Shown here one piece after another: positions 1 through 64,000 of a stretch of 64,000 bases of DNA. Positions within the stretch are counted from its first letter, which is position 1; each line of letters starts with the position of its first letter. The stretch is from Ginglymostoma cirratum. Taxonomy: Eukaryota. Below the pieces are notes generated by a model that had not been told where the DNA came from, did not search any database, and saw only the letters and a list, made by a program, of their open reading frames with translations. The DNA lies in assembly GCA_024137785.1 (NCBI GenBank), contig JAHRHZ010000217.1, positions 4,907,013-4,971,012 on the forward strand. Direction: 5' to 3'. The position numbers were made by a program, and so were the translations under genes.

Positions 1-714
1 GACCATCCAAACCATACACCAACAAACCCAATCAATCACCGACTCCACTGAAGCTGCAAGTCCTCAGTCACAACCTGAGGTGAAAACCCACTCGCAAAAC
101 CCACCAAAAGTGAAGAAAATCAGTTACTCACCAGATAAGTTCAAAGCCCACCTTATCGCATGAGCGGATTCAACCCAAGCTGAAAGAAACATTCACAGTC
201 TGAAGTCTTCATCCAGGCTCTGGGTACGGCAAGCCAGAACAACCCTTGGGACTTCAAAATCATGTTCTGGGTGGTGAGCAGAACTCCCGAGACCCCAAAG
301 TTCTGATCTAGCTAGCAGGGATGGGAAGGCGGGTGGTCCCACTGCCTTGGGGCCCTATTAGTAAGAATCTGGTTAAGAGTGTAAATTTAGATACTATTTG
401 TTTTCTGTTTGCCAGTAAACAGTGTTGAACAGTGGTGATCCCTCCTTCATAGTTTATTTTAACTGCTCACATGTTCCTGTGTATTCATATTCATTGTATT
501 AATTTCTTAGAATTTACTAAGTTAATCATTTTTTGTATTACAATAGCTTTTCATACCTTAAGTGAATATAGATTATTTTGCCCTTAAACATCTGTCTAAT
601 GTGTCTTCATTCACATCCCCTTAAATAAGTCCAGTGTCCAGAACCAGGGGTCTGGGAGAAATTAGAACTGCTCAAAGATCAGGAAAATAACTGATCACAA
701 ACCAGAACCCTACA
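1..714 (+). mobile_element. Possible 3' part of an LTR (solo-LTR-like), truncated by the window edge
   Basis: Ends in ...ACCCTACA at 714 with an abrupt switch to G-rich repeat sequence; no PBS, PPT or coding motif seen. Inference only. Confidence 0.2.
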
Positions 715-1181
715 GTAGTAGACACCATGGAGGTTGATAGAGGGGCAGGGACTGGGTATGAGACACTGTAGGGGAGAGTAGAGTAGTATAGCTTTGCAAT
801 GGAGGCTATGAGGGGTCATGGAGAGGTGGGAATGGTATCAGGTGGCAAGGGTTGATATGGATGTGATTTGAGTGTGTGTAGGTGAGGGCTGGAAGGCCGT
901 TTATTTTTCATTGAACTTGACTTTCACAAAATCGGGTGATACCTGGGATTTTTAGCAATGCAAGGAGGGATTCGAATCTGGAAGTCACACTCTTGTTTCT
1001 AATAGTTCCTATTTACATAGTGGATGAAAGGGACTGTGATGTAAAGCACACAGGAAGCCAGACTTTGACCATTTAAACTCAACCCACAGAACAAGAAAGT
1101 CTGATTTTCAATCCACAAATGACTTCAAACATAACTTCAAGGTGGAAACCTAAATACTTAAGGCAACTGGCAAACTATTGA

Positions 1182-1244
1182 CCTTTCCTGCTCCTATGAT
1201 GCTGCTTGACCTGCTGTGCTCATCCAGCCCCATGCTTGTTATCT
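1182..1244 (+). mobile_element. Extremely 5'-truncated Penelope-like element 3' end with TSD
   Basis: Near-identical to PLE 3' end at 44106-44167; flanked by CTGGCAAACTATTGA at 1167-1181 and 1243-1257. Confidence 0.85.
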
Positions 1245-1271
1245 GGCAAACTATTGAGGTGCATTCTACTT

Positions 1272-1597
1272 TTTTCCATTGCATTGACAGGATGTGAGAA
1301 TCACTGGCTAGACCAGCTCCCGAATTGCCCAGAGGGCAGGTAAGAGTCAATTACATTGCTGGGCAGTTCTGAAATCTCATGTAGACTAGACCAGGTAAGA
1401 ACAGTGGATTTCTGTAAGGACACGATTGAACCAGATGAGTTTTCGGACAATGGTTGTCATTAGATTTTTAATTCCAGATTTTTATTGAACTCAAATTCCA
1501 CCATCTGCCAAGGCAGGATTCAAACCCGGATCCACAGAATATTACCTGGGTCTCTGGATTAATAATCTGGTCATAATACCACCAGGACATTACCTCA
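1272..1597 (-). mobile_element. tRNA-derived SINE with LINE-derived 3' tail
   Basis: Reverse-strand B-box-like GGGTTTGAATCC (~1516-1528), tRNA-like head near 1597; clearly homologous to 52890-53232. Confidence 0.75.
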
Positions 1598-1640
1598 ACA
1601 TTTTTAGAAATGGCAAATGGGAGCTGGATCTAGAAGTTCT

Positions 1641-1858
1641 AAGTCCAAAGATGTGCTGGCTAAGTGGATTGGCCATGCTAAAAAAAAAATTACCCCATAG
1701 TGTCCAGGGATGTACGGCCATGGTGGATTAGCCTGGGAAATGCAGGGTTACAGGGATAGGGCAGGGGTGTAGGGTCTGAGTGGGATACTCTTGGGAGGGT
1801 CAGTGTGGACTCGATGGGAAAATGGCCTGCTTCCACACTGTAGGGATTCTATGATTCT
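1641..1858 (+). mobile_element. HE1-like (V-SINE type) elasmobranch SINE, 3' portion
   Basis: GATGTGC..GTGGATTGGCCATGCTAAA.. body and CR1-like tail ATGGCCTGCTTCCACACTGTAGGGATTCTATGATTCT; recognised from memory. Confidence 0.7.
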
Positions 1859-1935
1859 GCTCACATTTAGGAAAGTTCCCGTTTTACCGAGTAAGGGAAT
1901 GGTGGCACAGCAAGAATCACAAAAGCATAGGCTAT

Positions 1936-2597
1936 TCAGCCTATCAATGCCCCTCATGATTTTATAAACCTCTATAAGGTCACCCCTCAGCCTCTGACGC
2001 TCCAGGGAAAGTCGCCCCAGTCTATACAGTGTTTCCCAAAGCTCAGATCCTCCAACCCTGGCAACATCCTTGTAAATCTTTTCTGAACCCTTTCAAGTTT
2101 CACAACATCCTTCCTATAGCAGGGAGACCAGAATTGAATGCAGTATTCCAAAAGTGGCCTACCATTGTCCTATACAGCTGCAACATGACCTCCCAACTCC
2201 TATACTCAAAGCCCTGAACAAGAAGGGCATGCATACAAAATGCCTCCTTCACTATCCTGTCTACCTGTGACTCCACTTTCGAGGAACTATGAACCAACAT
2301 CCCAAGGTCTTTTCATTCAGCAACACTCCCCAGGACATAACCATAAAGTGTGAAAGTCCTGCCCTGATTTGTCTTTCTAAAATTCAGTGCCTCATATTTA
2401 TCCAAATTAATGGGCCACTTGTTGGCCCATTAGCCCATCTGATCAAGATCCCGTTGTACTCTGAGATAACCTTCTTTGCTGACCACTACACCTCCAATTT
2501 TGCTGTCATCTGCAAACTTACTAACCACACCTCCTACATTCACATCCAAATCATTTATAAAAATACAAAAAGCAGTGGACCCAGCACCGATCCTTGT
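1936..2597 (-). mobile_element. CR1 LINE ORF2 (RT) fragment, degraded
   Basis: Minus strand encodes QGSVLGPL.., SKFADD, YRSWEVMLQLYRTMV; homologous to 56591-57490. Confidence 0.9.
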
Positions 2598-2893
2598 CAA
2601 ACATTGAGGTCAAATAGATATAATTTTAATAAAGGCTTTGTCATTCAGAATGCAAGTCACAAATTTGAGGAAAAGACATTAATGGTTGTGAAGGGTGGAC
2701 AATGTGTGTAGAACTGACAAGCTGTGAAGTTACTTAAGTTGCTAACATTTCTGAAAGTAAAGAAAAAGCCTGCTTAGTGAGATTTCAAAAATCATCTCAA
2801 ACTATGGATATAATTAATCTTTCAGATCTTTAAAGAAAATGAAAAGAACAAAGTTTGCCTGTGTCAGTGAGAGTTAAAGAAACTTTGGTTTGC

Positions 2894-3229
2894 AAATAAA
2901 AACCAAAAGAACTGCGGATGCTGTAAATCAGGAGCAAAAACAAAGTTGCTGGAAAAGTTCAGCAGGTCTGGCAGCATCTGTGAAGGAGAAAACAGAGTTA
3001 ATGTTTTGGGTCCGATGACCCTTCCTCAGAACTGAAACAGCAAGCCGTTGTTAACAACAGAGTTCACCTGTAAGATGACGATCTTTTCAAGTAAAGATCA
3101 AGACAATTGATTAAAAGCTATGGAACTTAAGCTTTCAAGGATCACGGAACCTGAAACGTTAACTCTGTTTTCTCGTCCACAGATGCTGCCAGACCTGCTG
3201 AGCTTTTCCAGCAACTTTGTTTTTGTTCC
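2894..3229. mobile_element. Fold-back Penelope-derived mini-element with hammerhead remnants and ~100 bp central filler
   Basis: Inverted arms ~2927-3033 and 3137-3229; TSD TTGGTTT(G/A)CAAATA at 2885-2898 and 3230-3243. Confidence 0.8.
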
Positions 3230-3410
3230 TTGGTTTACAAATAGTTGGCTTCCGATATTACTCTAAGAGCATTCTGACTTAGACTGGTTAAATGTGTTTC
3301 AATTCTCATACCAGCAATTTGTCTGCTTGTTTTCAGCTAACAATTATCCCTGCAGGAATGTTGTAAATTCAGTTTGATTGATAGATCAAAGGGGTAGCTA
3401 AATGGTTAAC

Positions 3411-3492
3411 AAAAGCAGAATTTGCTGGCAAAGCTCAGCAGGTCTGGCAGCATCTGTGAAGAAAAAATCAGAGTTAACGTTTCGGATCCGGT
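3411..3492 (-). mobile_element. PLE 3' end fragment containing the 3' half of the hammerhead motif
   Basis: Reverse complement reads GGATCC-GAAACGTT-AACT...CACAGATGCTGCCAGACCTGCTGAG, as at 3150-3205. Confidence 0.75.
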
Positions 3493-4242
3493 AAATACAA
3501 ATCTGTTTGTTTAAATAAATGATTATCAATTGGGAAATTTCAAATTTTTGAAAGGGCTTTTTATGAATAGGAGTATGTTTTATGGTGAACAGTTTAACGG
3601 ATACGTAGAACATTATTTTGTTTTGTTTCAACATCACCACTGAGATCTTTTCCTGATGAATACTCTATGAATCGCATGGAGAGTTTACAAGGTCATGGTA
3701 TGTGTGGCAGACTTTCAACATTGAAATGGCATAGGAATTATAATGAGCCATGGAAGTAAGTGGGGATGTATGGGTTGACATGGAGGATATGAAGGGCCAT
3801 TTGGGTGGGTAGGCATGAGTTGGCATGGAATCTAGTGGGAGTTATGATGAGTTGGTGCAGGGCATAAGCTAACAAAGAGGATGAGGGAACATAAGTTCCC
3901 ATGAGGGTGGGGAAGTGGGCACTTGGTGATAGAGTATGAGATGTGAAGGTTGGAACACCAAATATCTAACAAAATACCTGGATGAGATCCCAGGAAACTG
4001 AGATAGGCCTTTTAACCACTGCTTCAGCACACAGCAACACTTTCACCCGTTTTGAATCTGCATCCTGGAGAAACAGGCCTGATACAATCCCTCACTGATC
4101 CCTCCCACCCCTCCATGACTTCCCCATACACAACCTCCAAAAAATGTCTAATAACAAACCTTTTCCCAAGGTGAGTGCAGTGAGTTGGAAAATTTCCAGC
4201 AGTAAAGATTTGGCCCATTTTCCATTTCCAATACAAACATCA

Positions 4243-4605
4243 GCCAGAGGCTGCAGAAAGCCTCATCCATGCCTTTGTTATCATCATATTAACTACTAGA
4301 ATGGATCCCATCTTCCATTCCTCATAGATTTGATCTCATCCAAAACTCTGCTGCTTAGCAAGGCACATTCACCCATCTCTTTTGTGCTTGCTCAACTAGG
4401 TATACTCCATTTCCACTATTCCAAATTTAGAATTAGTAAAGTTGTGTTCAAATCTTTCCATTTTCTCAACCTTCCTTGTACCTATTTTCTTTTCCACCAT
4501 ACAACCCTCCGAAAAGATACACTTCTCTAGTTTTATTCTCCTGTGCATCCTTTCTTCACCTCAAAACTAGCCTTCAGCTCTTAAAACCCTGAAATCATGA
4601 ATTCC
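4243..4605 (+). mobile_element. L2 LINE ORF2 C-terminal relic
   Basis: Decayed AESLIHAFV..., LIQNSAA..., SPISFVLAQL motifs typical of L2 ORF2 C-terminus. Confidence 0.65.
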
Positions 4606-4979
4606 TGCTTTTGTTGAAAGCAAATCACAGAAAAAAATGTGTATTCACTAGCATGATATATTATTGCTGGCTGTAAACAAGTTTGAAACCTTTCTCGTTG
4701 ACCTGCACGTCAACACTCTGACCAAAGTAACACTGAGGACTGTCTGAATCATTGGGCCTTTGGCAAAATTGCAATGGTTTATTTTGCTGCTGCCATTTGA
4801 TAAACTACTTGCTCAGCTAAACAATGGCTTCTTTGATCAGTGTTAATGCCTGGAAGATTGTGTTATGTCAGTTCTGACCTTAGTGACAGGATGATATGAC
4901 ACTGATGCAGAATATTATGTTTGTCAGCAGCACAGTGACTGTGGATGTCTGGATGAGAGCAACATCCCATCTGCCTTCA

Positions 4980-5160
4980 CAGTTGATGTAATCAATCCTA
5001 TTGCACTATTTTGAAGAAAAGCAGAGTGTTCTTCTGGTGTCCTGGTTAACATCAGTCCTCTAATCAACATCACTCAAGCAGATATTCTAAATTGTTAGTT
5101 AAGGGAGCTTGTGTGCAAATTAGCTGTTGTGTTTCCAACATTGCAGCAGTGACTACAAGA
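4980..5160 (+). mobile_element. Deu-domain SINE (AmnSINE1/SacSINE-like) core relic
   Basis: GCACTATTTTGAAGAAAAGCAG..GGTGTCCTGG..CAACATCACT..GGGAGCTTGTGTGCAAATT..CAGTGACTACA resembles the Deu core as I recall it. Confidence 0.65.
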
Positions 5161-6983
5161 CTTATTTTTTGAAATGGACCACTGTTTTGTTGTAAAACAC
5201 AGCTACCATAAGCATTCTTCAGCGTTCAACTAAAGGTTGGGTCAGTATCTCTTGTGTGCAAATGGCAATAGTTGGGAGCATGTATTTCCTGTAACATCTG
5301 GCTAGACTGGTATCAACCCTTCTGGTCCTCCAACACAAAGGGACAGAGAACTTCCATGACCTCTTTGGAAATAAGAGAGGGGCAACTAGCATCCATCCAG
5401 AAATGAATATTTATTTCTCCTCAGCTATCTGCAGTAAAAACACAACAAGTATCAAAGTAAATTGAGAAATAAGATTCCTGTTGGCTCCTTGTAAAATACC
5501 TGCTGACTACTGAGCTTTTAAAATCTACTTTGAGCTTTTAAGAGTTGCCTAGCAATACTAAACCATCAATCTTTTTTTTAATGTAGTACCATCTGATCTC
5601 TGTACTGTTGCTTCTAACGTGGTGTGATTGGCAAACAATGTGGATCAGGCAGTAAACTGCAAATAGGACATGTGACAGTACCATTATAATTGCTTTTAAG
5701 TACACAATTGTGTTTTTGAAATGAGCATTTTCACAAACTCTAGAAAATGGTCTGAAAAATTCAATGTTAAAAGGAGTAGGAATCTGATATAATAGATTGT
5801 TGACACAACACTTGCTTACACTGAATCAAATGGTTTCAAAAAATGAAGCAACGTTTACAGGAAAATGTAGCCTCAATGTTCTAATTGTGGTCGACAACAG
5901 AATTAATAAGACAGTAATGACTATTCTCTTGGCTCTAATCTCATGAGTAAAGGTATGAAGGAGATGAAGGTTTTGAATAGATACCTACAACCCTTGTAAA
6001 GCTCTGTCAATAGAACTTAAAAGTATGTTCAGAGAGCAAGGTATACATTTATCTGTTAACTGTCATTGCAAAGAAAGTGACGCTTCATTATTTAATGAAA
6101 GTACATAAATCCCAGTTCAATATATTGAGTAAAATTACTCATTATTGCAGGCAAGTGAAATCTGATGTTTTATAAACAACATCTGCCATACAACACAAGG
6201 GAAGAACGAAAGCTGAAGTCAATTTGATCATTCATCTTATGATTGCAATGTGCTTACTTTAATAAAATCTCAGGATAAAATTAAAATTAGATACAAAAGG
6301 ATAGAAACTGAGTATTCTAAGAGTTGTGCAAAACATTGTGTTCACTCCATATAAAATAGTGGGGTCAGCACAAGGGGAATAATTGGTTGGTGACTATGAT
6401 GGGGTGAAATGACCAAATGAATCATTCAACACCCAGGTCCACTTTAACCATCAAGGAGTTTATTGTTTTATACCAGCCCAGAGATGTCTCCACTGAAAAG
6501 GGAAACATGCAGTTTAAATTCAATTACTCAGCTCTTTATGGCTGGCTCTCATATACCTACTCATCCAATAACCTGGGGATCTTCAAATCATATGAATGCA
6601 ATGTCAGTGCATGGTCAGGCCCTTCCCTTCTATCCTATGATGAATCCCAGACTTTGGACCAGCCTGGTACAGAGGCTTCCATCAGCATTTCTCAGGGCTG
6701 TACCTTATCTGGCCGTCTGTACACAAGCAGCTACATCTGTTTCTGTTCTGCATTTCACAAGAACATTTGTACAATACCTTAACCTAGTTACCGAGGATAT
6801 AGTCCTTCTATGAGGACAGCTAATTACTCTAGCTCATAGGTTTACTTCAAACAGCAGACCATGGGAGCTGCAGCTTCAGTTAAAGATCCATCTCAGCCAT
6901 TTTGTCAACTGATAACCCCTTTCAGCCATTTCATACAGCATCAGCCATAGGCAGCCCCAATAAGTAACTGTAGAGTCTTCATT

Positions 6984-7157
6984 ATTTTTTCTTCATTCAG
7001 AGGATGTGGAGGTCATTGACTGGGTCAGCATTTGTTACCCATCCTTAATTGCCCTTGAGAAAATAATGGTGAGTTGCTTTCTTGAACCACCGCAGTGTAT
7101 ACACACCTACACTGCTGTTGGACAGGGAGTTCCATGACTTTGAACCAATGATAGTGA
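6984..7157 (-). mobile_element. LINE (CR1/L2-group) 3' terminal fragment
   Basis: Reverse complement of the GGGCAATTAAGGATGGG.AA.AAATG tail seen on plus at 59580-59752. Confidence 0.7.
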
Positions 7158-7638
7158 CTTATTTGACCCTTTGTTTCATTTTTGTTCATTAAGCTAAGAA
7201 TCCAACAAATAGAGATGGGCCAGAAACCAAGAAATTGTGCGTCCATGGTTTGCTTTTTATAGCAATTCATGTCCTGCACGACCAAATGTGCAGGAAGTGT
7301 CTTGAGTTATAATCGCTTGAGGTCTGAGTTTTGTAGGTTGAACAGAAGTTGGCATCACTGTAGCTCAACCAGGAATGTTTTGTGTATAATATATTTCTGG
7401 GTGTTGTCACCCTGCAAATTGACTATATGTAGGTAGAGGAATTGAGCAATTGACAGTCAGTCAAAAAATGCCAGGCAGGCTTTGCATCTGAGCACAATAA
7501 AAGGTCAGGAATAAGAACCCCTTGCAACACTGGGTGTTCTGACCTATAAGGAAGCTTATTCCCTTCACGCACGCATTACTTGTATTATGTCTATGACCTC
7601 TTGAGAACTGCATCTTTGATTATCCAGTCTCATCTCAC

Positions 7639-7841
7639 CTCTGGAGCTTCAAGTCAGTGCAGAGCAGGCTGTTGTCATTGTTAATTCTCACCCTGCTGCT
7701 CTTCTTGACCTCACTGGTCACCTTCATCCCCATCTGAGGTCCAGAGTAAGACATCATGTTGATCTGATAGTTCACAGTTCCAGAGTAGAGGGCAACGTTA
7801 CAAACATCTAAATTTGCCAAAATCATCTCCAGTGAATGTAT
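7639..7841 (-). CDS. Candidate internal coding exon of an unidentified host gene (IHSLEMILANLDVCNV...LCTDLKLQR)
   Basis: Polypyrimidine tract ctgctttctttccctttgtttaaaaAG, 203-nt open frame with GC-rich third positions, donor AG|GTGAG; no repeat motif seen; no protein recognised. Confidence 0.3.
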
Positions 7842-8722
7842 CTTTTTAAACAAAGGGAAAGAAAGCAGCTGAGAGGTTTCAATGTTTATTGGGATGCTTT
7901 TCTTTTGTTGGTGTCCCCATGTGTCTGCTGCTTTCATGTCTCTTTAACTGCTGCTTTATTTCTACCATGTTGTCACTGGTGAGTTCCACTCAGAAGTCTA
8001 TGCATGGTGAAATTGCAATAGCGATATTAATACGTCTGCAATTTAGAGAAATTATCAATGTTTCTCTCCGGTTCACACATGGCCTAACATGATTCAGTTC
8101 AATGCGGAAGGCAAAGAGTTGGACCCAGCTTCTTAACACATTATTAATCCCTCCCTTTTCAAGCCAGAGATGATGCCAAACTCACCAATGCCTTCAACCT
8201 AAAATGCAACCTTTGTTTAAACATCCTGTCACAGACATTGAACAATCCAGGGTAAGTATATGTACTTACAGTAACATATTTCAAAGTCCAATTGATAGGT
8301 AGTTGTTCAGGATGTTAAGAAGTTCGTGTCATTTGTCTCATGTATCTCTAGAAAGTACAGTGTGGGTTTATTTTTGATGAAGTCACAGAAATGGAAGTGG
8401 GAGATATTTATAGTTTAGATATTCTCTAAAATTGGCACAGAGTCACAAAGTAGCCATGCTACCCATTCATAGTTAGCAAAAGGAGGTCAAAAAAAAACAT
8501 TGTTGGATTCAACATGTTGAATGTGGTGGCAGTTAAGCTGTGGGTACCAGATGGGTTCACCACATTGACTTTTAATGGAGGGAAATTGACTGGCTATCAT
8601 ACTGACCAAGCTAGAACGGTGGCTAGAGCCAATCCCAGATGGAATTGAAAGCAGACTATTTGTATTTCTACAGACTCATCTTCTTTCTCCTTAAAGATGC
8701 TGTAAAGACAAAATAAAACACC

Positions 8723-9780
8723 AGGGCTGGAATGTTGAAAGGGCCTCAACAACATGGTCTATGGTGAGGTTTATGGCAGGAAGCTGCATGAAGGCTACCA
8801 AAGCCTATTTTGCATTGGGAACAGCCCACTGCATCTTTTTTTGTCTGTGCCAAGTGGTGAGGCAAGCTTCTTGCTAGGCAGTGGCAAGATGCCAATTAAG
8901 GAGGATGATATCTTATTAAAAACTTGTTAAGGACACAAAGTAGCTCATTAACTTTCAATTTTCTATCTTACCAAACACACTTAAACAAGCTAAACATCTG
9001 AGCGTCAAAGTCGGTACTTGTCAACTTCAGCTTACCATTTGCTGAGAACAGCCCCTATGTTGATCAGCACCAGAGAGCATCTCAGAGCAGAATCCATTGA
9101 CACTAGCTGCACATAACCCTTACACATGGAGATTGTGTTCAAACATTTGCCGACCACTCAAGACCATCGTGGCACCTCTCTGATCCAATTTCAGGCCACT
9201 TAGAAAGCACAGATTTGCATTGCAGTGCACATTAGTATTTAGCATTGAAAATCTACTGCAAGGACACTTCATACACAGTGACAGGCACCCGGCTCATCAC
9301 AGGATCTGGCCACATCCCAGGGCTGCTCTCTTACTCTCGTAGCACTCACTCACTTACTGCCTACGTGAATGCTCACAGAACACACGCCTTGCAATACTGT
9401 AGCTTGCCAGTTAGAAAGTTGGTGCTTCAGAAAGGGTTGAAAGCTATCAGGACTGCTATATTGTCATGTTCTTTTGTGCAGACACAGAGTCAGGCTGCTT
9501 CTCTTCCTGGTCAGTAAGGATCTATCTGGAGAGAAGAAATGGTGAGGGAAGGAGAATTCTTGCTGTATGGAACACTAAGATGTCAACTTCACATCTACTG
9601 CATGTTCCAACTGCCTTTGACTCTCCTACAGGGTCAGTACAAGTCGGGGAAACTGTATTATTAACCAGGGAGCTGCAAACACAGCAGTCAGGGGTCTGAT
9701 CAGTTATGTCTAGAAGATGTTGGCAGAGTGTGAGAGATAATGGGGGATATTTGGGCTCTGGGAGAACCACAGGCCACATT
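8723..9780 (+). mobile_element. Possible decayed Harbinger-type DNA transposon fragment
   Basis: Starts GGGCTGGAAT (TIR-like); layout loosely parallels the Myb/SANT relic at 58030-58650. Weak. Confidence 0.25.
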
Positions 9781-11129
9781 AAGCTTCATTCTTTGCCAAC
9801 AGTTTTTATTGTTTAGATGTGAAACATAGTGCAAAAGTTACCGAGCCAACACCCCAGGTGATCAGAGTCATTGACAACTTGCTAGGCAAACAGTAGGATC
9901 TACAGCTGCTGGGTGCTATGATACTTAAGGGGAAAATCCATATAGCGGCCATTTGCAAACTACAGCTACATTTTGTTTGCTATTGTTTCATTGTCCATTT
10001 GCAATGCATGAAACATAAATATGCTTAAGTTTCAAATGCTGGTCAAATGTAGTTTGCACAATCCTAATACTCCCTAGAAAATTGAACATCGCTAACTTCA
10101 GTACCGTTGAGATGCCGATGACTTAAAAAGAGTTTAATTCTGCCTAATATCTAGGACTTATACAGCCTTTAAGAATGCTATTGGAGATGGAGACCATCTG
10201 TCAGTAAGTTTGCTCTGTACTGAATGCAATGAAAAGTTGAATGTTAGATGTAGGTCTGGGAGGGAAAGGAGGTTGCAGACCATTTAGCAATCTGTCTTGA
10301 TCTATTGTGACTCAGCTTCTGTGGCATTTTTACCAAGTTGGTGAACATGCTGAGGCTGAAGCTGAGTGAATGATGGAGACATGGCCCTCATTATTGGGGG
10401 AACTTCCTGTCTTATTGTGTGGAGGAGTGTGTGCAGCCATATCTGCAGGGTATGCCACCAGTGACTGCTTTGGGACCCAAGAACAACTTTCACTCCTTTT
10501 GACGCCCATTAGATGTTCTACTTCTCTGAGTATTCACCAAGCTCATCAAAATTTGTTTGGGCCTTTTTCGGGGTGACTGGATCAGCCACACGATATCTGA
10601 TACAAATAAGCATCCCAACTACCACCTCATTGTATTTGGAAATTATAGATGAAATCTGACATCATTGTGTGAGCTTTGCCCCCATCAGGGTATTTGTATC
10701 TGATGTAGCAATGTTATGTCAGGATCGTAATAACTAGATGTCATTAATGTGATACTGAACAATTCAGCAGATGTTCCTTACAGCTTCTGATACATACATA
10801 TATCATACTTCAGTATATGGGATAATATTAAAGTTATTAGTTACAATTAGCAGCTTCCATCACTATGCCTTGTTTCAAGTGGATTCCAGTTGAGGTGAAG
10901 TCTGAGGCCTTGATACCTTCAGATTCCAGCTATGTTTCTGACATAATACAGTGATGATATCATGAGCATGTCTCTTAAAAGTGCACTGCATAGTATGTGT
11001 GAGACATAACAAATCATTCCTACAAATAGGACGCCAACTTACATTCGTACAAACCTCATGGTGGGAAGAGGAACTCCATCCTATTTCTGTGATTTCCACA
11101 TGAGGTGTGGTCAGCAGTTATTGCACTTT

Positions 11130-11400
11130 CCTAAATGTCCTCGAGAAGGTGAGACACCTTCTTGAACTGCATGCAGTATTTATGGTAAAGGCACTGCCAA
11201 ATTTGGAAATGAAGTTCCAGGATTTCGAATGACCATCTTGTCCTACACCCGGACAGAAATTTTGCAAGTGCTGGTGTTGTCTTGTACCAATCACCTTTGC
11301 TCTTCCGGATTGTGGGTTTAGTAGGTATGACCTTGGCAGGTTTTTGCAGCGCAACTTGTAGTTGGCATATTTGTTGCTAAATTGCATAAAGGTGGAGGGG
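11130..11400 (-). mobile_element. Old LINE 3' fragment (same tail family as 6984-7157)
   Basis: GAGAAGGTG..CTTCTTGAACTGC..GAAGTTCCAGGATTT similarity to 7058-7145. Confidence 0.5.
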
Positions 11401-12559
11401 GTGGGGAGTTGGTAGATGTTTAAAGGCAGTGAATCAAAGGAGCTACATTTAAAGGCATGCCTTAAAAATTACATTAAGCATTTCTTAGTTACCAAGTGCA
11501 AAACTGAGAAGCGCATGCCACAGCTCGCCTGAGTGTCAACGTCTGTCTGTCGGTTTTAAGGTGAAAAGTTCCCAAGTAGTTCAAAAGTGTCCGTAATTTA
11601 GCTTTATGCATATAGTTTTTTGCCAATGAAAAATTTAAAAGACTCTAGATAACAATGCTGTACATACTTTGCAAAATGACAACTTAACAGACCTCATAAC
11701 CCACTCGTAAGATCCATATTTATTAGATATTTTACTCCATTTCATAGAAAAATGTATTTCAGAAAATCATATACTGGTTTCTAAAACAAATTAAGCAATA
11801 ACATAGCTTGCACATAAATGCCACAATGTCACAAAACTATGCTATACATTTGTGATAATCTGGCAAGTGGGAGATGATCCAGTACTAGCAGCCTTTATAA
11901 TCAATGGCCTCAATACTAAGTCCCCTTCCACAATGAGGCCTGAAGGCACAGAGGGGGATTTTATATGAAAGAGGATGTGTAAAATGTGATCCTAACATGC
12001 AATATATGCATTTAAAATGTTTCAGTGCTGAGGGATAGCAGCATGTATGAGTGGCCTGTTTTGGCATGATGCTTAAATAGCATTTTAAAATCAGACTGGG
12101 ATGTGCAATTGGAAGCCTGATTTGGACTTTTTGCATCTGACACAGGACTCACAAACAAACCAGAGCCGTTTAGACCGTGTCAGTACTTCCCACTTTTGCT
12201 GAAAGGAGGTGAAATCTGTGGCTCCATGAATGTAATGGTTGTTTCAGAACCCCAACTGGGACAAGAAAAACATGAGTTCTCCTTCTGTCCTCCCAAACTC
12301 TTTATCACTTCCCAGAACTGATTAGCAGACTTTTCCGAAAAGTTAACCTCCATCACACGCCTCCATCAGATCCGCCGGATCTCCAGCCTCCTTGATTGGC
12401 AGAACCTTCCCTACCCATGGAGCTGCTGATTTCCCACCCTCAAACACGACCAGCTCCTTTCATCCAGCCTCGACCACTGACCTCACCCTCAGTCCAGCTG
12501 GCAACTCTCCCTCAGCCGTCCTTACTGGAGTTGTCTTCTATCCAGTCCTAACCTCTAGA

Positions 12560-14330
12560 TTCATCCACTCCAAAGTCGCCTGAATGCTGAATGTCTCCTT
12601 ATCTTGATTATAGATCATCACTCCTCCTTTTAAACTTCAGGAAGTATAGAATTAATTTACTCAGCCTTTCATCATTCAACAGCCTTCTCATCCCAGGGAA
12701 CAATTTGGCCACCTTTGTCTTATCACCTCTAATACAAGTAGATCCTACCTTAAATATGGCAATCAAACTGCACACTGTATTCCAGAAGTGGTCTCACCAA
12801 GATCTGCATAACCGTGGTAAGGCTTATTTATTCTCGTATTCAAATCCACTGACAATAAAGTTCTCAATATGTTATTTATCTTCCCAAAGGCTTTTATACT
12901 TGTATACCCATATTATGTATTTCTTGTATGCATACATGCATGTTTGTTTGAACATTAGCATTTACATCTTTCATACCAAGCTATACCATCTTGTCCCCAC
13001 TCATCTGGCCTCTTCATATGCACCCTCTTTGACACTTGCATTTCCACCCAGCTTTGTATAATCAGGAAACCTAGATACGTTACTGTCGTTCACTGTGGCC
13101 AAGTCATTCACATAGATTGCAAATAGCTGAGACGGCAGCACTGATCCTGTGACACTCCACTAGTTGTAGCCTGAAAACATGAACTTGCCATGTTTATCCC
13201 TACTCTCTGCTTTCTGGTCAATTAACTCATCTCTATCAATGCTAATGCATTACCTTCAATTCCATACCTTTGTTGTGGCATCTTATTGAAAGTCTTTTTA
13301 GAAATCCAAGTGTCCTAAAGCTTCTTGTTCCCTTTATATCATTTTTGTTACATTTTTGAATATTCTAATACTTTTGTCAATTTACCTTCTGTCATACCAT
13401 AGTGATTTTGTCTGATCATACTGTGATGTTCTAAATGTATTGTTAAGGCTGTTAGTGATAGATTCATACTACTTTCCCAACAAATGATGCCAGGCTAACT
13501 GGCCTGTAGTTTCCGATTTTACTTCTCACTCCTTTCTTCAATAACTACATCACATTTGCTAACTTCCAATCTGCTGTGAAAATCATAATCAGCACACCAA
13601 AGATCACTATACCTGTGGGTGTCACTTTTAAAACCTGAGGATTGAAGGAGTCAGGTCTTGGAGATTTGTTGAATATTAACTTAAGTTACCCCAACATCTT
13701 ATCTTTGCTGGTCTTAACTAACTTTTTGGAATGGAACTTATGTATTCTACTGCGATGACACTCACAAAATGTTTGTTCAATATCTCTGCCATTTCATTTC
13801 CTTTCTTGATCGTGTTAAAGTTCTCACAATCTGTGTTTAATATCTTTAGTAGCTCTTTTTCTTTTCCCTCCCTTTTTATTGAATATCTGGTAACTCTATG
13901 CTAGTCAGTGACACAGTCTCAATCCTTAGACTTTTTACTGTTCTATCGAACATCACAAAACCTCTTCTTTTAATCAATTATCGTCCTTAACTTTCTCAGT
14001 AAGGTATATGTAGATTTAGTGCTGTCTTTTTTAATGGAAGAGATTTTTAATCGAACATTTTGAATTTTTCCTTTAAATGTTTTGCATTGTTTAAAAACTT
14101 ATTTCAATACCTTTTAATCTATTTACACCAGATTCAGCCAACTCTTCCCTTGTGTTTATGTAATTGGCTTTATTTAAGATTCTTGTTTCTGAATTGAGTA
14201 TATATTTTTTCCCGACAATTGCACTACAATTACTATTTCTGACTAAATCATCTTTTATGATTAAGTCCACCTCATCATGCAACACTACATCTGAACTGTT
14301 ATTATCACTAATTGCAAAATTTTTTTCTTC
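12560..14330 (-). mobile_element. Old CR1 LINE ORF2 relic
   Basis: Minus-strand remnants: DHFWNTVCSL, NYRPVSLAS (13490-13510), RILNKANY (ORF 14091-14360); many stops and indels. Confidence 0.75.
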
Positions 14331-17300
14331 CTTTAAAAGGACAGCATCTAAACTCTCCAAGTGCTCTCTTCATGTTCTTGTCGAATATGATTAAGCCAAC
14401 CCAAACTGCTAATATCCATGCTGAAATGGTGCAGTTCTGTTTCAAATCATAGACCTTCTTGAAATCATTCTGAAGGCCAACCACAGTCTTTTTCATATAA
14501 CTAGCAGCAGCCTTCTAATTGCTGTGCTGCAGCCAATAGGATCTGCCTATTCATTCTTCCTCTTTGAATGTGTTTGTATCTGCTACAAGCCACTGAGCTA
14601 TTTTCAGATGAAATGTGTTGGAAGATGATTAACCAGTATAAATGGAGCACAAACAATGAATGAATTAATGGGTGATGTCATGACTTGCATGTGGTAAAGG
14701 GTATAGTAAGGGAGAGTTACATTGACTCAATCTTAGCCTCTTGTTCAGGCATATCAGAGTGCAGTAGCAGACAAGTTGAAATGGTTTGAGATTATTCCAT
14801 GACATGGGGGAAGGATAACTCTTATGAGTATCTGGCAAGTGGTTTTGGTTCATTTTATTCCAAACATACAAAATAGTACAGGAACCGGTGCAAGGTTCAT
14901 TACATACAAAAGTAAAATGTGTCACAGCTGCAGCATGTGGGAGTTTATGGATGCAGTGTGATCCAGTGTAAACACATTTGTGGTCAATGTTTCTAGCTGT
15001 AGAAACTCAGCTCAGTAATTATGGGCTGGAGGCCAAGTTGCAGAAATAGTGGCACATCAAATTGATGGAAACTTTTACCAGGAGGAAGGCACAGTTATTA
15101 AGAAAATATCTTTTCAATTTTGTCAGTGGTCAGAGACAGGTGAGCATGACTAAGAAACCAGTAAGGGGACCCAGAAGGTAGGAGAACAGGTAACCTCTGC
15201 CATTGAAATGATCTCAAATTTTGAGGTTTTCTTAATCTGATAGATGAAAGCAGAGTCTACAAGGTGAATAATCTCACTGACCATGGTACAGAAAACTATT
15301 CAAGTGAAGGTAGTTTTAAAAAAAAGGAGTGCAAGTATAGGACAGTATTTCCAAGAGGTGTAGTGCTGTTCTGTGCACTTATATAAAAAGAGTTCAAAAA
15401 GTTGTATTGTTTGACCCATTGCTGGGCTCAGAGCATTGGCTCTGAACATCTGCACAGGATTAGACGCGAACTTAGCGAGAAAGGATCCATTCATTATGGC
15501 CCCTGTTGGAGCCAATAACATAGGCAGGCCAAGGAGAGAGGTCCTGCATAGTCAGTTTAAAGGGTTAGGAGACGAATTAAGTAGAACTTCAATGAAGTTA
15601 ATTTCTGGAATAATATTTGAGCTGCATGCAAATTGATATGAAGCAAATATGGCTATAGCAATGCATGCATGATTCAAAGACTGTCGCAGGAGATTTTGGT
15701 TCTCACTCATGGGGAACTGACAACGAGACTATGGAAAGCAATAGTTGAGGGAATAGTCTACAACTGGACTGTCCTGGATCTAGAATTCTAACTAACTGCA
15801 TAATGAGGAAAATAGCGAGGCCTTTAATTTTAAATGGTGTCATGTGATTAAACTTGGTAAGGTGCAATAAATCGATACGTAGAGTCAAATCAATAGTGAA
15901 AGGTATTAATATGAGAAATTCTAAACCTTGACAAGAAGGGATAGAGAGTACAAATCTAAGAGTAGGTCAACAGATAATGCTCACGGTTATAAGAATGGTT
16001 ATATTATAAGAAAGAATTATAAGAAAGGTTAGAATGAATGATTTTGAATCTGTATGCACACTGCTTTTAGAACAAAACAGATGAACAAACTGTGCTAATT
16101 TACTTACTTCTACTTGAACTATACGATCTCCATTGCACAGACATATGACGGGGACATGAATTCTGAAGGGTATGGCAAATTTGGGAAGACAAAGCTAGCA
16201 AAAAGATGGATGTTAATCAATTAGTGATAATAACAATGGATATGAGTTCAATAATCTAAGATGTCGATGGTGTTTTGGGAGAGGTAAGAAAGTAGAAAGG
16301 CAAGAAATCACCTTGTGGGAGTAGGGTACAGGTGCCTAGAATTAAATCAGCTAGTACAGTGGAGGAGAAAGGAAGAACTATCTTGACCTTGTTCGAGGGA
16401 GCAACAATAATTCTAGAAGATTTTAACTTACGCAGACTGGAAAAAGATAGCCGAGATGAGGAATTCCTAAAATGTTTGCTTCTGGGACATTCCTTACAGC
16501 AACATATTGAAGATTCAACTGCAGATTTAATTAAACAATGAGAGAGTTTTACTGAATGATTTGGTGTTTGTGCCCCTAGTAGCAGTAGTCATAATTTGAC
16601 CAAAGTTTGTATTCGGTTTGAGAAAGAAGGGATTTTTCCCAGGACTAGTACATTAAACCTAAGTCCATTATAAGGGCAGGAAAGCAAATTAGCTAAAGTG
16701 TACTCTCCAATTATTCAGACTATAACAATAGGGATGCAATGCAGGACACTTAATGGAATATTTCAGAAACTGAGTGGATGGGTTCCATGAGAAACAAATT
16801 CCAGGGAGCAGAACTGTGTGCAGTTAACTAAAATGATTAGAGAGAGTACTTTGAAGCAGCAAGGACTAGCTAAATGATTAATTGAGGGAAAGATTAGAGT
16901 AGGTTAAGAAAGTGAGCTAGAAATATGAAGATTGAGTTTCTATAATTTCTTTGTTTTAAAAAGGAGAATAAATATTCCACTAAGTCTTGATCCTTTAGTC
17001 GGTGAGCTTGGAGAATCAATGAAAAGTAAAGATACGTCAGATGAATTGACCAGGTGTTCTGTATCAATTTTCACTGTAAGGGATAGAAGTAATATCCCGA
17101 AAATAGCTGTCAATCAGGAAAGGGGAAAGTAGGAAAGAAAAATTATCACCAGGGAAGTGATAGTGAGCAAATTATCAGACCTGTGTAATGACAAGCTCTC
17201 AGGTCCAGATGGGTTTCCTGTGGTTTTAAATTAAAATGTTAATGACACAGTAAATGTGTCATTTCTAAATTTTTAAATTCTCTTTATTGGGGAAAGTCCC

Positions 17301-17387
17301 ATTTAGGTTAGCAGATAACAAGTGTAACTCATCCGTTCAAAAGACAGGCAAACAGGCTTAACATCAATCATGGGCAAAGTACTGAAA

Positions 17388-19006
17388 GTTGAATAAGCCT
17401 TTGCATCAGTTTTCACAGTAGAAGATACCAGCTACACACCAGAACTTCAGCAGAGTCAGGGGACAGAGGCGATTGTAGTGACTATCACTAAGGAGAAAGT
17501 TTTGAGAAAGCTTAAAAGTCGAAAAGTGAATAAATCACCTGGACAAAATGGAGTGCAATTCAGGGTTCTGAAGGAGATGGATGAGAAGGTTATGGAGGCA
17601 TTGGTATTGATCCTTCAGCAATTGTTGGAGTCAGGGAGAATTCCAGAGGACTGAAAAATGGCTATTATAAACACACTTGTTGAAGAAGGGAGGGAGGGAA
17701 AAGACAGGAAACTATAAGCTGGCTCGCTTGATCTCAGTCATTAGTAAGATTTTCGTGTCCATTATTAAGGATGAGTACAAGGAAATGCATGGTAAAATAG
17801 GGCTGAATCAGCACGGCTTTGTCTTGGAGAGGTCATGCCTAACAAATCTGTTAGAATTTTTTTGAGCAGTTAATAAACAAGTTAAATGAGAACCAGAAGG
17901 CTATGACATGGTGCTGCTCTGAGACTGCTAAATAAATAAGAGCCCATGTGTTAAGGGCAAGGTACTGACATGAAAATAGGATTGGCTGACTGGCAGAAAG
18001 CAGAAAAGGGGATAAAGGGGTCTTTTTCGGGATAACAGTCAGTGACCAGTGGAGTTCTGCAGGGTCCATGTTGGAATAACAACTATTCACTTTATACACT
18101 AATGAACTGGATGAAGATACTGGGCATTGTGTCTAAAGCCACAGATGACACAAATATAGCTGGAGGAACAGGTTGTTTTAAGGGAATGGCGAGATGGCAG
18201 AAGAACTTAGACAGGCTAGGAGAGTGGGCAAAGAAGTGGCAGATGCAATACAATGTCAGAAAATGTGAGGTTATGCACTTTGGTAGGAAGAATAGAAGTA
18301 TAGACTATTTTCTAAACAGGAAAAGGCTTCAGAAATCTGAAGCACAAAGGACTTAAGATTCTTTAGTTGAACCTGCATGTTACTCTTAAGAAGGCAAATG
18401 TAATATCAGTATTCACTTCAAGAGCGCTAGAATAGAACAGCAGAGGTATACTGCTGAGGCTATACAAGGCTGTAGTCAGATGGCATTTAGAATATTGTGA
18501 GCAGTTTTGTGAAGTGTATCTAAGGAAGGATGTACTATCCTCTGGAGAGGGTCCAGAGGAGGTAGACAAGATTCTGGGGATGAAGAGCTTGTCATATGAG
18601 GAACAGTTAAGGACTCGAGGTCTGATTTGATGGAGTTTGAATGGATGATCGGGAATCTGATTGAAACTTAGAGAATGTTAAGGCCTGGATAGAATGGATG
18701 TGGAGAACATGCCTCCATTGGTTGGAGAGACTAGGACCCAAGCAGGATGAAGGTACAACCCTTTAGAACTGAAATGAAAAGGAATTTCTTCAGCGAGAGG
18801 GTGATGAATTTGTGGAACCCGTTGCCACAGAAGGCAGTGAAGACCAAGTCATTCTGTATATTTAAGACAGAAAGGATTTCTTGATTGGTATAGTGGTCAA
18901 GGGTCACAGGGAGAAAGCAGGGGTTGAAATGCATCAGCCATGATCAAATGGCAGAACATACTCTAGGCTGAATGGCCTAATTCTGCTCCCATGCCTTATG
19001 GTCTTA
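17388..19006 (+). mobile_element. 5'-truncated CR1 LINE nested in the older CR1
   Basis: Repeats the FASVFT/KSPG region already present upstream; NQHGFV, SCLTNLLEFF, WAKKWQMQYNVRKCEVMHFG; tail GAATGGCCTAATTCTGCTCC..TTATGGTCTT. Confidence 0.85.
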
Positions 19007-19084
19007 AGCTATTACTAAAGTTGTAGAGCAAAGCACTTAGAAAAATTCAAGGTAATGAGGTAGAGTCAACATGGCTTTTGTGAA

Positions 19085-19619
19085 GGAGATAAAAGGTACT
19101 GCAGATGCTGGAGAATCCGAGATAACAAGCATGGGGCTGGATGAACACAGCAGGTCAAGCAGCATCATANNNNNNNNNNNNNNNNNNNNNNNNNNNNNNN
19201 NNNNNNNNNNNNNNNNNNNNNNNNNNNNNNNNNNNNNNNNNNNNNNNNNNNNNNNNNNNNNNNNNNNNNNNNNNNNNNNNNNNNNNNNNNNNNNNNNNNN
19301 NNNNNNNNNNNNNNNNNNNNNNNNNNNNNNNNNNNNNNNNNNNNNNNNNNNNNNNNNNNNNNNNNNNNNNNNNNNNNNNNNNNNNNNNNNNNNNNNNNNN
19401 NNNNNNNNNNNNNNNNNNNNNNNNNNNNNNNNNNNNNNNNNNNNNNNNNNNNNNNNNNNNNNNNNNNNNNNNNNNNNNNNNNNNNNNNNNNNNNNNNNNN
19501 NNNNNNNNNNNNNNNNNNNNNNNNNNNNNNNNNNNNNNNNNNNNNNNNNNNNNNNNNNNNNNNNNNNNNTATGATGCTGCTTGACCTGCTGTGTTCATCC
19601 AGCCCCATGCTTGTTATCT
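19085..19619. mobile_element. Young fold-back PLE insertion with centre hidden by a gap
   Basis: Identical 50-nt inverted arms 19120-19169 and 19570-19619; 33-nt tail 19086-19118; perfect TSD ATGGCTTTTGTGAA at 19071-19084 and 19620-19633. Confidence 0.9.
19170..19569. other. Assembly gap (400 N)
   Basis: Run of N. Confidence 1.
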
Positions 19620-20244
19620 ATGGCTTTTGTGAAAGCAGATTGTTCAGCCAATTCATTTAAGTTGTTTGAATAAATATGTTGTGAATAAAGGGGAACCAAC
19701 GGATAAACAGTTCTTATATCTTCTGAAACCAGTTTCTCGGGCACCAGATCAAAAGTGGTCGCAGAAAACGATGCTCAAGTACTGCAGACAAAAATGCAGG
19801 CTAGTAAAGTGAGAATGGTTGTCACCTCTGTTTGAGTTGAAATAGGTAGTGTTTATATGCATCCTTTCTGCCTGAAAGGACAGGGCCTTGGTCAATAACC
19901 TTTTATTGCTTCCAGTAAACACAAATGTACCACATTCCTAGCCTGACTGAATTCTAAATTGGTTGTCAGTATAATTCTTAACACAGGATTGTTTAGCAAG
20001 CATTAGCTAATTTCAGAATAACATCTAGATGTTGAATGCTGAGAGAAGCTTTAAACATAAGATTATTGGGTATATTCATTCCTTTAATTGTGAACAACTG
20101 AAAGGCGATGCTGTTTAATATAATCTACCAGCCTTTGGAACATATGATCTACATTCTAACCTTATTCTCAGTGAAAAAGCTCCGTTCTATCTAATAATCA
20201 TTGTAAAGTTTTTAAAAAAATATGGTTTAAGGGATGAACAAATG

Positions 20245-20370
20245 GACATATGATTAGAAGCAGGAGTAGGCCACTTAGCACCTCAAGCCTGCTCTGCCAT
20301 TCAATAAATCATGATTGATCTAGTTTCTTTATATTCCCACCTAGCCTCAAAACTAGCTTTCACCTGTTAT
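20245..20370 (-). mobile_element. CR1 3' UTR fragment
   Basis: GCAGGAGTAGGCCA..AGCCTGCTCTGCCATTCAATA..ATCATG is the reverse complement of the CR1 tail seen at ~18935-19000 and 62950-63025. Confidence 0.65.
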
Positions 20371-21038
20371 TATTGAGTTAGATGAAGGTGACAAAGGATA
20401 GGTTTAAAGTAAGTTGTGAAGAGGACACTGAAGCAAGAAAAGGTTGCAGACAAAATGAGAGGGTAAAAAATATGAAAATTTCTACTCTGGAAGAAAGAAA
20501 ATAAAACAAGTAATTATAATAACAGTTCATCCACTTCACCAACACCTTCCACCCCAACCTGAAGTTCACCTGGACCATCTCTAACACCTCTCTCTCCTTC
20601 CTGGACCTCTCTGTCTCCATCTCGGGAAACCACCTAGAAACCGATATCCATTTCAAAGCCCACTGACTCCCACAGCTACCCAGAATACATCTCCTCCCAC
20701 CCACCTTCCTGCAAATGTGCCATCCCCTATTCCCAATTCCTTTGCCTCTGCCGCATCTGCTCCCAGGATGAGGCATTCCACTCCCGTACATCTCAGATGT
20801 CCTCATTCTTCAAGGACCGCAACCTCTCCCCATCAATGGTCGAGAACGCCCTCGACCGTGTCTCCCGCATTTCCCGCAACTCATCTCTCACACCCCGTCC
20901 CCACAATAACAACCAAAAAAAATCCCCCTTGTCCTCACGTACCACCCCACCAACCTCCAGATCCAACGCATCATCCTCTGACACTTCCGCCATCTGCAAT
21001 CCGACCCCACCACCAAAGACACTTTTCCCTCCCCACCC

Positions 21039-21587
21039 TTGTCTGCTTTCCAGAGGGACCACTCTCTCCGTGACTCCCTTGTCTGCTCCACACTCCCCTC
21101 CAGCCCCACCACACCCGGCACTTTTCCCTGCAACCGCAGGAAGTGCTACACCTGCCCCCACACCTCATCCCTCACCCCAATCCCAGGCCCCAAGAAGACT
21201 TTCCACATCAAGCAGATGTTCACCTGCACATCTGCCAATGTGGTATACTGCATCCGCTGTACCCATTGTGGCTTCCTCTACATCGGGGAAGCCAAGCGGA
21301 GGCTTGGGGACCGCTTTGCAGAACACCTGCGCTCAGTTCGCAACAAACAACTGCATCTCCCAGTCGCGAACCATTTCAACTCCCCCTCCCACTCCTCAGA
21401 CGACATGTCCATCCTGGGCCTCCTGCAATGCCACAATGAGGCCACCCGAAGGCTACAGGAACAGCAAATCATATTCAGCCTGGGAACCCTGCAGCCCAAT
21501 GGCATCAATGTGGACTTCACAAGCTTCAAAATCTCCCCTCCCCCAACCGCATCCCAAAACCAGCCCAGCTCATCTCCACCTCCCTAA
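21039..21587 (+). pseudogene. PLE GIY-YIG endonuclease domain (C-terminal part of disrupted ORF)
   Basis: Cys-rich linker CNRRKCYTC followed by VVY/YIG motifs, catalytic-type R and E, and PNGIN motif. Confidence 0.9.
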
Positions 21588-21855
21588 CCTGTTTTTCCTC
21601 TCACCTATCCCCTCCTCCCACCTCAAGCCCCACCCCCATCTTCTACCTACTAACATCATCCCGCCCCCTTGACCTGTCCATCCTCCCTGGACTGACCTAT
21701 CTCCTCCCTACCCCCCCACCTACACTCACTTTTACTGGGTCCAGCCCGCCTCTTTGACTTGTCTGTCTCCTCTGCACCTATCCTCTCCTCTATCCATCCT
21801 CTATCCGCCTCCCCCTGTCTCCCTATTTATTTCAGAACCCTCTTCCCCTCCCCCA

Positions 21856-21889
21856 TTTCTGATGAAGGGTCTAGGCCCGAAACGTCAAG
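21856..21889 (+). ncRNA. Minimal type I hammerhead ribozyme motif (PLE-associated)
   Basis: ttt-CTGATGA-A-GGGT-ctag-GCCC-GAAAC-GTC-aag: intact core, 4-bp stem II, palindromic ACGT stem III, predicted cleavage after GUC (21886). Confidence 0.75.
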
Positions 21890-23009
21890 CTTTCCTGCTC
21901 CTATGATGCTGCTTGACCTGCTGTGTTCATCCAGCTCCACACCTTGTTATCTCGGATTCTCCAGCATCTGCAGTACCTTTTATCTCTGATGTAATTATAA
22001 TGTTAAGTATTTGCAGAACTTTAAGATGCAGAGGGATCCATGTGTTTTAGTGTATGACTTGAAGTCTGGAATGCAGATGCAGCAAATAATTAGGAAAGCC
22101 ATTAGAAAGATATCATTTGCTGCTCATATTTGCTAGAGTTTAGAAGTGTAAGAAGCAGCTTGGTTGAAACACAAGATCAAGGTGCCTTGACAGGACGCAG
22201 GATGAAGAGATGTTTCTTGTTGGGGGGAGGAATATAAGAACTAGAGGTCACCCATTTAAGACTCCACTTTCCAGTTAAAGGAAATACGGTTTCAGAATGC
22301 TAAAAGGTATGTGCTTTCACATTTTCCAGAGTAGCAGGGTTTTTATTTATGCAGAATGTGTTCATGTGCTTGGGTTGCCTACCAGAGTAACCATACTGCT
22401 AGCAGACCACATCACCACTGGCTGCCTTTTTAATTTGTTATTGCAGCTGATTGTTGCAAAATGAAGTCATCATGACTGTCTGGCAAGACATCAGACATTG
22501 ACCTGCAATGATTCTCCACTGGTGGTCCCATACGAGCTATATATTGAAGGTGTGGAATTCCTTTTGGTTCCAATATGTTGTGGAGCGAGCGTGTGGTGCC
22601 TACAAATCTTGCCGTCGACAGCACTCTACACCCTGGAGATGGCTGCAATTATACCAATGTAATGTATTCATTCTATTTGCTTCCCTCTGGCAAGAGAGAA
22701 TTAAATGTGGTTAGCTCTTTTAAAGTAGAGAGCTGTAGTGGCCTGCCTTACACAACCGTGGAGAGCAAGCTGGAAATGCTGTGACTATCTCTGACTTCAG
22801 CCTAAAAGCAGCCACAAAAATAACCATGGTGATCATCATCACTTTCATAACCACTGACAATGTAACCCTCACTCTGCTCTGAGTTAGTTGTTGTGCCTTC
22901 AGCAGGTGTAGGAAGGCCATCCTGAAGCATAGCATTCCTTCTGAGGTTCAAGTGAGTAAACTTCCTGTGGAAGTCAGATTGTGCGAAAAATAACAGATTC
23001 CCAACCCTG

Positions 23010-23590
23010 AAAACATTTCAAGTCCGAATCACTCTTCGTGCTCAAAGAAGAGTCGCATTGGACTCCGAGGAAGGTTTGAATTATAAAGTAAGGCTGGGTT
23101 TTTTTCACTGGAGCGTAGGAGGCGCAAGGTGACCTTTATAGAGGTTTATAAAATCTTGAAGGGTATAGACAGGGTTAATGGTACATGCCTTTTCCCTAGG
23201 ATAGGCAATTTCAAGATGAGGGGCATATTTAAGGTGAGGAGAAAGATTTTTTAAAAATGAGGGCCAAATTGTTTTTCCACATGCATACTACCCTCTGTGT
23301 AATGAACATATGGAGGAAGTGGTGGATGTGGGCACAGTTACAACATTTAAAAGAGATTTGGAAAAGTATATGAATAGGAAATATTTGGAGGGATATGGGC
23401 CAGGAGCAAGCAGGTGAAGCTAGTTTAGTTTGTAATTTTGTTCGGCATGGACTGAATAGACCAAAGGGTTTGTTTCCGTGCTGTATGACTCTATGACTTT
23501 AACTTGACAGATACAGCTAGACCTGCTGAGGTGTTCTACTACTGTTTTTATTTCAGATTTCCAGCACCTCTAGTATTTGGCTGCTATAAA
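23010..23590. mobile_element. Older fold-back PLE relic interrupted by a CR1
   Basis: Opposed hammerhead remnants at 23011-23066 (GAAGAGTC..GACTC); resumes TTAACT..AGACCTGCTGAG..TTCAGATTTCCAGCA after 23498. Confidence 0.55.
23067..23498 (+). mobile_element. CR1 3' fragment
   Basis: LGFFSLERRR..IEVYKILKGIDRV; tail CCGTGCTGTATGACTCTATGACT. Confidence 0.9.
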
Positions 23591-25309
23591 AAAAAGTAAT
23601 ACTGCAATGACCGCACTCAAAAGGGAAACATGAGGGTTATACGTGAGACTTTTTAAATGTTTAAAGTGGCAATAAATTGGCTCCCATGTTGTATCCTTTC
23701 CAGATAAAGAACTGTGCTACCTCCTGTACCCCAAGAATACCTGGAAGAAATTCCACAACATATTGAGCCAGGTGTCAAGCCTCCTTGTTGAAACCTAAAA
23801 TAGTTGTTATGCAAATATTAATGGCAGCCTTAATGTCTGTTTCAGGATTCTCTTGGAAATTCAGTATAAATTCTGCTAAGCTTTGGGAGTTCTTGTCAAA
23901 AAAGCTTGGGAAGCAGGGCCAAGGGGATGGAGGTGGGGAAGGCGGGGAGGTATGGGAGAGGGGAATGAGTAAGGAAAACACAAATCAAACCATCTGTCCG
24001 CAGAGCTACATTTTGTGCTTCTGATCAGAGCAGAACAGAACATACAAAGCCTCGAGACTTCAAAACGGCCCCAAAGCATGCTGATACTTCTCTGCAGAAA
24101 TGCTATTTTTGAGCTGATGGCCCTGGTATACAAGGCAATTCTGGATTTACTGCAGAAATAAACATACTCGAGGCAAGTTTGTAGAGTTCATCTCCCATCC
24201 ATTGCACTCTGAGCTAACCACACAGGACTCAAAATACATTACTCAGTGGGGAGGCTTTGGAAATTACTAATCTGAATATGAGGCCCACAAGCAATAATCA
24301 CAAACAACTTCTCAAGTCAAGAATGCCAGAGGGAGAGGAAATAAATAATAGTTGAGTGCAGCAGGATATAATACATAGAAAAAGCATTCAACATTTAAAC
24401 AGTCCAATTAGGCACTGAAAGAGAAAATTACTTATGTGTCCGAATAATGGTTTCACAAATTAATTGCAGAAAATGTATTAAGCACAAGTAATTACTGCAA
24501 TCATAGGGAATACTCTCTTTGGGTTTGTACGTTACTACCTCTGATTCAGCAAGATCTTTCCTGCATAAAAACACTTTTATCTACTTTCAAAAACAATCGT
24601 ACTTTGTTCATGTGGATAGTCAAAACTGTGCAAATGGATAACTTTGTTGCTTTCAACTTCCTAACCTTGCTCAATAGACTAGGTGATTTAAACATACAAG
24701 ATCTGCATAATTAGACCAAGAAATAATGAAGAACAGCCTTTTATGTTCAGCTGCTGGTCTAGATACCAAGTCAGTCACCCCAAAGAGTACACAAATTAAT
24801 TTGTACTGCTCTGTGGCAACCTGAAAAAGGAAACGTTTACAACTTTAAATTTATACTTCAAGTTTTAATCCAGTTTAAAGTTAAAGATCTCCAAAGACAG
24901 CATCTGAAGATGGCATTTAAAAATGGTATCCTGCAAAATAAAATTGTGCACTCCACTAACCTGTCACTGTAACACTGAGAAGATAGCAAGCTTTTATTCG
25001 TAGGCTTGATATTAATTAATTGTTTGATTACAGAGTTTAAGTATTGCTGACAAATGGGACATGCTGCCAAAGTGTTTTGTCTTGCTCTCATCAGGAAATT
25101 TGCAAGAATGGCAACTTTCAAAGACAATGATTATTTATATGGGGCGCGAAAAAGGGTTTCTGGTTGGTTAGCAAGTGGAATCTCATCTATGATGTGACCA
25201 TAGAGAATACACCTCAGTACAGTTACTCCAAAGCTTGTGTTAAAGTTCAAATGAAGCAAACCTTGACAGCTTATTTTTTTCCTTAATTACTAAGAATTCC
25301 CAGAAATTA

Positions 25310-26530
25310 CATCATGGGAAGAGGGCCTTTTTGATTTAACCAGTCTGCATTTATATTTATCCTTTTTTTTAATATGTGTAATTATCTCCTTACCCTGTTG
25401 TTTCCATACTCTTTCAGCTGTTAGCAACTAATGATAAAGTTAAGTATTGAAGTGGATTCTGCAATTAACGCCTATTCTGGTAAATTCTACAACCTTGTAA
25501 TATTGCATGAAATAAAATCCGAAGTTCTTGCCTAAAATCTCATGCATATTGTTATGTTTATGTCTCATTTGTTCAAACCCACTTAATCAATTTCCCCCCA
25601 CCCTTCAAGCATCTCCTTCAAATTACTCAATTATTTTGCTGTATTTATATAAATAACCACATGTTTACCAGAAATTGCTTTGTTAGTTTCTCATGCTATG
25701 TTTTTCACCCATGATTTTTCCATTATAACATCCTCGTGAATCTATTCGACATTCTTCTTATTGCCTCAACATTCATAGTTCTGCTGTCCGAAATTAGTGT
25801 TTCAAGTCTGATCTTTCAAAGGCTTCATAACAATTCACTGCTCCATCTCAACCTTTATATTCTGAAATACACGCTGTAAATTCCATTAGTTTTCATATGG
25901 TGTTATCCATTTGAAGTGTTGCTGTTAAGATTGTTTGAATCCCCAAAATCCATCTGCTGTTCCACATCCCCGTCTGCTCAGCATTTAGAGAATAATCATT
26001 GCTTTTTGTTAATCATGTCACATTTACCGACATGGGATTCCAGATGCCACATTTTAGCCTAACTCCACCAGATCATCAATGAACCATTTGCAGATTCCTT
26101 TGGGACTCAGGGTTATTTATTATGCCTCCTATTTTGCAATCTTCTGCAAATATGAACAACACACATTCTAGCCCTTGATCCAAATTTTCAAACCGAGAAG
26201 GCATTAGAACAGCACCATATAAGAAATCATTACTAACTTCCAACCAAGCTGAAAGAGTGTCCTTTACACCTTTACATTGATCCACACTCCTAGCCAGCTT
26301 TAATCCAATTTGCTACCCTAAAATTTCTTTAATCTTCTCCAGAGCCTCCTGTGCTGTGTATTGTCAAAGTCTTTCTGAAAATCTATATATACCGCATTTG
26401 TTGCATCAATCAAATCTGACAGCTGCTCATGGAATTCTAACTGGCTTGTCAAGTGCAATTTTCTATTCCAAAATCTGCATCGACTGCTTCTAATTATGTT
26501 TTCTTCATACTTATAATTTAATCCAAAATA
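25310..26530 (-). mobile_element. Ancient CR1-group LINE relic
   Basis: ORF 26076-26285 contains IFAEDCKIGG (FADD-like); minus-strand IDFQKDFD near 26365-26390. Confidence 0.6.
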
Positions 26531-26554
26531 TTAGCTGCCATAGGTGATAAATAT

Positions 26555-27010
26555 TCTAGCCACTGAGTCCAGAGATCTGAGTTCATAATGGAGGATGACA
26601 TGACAGCATAATGCTAAAGGAATATTGCACCATTGGAGTTGTTGTCTTACTGATGACAAATTAAGACACTTGGCCAGATTTCTCTTCCCACATGTAGCTG
26701 TATTTTATCAGGCAGCATTTTAAAAATGGGAAGCTGGTATTGAGTCCAGAATTAGGACTTCTGTTGCTATTGATGGCAATTTTTGGCATTGTGCACATGG
26801 TTGGTGGGGAGAGAAGGGATCATAAGCCAGCTCTCTGATGTCTCAATTCCATTGCAGACTTTATTTCAGACCTATTGCAATGTTCAAGGCTGGGAGCTGA
26901 TTTTTGGAATGTGACATAATTCACACTAGATGCCATAAGATACAACCTATATTATGGAGTTAGGACTCATTGAAAAAGAGAGAGAAGAGTTTCCAATGTC
27001 CTTGCTGTTA
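26555..27010 (+). mobile_element. Deu/AmnSINE-like relic, apparently split by a MITE-like insertion (~26670-26940)
   Basis: Head-like CCACTGAGTC..GAGTTCA, then GGAATATTGCACC..GTCTT.CTGATGA; Deu-like GAAAAAGAG..GAGTTTCC..TGTCCT resumes near 26970. Confidence 0.35.
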
Positions 27011-28477
27011 TCAGTCCATGTTTGCTCTCTCATTTTGCTCAAAGACTGTGGTTTCTAAATTAACATTTTATTTCCAAGGCGGTTGGTTTCACACATTCCA
27101 TGTGGGTTGACTGGACTTGTTAGCTGATCAGAGCAGCGACTTCAGGTCAGTAGTACCTTTTTTAGAATTAGTTTCAGTCAATGAAATTCTCCAGTATTAA
27201 AGCCAAGTGATGCAAGTTGAATACTGATAGTTCATTTTAATATAATTGAAACAACATAAAGCTTTCTTCCAGCCTTTACCCCTCAAACAGTCTTACTGCA
27301 TCCATACTCTCTCCATGCCACCTCATATCACGTATCTACACTCAAAATGCCTCATGCCCTGCATGCTACTTATGCTCCTGCATACACTTTCCATAACACC
27401 TCATACCTTGCATGCCAATCTGTGCTACTGTTCCCATTCCTGAGGCATTTCATATTCTCTTTGCCAACCTATGCCCATGGCTGTAAAATTATGCCAACTT
27501 ATTGCCAACACATTTCTTTGCACTTACACCTACCATAGCAACTCTTCCAGCTTGGAAGGAGCTCAGGATGCAGGCTGAGATTGAAAACATTTTGCTTCAA
27601 ATATCTATTGTAGCCTTCATTATAAACACTCAGTCTTAAAATATACATGAAATATTTTTCCTTCAACTACATAATATCTTCTAATTAAAAACAATCCATT
27701 AAGTGCATAATCCCTTTTAACACAAACATTGGAATTCCTACCTCAATATCCAATACCAAAAATCTATAAACACGTGGATCTGGAGGTGGGACTCAGGACT
27801 TGTGGCACCTTCCACCAATTTCACAAAGTACATAAAACAAAAACCCAGGCCCAGGTGTTTAAAATACATGGTGTGTCACATCGGCAGACTTCTGACAACT
27901 ACTTTTGCAAACAACTGGATAAAGTATGTCCAGTGCTCATGCCAAACCCACTCCCATTTTATTTTACTTGGAGGTACAGCTGGAAGACCGCAAACAATTT
28001 GTTTAAAATGTGAAATCAGGCAGAGCAAGTCTGCCTGGTATTGCATGTACTTGATAGTGAGCCAATGAGCTCAGCAGGGAATTCATGTGGACCTCCAGAC
28101 CATTGACAGTTTGATCATGAGGTCCAAACCTCAAATTGGCCCTGGCCGTCCTTCCATTTTCATGTGGCTGGGGAGTATAATTTACCCGTTGTTCATCTAA
28201 ATAGTTAAAAGCTGTCCCCTTGTTCCGTTTCCTATCAAATCCTAACAATATTAACATACTATTAACTTTATGTATTCCTGTAGGTGGAGACAATCTTTCT
28301 ATTAAACAGTTACGAGTGTAATGCAGGATTACTGATTAATTATGGATTGAATATAATTGGAATAAGTCCTTGTGTTGACCACGATGAAGGATGCAATGCA
28401 TCACGTTTTCATTCTTATCACCTGGTGTTAGTGTCAAATAATGTTTTGTTTGTATATATCATGAAACAAATATCTGA

Positions 28478-29100
28478 ACAACAACAACAATTTGCATTTA
28501 TGTAAGTTTTTACCATAATAAAATGATTCAAGGTACTTCATGGGATAAAATTTGATGTCGATGTATTGGAAGTTATCTGACAGGTTAATCAAAAGTTTGG
28601 TCAAACATGTATGTTTCAACTAGCATTTTATGAGAAGAGAGAGAGAGGCCAAGAACCTGAACAGTTTCAGAAGTGAAATGCATAACCAAGGGCCTTGTTG
28701 CAGAAGATAAGATCACTGATACCGGAGCAATTGAAATCAGTGTTGCATAAGATTGGAGCAGCACTGTTTGCACAGATGGTTGTGTGCTTGGAGTACATCA
28801 CAAAGATAATGATAGGCAAAGCAAGGGAGGAACTTGAAACCAAGTATGAAAATTTTAAGCTCAAGGTGATTCTTAATCAGCGAGCAAGTCAGCAAAGGAT
28901 GTTGGGTGAATGGGCTTGCTGTGTATAAGCATACAAGCAGCAGACATTTTTGACCCTAAGTTCATAGAGGGTTGAATTTCTGACTCAGGATGTTCTTGAA
29001 ATTGTCAAGTTTGAAGGTATCAGTACATGTGGGTTTCAACAACAGGTGGACTGAGTTCAGCAATGTTGCACGGATGAATGCAAGGGTATGTGGTTAAATG
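28478..29100 (-). mobile_element. L2 LINE 3' relic
   Basis: AACAACAACAATTTGCATTTAT is the reverse complement of an L2-type 3' end; similar to 53250-53730. Confidence 0.55.
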
Positions 29101-29177
29101 CCAACCAAGTTTGCAAACTATTTTGTACTGCCGCAGAAAGTTACCAAGGAGAAACATAGGTAAGGAAGAGAGTTTGT

Positions 29178-29244
29178 AGAATAGTCTGAAGCTAATGGTT
29201 GCAACAATAAGAATAGTCTGAAGCTAATGGTTGCAACAATAAGA
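29178..29244 (+). repeat. Perfect 32-bp tandem duplication
   Basis: AGAATAGTCTGAAGCTAATGGTTGCAACAATA at 29178-29209 and 29210-29241. Confidence 0.95.
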
Positions 29245-29254
29245 TGCCTGTTGA

Positions 29255-29375
29255 AAGACTGTTGACCTGAAATTTTAACTTTGTTTATTCTCCAACGATG
29301 TGTCATGACCTGCTGATATTTTCAGTCTAATTTGTTCTTTTCGAATTTCCAGCACCTGCCATATTTTGCCTTTGC
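29255..29375 (+). mobile_element. Old PLE 3' end
   Basis: GACCTGAAA..TTAACT...GACCTGCTGA..TTTCCAGCACCTGC matches the PLE end plus tail. Confidence 0.55.
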
Positions 29376-31312
29376 GTTACAATAACATACCTTTTACCTC
29401 CAGGCTTCAAGTGGCAGTCTAGGATCAAAATTCCCACTCTTTGCTTTGTAACATTAAACCATAAACCTTTTAAAACAGTTCTTAAGATTTTGATGCAAAG
29501 ATAAATTCTCTCTTCACTAAGTCCCACTCCACTGCTGTCAGCTTATCAACTTTTCTTTAACTGAAATATTTCAAATGATTCAGGGGAAAATAAAATGTAG
29601 AATGCCACATATTCCTAAGTGTAAAGTTATTGAATTGAGACCAGCTATGCAAATTATTCCATAGTTGTCCCAAATAACAATTCTCATGAGAAGGTAAGCT
29701 CGTGTCTCAGTAACATATCATCCTTGCAAAGTTTCAATCCACCTGTAGTAGATACAAAATTAACCAAACATTTGGGAATTCTTTTCTTTTTATAACAAAC
29801 ATCATATGTGATACAGTCATGAGGTTTCACTTTGCTGTAGCTATCAATAGAGGGATGAAATTTTCTTGTTGATAATTATAGTTGAATCTGGCACTGTCTA
29901 ACTAAATTCAGAATGCAGAAACCACCAGACAGTTTCTAGTCTGCATTCTAGTCTGCATTCTAGTCAAGTTTATCTCTGGCAATATCTTACTCCCTTCAAG
30001 AAATTTGAAATAATCCATTTATTTAAACAAATAACACACACACCACAAGTCTGATCGAGAATGTGCTATAATTAATCTTAAAAATGATGTTCTCCCCCAC
30101 TGTCAAAGCAAGAACGCTTGCCAGTTTTGAAGGTCATTATAGCGTGAAACCAAAAAAAAAAACTTCCTTATTATTTTGTTTGGTTCTGTTCAGTACGACT
30201 ATCCTGAAATACCCCATCTACTCTCTGTATCAGTTGGAGGGTGAGAACAACTTTGGTGGATGATGGGAGCATTCGGCAGATTGGTCAACATCTGAAAGAG
30301 AATAAGTATTAACATTTCTGGGGTGGTCCTCCAAATGCCAAGGTCAGGCTGTTAAAATCTTTTCCTAAGATGACCAAAAAATGAAGGAACACAAGTGACC
30401 GATCAAGAATTTAAATACTTCAAAATCCAACAGACTCAATGATTTCAATACTCTTGTGACTCTCCTGGCACCCCAGAGACCATTTTCCATAAACTATAGC
30501 TCATCAAAAAAAAAAATTCAACCTGTCTCTTTTCCACAATCAAATAGCAAACACTCATTCACTTTTTTCTTGCTGATCCACATTACTCCCATGTCCCCAG
30601 CACCACCTCAACATTACAATTCTCATTCTAGAGATAAATCTCTTCATGGTCTATCCACTCCACAGATTTATAATCTTCCCCAACTCAAGAACCATCCAAG
30701 AACCAACAACCAAGAACATTACATTGCTTCAACCTTAGTCTCAAGTGCAAGTCCATTAGATTTGCACAAATATTTTTGTGTATGCTTTAAACAAACTAGA
30801 CCATAAGCACTGGAATTTCCTCCCTAAAGTGGTCTGTATGAAATCTTACAGGACTTGAGCAACATGGCCTGTGGCAGGATTTGTAGTGCAAGAAGGCTAG
30901 CAAGGTCTACCTCAACATCAGGAATGACTGGCTGCCTTTTTAATGCTTTTGCCGAGCAGTGAGGGAAATTTCTCATTAGGCAATGGAGAATTGCCAAATA
31001 AGAGGAATGATAGCTTGTTAAACACTTGATTAACATTACAGTTTAGCTGTGGTATTTAGCTTCCAATCTTACCAAATGCACTGAACAAGCCAGACATTTG
31101 CAATTCTCAACATGAAGTCAGAGCAGCAAATTGGTGACCTAAGCTCGTTGCTGGATGCAAGGATCCTCCATGTTGCTCAGCATCAAACAGGGTAAAGTCA
31201 GGACACAATCTATAGCCACCAGCAACATGCACCCCTCATCCATGGACATTGCTGTCTCACAATTGTCAACCCTTCTTGATCCTCGTGGCACATCTCCAAT
31301 TCATTTCATGGA

Positions 31313-34300
31313 AACATAGAGTCATAGAGTAATACAGCATGGAAATAAGCCCTTTGGATCAAACTCGTCCATGCTGATCACGGTACCCACTCAGCTAGCT
31401 CCAATTGCCCCCATTTGGTTCATATCCCACTAAATCCTTCCCATCCATGTAGTCATCCAAATGCTTTTTAAATGTTGCTATTGTACCTGCCTCAAGTACT
31501 TTCTCTGGCAACGCATTCCATATACGCACCACTCTCTGTATGAAGAAGTTGCCCCTCAGGTCCTTCTTAAGTCTTTCCCCTGTCACCTTAAACCTGTGCC
31601 CTCTAGTTGTCAATTCCCCACCCTGAGAAAAACACTATATGTGTACATCCTATCTATGGCCCTCATGATCTTATACACCTCAAAAGGTCACCCCTCAATC
31701 TCCTATGTTCCAAGGAATAAAGTCCTATCTTGCCTACCTCTCCCTATAACTCAGGCCTACTAGTCCTGGCAACATCATCATAAATCTTCTTTGCACACTT
31801 TCCAGTTTAACTACGTCTTTCCTGTAGCAGGGTGACCAAAACTGTACACAATAACTCCATGTGCGGCCTCACCAATGACTTATACAGCTGTAACATAATG
31901 TCCCAATTCCTATACTCAATACTTTGACCGATGAAGGCCAGCATGCCAAATGCCTTCTTCACCACCCTGTCGACACCACTTTCAATGAACTACGTACTTG
32001 TACTCCTTGTCCCTCAGTTCCACAACAGTCCTCAGGACCGTACCATTTACTGTATTAGTCCTACCTTGGTTTGACATTTCAAAGTAAAACACTTCACCCT
32101 TGTTTGTATTGAATTGCACTTGCCAATCCTCAGCCCACTTCCCCATCGGATCAAGGTCACTCTGTAATTTTTGTCAACCTTCCTCATTATCAACAATACC
32201 TTCTAATTTTGTATCATCTGCAAACTTAGTAATCATGCCTTGTACATTCACATCCAGATCATTTATGTAAATAATAAATAGCAAAGTTCCCAGCACCGAC
32301 CCCTGTGACATGCCACTAGTCACAGGCCTCCAGTGCGAGAAACAACCTTCAACCATCACCCTCTGCTTCCTACCGTTGAACCAATTTTGAATCCAATTAG
32401 TTAGCTCTTCTTGGATCCCATTCAACCTGACCTTCATGACCAGCCTGCCATGCGGGACCTTGTCAAAGGCCTTACTAAAGTCCATACAGACAACATCCAC
32501 TGCCCTACCCTCATCTATCCTATCGGTTACCTCTTCAAAAAACGCTAAAGGATTTGTCAGACATGACTTCTCACGCACAACTCCAAGCTGGCTATCTCTA
32601 ATCAGACCTCAACTATCCAAATGTTGGTTGATCCTGTCCCTCAGTATCCTCTCCAATAACTAGCCTACCACTGATGTCAGGCTCACTGGCCTTTAGGTCC
32701 TTGGCTTGTCTTTGCTACCTTTCTTAAACAATGAAACAACATTAACCACCCTCCAGTCTTCCAGAACTTCACCAGTGACTAAGATGAAGCAAAAATCTCT
32801 GCAAGGGCCTCTGCAATTTCTTCCCTAGCCTCCAACAATGTCCGAGGGTGGACTTGATCAGGCCCAGGGGACTTATCCACCTTAAAGCAACCTTAGGCTG
32901 CAAATACCACCTCTCTGGTAATATGTATCTGGTCCAAAACATCCCCACTTGTTTCCATTATTTCTTTAGCATCCATGATTCTCTCCTGAGTATACACTGA
33001 GGAGAAATATTCATTAAAAATCTCCCCCATTTCCACATATAGATGGCCATGCTGATCTTTAAGGAGACCTATTTTCTCCCTAGCTCTTTATCTTAATATT
33101 GCGATAGAACCTCTTGGGATTGTCTGCCAGACCAATCTCATACTCATGTTTTGCTCTCCTGATTTTCCTCTTAAGCGTGCTCCTACACTTTTTATAATCA
33201 TCCAGGGATTTACCTGAGCCTGATAGCTTAAACCCAATGTATTCCTTCTTCTTTTTCCTGTCCAGAGTTTCAATATCCATCGTCAACTAGGGATCCCTAA
33301 ACCTGCCAGTTTTTCCCTTCACATACTGTCTCTGGACTCTTGAGATCACAGTTTTAAAAGTCTCCCATTTGCCAATTGTTCCTCTTCCTTCAAACAGACT
33401 CACCCAATCGACTACTGCCGGATCCTGCCTAAAGGCCCCAAAATTGGCCTTGCTCCAGTTTAGTACCTTAACCTATGGACTTGTCCTATCTTTTATCATA
33501 ACTATGTTAAAACAAAGAGAGTTATGGTCACTGGATCCAAAGTGCTCTCCGACTGACACTTCAGTCACTTGCCCGACCTCATTTCCTAAGAGGAGGTCCA
33601 GTGTTGCACCCTTCCAAGTAGCGCCCTCTACATATTGCTTTAGGAAACGTTCTTGGACACAGTTGCCAAATTCCTTCTGAGCAGACCTTTTGCACTTTAG
33701 GTGGCCCAGGTAATACAGGGAAAATTAAAATCTCCAACCAATACCATGTTGTTATTCATACGGATCCTTGCAATCTCTCTATACATCTGGTCCTCTAGTA
33801 CCCACTGGCTATTTGGGGGTCTATAATACAGTTCCAACAGAGTGTCCATCCTCTTCCTGTTTCTAAGTCCTAACCATATAGACTCATTTGATGACCCCTT
33901 AAGCACTGTTGTTATGTCCTCCCTTATTAAAAGGGCAATTCCCCCTTGTCGCTCATTTGTATTTCTGTCAGACCTGTAGCTTCTGTATCTTGGAACATTG
34001 AGCTGACAGTCTCGCCCTTCTCTCAGCCATGTTTCTGTTATGGTTATGATATCCCGTTACCCAGAGCTAATCCATGTTCTGAACTCATATGCCTTCTCAG
34101 TCAGACCTCATGCTTTGAAATAAATGCACTTTAAACCAGAAATCTATTTCCACACTTTACTGTGCCCCTGGCTATCCAGTAAACGTAGTAAACTTGCTCT
34201 CGATGGCTAATATATTTTCCCCTGACTTCTCAGTGGCCCTCTCTTGTCCAGAGTCCCAAACCTCCTGCCAAACTAGTTTAAACCCTCCCGGGTAACACTA

Positions 34301-35330
34301 GCAAATCTCCCCACAAGGATATTGGAACCCCTCTGGTTCAACTGTAGCCCATGCCTCTTGTACAGGTCACCTCTACCCAGAAGAGATCCCAATGATCCAA
34401 GAACTGAAAACCCTGCCCCCTACACCAGCTCCTGAGCCATGCATTCATCTGGCCTATCTTTCTATTTCTATCTTCGCTTGCACGTGGCACTAGGAGAAAT
34501 CTGGAGATCACTACCCTTGAGGTCCTGCTTTTTAATTTCTTACCTAACTCCCCAAACTCATTTCACAGGACCCCATCCCTTTGTCTACTTATGTCATTTG
34601 TACCGATGTGCACAATGACCTCTGGCTATTCACCTTACCCCTTCAGAATGTTCTGCCACCACTCAGAAACATCCTTGACCCTGGCATCCAGGAGGAAACA
34701 CACCATTCTGGTTTCCCTTCTGCTGCCACAGAATCTCCTGTCTGTCCCCCTCACAACTGAGTCTCCTATCAGTATCGCTCTGTCTGACTGCACCCTTTCC
34801 ATCTGAGCCTCAGAGCTGGTCACAGTGCCACTGACCTGACTGCTGCTGCTAGCCCCTGAAAGTTCATCCCCAACAGTATTGAAAGTGATATACCTGTTAT
34901 TGAGGGGAATAACCACAAGGGAACCCTGCACTATCTGCCTTCTCCCTTTACCTCTTCTGGTGGTCACCCAGCTGCATGCAACCTGCACCTTAGGAGTGAC
35001 CACTTCACTACAGCTCTTACCAACAATGTTCTCCGCACCCTGGATAATCCTGAGTATATTCGGGTTCCTGCTCCAGTTCCCTAACGTGGTCTGTCAGGAG
35101 CTGCAGCCGGGTGCACTTCTCACAGGTGTAGTCACCAAGGACACTGGAAATCTCCCTGATCTCCCACATCCTGCAAGAGGAACATGCCACTGCTATAACT
35201 GCCATCTCCACTGCTTTCAGTCTAGACAAAATGAGACTTAAAGAGCCTTTATCAGCACCCCTACTCAGCCTCCTCACACTGAAACCTCTTGAGCAAAGGC
35301 CTCAGCGCTTCCATTCGAACACTGGCCTAT
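31313..35330 (-). mobile_element. Near full-length CR1 LINE (ORF1 zinc finger/leucine zipper + SGNH esterase; ORF2 APE endonuclease + RT), inactivated
   Basis: CSSCRMWE..YTCEKC (35017-35277), IGDSVVR, VHIGTNDI, YYRPPNS/VGDFN (33697-33906), DFSKAFDKVPH/QGSVLG/FADD (32174-32578), CTATG-type 3' repeats near 31313. Confidence 0.95.
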
Positions 35331-35439
35331 GGCTGCACCCTTGTACATCTTTATTTTGACAGTCACAGATCCCCTTTCACTTTTGGTCAGAGGAAGAGGA
35401 AGGGAAGGAAACACCAATGTAACATTTCAGGTTTAGCCA

Positions 35440-36250
35440 CAACTTGACACCAGGTTCTCTCTGACCTCTTGTGCAGTCATGATGGCTGTGGCAATGTCTC
35501 CCAGAATTCCACTGTGATGACTCTCTGCCACCCTCTGATGCACTGCCCTTCTCTGCCCTTCTCTGCCATATCGGAGAGGGTGTCCTGTGGAGGTCCCCTG
35601 ATTTGCTCCGATTTCAGGATGCTTAGGCAACACAGACTTGTACTGCAGGGCATGCATGCAACTAATATTGAAGAGTTTCTGCAAGGACAACTTGTTTCCA
35701 AGATCAGGTATCAAGCCCATTCATTGGAGTACCAGGTTGCATTCTCAGGGCTCCTTGCTTACTCTCTTCGCACTCACTTAGCACCTACCTGCATGATCAC
35801 AGCATCCACGACTTGCCTTGCCATGCCATGTCGTGGTTGTTAGCACTTCAACCAGAAGCAAAGTATTGATATGCTCTTTTGCACAGACATACAGACAGAC
35901 TACTTGATATGCTTCTCAATAGGGATCTGTCCAGTGAGGAGGGTAAGGAAATGTTGCTTCACAGCACTCAGACATCAATTTAAGATCTACAGTGTGTGTT
36001 GGGTGCCTGCATGACAAACACAACACAAGTTTATTCAACATAATGGCCTGGTCGGAAAGTGAGTCGGGCTTAATCTTCAACATGCTCAACGAGGGAGAGG
36101 TGATACTGCTTAAAGATGATAACAGTACAATCAGTCATGGGTTCCATTCACACATAGTGACTTGGGCACAGTCAGTCATCCGCCCAGGCTGCTCCATGGT
36201 CAGGGGATATGTATGACTATAATCCTGTAGGACCAGCACCTAACAGTCAA
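35440..36250 (-). mobile_element. Possible heavily decayed Harbinger transposase
   Basis: Ordered weak remnants IMQVGAK, LGNKLSLQ, LSILK..GPPQ, AQEVRENLV parallel the relic at 48700-49730. Confidence 0.3.
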
Positions 36251-36624
36251 GGGAATTACAAATGCTCAGTGAAGAAGCTGCAAACACAGAGGTCAGGGGC
36301 CTAGTCTGTCATGTCCAGGCAATGCTTATTAAAATTGCTCGAAAGTCGAGGGTGAACAAAGTCCCGGGGTTCCAAGCATTGGTCATTGAGGAGGATACCA
36401 GGTGGGATGGGGGAATCTGTAGGGTGGGAGGGAGCACTTGTTGCCAATAAGAGTCAGGAAGTCAAGTCTAGGTGTAGTGAAAGCAAATGCATGTGGAGAA
36501 TGAGACCAAGAAGAAGGACGGACAAAATTCAAGATGTCAGATGGGTAGGCTGAATGGTTTTAGAGGGCATGGTAGACCATGGGATCAGGGAGTTAGTGTC
36601 TGTGATGGAGGATTATTTACTGGA

Positions 36625-37450
36625 TAAGAACCAGAGAGTAGGATGAATGGGATATTTTAAGTTGGCTGCCATAAGGCATACTTTAAATGAATGGGCAACA
36701 AGATATAGCATAATGTGAGAAAGTGTGAGTTCATTCACTTTGGTTGTAAGAAAGGAAAAGCAGATACTTCTAATTGCAAGAAAATTGTAAACGTTGATGC
36801 TCAGAGAAAGCTGAGTATACTTTTTTGAAGAACATAAAAGAGTTTGTATCCAGGTACGGCAAACGATTAGGAAGGCAAATGGCATCCTGAAATTTATTGC
36901 AAAGTATGAGAATGAAGAAATTTTGCTATAATTACATCGAGTTTGAGAGATCATACCTGGAATACCGTGTGCAGTTATTATCTCCATATTTAAGGAAGGC
37001 TACACTTGAATTGTAAAACAGCTAAGGCTTACTAGGTTAGCCCCTGAGCTTAACGTGTTGTCTGATAATAATCGGCTGAGTAAATTGGGTCTACTCTGGA
37101 GTTAAAAAGAATATGAGGCCATCTCACTAAAAAATTCAAGCTTATCAAGGAGCTTGGCAGGGTATTAACTGAAATGTCCCCACAGTTTCAGGTTCAGAAG
37201 CTGATTATTTAGGGCTGAGATGAGCAGAAATATCGTCACTGAAAAGGTTGTGAATTTAGCATCAGTTAATCTATTTCAGGCTCAGGGAAGTTAGTTATTG
37301 GTTTCTCAGTGAGTCAGGGAACATGGAGGGCAGGTGGGAAAGAGGATTTGAAGTCCAAGGTCGGCCACGATCACGTTGAATGGTGGAGCCAGCTTGACAG
37401 GCTTTAGGGTCTTCTCCTGCTTCTGTTCCTTATGTCCTTATGTACTATGT
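36625..37450 (+). mobile_element. CR1 3' fragment, degraded
   Basis: LNEWA..KCEFIHFG, LEYRVQL, tail CTCCTGCTTCTGTTCCTTATGTCCTTATGT. Confidence 0.8.
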
Positions 37451-38009
37451 GCTCCTTCAGTTGAAGGAGTACCACTGATCGAAGATGGCAGAGTTAATTA
37501 GCAATCTACAAAGGGCATAAAAGTGATTTGTCAAACAGTGAAAACTCATTGTACTTGCAAGTAACACAAATGAAACTACTGGTATCAGTTGGTATCCTGG
37601 GCTAAGAATGCACTGCGGCCAATTTTCTGCCAATTGTTTATTTTCTAAAGTTAAGGCAGAGGATACAATGACAGAAGCCCATGTCAGTGTCTGTACCTCA
37701 TTGTCTGTGAGACTTGTATAATTATTGTTTATGGAGACATGTATACGGCAAGGCAGAATTTTTAACATGGAATTGGCTAAATTGTATAAACAACATTCTT
37801 CAATGGAAGAAAATATAATTTAAAAGTTGTGTCCCTGCCCCTATAAAAACAAAAGTAAAAATATCCTGCCATATTCACTGAAACAGCTTTGAGTAGGCTT
37901 TTCACGGACCACTGGTGAAAGGGTCACAGGCTGGTACGGAATATTTGAATTTGTACCTATAAGGTGTTCTACCTGAGGTAAAGAAGGTCAGATTGCTTAT
38001 TTAAGCTGA

Positions 38010-38280
38010 CTCTTGACCATTTCAGGCCAGGACAGTTCAAAGTACCACATTTTAATAATAGATCTGGAGTTGCATGTAGGCAAAGCTATGTCAAGACAGA
38101 AGATTTCCTTCAGTAAATGATATTAGTGAATCAGATAACAATCAATGATGGTCAGTAATGAGACTAGATTTGAATTTATAGCAATTATGGTGGTGGCAAT
38201 TAAACCCAAGTCCTCAAAGTATTGTCCTGATCTCTGGATGACCAGTTCTGTAACATTGTCACCATATAACCATTGCTCCT
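38010..38280 (-). mobile_element. Degraded tRNA-derived SINE (family of 1272-1597)
   Basis: TCTGGAGTTGCATGTAGGC..AGATTTCCTT..AAACCCAAGTCC..TCTCTGGAT similarity. Confidence 0.55.
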
Positions 38281-38751
38281 TAAAGTCTTAGAAATACTTT
38301 GAAATTTGTTCAATGGTAGAAAATGAGAGATAATTCAGTAGCTGGTCTTATCTTCGTTTAGACTTTTATTCTATTTGAAGTCACCGGAATTAAAACATGA
38401 AAAAGAGATACTAGCTACTACTGATATTTTCAACAAAATACTCTGTCAAAATAACCAGTTTGTTCTGAGTTTGAAATTGAGTCCTTGTTCAGTTTTCTCC
38501 CTGACCTATGCCATCAGATAGACAGATGGGGTTCTAACCATCTCTATCAGGAATAATCTGAATCTCAGCCAATTTTGTTCCTAAGGAATGTTACAGTTCT
38601 ATCAAAGAATTATTTTCACATTTTGAGCAGCTTTTGGACTGCAGTGGTTTATATATTTGGTAACTGCGTTGCAGGCAAGTTAGTACGGGAGGGGGATACA
38701 TTGGGTGGGGGTTGGTGAAGAAAGTCAGCATGTTTGAGAGGGGTTAGTGTA

Positions 38752-38865
38752 CCTATTTTTCTAATCAACCCATTCGGAGGTGTTATTACCCACCAGAGCG
38801 GGTGGGACTTGAACCCAGGGCTCCTGGTCCAGGGCTCTTGGTCCACCATAAAAGAGCTCCAAGGA
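38752..38865 (-). mobile_element. Short (~115 bp) tRNA-derived SINE with TSD
   Basis: Reverse B-box GGGTTCAAGTCCC; direct repeat GTTAGTGTA at 38743-38751 and 38866-38874; homologous to 52328-52445. Confidence 0.65.
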
Positions 38866-39188
38866 GTTAGTGTAAAGAGCGGGCTTGAATTCGTTCCAAG
38901 TGAGCACTGTGGAGGGTCAAGAATTAGAGATATAGATTATCGTTTGGCCTTCAGGATATGGTTCCCATTCTCTTGAAAGTAGTTTTAGGTTGTGAGGTTC
39001 CATGAATGTTTGCAGCTGAAGCTATTCAGTGCCATGTGCTCATGTCTGAAGCATGGTTCAGAATTGCCTCCAAGACCTAATGACATCAATAGGTATAAAC
39101 TTAGGTGGAATAATAAGGGTCCTAACTATTTACAGTCCCAGTACAATTGACAGGACTTGAATGTTGGTGAGAAGGGTTGCTGAGTAAA

Positions 39189-39300
39189 TAAAACCAAGTG
39201 CTAAGGAAGGGTCACCCCAATCAAAATGTTAACTTTGAATTCTCTTCACAGTTGCCGCCAGACCTGTTGAGCTTTTCCAGCAATTTCTTTTCTTGTTTTT
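39189..39300 (+). mobile_element. Short PLE 3' end with vestigial inverted tail and TSD
   Basis: GGAAGGGTCAC..AAAATGTTAACT..CAGACCTGTTGAGCTTTTCCAGC; TSD GTTGCTGAGT(A/G)AA at 39176-39188 and 39301-39313. Confidence 0.7.
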
Positions 39301-40959
39301 GTTGCTGAGTGAAGTCTTTTTAAATTGCTCTGCTGTCCCTTTCCTGCTCTGGAGGGTAGACAGAAATGTTTCTTGTCAATCTGAATAGAGCGCTACAACA
39401 TTTTATTATTTCCTCGAATGATTTATGTTCTGTTGTGTTGGCTGCGTAGTTCAAAATTCTTTCTACTTTATTGATTACCCTGTGCATTGGTTGGACATGT
39501 TTTATACGTGTTGGCAGTAGGATTGAGGAATGGCATTATAGCTACCTGGCACAATGTTAAAGGAGCTGCTGAAACAGAGACACTTGAGGATCCATGTGCA
39601 GAAATATTTGCAGATAACAGGGCAAATTGAGAAGGCTTTCAAAAAGAATGCAGAATCCTGGGTAAGCCTAAATTTCTTTTTCAAAAATACATTCATAGGA
39701 TGTGAGTGTTGCTGGCTGGGCCAGCATTTATTAAGTTGCATTTGATTCTGTGTGCTTCACTTCAGAAATGATGGCAAAGATTTTTTTGGGCTACATTTTG
39801 CTGGATGATGAGGGTGTGAATTCTTCACCACCGAAGTGAGCCACAGATGTATTGAAGAAGCAATGTAACTTATCATAACATTAGGTGCAGCAAGGTTATT
39901 TCTGGTTTGATATGTGCATCATCTTGCTGGCAACTATGAAAGGACACCACACTTGGCACCTTCCGCCCTTGCCCCAGTTGGAAAGTTGGCTGGAAGGGAA
40001 GAAACCTGCCCCTTACCATAACATGCTGCAGGCTGGTTAAATTAGTTGAGAGTTGAACTTCTGCACATCACATTAAGGAAACTGTACCCTCCAAGGATGC
40101 AGCCTATCAGATTGTCCTGCAGCTCCTGCAGTCCTGAAACTACCGAAGATCAGTCGTGGGAGCAACTGGGACTGCAGGAAGATGCCTGAAGAAGGCGGAG
40201 ACTGCAGGGGAGAGGTAAGTCAGGGATTTTAGGGTGGTGAGTGATCCTAGGGCCCAGGGAGGTGGAAAGGAGGGAGTGGAAGTCTATGTTTTGGAGGGGA
40301 ATTGGTGTGGAAGGAAGTGGGGGTGCTGGATAATGGTCAGATCCCATGGAATATGTGACATTCAGCCACAATTGGAACTCATAGTTAGCCAGCAAGGTTC
40401 CAGAAATGTTTTCACCCATCCAACTCTACGCATACTTAAATCTGGTCAGCAGGAATCTTTTATTCAGGCACACATGTCTATCACTGTCCAACCTTAATAC
40501 AACATCCCAACTTGATGAGGGGGTGTGGGGTGGGGAATGGGGTGGGGGAGGTGGCATTGACAGCTTGAGGGGAGAATGTCTCCAATGCTGGCAGATCAGC
40601 CCCCAAATCAAATGACCCATTCCTTCCTGGTTTTGACCATCTAGGTCATAAAAGAATGAGCTGCCCACACCCAACTGCCTTCCTATCAAGGTTGTATTAT
40701 TGTATGGGAAGTGTATTATCCTGGAAAATAAGCTTGCCAACAAGCCAAGTTGAACTTTTAAGTTATTTATTTACGTATGGTGGGTGGGGAAACACTGCCA
40801 ATTTCAGCATAGAGCTACTTGCTGTATTTTAGGGGGTGCACAAATAAATGGTGGGTTTGATATCTGACACATTTTGCAAACCACACATCCTTTGTTGTCT
40901 GCCTTATTCCCACTGAAAGCAGTTTTCCCAATGTATCTAATATTCAATCCTTACACTGG

Positions 40960-41260
40960 ATGCAGAACAGATTTGCACATGATCAGTGAGGAAATTTCAT
41001 TATTTGGGGAGGTTGGATAAGCTAAAGATGTTTTCCTGATATCAAAGAGGTGATTTGATGGAGATGTTTAAAATCTCTAAGATTTTTCATCGAGTAAGTA
41101 AGAAACAAAACCTTTGTTCAATGGCTGAGGAATTGATATACTTAAGGATATAGATTTAAGGCAATTCACAAAAAAAATCAGAAGTGACAAGAGGAAACAA
41201 AACATTATGCAGTGGATTGATATGATCAGGAATGCAATGCCAGTCAAGGTGGTTATTTAT
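40960..41260 (+). mobile_element. CR1 3' relic
   Basis: QNRFAHMI, RGDLMEMFKI, GGATATAGATTTAAG, GGAATGC motifs. Confidence 0.6.
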
Positions 41261-41557
41261 TGTAGTTTCCATCAAGATGATGCACATATAAAACCAGAAA
41301 TAGTTTTCCTACACCTGATGTTATGATAAATGATATTATTTCCCCAATGCATTTGTAGCTCACTTCATACACAGATTCATATGTTTCCACTTGTCAGATG
41401 GGCTGGCCGCAGAGACAAAAATGGGAGGGGATGCCTGCAGATCCATAATAGAGCTGTCCAGATGTTCTTCCCGTTTGAATTGCCGATTCAAAAAAATTGG
41501 ACAGACCCATGTACAACCATACAATGTTTCCAAGCAAATGCTTTTCTCTGATTCTTA

Positions 41558-41800
41558 GAGATGCTGAATGCCTAAACAGTAAAAAAAAGGTACTGGAAAA
41601 GCTCAGCAGGTCTGGCAGCATCTGTGGAGAGAGATGATAGTTAACATTTTGGCTCAAGTGACCTTTCCTCAGAACCTCACTCGACCTGAAACATTAACTA
41701 TGGTTTCTCCCCAGTGATGCTGCCAGACCTGCTGAGTTTTTCCAGCTATGTCTGTTCTCGTTTCTGATTTACAGCATTTACAGCTATGTTGGTTTTTATT
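41558..41800. mobile_element. Fold-back PLE mini-element centred on hammerhead remnants
   Basis: Left arm CTGGAAAAGCTCAGCAGGTCTGGCAGCATC..TTCCTCAGAAC; right arm GACCTGAAACATTAACT..GATGCTGCCAGACCTGCTGAG plus tail. Confidence 0.8.
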
Positions 41801-42884
41801 TAAAGACAAAAATCTGCCCGGTGTTTCTTCATTAGATTCTTCAATTGATGAGGGTGTCGACCTTGCAATGTCAGCTGCTGAGAGCTGAACTCTTGTGCAC
41901 TAGATCTGTGTTTTGATCTCGCCTTTTGTTAGGTGTTTAGTCAGAGGTCTATGTCTCAAAGAAACGTTGTCATTCTTGATCATATTATCAGACGGAGTAC
42001 ATCATTGTGGCACATCAGTGTTCTTCAAAACAAAGCAAAGGCATTGAACTAATGTTCCCACCTTACAAAACATATTTTCGACTCTTTTGTATAAGGTACA
42101 ATTTACAGCAGTCAGTGTGCAATGGTTCAGTCTGTTCACCCAGCTACTGTGCAAAGACCAATGGCAACCTAGAGGTGAAGATTAATTGAAACAAAATATA
42201 AAGCTAATAAGGTGCTTGTGAAATTGGACTATTGATCCTTATACAAACTGGAAAGCACAATTTTCCACATTTTAATCTTCAGGAAGCAGCAAGCAGAAGG
42301 AAAGTAATGATGAAATCTGCTTGAAGTGCAATAAAATGAAACTCTCTGTCGCATAACATGCTGTGGGAAGGTGTTGTAGGCTGCAAAGTCATGATTGAAA
42401 TTGGCAGAATGCTGAGCTCCTAATCTTTGGGCAACTTGGGAATCATGCTGCCATCAACCAAGTTGGTTGGATGAAGTAGAACATAGTTAGATTTCGTAAC
42501 TACTCCTGAGTTGCTAATCCTTGCTGAGCTGACAGAAAATGCATATGTTGCTTTACTGCTTAAAAGAAAATCAGAAAGTGTGTTTTTCTGAGTTTTCAAT
42601 GGGAAACAGTAACAAACATGCATGAATAGGCAATGAGATGTGAATCCCAGCATGTTTGAGTTAAGGTGCAGAAAGTGTGAGAGTCAAGATGTCCCTGCAA
42701 AAAGGAACAAAACATCGTTCAACAATTCCAGGCTTCTTATTAGCTGTTTATGCAGCCTCATTTGCAGTTTTCTGGGGGCAGTTCCCTTGCCTTTTTCCCT
42801 GGAAATGGTAAATAATTTCAGCAATACATGAACAATGCATATCTTAAATTCCTTCTCAAGATTTAGTTCTGACTGGAAAGTCCA

Positions 42885-43140
42885 ACATTTATTGCCAATC
42901 TTAAAGTGTGCTTGAGAACGTGCTAGAAAGCTATCTTCTAGCCGTAGTCTACAAGTAGTTTGGAGTGTGGGGTGGGCAGGGGGAGGAGGGTGGTGGAAGA
43001 GAGAGTAGGTAAACCCGTAGTGCTGTTTGGGAGGAACTGAGCTTCGTCGGCTGGTCTAGAATTTATTGTCCATCACGAGTTGCCGTTCTATCTCTATTGT
43101 GGTTGCCTTCTTGAACCAGTGCAGCCCATTTGATGTAGGT
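42885..43140 (-). mobile_element. LINE 3' tail fragments (two partial copies)
   Basis: CATTTATTGCC..CTTGAGAA and ATTTATTGTCCATC..CTTCTTGAACC, same family as 6984-7157. Confidence 0.45.
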
Positions 43141-43436
43141 AAATGCACAAACTCAAAGAACACCCAAAGAACACCATTAAAACAGAGCGGAAAAAAATGG
43201 GCAAAAGCATTTTTCTATTCATATTGATCAAAATATCAATCAAATTGAAGAAGAATGTTAAATCATTTAGTGCTCACTATCAGAATCGGATTTCACTATC
43301 AAAGGATGTCGAACAATACTGCATCCGCTGTACCCGTTGTGGCTTCCTCTACATCGGGGAAACCAAGCGGAGGCTTGGGGACCGCTTTGCAGAACACCTG
43401 CGCTCAGTTCGCAACAAACAACTGCACCTCCCAGTC

Positions 43437-43836
43437 NNNNNNNNNNNNNNNNNNNNNNNNNNNNNNNNNNNNNNNNNNNNNNNNNNNNNNNNNNNNNNNN
43501 NNNNNNNNNNNNNNNNNNNNNNNNNNNNNNNNNNNNNNNNNNNNNNNNNNNNNNNNNNNNNNNNNNNNNNNNNNNNNNNNNNNNNNNNNNNNNNNNNNNN
43601 NNNNNNNNNNNNNNNNNNNNNNNNNNNNNNNNNNNNNNNNNNNNNNNNNNNNNNNNNNNNNNNNNNNNNNNNNNNNNNNNNNNNNNNNNNNNNNNNNNNN
43701 NNNNNNNNNNNNNNNNNNNNNNNNNNNNNNNNNNNNNNNNNNNNNNNNNNNNNNNNNNNNNNNNNNNNNNNNNNNNNNNNNNNNNNNNNNNNNNNNNNNN
43801 NNNNNNNNNNNNNNNNNNNNNNNNNNNNNNNNNNNN
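43437..43836. other. Assembly gap (400 N)
   Basis: Run of N. Confidence 1.
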
Positions 43837-44071
43837 CCCAAGCCACACCCCCATCTCCTATCTACTAACATCATCCCACCCCCTTGACCTGTCCGTCCTC
43901 CCTGGACTGACCTATCTCCTCCCTACCCCCCTACCTACACTCACCTTTACTGGCTCCATCCCTGCCTCTTCGACTTGTCTGCCTCCTCTCCACCTATCCT
44001 CTCCTCTATCCATCCTCTATCCGCCTCCCCCTCTCTCCCTATTTATTTCAGAACCCTCTTCCCCTCCCCCA

Positions 44072-44105
44072 TTTCTGATGAAGGGTTTAGGCCCGAAACG
44101 TCAAG
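44072..44105 (+). ncRNA. Minimal type I hammerhead ribozyme motif (PLE-associated)
   Basis: ttt-CTGATGA-A-GGGT-ttag-GCCC-GAAAC-GTC-aag; differs from the 21856 copy only in loop II. Confidence 0.75.
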
Positions 44106-46869
44106 TTTTCCTGCTCCTATGATGCTGCTTGACCTGCTGTGTTCATCCAGCCCCATGCTTGTTATCTCGAACAATATGTAACTGTGTTAATGATATATTT
44201 TTACTTCTGAATGTCCTGATAAGCCTCTTGACTGTTATGGATTTTACAAAGTCCAGGAATCAAGCTGTTGAGTAGACAATTGCAATCAACAAAGTGCTTG
44301 ACATCGGCTGACACCTGTCAATGTTAGCTGAAAGTCCTTGTATTACCATGAGGTAATGTAAGTATATAAACTGGGGAGAAAATGCAATCTGCTACAATAG
44401 AAGTCCTAAAATTATTATCCCATCTCAGATAAGCCTCCATGCAGAGAAGCAACTTCATCCCTCACTTGGGTTAGTTGGTAAGTGGGTGGGGGCAATTAAT
44501 CTAGGGGCAGGGTGGTAGGTGGAGATGCCACCACCTCCTCACTTCAAACCTAATGTTAGTCTGAGAACGGGTTGGCATTGTACTTCCAAGTGAGGCCCTT
44601 TAGGGGGCAGTTAACTTCCTGCTAATAGTATTAACCCGGAGGTGGTCAACACAGGATGTGCAACAAGCAAACCTCATGTACAGTTGCTTACAGACTTCTT
44701 GGGAGTGTGAGGAGGTGCCTCATTTAAACACAATCAAACAGTTTGGATCTGACCTAGGAAAAGGGTCCTGTTGTCAGCCAGGCCCTGATCTTGCTGCAGA
44801 ACTCACTTGCTCATGACTCCTAGACCATGTTCCCCTCCTGAGTTGCAACAGTGCTGAACTTTCTATACAGTTACTTCTTTGAACTCCTGCATCTCTTGGA
44901 TCTGCCTTCCACATTGAAACCATATTTCAATGTTCTTCCTAACTTCAGTTAGTGCTCGTTTCCTTTCTAACTTAAAATATTCTACTTTCCTCACTAATTC
45001 ATCATTTTATGTAAATCTATTCACCTCAATGTTCTTTCCATTGCCCCAAAATTTACGCAATCATGCTGCAACCAAAAAAAAAGTTCTAGGAGACAATGTC
45101 AGGACAATTCCACACTGGTCCCAGTATGAGTCCCCAGAAATAAAATTAATCATAAGATACTCATAAATAATTCATAAATGCTTGAGAGCGGGCTCCAACA
45201 ATTCTTCCATCTCCATGAATAGCATGATAAGCCCTCCCAAGGGGAACTGATATCCTGGATTCTGGATGCATCTCTGTCCTCTGGATGACATGATCCCAAT
45301 TCTAGTCAGATTGTTTCCATTTTCAGAGGGTTAATTAGAATATCAACACAAACAAATAAAAAAGAAGTCATGCTCACCAAATTTCATGATCCATGTAAAA
45401 GATTGCAAATCCAAGAGCCACAGTGTGATCAGAATCTAATGTGCGTATCCTTCTTCACATGATCAACAATAGCTTTGATGTGAATGTCTCATTTTTTGGG
45501 ACAGTTTTAAACTAACACATCCTTGCAGAAATTATTGAAGTTGGTTGCACTGCTATTCTCATTTGAAGTAAAATAATATCGAGCAGGATACAAAACCAGC
45601 ATTATGCCGAATCCCATCAGTTTCCTGAGGGGAGAGTTAGGTGAAAACTAGCCTCTTCGTCTGATTAAGTAATGAAAATGAGGAGTCATAAAGACTGGTG
45701 GTGTTAAGGGTGGAGGGTCATAAGGGAAAGAGATACTGACACTAAGGGATGATGGAAAGAGATAATCATGTTCCCAGCTGAGGGGAGAACAGAGCGATAA
45801 AGAATGAAACTGCTGCAGAGAATGAGAGTAAGAAAATCTGTGAATAACTGTCGAAGAAAACCATAAAATAAACCTTTTTGTAGTTTAATTTTGGAATTAA
45901 AAATTTCTTCTATTCTAAAAATGTGTTCCTTATGATGTTTACGGAGAAACAAATTGATTATGATGAAAGACTGACCAAACAGTGTCCTAAAGCAATCTCA
46001 TATCGGCATTTTACTGCAGCATAAAGTTTTGTTCCAAATTTCAAAGGTTATTGCCATAATAACTCTTACCTTTATCATCGTGAAGTGCACCTGTGTTCAT
46101 GTTTATTGTTTCTGAAAAGAGCTTTTCAGTGACTCGTTTACATTGTATCCACAGGATCCGATGTTGCCTCATAAGTACACTGTCTATGCTGGGATTTGGC
46201 GTAACTACAATCGACATAGTATGAGTTAGGTAAAGTTTTGAAAATATTTCAGGCAGGCCATTATGTAATCAAAAGTCAATCATCATATCAATCAGGAATT
46301 TGATTTTCCAGTTATTTGAGCACTATCCTTATTCAAAGGTGAATTGCAATCATTCCCACCTTGCGCTAAAATATCATTTAAGTACATGTAAATATGGGTT
46401 GGGAGGGCATATGTGAGTAAGTACAAAGAGGTGCATCAAGTTGTTTGAATAACTGAGAAATGTTATTGGTTGTGCGCAAGAAAAAAATTCAAATAACATG
46501 AAGTCAGCTTTAGAGCATTTATTTGTCAAACCGTATATTTACACAAGAGAATTTTTCGATCTAAATAATGATGGCCACATGAGAACCCGTAATTCAACAT
46601 ATTTGTGTCAATGGACAGTTAAATGTTGCTGTCTGAGCTTCTACAAAAGAAGCTATAAAGGAATATTAAAAAAAAACAAAATTTCCTCTGCAGTCTTGAG
46701 AGTATCTGCATCAAGTGAATTTGAGCACCCAATTGTGCTACTATTGGGCCTGGGTTCATGTAACTTATTTATCCACTTAACAATTGCTATACATGATAAG
46801 TAATTTATTTGGTGAAAGCACAATATAAATGAAATCATTATAAATTTGTACTGTTGACATTGATACCTG

Positions 46870-48300
46870 AGCTTCCAAATGTTTGGTCTGGGAAACAAAA
46901 TAGCACATGAGTATAGAGGAGCTAGAACTGGAAAGTTAGTACTGGAAATTTGATTTAGGTAGATAAGAGGCAGCTTCAATCAGAATCTAACCATGCTACA
47001 TCAAATATAGGAATGCTTGTGCTGATGCGAGGGTTAAATGTATGATAGCTAAATTGGTTAATGCGCAAGACAGACAGGAAGGTAAGTTGTCAAGAAGACA
47101 AAAATAAAACACAGAAAGAAAACATAGAGAGAGCTGTTCCAATTAGCAGCTGATATCGGGATTGGAGGTCACAGATTTAAGGCTTTGAGCAAGAGATAAA
47201 GGGATTGTGAGAAATGATATTTTTAACCAGTGATTGGTATTAAATTGGAATGCTCTACCTAGGAGGGTGGTGAAAATGGAGATTATCAATTATTTAAAAA
47301 TAAATTGCACTAGCACTTGAACTAGATTAGAGGTAGAATGGATTAAATCAGATTAACTGGGTTAGTCTACAAAAGATTCAGCATGAACTAGATGGGTCAA
47401 ATGACCCATGTCAGTGCGGTAATGTCCTGATATGACAAACCTAAAACAAAAGATTTTGATATCTTAAGTGAATGGGCAAAGATGCAGAAGATGGAACATA
47501 ATGTGAATAAAATGAACTTGTCTGGTAGGAAGAATAGAAATGCAATATTTTATTAAATAGGAAAAGAAACAGAACTCTTCAACAGAGAGAGACTGGGGTT
47601 TCCTGGTATGTGAATCACAGAACAATTTAGTATGCAGGCACGAGAAGTGGTTCAAAAGCCAAATGGAATATTGGCATTCACCAGGAGGTGTACTAAATAT
47701 AAGGTTGAATTTTACAGCCTCAGTGGGACCACATTTGGAACACTATGTACAACTTGGGTCTCCTTACTAAAAGAAAGGAGATATTTGCAATAGAAACATT
47801 TCAGAAAACAACACAAAAAAAAATCACTTGATTAATTTCTATGATGAAGGGGCTAGTTTATGAGGAAAGACTGAGCAGCTTGGACATATGCTCATTAGAG
47901 TTGAGGAATGAGAAACATTAAGGTCCTGAGGGGACTTGGCAGGTGGATGCTGAGAGGATGGTTTCCCTCACTGGGAAAAGTAGAGCTAGGGGGAACAATT
48001 ATAAAAAGAAAATATCTCCTACTTAAGACTGATGTGGAGATCTTTTCTCTCTCATAGGCTCATTAGTTGGCAGATTTCTTTTTCTTAGAGAACAGTGTAG
48101 GCTGTTCATATTGAGAAACATATTTAGTTAATGATATTAGTTAACATATTTGAGTTAAATTGATTTTTGATCAACAAGGAGTTAAAGAATTACAGAACAA
48201 GAGAAAGTGAAAAACTGAGACCACTGAGACCAGATCAGTCATGATCTTATTCAATGATGGGCCAAGCTTGAAAGGTCAAATAGCCTGTTGACCCTCATTC
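46870..48300 (+). mobile_element. Two adjacent old CR1 3' relics (~46870-47425 and ~47465-48300)
   Basis: GMIAK-like/GKVSCQED, GHRFK, WNALP; then LSEWAK, QRDWG, PHLEHYVQ, YEERLSSLD. Confidence 0.65.
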
Positions 48301-48699
48301 CACCAGAAGCAGACATAGTAGACAGATTTTCAGACTTAAATCCAATCAATTCGTCATGTTAAATTGATGCCTGCACTTCCATTTTGGAGCACAACACTCC
48401 AGCAAAATCATCCCTTTAACTTACAAAACTAAGCGTGTTTAGCAGCAAGAAGGATCCCCTGACTAGTTTTTTTTCAAAGGGGCCATCAATTTCTTTCAGA
48501 TTAGCTGCTGATTGATCTCTACTGGCTCTTATCATGATTGGAGAAGTGTTTTGTCTGTTTCAAGAGTAGTTGAATTTTGCTAATGTCTGCAGGGATTGAT
48601 TAGGTATGAGAATGTTTTCCTGCCTTAAAATATTCTGCACAAATCACTTTATGGGGACATGTTTCATCATAGACTTTAACATGGTAGGGAAAATGAACA

Positions 48700-49730
48700 G
48701 AGGTGACACAGAGGAGGAGTTCCAGGGCAAGATTTGGAGAAAGGGTCTCACCTGGAAACCATAACAGCTCAGGCACCAATTTTCCCACCTGAGCCTCAGT
48801 GAGGAACAATGTATCAGATATCCCTACTATACTGAGAAATTGTCCACTGAAATCTACCACTCACTGAACCCACAAATACTGCCTCACACAGGAAGGACAA
48901 CATTGCTAGTGAAGGTGACCACAGTGATAGCCATTTATGTCTCTGGCTCCTTCCAAGCTGGAGCAAGAAATGGTGTTCACCATTACTGCAGGTGGTTGAG
49001 GCAGTTACAGTTAGTCCAGCATCCTTGACTTCTCATTCACAGAGAGGTTATGGAGGGCCCAGATGCCAAGAAAATTGACTATATTTGCCTTACATGAAGG
49101 GAGGTTGGCAGTGTGAGCACAAGTATTGCAGTCATTCCTATCACACTGTTAATTGTACACACACCATTTTACTGAGCTGTAGATTAACTTGAAGAGATAC
49201 TGTAACTGCAATGGAGTTCATTTCTTCACTATCGGGGTATGTGACCACATGTGTTCTCACTTTGGTTAATTCCCAACATGCTGGTAGCAATCATCCATTC
49301 TGCATCAGAACACTGCGCCAGCCAAGTTTGAGGTAGCATGACAAAGGTGAGGGTGCTTGCAGAACGAAATGGACTTATCCAGTGACCAGATGGCACAAGA
49401 CATGAGGTATGCTGCCCATGTGCAGAGCGATGAAAGCCACACTGCTAAAGGAAGCATAATTTAGTAGCCCATTGAGGTTCTTAAGCAATGCTTTTGTCAT
49501 TTGGTGCATTCTGGAGGACCCCCACAGAACTCAGTGGATTTCTCAGTCAAGATTTATCACAATCTGTTACACACTGCACAACCTCAGCATCCAGGGTCAC
49601 AGAATTTGCCACTTAAATAATAAAGGCTGAGAAGGAGGACAAAGAAAAGGAGGAGGAAGAGAAAAGTGAGATGCAAAGGACAATATTAATTCTGGCTCAG
49701 CAGCTTGAAACAGTGAACATAGTTCCAATT
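48700..49730 (+). mobile_element. PIF/Harbinger transposase relic (HARBI1-like DDE nuclease)
   Basis: In order: LSEEQCIR, VKVTTVIAIYVSGSFQ, VNCTH, NCNGVH..VCDH, HAGSNH, IEVLKQCFCHLVHSGGP, ICYTLHNL, acidic tract; these match Harbinger transposase motifs. Confidence 0.8.
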
Positions 49731-50279
49731 CATCACTGGCCAATAGATCTACAACTTATATTTCCTGTGTTATTGACCATTAGAATGCTTCTTGGTCAGA
49801 TGAATGCCACTGTAAGACAAGCATTCCTAAGCAAATTTATAAACTAGTGCCTGTACTTTCATTTTAAAGTTCAAAGCTCCAGCAAGTGCCCTCCCTTTAT
49901 CTTATGAAACTAAAAATTTGTTTAGCTCCAAGAACGATACCCGTCCGACCAGTGTTTTCTTTTTCTTGAAAGTGATCATCAACTAGTTTCAGGTTAGCTA
50001 CTGATTGATATTTATTGGTTTTATCATAATTGAAGAAGTGTGCATACAATATCAACTACTTCAATTTGCGAATCCCCTTAATGTTTGTATCTCATGTGCC
50101 TTTGGCTGTTTTAGTGCTTCCAAACATTGCTACTCTAGGAATTGTTGTATGATTTGTTTTTGGTACAGCTCCTCCAATTCTGAACAATGCCCTAGACATT
50201 AATGAGGAGGACATGGGTGGATTGACTGTGTAGGATGTGCTTGCGTTATGTTCAGTGTTTTGGTCAATGCTGAGTATCG

Positions 50280-50585
50280 TATTTTGTTGTTAATTAGCAT
50301 TTCTAAAAGCAACTTGATACAAGTAAATGGCTTGCATGATATTTCAGAGGAAAACTGAAGTAGTTTGTAGGCCAGACTGTGTTAAGACAACAAATCCGTT
50401 AAAGGACATCAATAAACCACAAATTTATATGATAATCCAACAGTTTCACCCTCAGTATTTATAAATACTAGCATTTTATTCCATATTTAATCAAATTTAA
50501 ACTACATAGATGCAGCAGTAGGATTTGAAATCATATGTCTGTAACTCTTGTTCTCACCTCTGGATGACAGGCCCAGTAACAGGAC
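50280..50585 (-). mobile_element. Degraded tRNA-derived SINE
   Basis: GTAGGCCAGAC..AAGGACAT..GGATTTGAA..CCTCTGGAT..CCAGTAAC similarity to 52890-53232. Confidence 0.5.
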
Positions 50586-50849
50586 TTGTGCTCTGTTACC
50601 AGTGTGGGAGTATTAATATCTATTTGTCTGTCTTTTGTCTTCTCTTCACTCCCAAAGATTGGACCATGGACCTCTATTGGATTGGTCCCAACTTAGGAGC
50701 AAAGTACTGCAGTGGTTTGCCATTGCCTTCTGTAGGATGGCCAAATGAGAAATTCTGTCACTTTAACCACCATATCAGGTGCATTGAATGGATTTGCATG
50801 GTGATAAACAACCTGTTTGACTATATAAAAAGCATACATTTCAACGTTA

Positions 50850-50912
50850 TATGTGATTCAAACCTGGAGCTTCTGGCCTGGAGGTAGGGACACTACCATT
50901 GAACCAAAAGAC
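50850..50912 (-). mobile_element. Short tRNA-derived SINE head
   Basis: GATTCAAACC..GAGGTAGGGACACTAC is the reverse complement of the head at 52328-52390. Confidence 0.55.
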
Positions 50913-51268
50913 TTCCGGTAACATTCTTCACCTTGGGCTTTTCTTTAAAAACAAAAGCCCTGTATTACGAGCTATAAACTGATTATGTTTTTGGCCTTTG
51001 GATCAATGTTTCATCTGCAGTTCCCTTTACAGTGCAGGAAGAGGTCCATTATTATTACTTAATTATAAGCTTGGCTTTAAAGTAACAGATTAAATTTCTC
51101 TCCTCTCAGTTTCTAATTTTGATACAATATTTATGAATTTATTACTGGTTGTGGAAATATGCACTAAAATATAGACATCAACAGTTTAGAACGCTTTTTT
51201 GACTTCTGAAGTTAGATCTCCTCTCAGCCCAGGTTCACTGCTGTAACTGGTTCAGCTCCAAATTTTGA

Positions 51269-51765
51269 TCATAGAGTCAGTCACATAGCATGGAAACAGG
51301 CACTTTCTTATTCATGTACTTATCTAAACATCTTAAATGTTGTAACTGTACCTGCCTCTATCACTTCCTCTGAAAATTCATTCCACACATGAACCACCCT
51401 CTGTGTAAAATGTTGCCCCCCAATGTAATTTTTAAATATTTTTCCTCTCACCTTAAAAATATGCCCCCAGACTTGAAACATCCCACCCTAGGGAAAAGAC
51501 ACCTGCCATTTATCTTATTTATACCCCTCATGATTTTATAAACCTCTATCGGGTCACCTCTCAAACTCCTAAACTCCAGTGGAAAAATTCCCAAACTATC
51601 CAGCCTGTCCTTTAACTCAAATTGTCCACTCCCAGCAACATTCTCTTCTGCACAGTCTCCAGCTTAATAATATCCTTCCTCTAACAGGGAGACCAGAGCT
51701 GTACACAGTAGTCCAGAAGAGGCTTCATCAATTTTCTGTTCAACCTCAACATAACATCCTGTCAT
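51269..51765 (-). mobile_element. CR1 3' fragment with internal deletions
   Basis: CATAGAGTCA..AGCATGGAAACAGG tail; CCCTCATGATTTTATAAACCTCTAT (IEVYKIMRG). Confidence 0.85.
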
Positions 51766-52327
51766 GACATTTTGCAACAGCAGGGTTTATCAAGTAGCAG
51801 AGGGCAGAGAAATGACATTTATAGTGAATTGCCAGACTAATATTCCATTTTAGCCCAAACTATATTTTGCAGATTTGATTATGTTAGTTGTCAGGTTTAC
51901 TGAGCTGACGATCCGCTTCAAACTTCCATACATAAAAAGAAAAGCCCCTTCCATTACCGGGTGAGATAGGACACATTCTGGGGCACGCTGCATTTTGGAT
52001 GCAAATGTTATTTGCCATTAGAGCCCAGAATCATTGAATGGATCGATGAAGAACAGGATAAAAGAATTACATTTGGAGTGAGGAATAGGCGAATTCCTAG
52101 ATATTCCCTGGATGAAGTTTGTGTCTGACACGGTTCATGAGAAAATGAAAGTACAAAGGCACAAACTACAAATATTAAGAACTTTTCTCCAAGTTTACAG
52201 GCAGGAACACTTGGGAGCTGCTAGCCGATTCAACAAGACTCCCAAGTCAAGTGGGAGTGTTAATTACCCCAAACAATCAAGGTTCGAGTGATTGAGATCT
52301 TCTATGGTGGGGAGGAAAGTTCTGTGA

Positions 52328-52445
52328 AAGGCTCTTATAGCCAAGTAGCAGTGTCCCTACCTCTGGATCAGGAGACCTGTGTTCAAGGCCCTCCTGCTCC
52401 AAGGGTGTTTAATAACATCTCTGAATCGGTTGATTAAAAAGTGTC
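52328..52445 (+). mobile_element. Short tRNA-derived SINE
   Basis: A-box-like TAGCCAAGTAG, B-box-like GTTCAAG, then TGAATCGGTTGATTA. Confidence 0.6.
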
Positions 52446-52889
52446 CAACAAGAAAGAATCTGTGGTACCTTCAGGGATGAATATGAATTAGTAGAGTTTC
52501 TTGCCCCTTTTTTTGTTCCTACTTATCTGAAGCTGTATTACCATGGTCCTTTTCTTGAAAACAAAAATTGCTTTTCGATAATTAGTATTATGACAAACTA
52601 TAGAAAGTAGTATAGAAGATAAAAACTTTGTCTCCCACTGTGCAGGTTGGCCAGACTTAGCAAATGTACAGTGTAGACAAGTGCCAATTCAAGGTGCCAT
52701 TCTCAATGTGACAGGTCAAAAGCATGTCTTCTTGTGGTAATGCTTGGTCTGTACGACTGGGGACAAAATGAAGCAATGTTATTCTTACAAGTAGAAACAC
52801 ATTCACAACTTCTTGATGGCAACCACTTTTTAAGCTTCCTGCTGTGAATACTGAATCAAGTGTTAGATCAGCTTAGAGGATTTTTTCGA

Positions 52890-53232
52890 CTTTGTTCATG
52901 GATGTGGGTGTCACTGGCTGGACCTGCATTTATTTCTAATCCCTGATTACCCTAAGAATCAATCACATTGCTGTGGGTCTGGAGTCACAAGTAGGCCAAA
53001 TCAGGGAAGGATGGCAGATTTCCTTCCCAAAAGGCCATTTGTGACCCTGATGGGTCTCCTCCCAACCAGATCAGCAAATGTTTCACAGTCATCATTGGAC
53101 TCCTACTTCTAGATTACTTTGAATTCAAATTCCACCATCTGCAATGGCGAGATTCAAAGCCAAGTCCCGAGAACATTACCTGGCTTTCGGGATTAAAGAT
53201 CCAGTGAAGATAGCACTAGGTTATTGCCTGCC
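52890..53232 (-). mobile_element. tRNA-derived SINE with LINE-derived tail
   Basis: Homologous along its length to 1272-1597. Confidence 0.75.
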
Positions 53233-53727
53233 TGAGGAACTGTTATGACTGACAAAAAAAAAACTTCAAATTACATAGTGCATTGAAAGTTAAAAAAAAA
53301 CTCCAGCGTGTTTCAAAGGAGTAGTAGAAAACAAAACGCAATACCAAACCACATAAGAGACCAGAGGTTAGTCAAAGATGTTGGTTTTGAGGATTGTTTC
53401 AAAAAAAGGGAAGAGAGGCAGACAGGTGGAGATGTAAAGGGAAGTACTCTTGAGTTAAGGCCTAGGCAACTGAACTAAAAGTCAGCTTTGGCTGAACAAT
53501 GAAAACAAAGGATGCTGAAGAGGCCAGAATTAGAGGGGCGTTGATATTTCAAATAGTTATTGAGTACAGGAAATTAGAAACATGGGGCTGGGGAGATCAC
53601 TGGGAGATTTGAAAATAAGAAAAAAATAAAGTATGCCTTGGCTGGGAGCAAGTGTAGTTCAGTGAGCAGAGGAGTGCAAGGTGAATGACATGCATACATT
53701 AGGACATGGCCAGCACAGTTTTGGATA

Positions 53728-54343
53728 AGAGTCAGAGAGTCATAGAGCCCTACAGCGTAGAAACAGATCCTTCAGTTCAACTTGTCCATGCTGACCAGAT
53801 ATTCCAAATTAATCCAGTCCCATTTACCAGCGTTTGGCCCATATCCCTCTCAACCCTTCCTATTAATATACCTGTGTAGATGTCTTTTAAATGTTGTAAT
53901 TGTACCAGCCTCCACCACTTCCTCTGGCAGCTCATTCCATACACACGCCACCCACTGCGTAAAAAAATTGCCCCCAGGTCCTTCTTACAGCTTTCCCCTC
54001 ACACCTTAAACTTGTGCCCTTTAGTTTTGTACACCCCAGTCCAGGGAAAAGACATTGACTATTCACCCTATCCATGCCCACTGTGATTTTATAAACCTTT
54101 ATAAGGTCACCCCTCAGCCTCCAAAGCTCCAAGGAAAATAACACCAGTTTATTTAGCCTCTCCCGACAGCTCAAACCCTCCAACCCTGGCAACATCCTTG
54201 TAATTTTTTTCTGAACTCTTTCAAGTTTCATAACATCTTTCCTACAGCAGGAAGACCAGAATTGCATGCAGTATTCCAAAAGGGACCTAACCAATGTCCT
54301 GTACGAACAAAACATGACCTCTCAACTCCTATACTCAATGCAC
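53728..54343 (-). mobile_element. CR1 3' fragment
   Basis: ORF 53932-54315 YRTLVRSLLEYCMQFWS..LERVQ; GAGTCATAGAG tail. Confidence 0.9.
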
Positions 54344-54569
54344 TTCAAGTTTATGTAGGTAGAATAGAAGTGATCAGCCAAGAATTAATTGTAATAGCCT
54401 GTTAGACAGGGAATGCAGGCAGGAATGAGGGTTTCAACAGCAGAACAGCTGAGTGAAAGGTAAAGTTGGGTGGTTTTACAAATGTATGTGGAAATGCGTT
54501 TGTCAAAAATGATGAAAGTACAAGGTTGGAAACTCAATTCAGGGTGAAAATGTGACGCCAAGCAGACTG

Positions 54570-54794
54570 TGAGATAGTAGGAATTGCCAATGCTGGAGAA
54601 TCTGAGATAACAAGGTGTACAGCTGGATGAACGCAGCAGGCCAGGCAGCATCAGAGGAGCAGGAAAGCTGACGTTTCGTGTCTGGACCCTTTTTCAGAAA
54701 ATGAAGAAGGGTCCCGACCTGAAACATTAGCTTTCCTGCTCCTCTGATGCTGCCTGGCCTGCTGTATTCATCCAGCTCTACACCTTGTTATCTC
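54570..54794. mobile_element. Complete fold-back PLE mini-element (93-bp inverted arms, 5-nt spacer, 33-nt one-sided tail)
   Basis: Arms 54604-54696 and 54702-54794; TSD CCAAGCAGACTG at 54558-54569 and 54799-54810; hammerhead cores meet at the centre. Confidence 0.9.
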
Positions 54795-54963
54795 TTAACC
54801 AAGCAGACTGACTTAATCTCTGACCAGTGTCAGGGAGATAGGTGGATTCAATAGCTAGGGCACAGAGTTGGACAGGGAGAAAATTTCTGCTTGTTCAATA
54901 CTAAATGTCGATCTGGTGGTTCTGCAAAATGTTGGCTTTTATTCTGAACAAACACCATCTACA

Positions 54964-55778
54964 AGTATCTAACGATGACGAGTCAAAATACAGAAGGGTG
55001 ATAAAGTGCTCGGTGATGTGGTGCAATGAAAACAAACTGTCTCTCAACGTCAGCAAAACTAAAGAACTAATCATTGACTTCATAAAGAAAGGAGGAGAAC
55101 ACGCCCCCATCTACATCAACGGAACTGAGGTTGAGAGAGTGAAGAGCATCAAGTTCATTGGAGTGACGATAACCAATGTCCTGTCCTGGACTTCCCACAC
55201 AAATGAGACAGTCAAGAAGGCACAACAATGCCTCTACTTCCTCAGGTGACTCAAGAAATTTGGCATGTCCATGAGGTCCCTCACCAACTTCTACAGATGC
55301 ACCATTGAATGCATATTGTCCGAGCGCATAATGGCCTTGCATGGCAACTGCTCTGCCCACGACTGTAAGAAACTACAGAAGGTGGTGTGCGCAGCCCAGA
55401 CATCACAGAACCCGACTTCCATCCATGAACTTTACTTACACAGCTCGCTGCCGTAGAAAGGCTGTCAACATCATCAAAGACCCATCATACCCTGGTAATG
55501 ACTTCCTACAACTTCTTCTGTCAAGCAGAAGATACAGAAGCCTGAACACATGAACAAGCAGGTTAGGGAACAGCTTCTTTCCAGCTGTTATCAGACTGTT
55601 AAATAGACTCGAGCCTCAAATAATGTAACCTGCAGTGTAACCTGTACAGCTCTGAGCTTTTTTGATCTGTATATCCTTTTCTTGCTGCGATCTGCCTGTA
55701 AGGCTCGTAAACAAAACTTTTCACTGTATTTCCGTACATGTGATAGTAAATCAATCAATCAATCATACAATCAATCAA
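54964..55778 (+). mobile_element. Rex1/Babar-clade LINE 3' fragment
   Basis: DDESKYR..WCNENKLSLNVSKTKELIIDF..VERV..KFIGV..VKKAQQCLYFLR..LTNFYRCTIE; (AATC)n tail. Confidence 0.85.
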
Positions 55779-56228
55779 TACCTAATGTGGATCATGGCAG
55801 TGATACCCCAGAGGGTGGAATATTTCTATTTTGAGTTGAGGTTTTTTGTTAAATAAGATTTATGGCGGCTGGTCCACCAGATTCAGAGCAACGTTTCCTT
55901 GAGGGAATCTTTTTTATCTTCACCTAATTATTAGTGCAACCTGGCTCTTTGGTGCTCTCCTTTGGAATCATGCAGCATGAGAGACTGAAGTGCTTGTCCC
56001 TGCTAGGACCTTGTGTTATTCACATGACTGGTGCCACATTTTAAGACCAACTATATACCACTCCAGATGCTGTAAGTGGGAACTGGTCCTCACATTGTGG
56101 TGCCAGAATGTGAAAATTAATGCCATGCTTTTGGATTATGCCACATGGAGAAGCATATAGCTGATAAATAGTAAGGGGCTAAGATGATGGTACTCTGATA
56201 AGAGTTGTGAGATTTATATATTTCTTTC

Positions 56229-57580
56229 TTGTTGTAGGAAAAGTTTTAGAAAGGATTATAAGAGATCGGATTTATAATCATCTAGCAAGCAACAATTTGA
56301 TTGGAGATAGTCAACATGGATTCGTCAAGGGCAGGTCGTGTCTCACAAACCTCATTGAGTTTTTTGAGAAGGTGACCAAGCACTTGGATGAGGGTAGGGC
56401 AGTTGACGTGGTGTACATGGACTTCAGTAAAGCCTTTGATAAGGTTCCACATGGTAGGCTATTGGAGAAAATGCGGAGGCATGGGATTGAGGGAGATTTA
56501 GCAGTTTGGATTAGAAACTGGCTTTCTGAAAGAAGCCAAAGAGTGGTAGTTGATGCAAAATATTCAGCCTGAAGTCTGGTTACTAGTGGTGTGCCACAAG
56601 GATCTGTTTTGGGACCACTGCTGTTCGTCATTTTTATAAATGACTTGGACGCAGACATAGGTGGATGGGTAAGTAAGTTTGCAGATGACACTAAAGTCGG
56701 TGGAGTGGTGGACAGTGTGGAAGAATGTTGCAGGTTGCAGGGAGACTTGGATAAACTGCAGAATTGGGCTGAAAGGTGGCAAATGGAGTTCAATGCAGAT
56801 AAATGTGAGGTGATTCACTTTGGGAAGAATAATAGGAAGGCAGAATACTGGGTCAATGGAATGATTCTCGGTAGTGTGGATGTGCAGAGGGATCTTGGTG
56901 TCCAGGTACATAGATCCCTGAAAGTTGCCACCCAGGTTGATACTGCTGTTAAGAAGGCATACGGTGTGTTAGGTTTCATTGGTAGAGGGATTGAGTTCCG
57001 GAGCCGTGATGTCATGCTGCAACTATACAAAACACTAGTGCGGCCTCACTTGGAATACTGCGTACAGTTCTGGTCACCCCATTACAGGAAGGATGTGGAA
57101 GCATTGGAAAAGGTGCAGAGGAGATTTACCAGGATGTTGCCTGGTCTGGAGCGAAGGTCTTATGAGGAAAGGCTGAGGGACTTGGGTCTGTTCTCATTGG
57201 AGAGAAGAAGGCTAAGAGGGGATTTCATAGAGACCTACAAAATGATCAGAGGATTAGATAGGGTGGACAGTAAGAGTCTTTTTCCTAGGATGATGACGTT
57301 GGCTAGTACGAGGGGGCATAACTGCAAATTGAGGGGTGATAGATTTAAGGCAGATGTCAGAGGCAGGTTCTTTACTCAGAGAGTGGTAAGGGCATGGAAT
57401 GCCCTGCCTGCCAGTGTAGTTAACTCAGCCACATTAGGGGCATTTAAACAGTCCTTGGATAAGCATATGGATGATGATGGGATAGTGTAGGGGGATGGGC
57501 TTAGATTAGTTCACAGGTCGGCGTAACATCGAGGGCCGAAGGGCCTGTTCTGCGCTGTATTGTTCTATGTTCTATGTTCT
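56229..57580 (+). mobile_element. Young 5'-truncated CR1 LINE (RT domain, one in-frame stop)
   Basis: ORFs 56207-56572 and 56591-57490 share a frame, separated only by TGA at 56570-56572; QGSVLGP, FADD; (TTCTATG)n tail. Confidence 0.97.
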
Positions 57581-58029
57581 TTTCAGAATTTGGAATTCAA
57601 ACTAGTCCATATGGTCTAAGTCTACTTTTTGTAAAGGGGTTTAAAAAAATAACTGGGAGAGTCTTCTTGAAATGCTGACTTAAAACCATATCTACATCCT
57701 GCAGTGTTAATGGATGTCTGTCTATATTGTGGGGTTTCTTGACCAAAGAGAGAAAACGTTGAGTCATTAGCTCAGGAAAATTTACTTCAAAATTTAAGAC
57801 ATGACAGAAGTCAAATGAAAATGTAATCTTTCTTAGGAAAAGAAGATTGTACAGAGCAGTTAAGGAAATAAATTACCTCAAAGTAATAAAATAAAGGCTG
57901 CAACTTCCAGACAAGGACTGGTTAGAAACCTACATTGGTTATGTAAGCTTTGTGTTGTGTTAAAGGAAAGGGCCTCAATGTTTGCAGCACCAGAATTGAG
58001 CTGAAGCAATTACGTTATGGCACAGATGA

Positions 58030-58650
58030 AAGAAAAACACATATTGCTTCATGGACAGGACACAGAGGAACTGGTGGATGGAATGGTGCTGACGATGGCC
58101 ATTTTTTATTCTACACACAGCCACAGGCCATGCCACTGGACCAAACCAGCCTGAACTGTATGGCAGCCCAGTCGAGTGCTGTTTCCTCAACTCAGAAGAC
58201 AGGCGCAGAAATATAAGAGAAATGTCAATGATCTTCTAAAGGCAATCATCTTCTCTCTGCTTTCTCATGCTCTCAGGGCCAGTGCTGTCTAATTCTGCCA
58301 CTGCACACATTTCTCATGAACTGTAATTCTCATGATTGCATGCATCATGTTCACTCAATGGCTCTCATCCACCTCATCCTCCTAACCCTTTGCACTTCCT
58401 GTTCTCTCACTGCGGGCACTTCACTACCATTCCTGGCCATGTATCACCATTGAATGCACATCAACCAACTTCTATCATACTCAATCCTTTTCTTTTTCTC
58501 ATTGCAAGAGCAACTGCTCCACGACCAAGTTGAGATATCCAAGACTGGTGGGATGGGGGTAGGTGTGTCTATTTGCTCGTGGATGTCAAGCTGCTCAATC
58601 TTTATGAGGAGACGATTCTTAAATTAGCTAGAGAAGAACACATCCACTCA
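58030..58650 (+). mobile_element. Harbinger Myb/SANT-like partner ORF relic with apparent intron
   Basis: FMDR..EELVDGMV, MAAQSSAVSSTQKTG, NVNDLLK; pyrimidine-rich spacer; then EQLLHDQVEISKTGG..LNLYEETILKLA. Confidence 0.6.
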
Positions 58651-58789
58651 TGTGTGATGGGAAGCATCAACAACCAGGCAGCCTGGGAGGCTTCACTGAT
58701 TTTAAATTTGAGGGTTACAAATGATGACTTCATTACTGTGTTGCTGAGAAGTTTTACAGTGATGTTGATGGTGCCACTACCTCAGAGCC

Positions 58790-59355
58790 AGAAGGAGGGT
58801 TGGCACTGGGGGAAGGTAGATGAGATGGTGATAGATGGAAGTAGGTAGGGGTTAGTGGGGATTTGTCAGTGGGAAGGGTGGGGCAGATAGGTGGGGGAAA
58901 ATATGAACATGTTGTGTCAGGTCAAGGAGACGGAGATGAGAAGGAGGGTTGGACATGGGATAAGATATGGAGTGGGGAGATTCTAAAACTGGTGAATTCT
59001 ATGTTCAGACCATCAGCTGTAGGCTCCCAAGGTGGAATATGAGGTGTTGATCCTCCATTGTGGCACTGGACGAGGGCCAGGATGGACATGTCATTGAGGG
59101 AGTGAGAGGGGGAGTTAAAATGGTTAGCGACCAGAAGGTATTGTTGATTATGTCATCTCACCTACCTTCCCCCAGCCTCACCTCCACCTCCCTCTATTTA
59201 TTTCCCAGCTCCCTTTCCCCTCCCCAGTTTTGATGAAGGGTCCCCACCCAAAATGTTGACTTCCTGCTCCTCTGATGCTGCCTGACCTGTTGTGTTCCTC
59301 CAGCTCCACACTATGTGGACCCTGACTCCAGCATCTGCAGTTCTTGCTATCTCTA
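58790..59355. mobile_element. Older PLE with inverted 5' segment (minus ~58790-59150, plus ~59150-59355)
   Basis: Minus VANHFNSPSHSLNDMSIL; plus 3' end with decayed hammerhead TTGATGAAGGGT..ACCCAAAATGTT and tail. Confidence 0.8.
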
Positions 59356-59579
59356 AGTGAAATAACAGTTCCTCGTCAGCCATATGATGGAAACAAGGTT
59401 GAAGCCTCCAGCATCACCATCCATTCGTTCCAGTTACAACATCAGTGATAAAAAGTGTGTGTTGCACAACACTGCAGACTCCCTCAATGAACTGTAACAC
59501 ATCATGGTGCATATTTATTAAGGAATCATTCTTATTTCAGTACATACAGGTATGTAACAGATATTTTGAACAAAAATCC

Positions 59580-59752
59580 TTTACTGTTGCTGGGTCAAAA
59601 TCCTGAAACACATTCCCTAAAAGCATTGTTCCTACAAGAACTGCACTGCAGCAATTCAAGAAGGAAGTTCACCACTACCTTTTCCAGGGGAATTAAGGAT
59701 GGGCAATAAATGTTAGCTCACTAGCGATGCCCACATCCTATGAATGAATCAA
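59580..59752 (+). mobile_element. LINE 3' terminal fragment
   Basis: AGSKS*N.FP..QQFKK..HHYL, then GGAATTAAGGATGGGCAATAAATG..GATGCCCACATCC.ATGAATGAAT. Confidence 0.75.
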
Positions 59753-60369
59753 AACAACATTAAGAGCTAGTGTTCCAATAGTTATGTTGTTCTGTGAGCA
59801 TTGTTAAATTTCAGGCATACACTGACTCAATACTCGGGGTGATTATTTCAATGATTCTGCTCTAAAAGCCTTTGTTTGAAAATTAAGTTTTGTCCCATCA
59901 CAAATGTTTGTAAAAAATTTACTCATTTGGTATGAAATGTAAATCACATCTACGCTTTTTTATCCATAATTAGTCTATTATTCTGTTATTTCCATGTTTT
60001 GTTTCTTTGCCTGATTAACTTCACTCTCGATATCTTCTTAGTTACCCTGTGCTTTTGGTTCTTTAATTACAGATTGCTGTAATTAATGAAACTAATAAGA
60101 ACATGGTCTACAGAAAAGCATTAGCCATAATGGAGTATTGATTAATCAGACATTTAATTACTACTATGGAAGAATGCAATTTATTTACGGAAAGCTAGGA
60201 CCTGACTTGGAAAAATTCTCCCAAAGCACACATTCACTGGGTTGCCATGGTTAATTTAGTACCGATATTTTCAACAGTGAACTGGTTTCCTATATTGTGT
60301 ATTAGTAGCGTTCCTCACACAACAAATTAGGTAGCATCTGTAAAAGGGAAAAAAAACACGGTCCCACTG

Positions 60370-61125
60370 AAGAAATAAAAATCAGAAAGTGCTGGAGAAT
60401 CTACAGGGCTGACAATATCTATGGACAGAGAAACAGAGTTAATATTGAATTCAATCTGAGTGTTTGGGTGCCAAAATATCATAACTTGTCTTTTCACTTT
60501 ACACATGTTGCTATAGCCCTCAAAGCTAACTTTGGCTATAGATGCAAGCAGTTAACTAGCTATTTACAGTTTAGCCAGCTATTATAAACCTCTATAATTC
60601 ACAGTCTAGTGACGTAATTGAAAATTAGCTGACAGTAACACGTGCAAATGGGTGTGAGGGGAAGAGGTCATAATCAAAATAAATGACAATGTTCATGGGT
60701 CTAGAGTTGTTACGTAACTCAGTGCAGAATCCTGAAGACAGTAAAGCATCTAAAAGGAAAATTAGGAGATCTTCCTCCAGTTGGCATTGGGTACACTGGG
60801 ATACTGTATCAAGCCCAGAACAGAAATGTGACCATGAATCCAAGATGGCATAAAATGGCAAGATGACCAAATTTCTGCCATTAAAATGTGTTATTAACAC
60901 CTATTCACTCCTCTACTACCGTTAACACTTTTTTTTTTTGCTTGGGGCATTCTAACCATCTGTTCCACTTACTCCTTCTCTCTTTGTCAAGAGCAAGCAA
61001 AAAAGGTTTCCCAGAACCTTTCAGTCCTGGGGAAGTCATATCTGACTTGAAGTGTTAACATTGTTTCTCTCTCCACAGATACTGTCAGACCTTGCTGATC
61101 TTCTCCGGCATATTGTTTTACATTG
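60370..61125. mobile_element. Cluster of old PLE pieces (minus 3' end 60370-60460, minus endonuclease C-terminus 60680-60870, plus 3' end 60900-61125)
   Basis: ORF 60625-60900 QLEEDLLIFLLDALLSSGF parallels LQEQQIIFSLGTLQPNG; AAGTC..GACTTGAAGTGTTAAC hammerhead remnant at ~61032-61060. Confidence 0.6.
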
Positions 61126-62124
61126 GAAAAGGGATTGCACAGTTTCTCCACTTTTGTGAATTGTACTTACGTTTTATTGAGTATGTCTGCCGAAGAAAAG
61201 TAACACATCTTACTCATAACATGTTTCTGGTGAGAAACACATGCTGGCAAATTACTTCTCTTCCTCTGTCTGCTTTCCCACATCAGAGCTTAGTCATGGC
61301 CAACAAACAGACCGCCATCATATTCCAGGGGAGAAGTCTGATGAATAACTGAGATGCCCCAGGATGCTGCTAGTGATCCAGTAAACACAGAAAGGAATTG
61401 CCTGGGCAGCCTCACAGAAGGAATGTTGGAAGGAAGTTGAATGCAGGGAAAGACGTAATCATTTCTTGCGTGTCCTAGCATTACACCTATCGTCTCCTGA
61501 TAACAACAAAGCAAAGCAAAAGAAACCCACGCTGAATAACCTCGCTTCAGCTTCTGATCCATGTCTAATTCCCCTTTAACAGCAATAAATTCCCAGCTTT
61601 GGTTAGAGTTGAAATTGGAGTCAGTAACCGACTGTATCATTGAAGCCTAATCTACATACTTAAAGAAAGGCATGGGAAAATTGAAAATAAAAAATTGTCA
61701 CCAAGTACTTTTTAGATCCTACCACGTCACCAAATGCATCTTAATTGCTTAACAGAACCAGGTTCTGCAGGAGAATCCACAATCCTCCTCTGTGACTCCA
61801 CTGCAATATCAGAATAAGAACTGTAACTAGGCAGCAAAAAACACAGGCTGAAAATCACACATTCTCTACAAATGGAAAAATTATATTCTGCTCAAAAGAA
61901 CAGTGAATCTTTCAAGCTTTCAAACAGAAGAGAAAAGGAGCATCCACTTGGACAAAGCAGCTGTGTTAAGAAGATTAAATGGACTTCCTCTCAAAGCCCA
62001 ATTTCATACTGTGCTGGATTTACACTTCAAAGCAAGACCAACTGGTAAGAAAAGATTTGATTTGACTACTTGATTATGGTGTAGCTGGACAGATGAAGAC
62101 CCACCTCTAGAGGAATGCTTATGA

Positions 62125-62185
62125 GGAAACACAGTGTGGAGCTGGAGGAACGCAGCAGGATAGGCAGTATCAGAAGACCAGGAAA
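62125..62185 (-). mobile_element. PLE 3' end fragment
   Basis: GTGTGGAGCTGGAGGAACGCAGCAGG..AGGCAG.ATCAGA is the reverse complement of 59270-59312-like sequence. Confidence 0.65.
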
Positions 62186-62684
62186 TTTTTTTGTGTTAAT
62201 GGACACTGAAAACTACTTTGCATTGATTAGAAACTGTATTTATGTTTCCCAAATTTCCATCAAAATATTTATACCCATGAAAAACGTTTGATCTTCAAAA
62301 TGTCAAGTTTTCCTTCAGCATTCTGACATCTCTGCAGACTATTAATTTCTGGTTGTGCCAGTCTATTTATTAATAACTCTCCAAGCTGCACAAAATCCAT
62401 CCCATAACACACAGCTCATTACATTTTATTTATAATCGGTGTTGTTTCAATTATTTGCAAGTGATTGCTTCAGGTATAGCCTTGTTGCATTAAATTCAAG
62501 TCCTGATGGAACCTATAGGCACATAAATGAATGTAAGGAAAAAAAAATCAAAATTTCAGGATGTTTTAACCTTTTCAGTCGCTCTTTATGTTGGTGCCAG
62601 CTTTAGATTAAGTTCAACTCTTGCCTGTGAAGCTGTAGGTTATGGTTCAACCTGTCCTCCAGAGATTTAAACATCTACTCTGAG

Positions 62685-63025
62685 TAGAAGTGGAGAGGTT
62701 CCTTCCCTTTTTGGGAGAACCTGTGTGTTTTCTAGACCCAGTCTCAAAATAAGGGGTCACTTATTTGAAGACAGAGATGAGTAGGAATTGTTTTCTCTCA
62801 AAGGATAGTGAATCTGCTGAATTCTTTACATCAGAGATTGGGTTGGTAAGTATATTCAAGGCTGAGATTGACTTTTTTTGAAACATAGTGAGGGAATTAA
62901 GGATTGTGGGAGAAAAACAGGAAAGGGGAGTTGATTGTTATCAAATTAGCCACCAACTCATTGATTGACAGAGCAGACTTGAAGGGCTGAATGGCCTATT
63001 TCTGCTCCTAGCCCTGTAGTCTTAT
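62685..63025 (+). mobile_element. CR1 3' fragment
   Basis: CAGTCTCAAAATAAGGGG..GAGATGAG.AGGAATT; tail GAAGGGCTGAATGGCCTATTTCTGCTCCTA. Confidence 0.8.
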
Positions 63026-63224
63026 GGGTTGATCATTTAGAAATACCAAAATATCGGATCAAAAATTTGGTTCATCCAAGCTTTCTAGCTGTCAAATTGG
63101 TATGCTTTAATGGAGACAACAAACACCAGGCTCTTCTACATTGAGATGGAAATTCTGCTTTTACATCAGAAAATTCCAAAAATGGCCCTCAGACATCAGT
63201 TTACAAAGGTAAAGTTTCCATATT

Positions 63225-63410
63225 CCCAGCAGACCACAAGGCTGCTCTCTTATTAAAGAGAGACAACTGTTGGTAAATCTAACCTAAGGGTCACCAAGCC
63301 TCAAGAAAGGGGTGAGGTTGAGAAGGTAAAACCTTCATGATAACCTCAACCATTGTCGGAATTGAACCCATATTATTAACATCACTCTGCATCGCAAACC
63401 AACTAACTGA
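63225..63410 (-). mobile_element. tRNA-derived SINE fragment (distinct family)
   Basis: Reverse B-box GGGTTCAATTCC at ~63358-63369 followed by a SINE-like body. Confidence 0.5.
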
Positions 63411-64000
63411 CTGCCGATCATCTAAGAAACTGAAAATGTTAATTGTTTGTCTCCAGCTAATGACACCCCCATTTTCTGAATGAATAAAAATAAGTAAACA
63501 ATCTTTGACATTCCGACCCCATCTTTTGCAGGATAAAGTAGCTCATAATTGATGATAGGAGAGCAGGACCAATTGGGATGCCTGAGTCTCCTGAATCACC
63601 AAGGGTGATAATTCTCTATATTGTCATGAAGTTGTGCTAGATTACCTATTAATTTACAATTTCATTGACTGGTCAGACATGAAACTGGTTTAAAAAATGC
63701 ATTTTTGCCATATCATGGGCACTAACTTGAAGTAAATGCTAATTTGTACTTGTAAAGTTTTATCCCATTATATGAGAAATCAACTCAACAGAGACAATGG
63801 CATCCATGAAGGCGCAAGCATATTCTTATCTCAACAAGGTAGAAGATGGATCATTCAGAAATTAATGACTGGCTCATTGGAGCAATAAATATTTTAGATG
63901 AAATGGCTAAAGATAAGTCATAAAATGGGCAACCAATTTCCTTTCAAAATTCACAATTGCTTTCCATGGACTGTAAGACTAAATTAGGGAGTTGTCATGT

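Follow-up and report, generated by a model that had tools for sequence, protein, structure and literature searches.

A selected minimal hammerhead ribozyme at the likely mRNA front of a high-copy Penelope-like element family in Ginglymostoma cirratum

These results suggest that a minimal hammerhead ribozyme, kept by selection, lies at the 5′ end of the mRNA of a Penelope-like element (PLE) of Ginglymostoma cirratum, that it would cut slowly and only with the help of a partner ribozyme or of the PLE protein, and that most of the element's RNAs are copied uncut. We give this reading a probability of about 0.65. The kind of hammerhead is known; what is new is a high-copy member of it, together with where its copies end. 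The features are collected in Table 1, in the coordinates of the 64,000-nucleotide stretch of contig JAHRHZ010000217.1 that was analyzed (the window).

Table 1. Features of the hammerhead, of its host element and of related copies in the window
Feature	Position	Strand	Basis or remark
Two inverted same-family arms flanking a 400-N gap	19086-19619	.	any ribozyme would fall in the gap
Left target-site duplication, 11 bp, AT-rich	20510-20520	+	identical letters at 21991-22001
5′-truncated Penelope-like element, 1,470 bases	20521-21990	+	~93-94% similar to other copies
C-x4-CxxC linker, Neptune-type zinc finger	21129-21155	+	translation; definition in the available part of PMC8557442
GIY-YIG endonuclease domain	21240-21473	+	Pfam PF01541, 25.4 bits vs cut-off 22.6
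ORF stop	21585-87	+	
Pyrimidine-rich stretch after the ORF, 3′ UTR; likely also the promoter side of the pseudo-LTR	21588-21853	+	promoter side inferred
Predominant 5′ limit among short copies; likely start of transcription	21854-21856	+	genome-wide counts and local starts of copies
Minimal type I hammerhead	21856-21889	+	sequence, descriptor scan, subfamily comparison
Stem I, 5′ strand TTT and 3′ strand AAG	21856-58 and 21887-89	+	
Hammerhead core CTGATGA	21859-65	+	
Extra unpaired A	21866	+	
Stem II	21867-78	+	GGGT 21867-70 / GCCC 21875-78, loop CTAG
GAAA	21879-82	+	
Palindrome ACGT, in place of stem III	21882-85	+	
Position C17	21886	+	
Predicted cut after GUC	21886/21887	+	also a minor 5′ boundary among genomic copies
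Leader after the ribozyme	21890-21953	+	first common 3′ end at ~21953
Optional PLE "tail"	21954-21990	+	second common 3′ end 21986-90; tail as in the available parts of PMC11167929 and PMC8557442
Right target-site duplication	21991-22001	+	
Second intact ribozyme, same PLE family, loop II variant	44072-44105	+	22.2 kb downstream, same strand
Older fold-back pair of short copies meeting at the ribozyme 5′ edge	54571-54794	.	

The motif at 21856-21889 carries the core pattern CUGANGA ... GAAA ... UH, with the unpaired base between positions 9 and 10.1, the G10.1-C11.1 pair and stem II all present. There is no loop III, and the palindromic 15.1-16.1 stretch is ACGT. Stem I has 3 bp (two U-A and one U·G), the next pair being A/C. 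The core, the extra A, the ACGT palindrome and the 3-bp stem I were thus found as a sequence-only reading of this DNA had described them, and its assignment to the minimal type I hammerheads of PLEs agrees with the definition of Cervera and De la Peña (2014; PMC4209133, cited here, like PMC8557442, PMC11167929 and the preprint below, for the part available to us). In that definition the motifs are type I, without loop III, with a palindromic 15.2-16.2 stretch, an unpaired base between 9 and 10.1 and a G10.1-C11.1 pair; the extra A noted in the sequence-only reading is standard there. An Rfam scan of 20500-23500 returned zero hammerhead matches at E<=10, family thresholds not being reached. A descriptor consisting of the hammerhead core plus a 4-bp stem II was run on the window together with 80 stretches of 10 kb taken at even spacing (381,669 of the 800,000 bases of these stretches were masked, leaving 418 kb in all); it gave 37 matches, against 0, 0, 1, 0 and 0 in five local shuffles. 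A loose hammerhead pattern occurred in the window at chance level (7 observed, 7.75 expected). Sequence comparison confirms a real minimal type I hammerhead of PLE pseudo-LTRs, which by itself is ordinary within its class.

The host copy is dead, since it is without the reverse transcriptase core and its frame is broken, and it is an inert passenger. Longer copies continue upstream into reverse transcriptase motifs (in one of them, L202, the stretch matches Pfam RVT_1 with E 2e-5 and 24.9 bits, under the 29.6 cut-off), so that one ORF holds the reverse transcriptase and then a C-terminal GIY-YIG domain, as in EN+ PLEs; an optional 30-40-bp tail and inverted 5′-truncated partner copies are further EN+ traits. 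A CX2-5CxxC linker lies ahead of the endonuclease. According to Craig et al. (2021; PMC8557442), Neptune elements have a linker of this kind and Penelope/Poseidon elements lack it, and by its linker sequence the family would be of the Neptune type; like Neptune EN+ PLEs there, it combines the C-terminal GIY-YIG domain and linker with inverted truncated partners, a tail and a hammerhead. A complete element flanked by two pseudo-LTRs was sought in the long copies and in 14 targeted stretches, and none turned up.

The exact 28-base core occurs 22,605 times in the genome (4.36 Gb, 289 contigs), evenly split between the strands, and its reversed control not once. An 18-mer anchor (21898-915) has an exact genome-wide count of 114,978, which makes a family of >100,000 copies, and ~65,000 of these retain the first 8 core letters. 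This copy number is above the 4,000-9,000 given for coelacanth and Xenopus in PMC4209133, where, as here, there are many families and the motifs are mostly single and dispersed. Among the first 100 exact copies listed, 13 close pairs (within 5 kb) were noted by eye, 12 of them on opposite strands.

Across PLE subfamilies, the comparison on which the sequence-only reading was to stand or fall, the core proved far more conserved than its flanks. Four subfamilies were chosen by a downstream motif (277, 34, 14 and 33 segments, 40 of the 277 being aligned). Their majority letters were identical at 11/11 core and 5/5 further structural positions, two CpGs included, and agreed elsewhere at 2/6 free positions and 19/41 downstream flank positions. 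For 16/16 versus 19/41 the Fisher p is 7e-5, with positions and subfamilies that are non-independent and some flank positions that were also used for sorting the families. The ACGT palindrome was retained in 4/4 majorities; stem II covaried (GGGT/GCCC, GGGT/ACCC, GAGTC/GACTC), and so did stem I (TTT/AAG, AGTT/AACT); hammerhead position 7, loop II and position 17 were variable. In a young subfamily, for which 94 copies were picked on their flanks, identity was 98.3% in the core, 97.5% in the flanks and 90.4% at CpG sites, and 51 copies had strictly intact ribozymes, the other 43 failing mostly by CpG decay. Because dead copies decay neutrally, the contrast of core and flank inside this subfamily is uninformative, and the cross-subfamily comparison was used instead. 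This comparison points clearly to selection on the hammerhead core in the source lineages of the element. A separate stretch of 20 bases 3′ of the ribozyme (21905-21924), which served as anchor, is common to subfamilies that differ elsewhere, and some of its bases could pair with 21962-68 in the tail; the stretch may serve as a promoter element or form a structure where copying begins.

To locate 3′ ends, 88 copies anchored solely upstream of the ribozyme were used, one more having been dropped at a gap. As many as 83 ended in two clusters, 50 at 21936-60 and 33 at 21981-92, and none ended at 21845-92, which rules out the cut (0/88 at 21881-92) as a 3′ end of copies. The ends lie 67-100 bases past the cut; therefore the copied RNAs were uncut at that ribozyme.

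The 5′ ends gave a different picture of the motif from that of the sequence-only reading, in which it was a 3′ feature: in longer copies the ORF start comes ~170 bases downstream of the ribozyme. When 8 letters were required in addition to the 21898-915 anchor, the count was 64,734 at 21859-66, 36,138 at 21847-54 and 36,215 at 21831-38. Thus ~44% of the ribozyme-bearing copies start just before the core, with no loss over the next 16 bases. Local alignments placed 29 of 72 starts at 21850-62 (20 of 92 arms were dropped at gaps or edges); with copies restricted to those of 88% similarity or more, the figure was 19 of 55. At five loci (L238, L244, L206, L207 and L020) the tail is followed by the same leader and the ORF start codon (~36 more bases precede the start codon in longer copies), so that the leader preceding the ORF start repeats at the 3′ end, the location of a pseudo-LTR; the leader also continues past the tail in an inverted arm (L241), and L201 starts just before the start codon. 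From the starts at the 5′ edge and the position of the ORF start we infer that the mRNA likely begins with the ribozyme, of which a second copy lies at the 3′ end, and that transcription likely starts at 21854-56, as far as DNA can tell. The letters at this site fit an initiator consensus. Before 21855, the 100 copies listed had C in 51 cases, G in 24, A in 21 (17 of them fold-backs) and T in 4, as judged by eye, so that G made up 24 of 49 non-C letters there and 29 of 51 before 21854. When 30 of these loci were inspected, five were target-bounded without an extra G, and several of those with G turned out to be junctions of inverted arms. A cap-derived G at the start is hence suggestive only.

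The step at 21854-56 might instead mark where the reverse transcriptase stops at a C-rich tract, or where the RNA is spliced or otherwise processed. A long C-rich tract does begin just upstream, an intron of Drosophila virilis Penelope extends up to the 5′ edge of helix I (PMC4209133), and the cap G is no more than suggestive. The step is sharp, however, and the next 16 bases of the tract lose no copies; AG is absent before 21854-56, and G is enriched before the start among the copies listed. We consider this explanation improbable.

To count starts exactly at the cut, copies were required to mismatch at three letters and to match exactly from the chosen position onward. There were 602 at 21887, compared with 116 at 21884 and 218 at 21890, the two control positions. 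Whole ribozymes with small indels, which are artefacts of this count, accounted for 9 of the 48 different loci inspected at 21887 (from 50, with 2 merged for identical junctions), 0/20 at 21890 and 3/20 at 21884. After correction, and with flank composition assumed in two ways, starts at 21887 were 1.8-3.6 times as frequent as at its neighbours, or about 1,300-1,650 copies (~1%). A target duplication stops exactly before 21887 at four loci (L238, L242, L248 and L337), and exactly at the control positions at none of the 20 + 20 loci. One of the four, L238, starts at the cut, runs through the leader and the start codon, jumps to a 3′ pseudo-LTR and ends in a target duplication of 14 bp. Running into the leader was seen at 2 of 39 cut-start loci and 2 of 20 loci at 21890, and so is not cut-specific. 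In a pooled local histogram of 242 arms, whose bars at 21854-55 are inflated by 30 loci selected for that start, 9 starts fell at 21885-92 and 4, 5, 3 and 6 in the neighbouring 8-base bins, with zero exactly at 21887. The excess at the cut site, measured against only two control positions, could be inflated by A-rich microhomology; we take it as a modest hint of cleavage in vivo. The earlier claim that the RNA processes itself after GUC at 21886 thus agrees with the small excess of starts at 21887 and conflicts with the 3′ ends. At two further loci (L322 and L336) a copy's tail end is fused directly to a cut-site start, and these junctions look as if the enzyme had jumped from a cut 5′ end to the start of copying.

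It is conceivable, with the odds somewhat against it, that the genome preserves, like a fossil archive, the whole RNA life of the element, in which transcripts start on the ribozyme and the roughly 1,300-1,650 insertions, L238 included, come from ribozyme-cut RNAs. If true, this would be in vivo evidence of cleavage by a vertebrate PLE minimal hammerhead, and would point to the hammerhead as a switch by which the mRNA loses its cap along with its first 32 bases.

Conservation would also be expected if the motif were kept as a structural or promoter element (for protein binding, as a downstream promoter or for translation control), with catalysis incidental or absent and the excess at 21887 due to microhomology. 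Counted from the proposed transcription start, the motif would occupy +2 to +35, the zone of core promoter elements in TATA-less genes (PMC2377424). Furthermore, ribozyme mutants of an anole element insert unchanged in vitro and that study detected no RNA ends at the cut (PMC11167929), and Naiad elements thrive without canonical hammerheads (PMC8557442). Against such a role, the variation obeys catalytic rules, with position 7, loop II and position 17 free to vary and the stems covarying, and the four target-bounded starts exactly at the cut have no counterpart at the controls. This account seems unlikely to us.

In the 34-base monomer the core is predicted to pair with its own cut site, stem II forms (probability 0.9-1.0) and stem I, the 3-bp stem that covaries among families, fails (probability <0.01). 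The core/cut-site helix has a probability of 0.84-0.99 in predicted folds of 34-51 bases, and stem II is weaker in longer sequence context. The monomer is not predicted to be active; therefore a dimer or a protein would be needed. The proposal of the sequence-only reading that these ribozymes work as dimers fits the predicted misfold, with a protein as an alternative helper. The closest intact same-strand partner seen lies 22.2 kb away, and the gap at 19170-19569 could conceal another. Stem II with loop II (21867-21878) is nearly a 12-base palindrome, through which two copies are predicted to pair. This lowest-energy predicted duplex was rejected as the active form; loop II is unconserved, and the duplex looks incompatible with a second junction via stem III.

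The observed sequence, copy number, conservation pattern, copy ends and ORF-start position lead us to propose the following steps. Transcription would begin at ~21854-56 within the pseudo-LTR, and reverse transcription inside the RNA, at ~21953 or 21988, as for the anole element in vitro. Copying begun in the first leader would yield 100-135-base copies starting at the ribozyme 5′ edge, and copying begun in a downstream read-through leader would yield long 5′-truncated copies such as 20521-21990. A minority of the RNAs, on the order of 1%, would be cut after GUC, and copying of their 3′ products would give the starts at 21887. Cleavage would shorten tandem read-through RNA or take off its cap, and would not create the end where copying starts.

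The sequence-only reading went further, in that the ribozyme would routinely process the element's RNA at 21886 and its dispersed copies would cut host pre-mRNAs. The intact and selected core, the excess of starts at the cut, the ~65,000 copies with the first 8 core letters and the presence of the motif in poly(A) RNA, on both strands, would favour this. Routine processing is opposed by the 0/88 ends at the cut, by the predicted monomer helix between core and cut site, and by results in vitro, where a single minimal motif is uncleaved and dimers are cleaved little (PMC4209133). As for host pre-mRNA, 12 of the 13 close neighbours listed are antisense and would pair with the ribozyme, and 43 of 94 copies are not strictly intact. 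We judge the whole proposal very doubtful, and cleavage of host pre-mRNA by most copies unlikely. The 150 longest of 385 unmasked frames (>=45 aa) of the window gave no Pfam match above a curated cut-off, and no host exon was seen. Host-RNA cutting would matter more if true; there is no support for that idea in these data.

The RNA-seq data are neutral on cleavage and show passenger transcription of the family. One poly(A) run placed 51,615 reads on 21400-22100, about equally on the two strands, and 87% of them continued into unlike sequence. No pile-up of read ends was seen in this run, a fragmented library that is poor at showing ends and whose species may differ from that of the window. Several of the best-supported fold-back read joints link 21852-56 with 21888-92, but reflect genomic junctions at a small number of loci that are transcribed. 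Only 396 reads came from a second run, and almost all of these belonged to a single divergent relative.

The role of the hammerhead in endonuclease-bearing PLEs is still an open question (PMC8557442). Minimal hammerheads have been described in fish Xena, Poseidon and Neptune elements, and in PLE pseudo-LTRs the lone motif was uncut and dimers were weakly cut (PMC4209133). The stems reported for Schistosoma motifs are longer (stem II 7-8 bp and stem I 4-5 bp, versus 4-5 and 3-4 bp here). The available part of that paper names no sharks and, unlike the present analysis, maps no copy ends; its supplements, or Lünse, Weinberg and Breaker (2017), may list shark motifs. A close parallel is the Poseidon element of Anolis carolinensis (Frangieh et al. 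2024; PMC11167929), whose ribozyme cuts only with the element protein. There, ribozyme mutants insert normally, uncut RNA is the main template, and reverse transcription begins at two internal sites of the RNA, which bound the tail. Both elements have a pseudo-LTR ribozyme that precedes the sites where reverse transcription starts, two 3′ ends ~35 bases apart, an AT-rich target and uncut RNA as main template. They differ in that the anole ORF begins at stem II, in contrast to ~170 bases after the ribozyme here, in clade, the linker here being of the Neptune type, and in that a small excess of DNA copies starts at the cut here, whereas the anole study found no RNA ends at the cut.

Non-LTR retrozymes, reported in one chondrichthyan, also have a type I hammerhead related to those of PLE pseudo-LTRs (bioRxiv 10.64898/2026.07.22.740005), and this identity was rejected because it needs non-coding tandem units each with a ribozyme, whereas a single ribozyme with an ORF remnant is found here and close pairs are mostly inverted. 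In the passages and listings consulted on hammerheads and Penelope there was no description of copy starts at the ribozyme 5′ edge or at the cut, which does not prove that there is none. What the present analysis adds is the copy ends, with the ribozyme at the likely mRNA front and a hint of rare cutting. A family of >100,000 copies thereby yields predictions at the level of single bases: a capped start at 21854-56, a 5′-OH at 21887, and copying starts at ~21953 and ~21988.

Other observations concern the relatives of the element and its surroundings. Older or short copies of the family are also found at 58918-59354, 54571-54794, 1183-1244, 62128-62185 and 41715-41747. The N-terminal part of the PLE protein contains a long Thr/Ala/Pro-rich stretch (L202:4756-5700, and L157) with no match in Pfam. 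Both 400-N assembly gaps of the window fall inside copies of the family (19086-19619 and 43316-44169), as do gaps at several fetched loci, and therefore fold-back copies are probably under-assembled. Decayed frames at 17397-19005 seem to resemble the reverse transcriptase of a CR1/L2-type LINE. An unrelated family of minimal hammerheads, with a 7-bp stem II, T as the extra base and another stem I, was also seen (L132:1065, L076, L132, minus strand).

Follow-up and report, generated by a model that had tools for sequence, protein, structure and literature searches.

The element at positions 54558-54810 of the window (the whole stretch of DNA analysed, 64,000 nt) is derived from a Penelope-like element (PLE) and of a recurrent kind, a fossil record of a transposition mechanism. 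Insertions of this kind have a PLE origin, a target-site duplication (TSD), one tail per insertion, outer ends at +98 and +131, inner ends piled up at about +1, and variable centres with templated filler. Their layout and the opposite-strand hammerhead pairs have been published, and the one-tail rule and the fixed inner stop were counted here. The whole is probably to be read as twin priming in which run-off stubs of a PLE were joined end to end; if this reading is right, the regular ends suggest that a PLE likely copies its RNA from both sides of a DNA cut at once. Positions were numbered from an A four bases before the hammerhead core, set as +1 (the preceding base being 0), with the core beginning at +5, the ribozyme cut after +32, and the two TATCTC motifs ending at +98 and +131. 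The features are as follows.

54558..54569, no strand: left copy of the TSD, 12 bp, exact direct repeat
54570..54603, minus strand: PLE tail (+99 to +132), on the left arm only, ending at the distal TATCTC site; 33 nt (54571-54603) plus one base at 54570
54604..54702, minus strand: tailed arm, a pLTR copy reaching through the core to about +1, the GAAAA 'spacer' included; base 54702 is assignable to either arm
54670..54697, minus strand: damaged minimal hammerhead core with an altered G8 and a helix II pair missing, by the descriptor of PMC4209133
54701..54728, plus strand: damaged minimal hammerhead core lacking C3 and with an altered cleavage triplet, by the same descriptor (PMC4209133)
54702..54794, plus strand: tail-less arm, a copy of pLTR positions +6 to +98, with its end at the proximal TATCTC site
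54795..54798, no strand: four extra bases from the right arm to the TSD, possibly non-templated or filler
54799..54810, no strand: right copy of the TSD, 12 bp, exact match to the left copy
20982..21986, plus strand: long relative in the window, not part of the element, with a GIY-YIG domain, a tail, a hammerhead core at 21859 and, ahead of that core, TATTTAT at 21824 (-31) and an Inr-like A at 21855 (+1)

The inverted arms (54604-54696 and 54702-54794) are 93 nt each and 90% complementary, with 9 mismatches and a gap of 5 nt (GAAAA), and the RNA fold of the element has a z-score of -19 versus 200 shuffles. The sequence-only reading had described 93-bp arms with about nine mismatches, a GAAAA link, a 33-nt tail on the left arm only and a 12-bp TSD, all of which the coordinates confirmed; the layout that it called fully resolved holds for arms, tail and TSD, but it had left out the four bases at 54795-54798. 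GAAAA sits between the arms as proposed, but is the left arm's own continuation instead of a neutral linker, its G being C3 of the minus-strand core and the next T run being the one that precedes the core in long copies. The two opposed hammerhead cores lie at the centre where they had been placed, but neither is intact, G8 being changed on the minus strand and C3 lost on the plus strand. The minus-strand core reads CUGAAAA and forms 3 of 4 helix II pairs; the plus-strand core reads AUGAAGA, with C3 lost at the junction, and has AUU where the family has GUC. Intact C3, G8 and helix II were sought in both cores of this copy, and neither core has the set; changes of C3 and of G8 abolish cleavage by the PAc ribozyme (PMC11167929). 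An Rfam scan of the element returned no hammerhead model match and only three miRNA-hairpin matches at 26-29 bits, far under the thresholds, and the cores were assigned by the minimal-hammerhead description of PMC4209133, not by Rfam. At the family level the minimal hammerhead is complete (CUGANGA, extra base, helix II, GAAA, palindromic 15.2-16.2, UH), with a weak helix I. Freeing either core from the hairpin was computed to take 30.9 kcal/mol in this copy, in line with the earlier suggestion that double-stranded RNA could mask ribozyme cleavage, but such masking is moot here because both cores are mutated. In the family, an upstream frame of 27 codons has its start within the arm and its stop where the tail ends; the corresponding stretch of the element is 54570-54653 on the minus strand. 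Outside CpG sites sampled arms lie 6% from the sample majority, and the arms of this copy differ at 9 of 93 positions; the locus looks old and unselected, and is probably functionless as a single site.

Both arms are copies of the pLTR end of an endonuclease-positive (EN+) PLE. Long copies that share this end carry frames for RT and GIY-YIG (L129 and L139) upstream of the same pLTR, the profile matches in these frames being RVT_1 at E 3e-4, below the curated cut-off, and GIY-YIG at E 3e-5, above the cut-off in L139. The GIY-YIG is C-terminal with CCHH-type cysteines, a CxxC lying inside its core in both frames, and a C-x4-C-x2-C linker was found in the frames of L129, L139, L138 and L205. A CX2-5CxxC linker before GIY-YIG characterizes the Neptune clade and is common to Nematis and Naiad (PMC8557442); by this motif, the parent would fit the Neptune type. 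Longer PLE 3′ fragments at 43850-44168 and 59150-59353 end in the promoter-like region, hammerhead and arm, like that at 20982-21986.

Tandem copies gave the order of the unit as a C-rich 3′ region, TATTTAT, about 22 pyrimidine-rich bases, CC-A-TTT, the core, about 95 nt, the tail and the 5′ body, whose ATG lies about 45 nt past the tail. Upstream of the core, TATTTATT was found in 18,860 long ends, among the listed matches mostly about 31 nt before CC-A-TTTC. Metazoan core promoters typically have a -31 spacing and YYANWYY. Because the assignment is based on the identity of TATTTAT, its -31 spacing and YYANWYY, the promoter is a putative one, and from the TATA-like box at -31 and the Inr-like motif we infer that +1 is the transcription start. 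TATTTAT is the TATA box of the SV40 promoter, where it is called weak (PMC8198421). A splice acceptor was considered as the inner end and rejected, the neighbouring AG motifs not being at +1.

Searching the genome (4.36 Gb) yielded at least 6,267 mini-elements with two exact 14-mers (551+3,516+2,200) and, by exact motif, at least about 3,700 centres. This high copy number, together with the recurrence of some centres including that of this copy, would be expected of a self-propagating hairpin family, retrozyme- or MITE-like and copied as a unit, which the sequence-only reading had put forward alongside a recurrent product of PLE insertion. The genome-wide comparison of centre junctions that it proposed was run and gave mostly unique centres and few recurrent ones: 41 of 53 listed centres were distinct, with 30 query-ranked loci excluded. 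The most frequent one, in 8 of the 53, comes from annealing at the TTC-W-GAA quasi-palindrome (+3 to +9), and recurrent centres are found with arms of more than one subfamily and with the tail on either side. The centre of this copy makes up 2 of the 53 and is also that of L008, L009, L013 and L039. Against copying as a unit stand, besides, the lack of the TATA-like box in the mini-elements, the lack of tandem units on one strand and the state of the cores, at least one being intact in 31 of 93 fold-backs, none in 62 and two in 3. Retrozymes have at least two same-strand tandem units each with a complete hammerhead, an arrangement absent from the element. MITEs have symmetric terminal repeats, a fixed short TSD, common internal sequence and a DNA-transposase parent. 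The earlier description of a MITE-like look with retrotransposon hallmarks was apt, the ends being asymmetric, the TSD variable, the centres distinct in 41 of 53 and the parent an RT element. The propagating hairpin is already largely refuted, and we give it a very small probability.

Filler that re-uses local sequence is a pattern of polymerase-theta-type joining, and among fillers of at least 7 nt a 6-mer of the local element was found in 11 of 18 (1.3 in shuffles). The mostly unique centres and the templated filler therefore mark the hairpins as something that PLE insertion yields again and again on the side, and not as a retrozyme or MITE that propagates itself. This agrees with the other branch of the earlier proposal, which also draws support from the RT/GIY-YIG parent and from fold-backs built separately in several subfamilies. 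Arm-to-arm divergence was 7.7% versus 10.8% to other copies (82 fold-backs; 0 of 2,000 permutations), with alleles common at six subfamily sites, and when a one-base indel was tallied by hand in the first 100 listed elements, 54 + 37 were concordant, 5 discordant and 4 other, where about 46 discordant were expected. The discordant arm pairs need two templates, and from the likeness of the arms and the variety of the centres it follows that hairpins were made repeatedly from whichever source was active, the arms usually coming from one source.

Several other configurations were seen at centres. L034/L067/L068 form a complex multi-unit insertion in which identical centres are repeated and target pieces duplicated; pairs of identical centres 370-550 bp apart (C13:25842174/25842541, C14:32641365/32641805 and C2:23584786/23585330) reflect local duplication or an assembly artefact. 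Runs of N between near-identical inverted arms, in the window and at several loci, may be assembly gaps at young perfect hairpins or else withheld stretches; if they are gaps, the youngest mini-elements are under-counted. At 2897-3230 and 41580-41780 lie older fold-backs of a more distant PLE family, also inward-facing, with longer or degraded centres.

A TSD of at least 9 bp was present in 78 of 102 fold-back rows versus one in each of five shuffles, mostly 9-17 bp with a median of 13; the variable length, 12 bp here, and an inverted 5′-truncated copy with a 30-40 bp tail at one end are those of an EN+ PLE insertion. Among 63 fold-backs not picked by query likeness, 57 had one tail, 5 none and 1 two (expected 31/18/14, p ~1e-10); L186, scored as one-tailed, has part of the tail on both arms. 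Genome-wide, two-tailed elements numbered 135 versus 2,011 strand matches of the tail with any arm, a two-tailed to one-tailed ratio of about 0.05-0.08 versus 0.5 if tails were independent (exact-match rates 57/88 and 88/186). The rule also held in 11 of 12 long two-armed insertions with a common TSD, and on unpaired arms the tail was present in about half (44 of 79 long, 33 of 78 short). Outer ends were bimodal, at +97/98 and +131-134, each after TATCTC. Neither arm contained the other in 15 of 71 fold-backs, the tailed arm being the shorter one and in several cases only part of the tail; the opposite asymmetry was seen in 14, and both ends lay at +8 or upstream in 42. Palindromes can undergo later one-sided centre deletions, and such deletions could mimic variable centres and non-nested arms. 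In vitro, two RT start sites, which the two outer ends match, bound the tail, and both DNA strands are extended (PMC11167929). The 30 query-ranked loci were excluded from the tail, nesting and centre counts and kept in the TSD, allele, core and single-arm counts; BLAST ends are accurate to about 3 nt, sampled loci are mostly from contigs C1-C4, and rows were dropped when arms had N near the ends, fell below 78-80% identity or lay near the locus edge.

On the inner side, arms break off at a TATA/Inr-like point that lies 4 nt ahead of the hammerhead core, and not where the ribozyme cuts. Among bystander arms, 23 of 81 end within -2 to +5, which is 23 of the 47 reaching there, versus 8 of 81 over the next ~200 nt upstream and 3 of 81 at +30 to +35, near the ribozyme cut (+32). 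Where loci had been chosen by their core, 54 of the 123 arms continue across the promoter-like region; of the remaining 69, 64 match the parent for at most 7 bases before the core. Single-armed short copies have a TSD abutting +1 in 19 of 48 cases, 16 of them tail-less (shuffles 0-1); +98 therefore primes and +1 stops without a hairpin. That so many arms pass +1 would also suit twin priming on a longer RNA with an RT pause at +1, caused by structure or by the upstream C-rich tract, and a template-structure stop there would give the same pile-up of inner ends. Against such a pause stand the promoter-like geometry and an additional T ahead of the core, seen in 16 of 60 short arms and 0 of 80 long ones, as expected at a template end. 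The partial tandems of L093 (1537-1890) and L136 also speak against it: their downstream unit starts exactly at +1 and is attached at about +220 of the unit upstream, the product to be expected if the RT jumped templates from an RNA 5′ end. We therefore rate the pause as improbable. A base tally for a cap-derived G gave G 8, A 7, T 1 and C 15 (31 in all), a signal at best weak.

The ribozyme cut was rejected as the main route to the inner ends: among the first 50 of 551 listed short-spacer elements the spacer is at most 10 nt in 3, all of which keep bases upstream of the cut, and elements with both arms at the cut are all but absent, which agrees with the use of uncleaved RNA as template in vitro. 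About 7 of these 50 join one arm near +31 to +33, an ambiguous class of roughly 1% that could come from a 4-nt microhomology or equally from the end of a cleaved RNA. A cluster of 5′ ends near -985 proved to be an artefact of an insertion in the reference copy.

Under the twin-priming reading, the endonuclease makes a staggered cut of about 13 bp, as the TSDs show, and each 3′ end of the target would prime RT, one at +131 and the other at +98, two start sites being suggested by the fixed outer ends and the one-tail rule. A protein dimer would carry out the two primings, in most cases on one RNA or on a sibling of it, with uncleaved RNA as template. Starts in the 5′ pLTR would let both cDNAs run off the RNA 5′ end at +1 and so yield run-off stubs, and starts in the 3′ pLTR would yield long copies. 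Since in 3 of 12 long insertions one arm is long and the other a +1 stub, however, starting twice in the same pLTR copy is not a rule. Free cDNA ends would then be trimmed and joined by host microhomology-type repair or with filler; the filler signature is observed, and the joining pathway itself we infer. The central place of the hammerhead would follow simply from its beginning 4 nt downstream of the putative RNA start.

Alternatively, a single cDNA begun from the tail could reach the RNA end, snap back and be copied into the second arm, the endonuclease trimming that arm at +98 and later deletions diversifying the centre; views close to this are found in PMC3846280 and PMC8557442. Such self-priming predicts one tail per insertion and concordant arms, and the quasi-palindrome at +3 to +9, source of the commonest centre, would help the snap-back. 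Unless deletions followed later, however, it sits poorly with the 16 tail-less single-armed copies with an abutting TSD, with the shorter tailed arm in 15 of 71, in several of which only part of the tail is left, and with the 5 of 96 elements (hand tally) whose arms belong to different subfamilies. It also sits poorly with both sites being RT starts in vitro (PMC11167929). We consider self-priming unlikely, though less so than the pause. Generalized from the twin-priming reading, the odds lean slightly towards PLEs integrating by paired target priming, in which a dimer would extend both strands from two fixed RNA sites, the tail and the inverted pLTR would be one phenomenon, and priming in the 5′ pLTR would give 'strong-stop'-like cDNAs to the transcription start, with more than 6,000 joined-pair fossils here.

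The PLE insertion layout of inverted pLTR, tail and TSD is already published (PMC3846280, PMC8557442, PMC2377424). Pen2/Pen2a of A. vaga and the general EN+ PLE scheme share with the element the inverted 5′-truncated copy, the 30-40 bp tail at one end, the TSD and the pLTR hammerhead (PMC3846280, PMC8557442), and A. vaga also has a putative TATA/Inr in the pLTR (PMC3846280), unlike D. virilis Penelope with its TATA-less internal promoter (PMC2377424). Compared with published insertions, the element has no ORF and both arms are pLTR stubs stopping at a fixed point, and its thousands of copies let the one-tail rule and the stop be counted; in the literature searched, neither a tail count per insertion nor a fixed inner stop was found, though the genomic ends in Figs S1-S2 of PMC11167929 may bear on this. 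Anolis Poseidon (PAc) resembles the present case in two adjacent RT starts bounding the tail, cutting and extension of both strands, an uncleaved RNA template and a predicted dimer; its assay shows no start-site difference between strands (PMC11167929), whereas in the genomic copies here nearly every insertion combines the two kinds of start, one of each. The PAc clade differs by its linker motif, and the ORF here starts after the tail. As in L1 twin priming, the second RT proceeds from the other target end, a discrete TSD is kept and the junction is end-joined, but the two L1 cDNAs copy adjacent, nearly non-overlapping RNA parts, whereas here the same ~95 nt is copied from fixed sites into a palindrome (PMC11702581). 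The arms overlap along their length, unlike L1-type templates; the element works like twin priming but is not L1. In Schistosoma mansoni, minimal hammerheads that lie in pairs on opposite strands, 100-700 bp apart, and are likewise read as truncated PLEs, are mentioned briefly in PMC4209133, in passages that hold no TSD, tail or junction analysis. Non-LTR retrozymes are also PLE-derived and non-coding with a type I hammerhead, but are same-strand tandem repeats, in contrast to a single inverted pair with damaged cores (10.64898/2026.07.22.740005).

How the inverted repeats and the tail of PLEs arise is left unresolved in PMC8557442 and PMC11167929, and the PAc study leaves the later steps open (PMC11167929). 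The stubs offer thousands of natural products with countable ends and give sharp predictions testable in the existing Anolis assay: one start of each kind per target, an RNA start at +1, an uncleaved template and an end-joining signature. They also carry a warning for annotators, who would enter hairpins of this sort as MITEs or miRNA precursors.

Among the 15 joints listed out of 478, no empty orthologous site with one TSD copy was found. The element is present in a contig of organism A that spans the left junction (12 differing letters in 136, about 91% identical), and one of organism B reaches 25 letters into the element and was left out of the junction count. A scan for host genes covered 44 of the 84 stop-to-stop frames of at least 90 aa, a length at which short exons would be missed, and matched only GIY-YIG, RT, endonuclease and 20 aa of ALKBH8_N, the last in a LINE-type fragment adjoining the element and probably repeat-derived. 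A single tail-less 5′-truncated PLE end (+35 to +97) with a 15-bp TSD lies at 1183-1244, and LINE-type RT/endonuclease fragments at 32177-34056, 54905-55760 and 56183-57487 flank the region.
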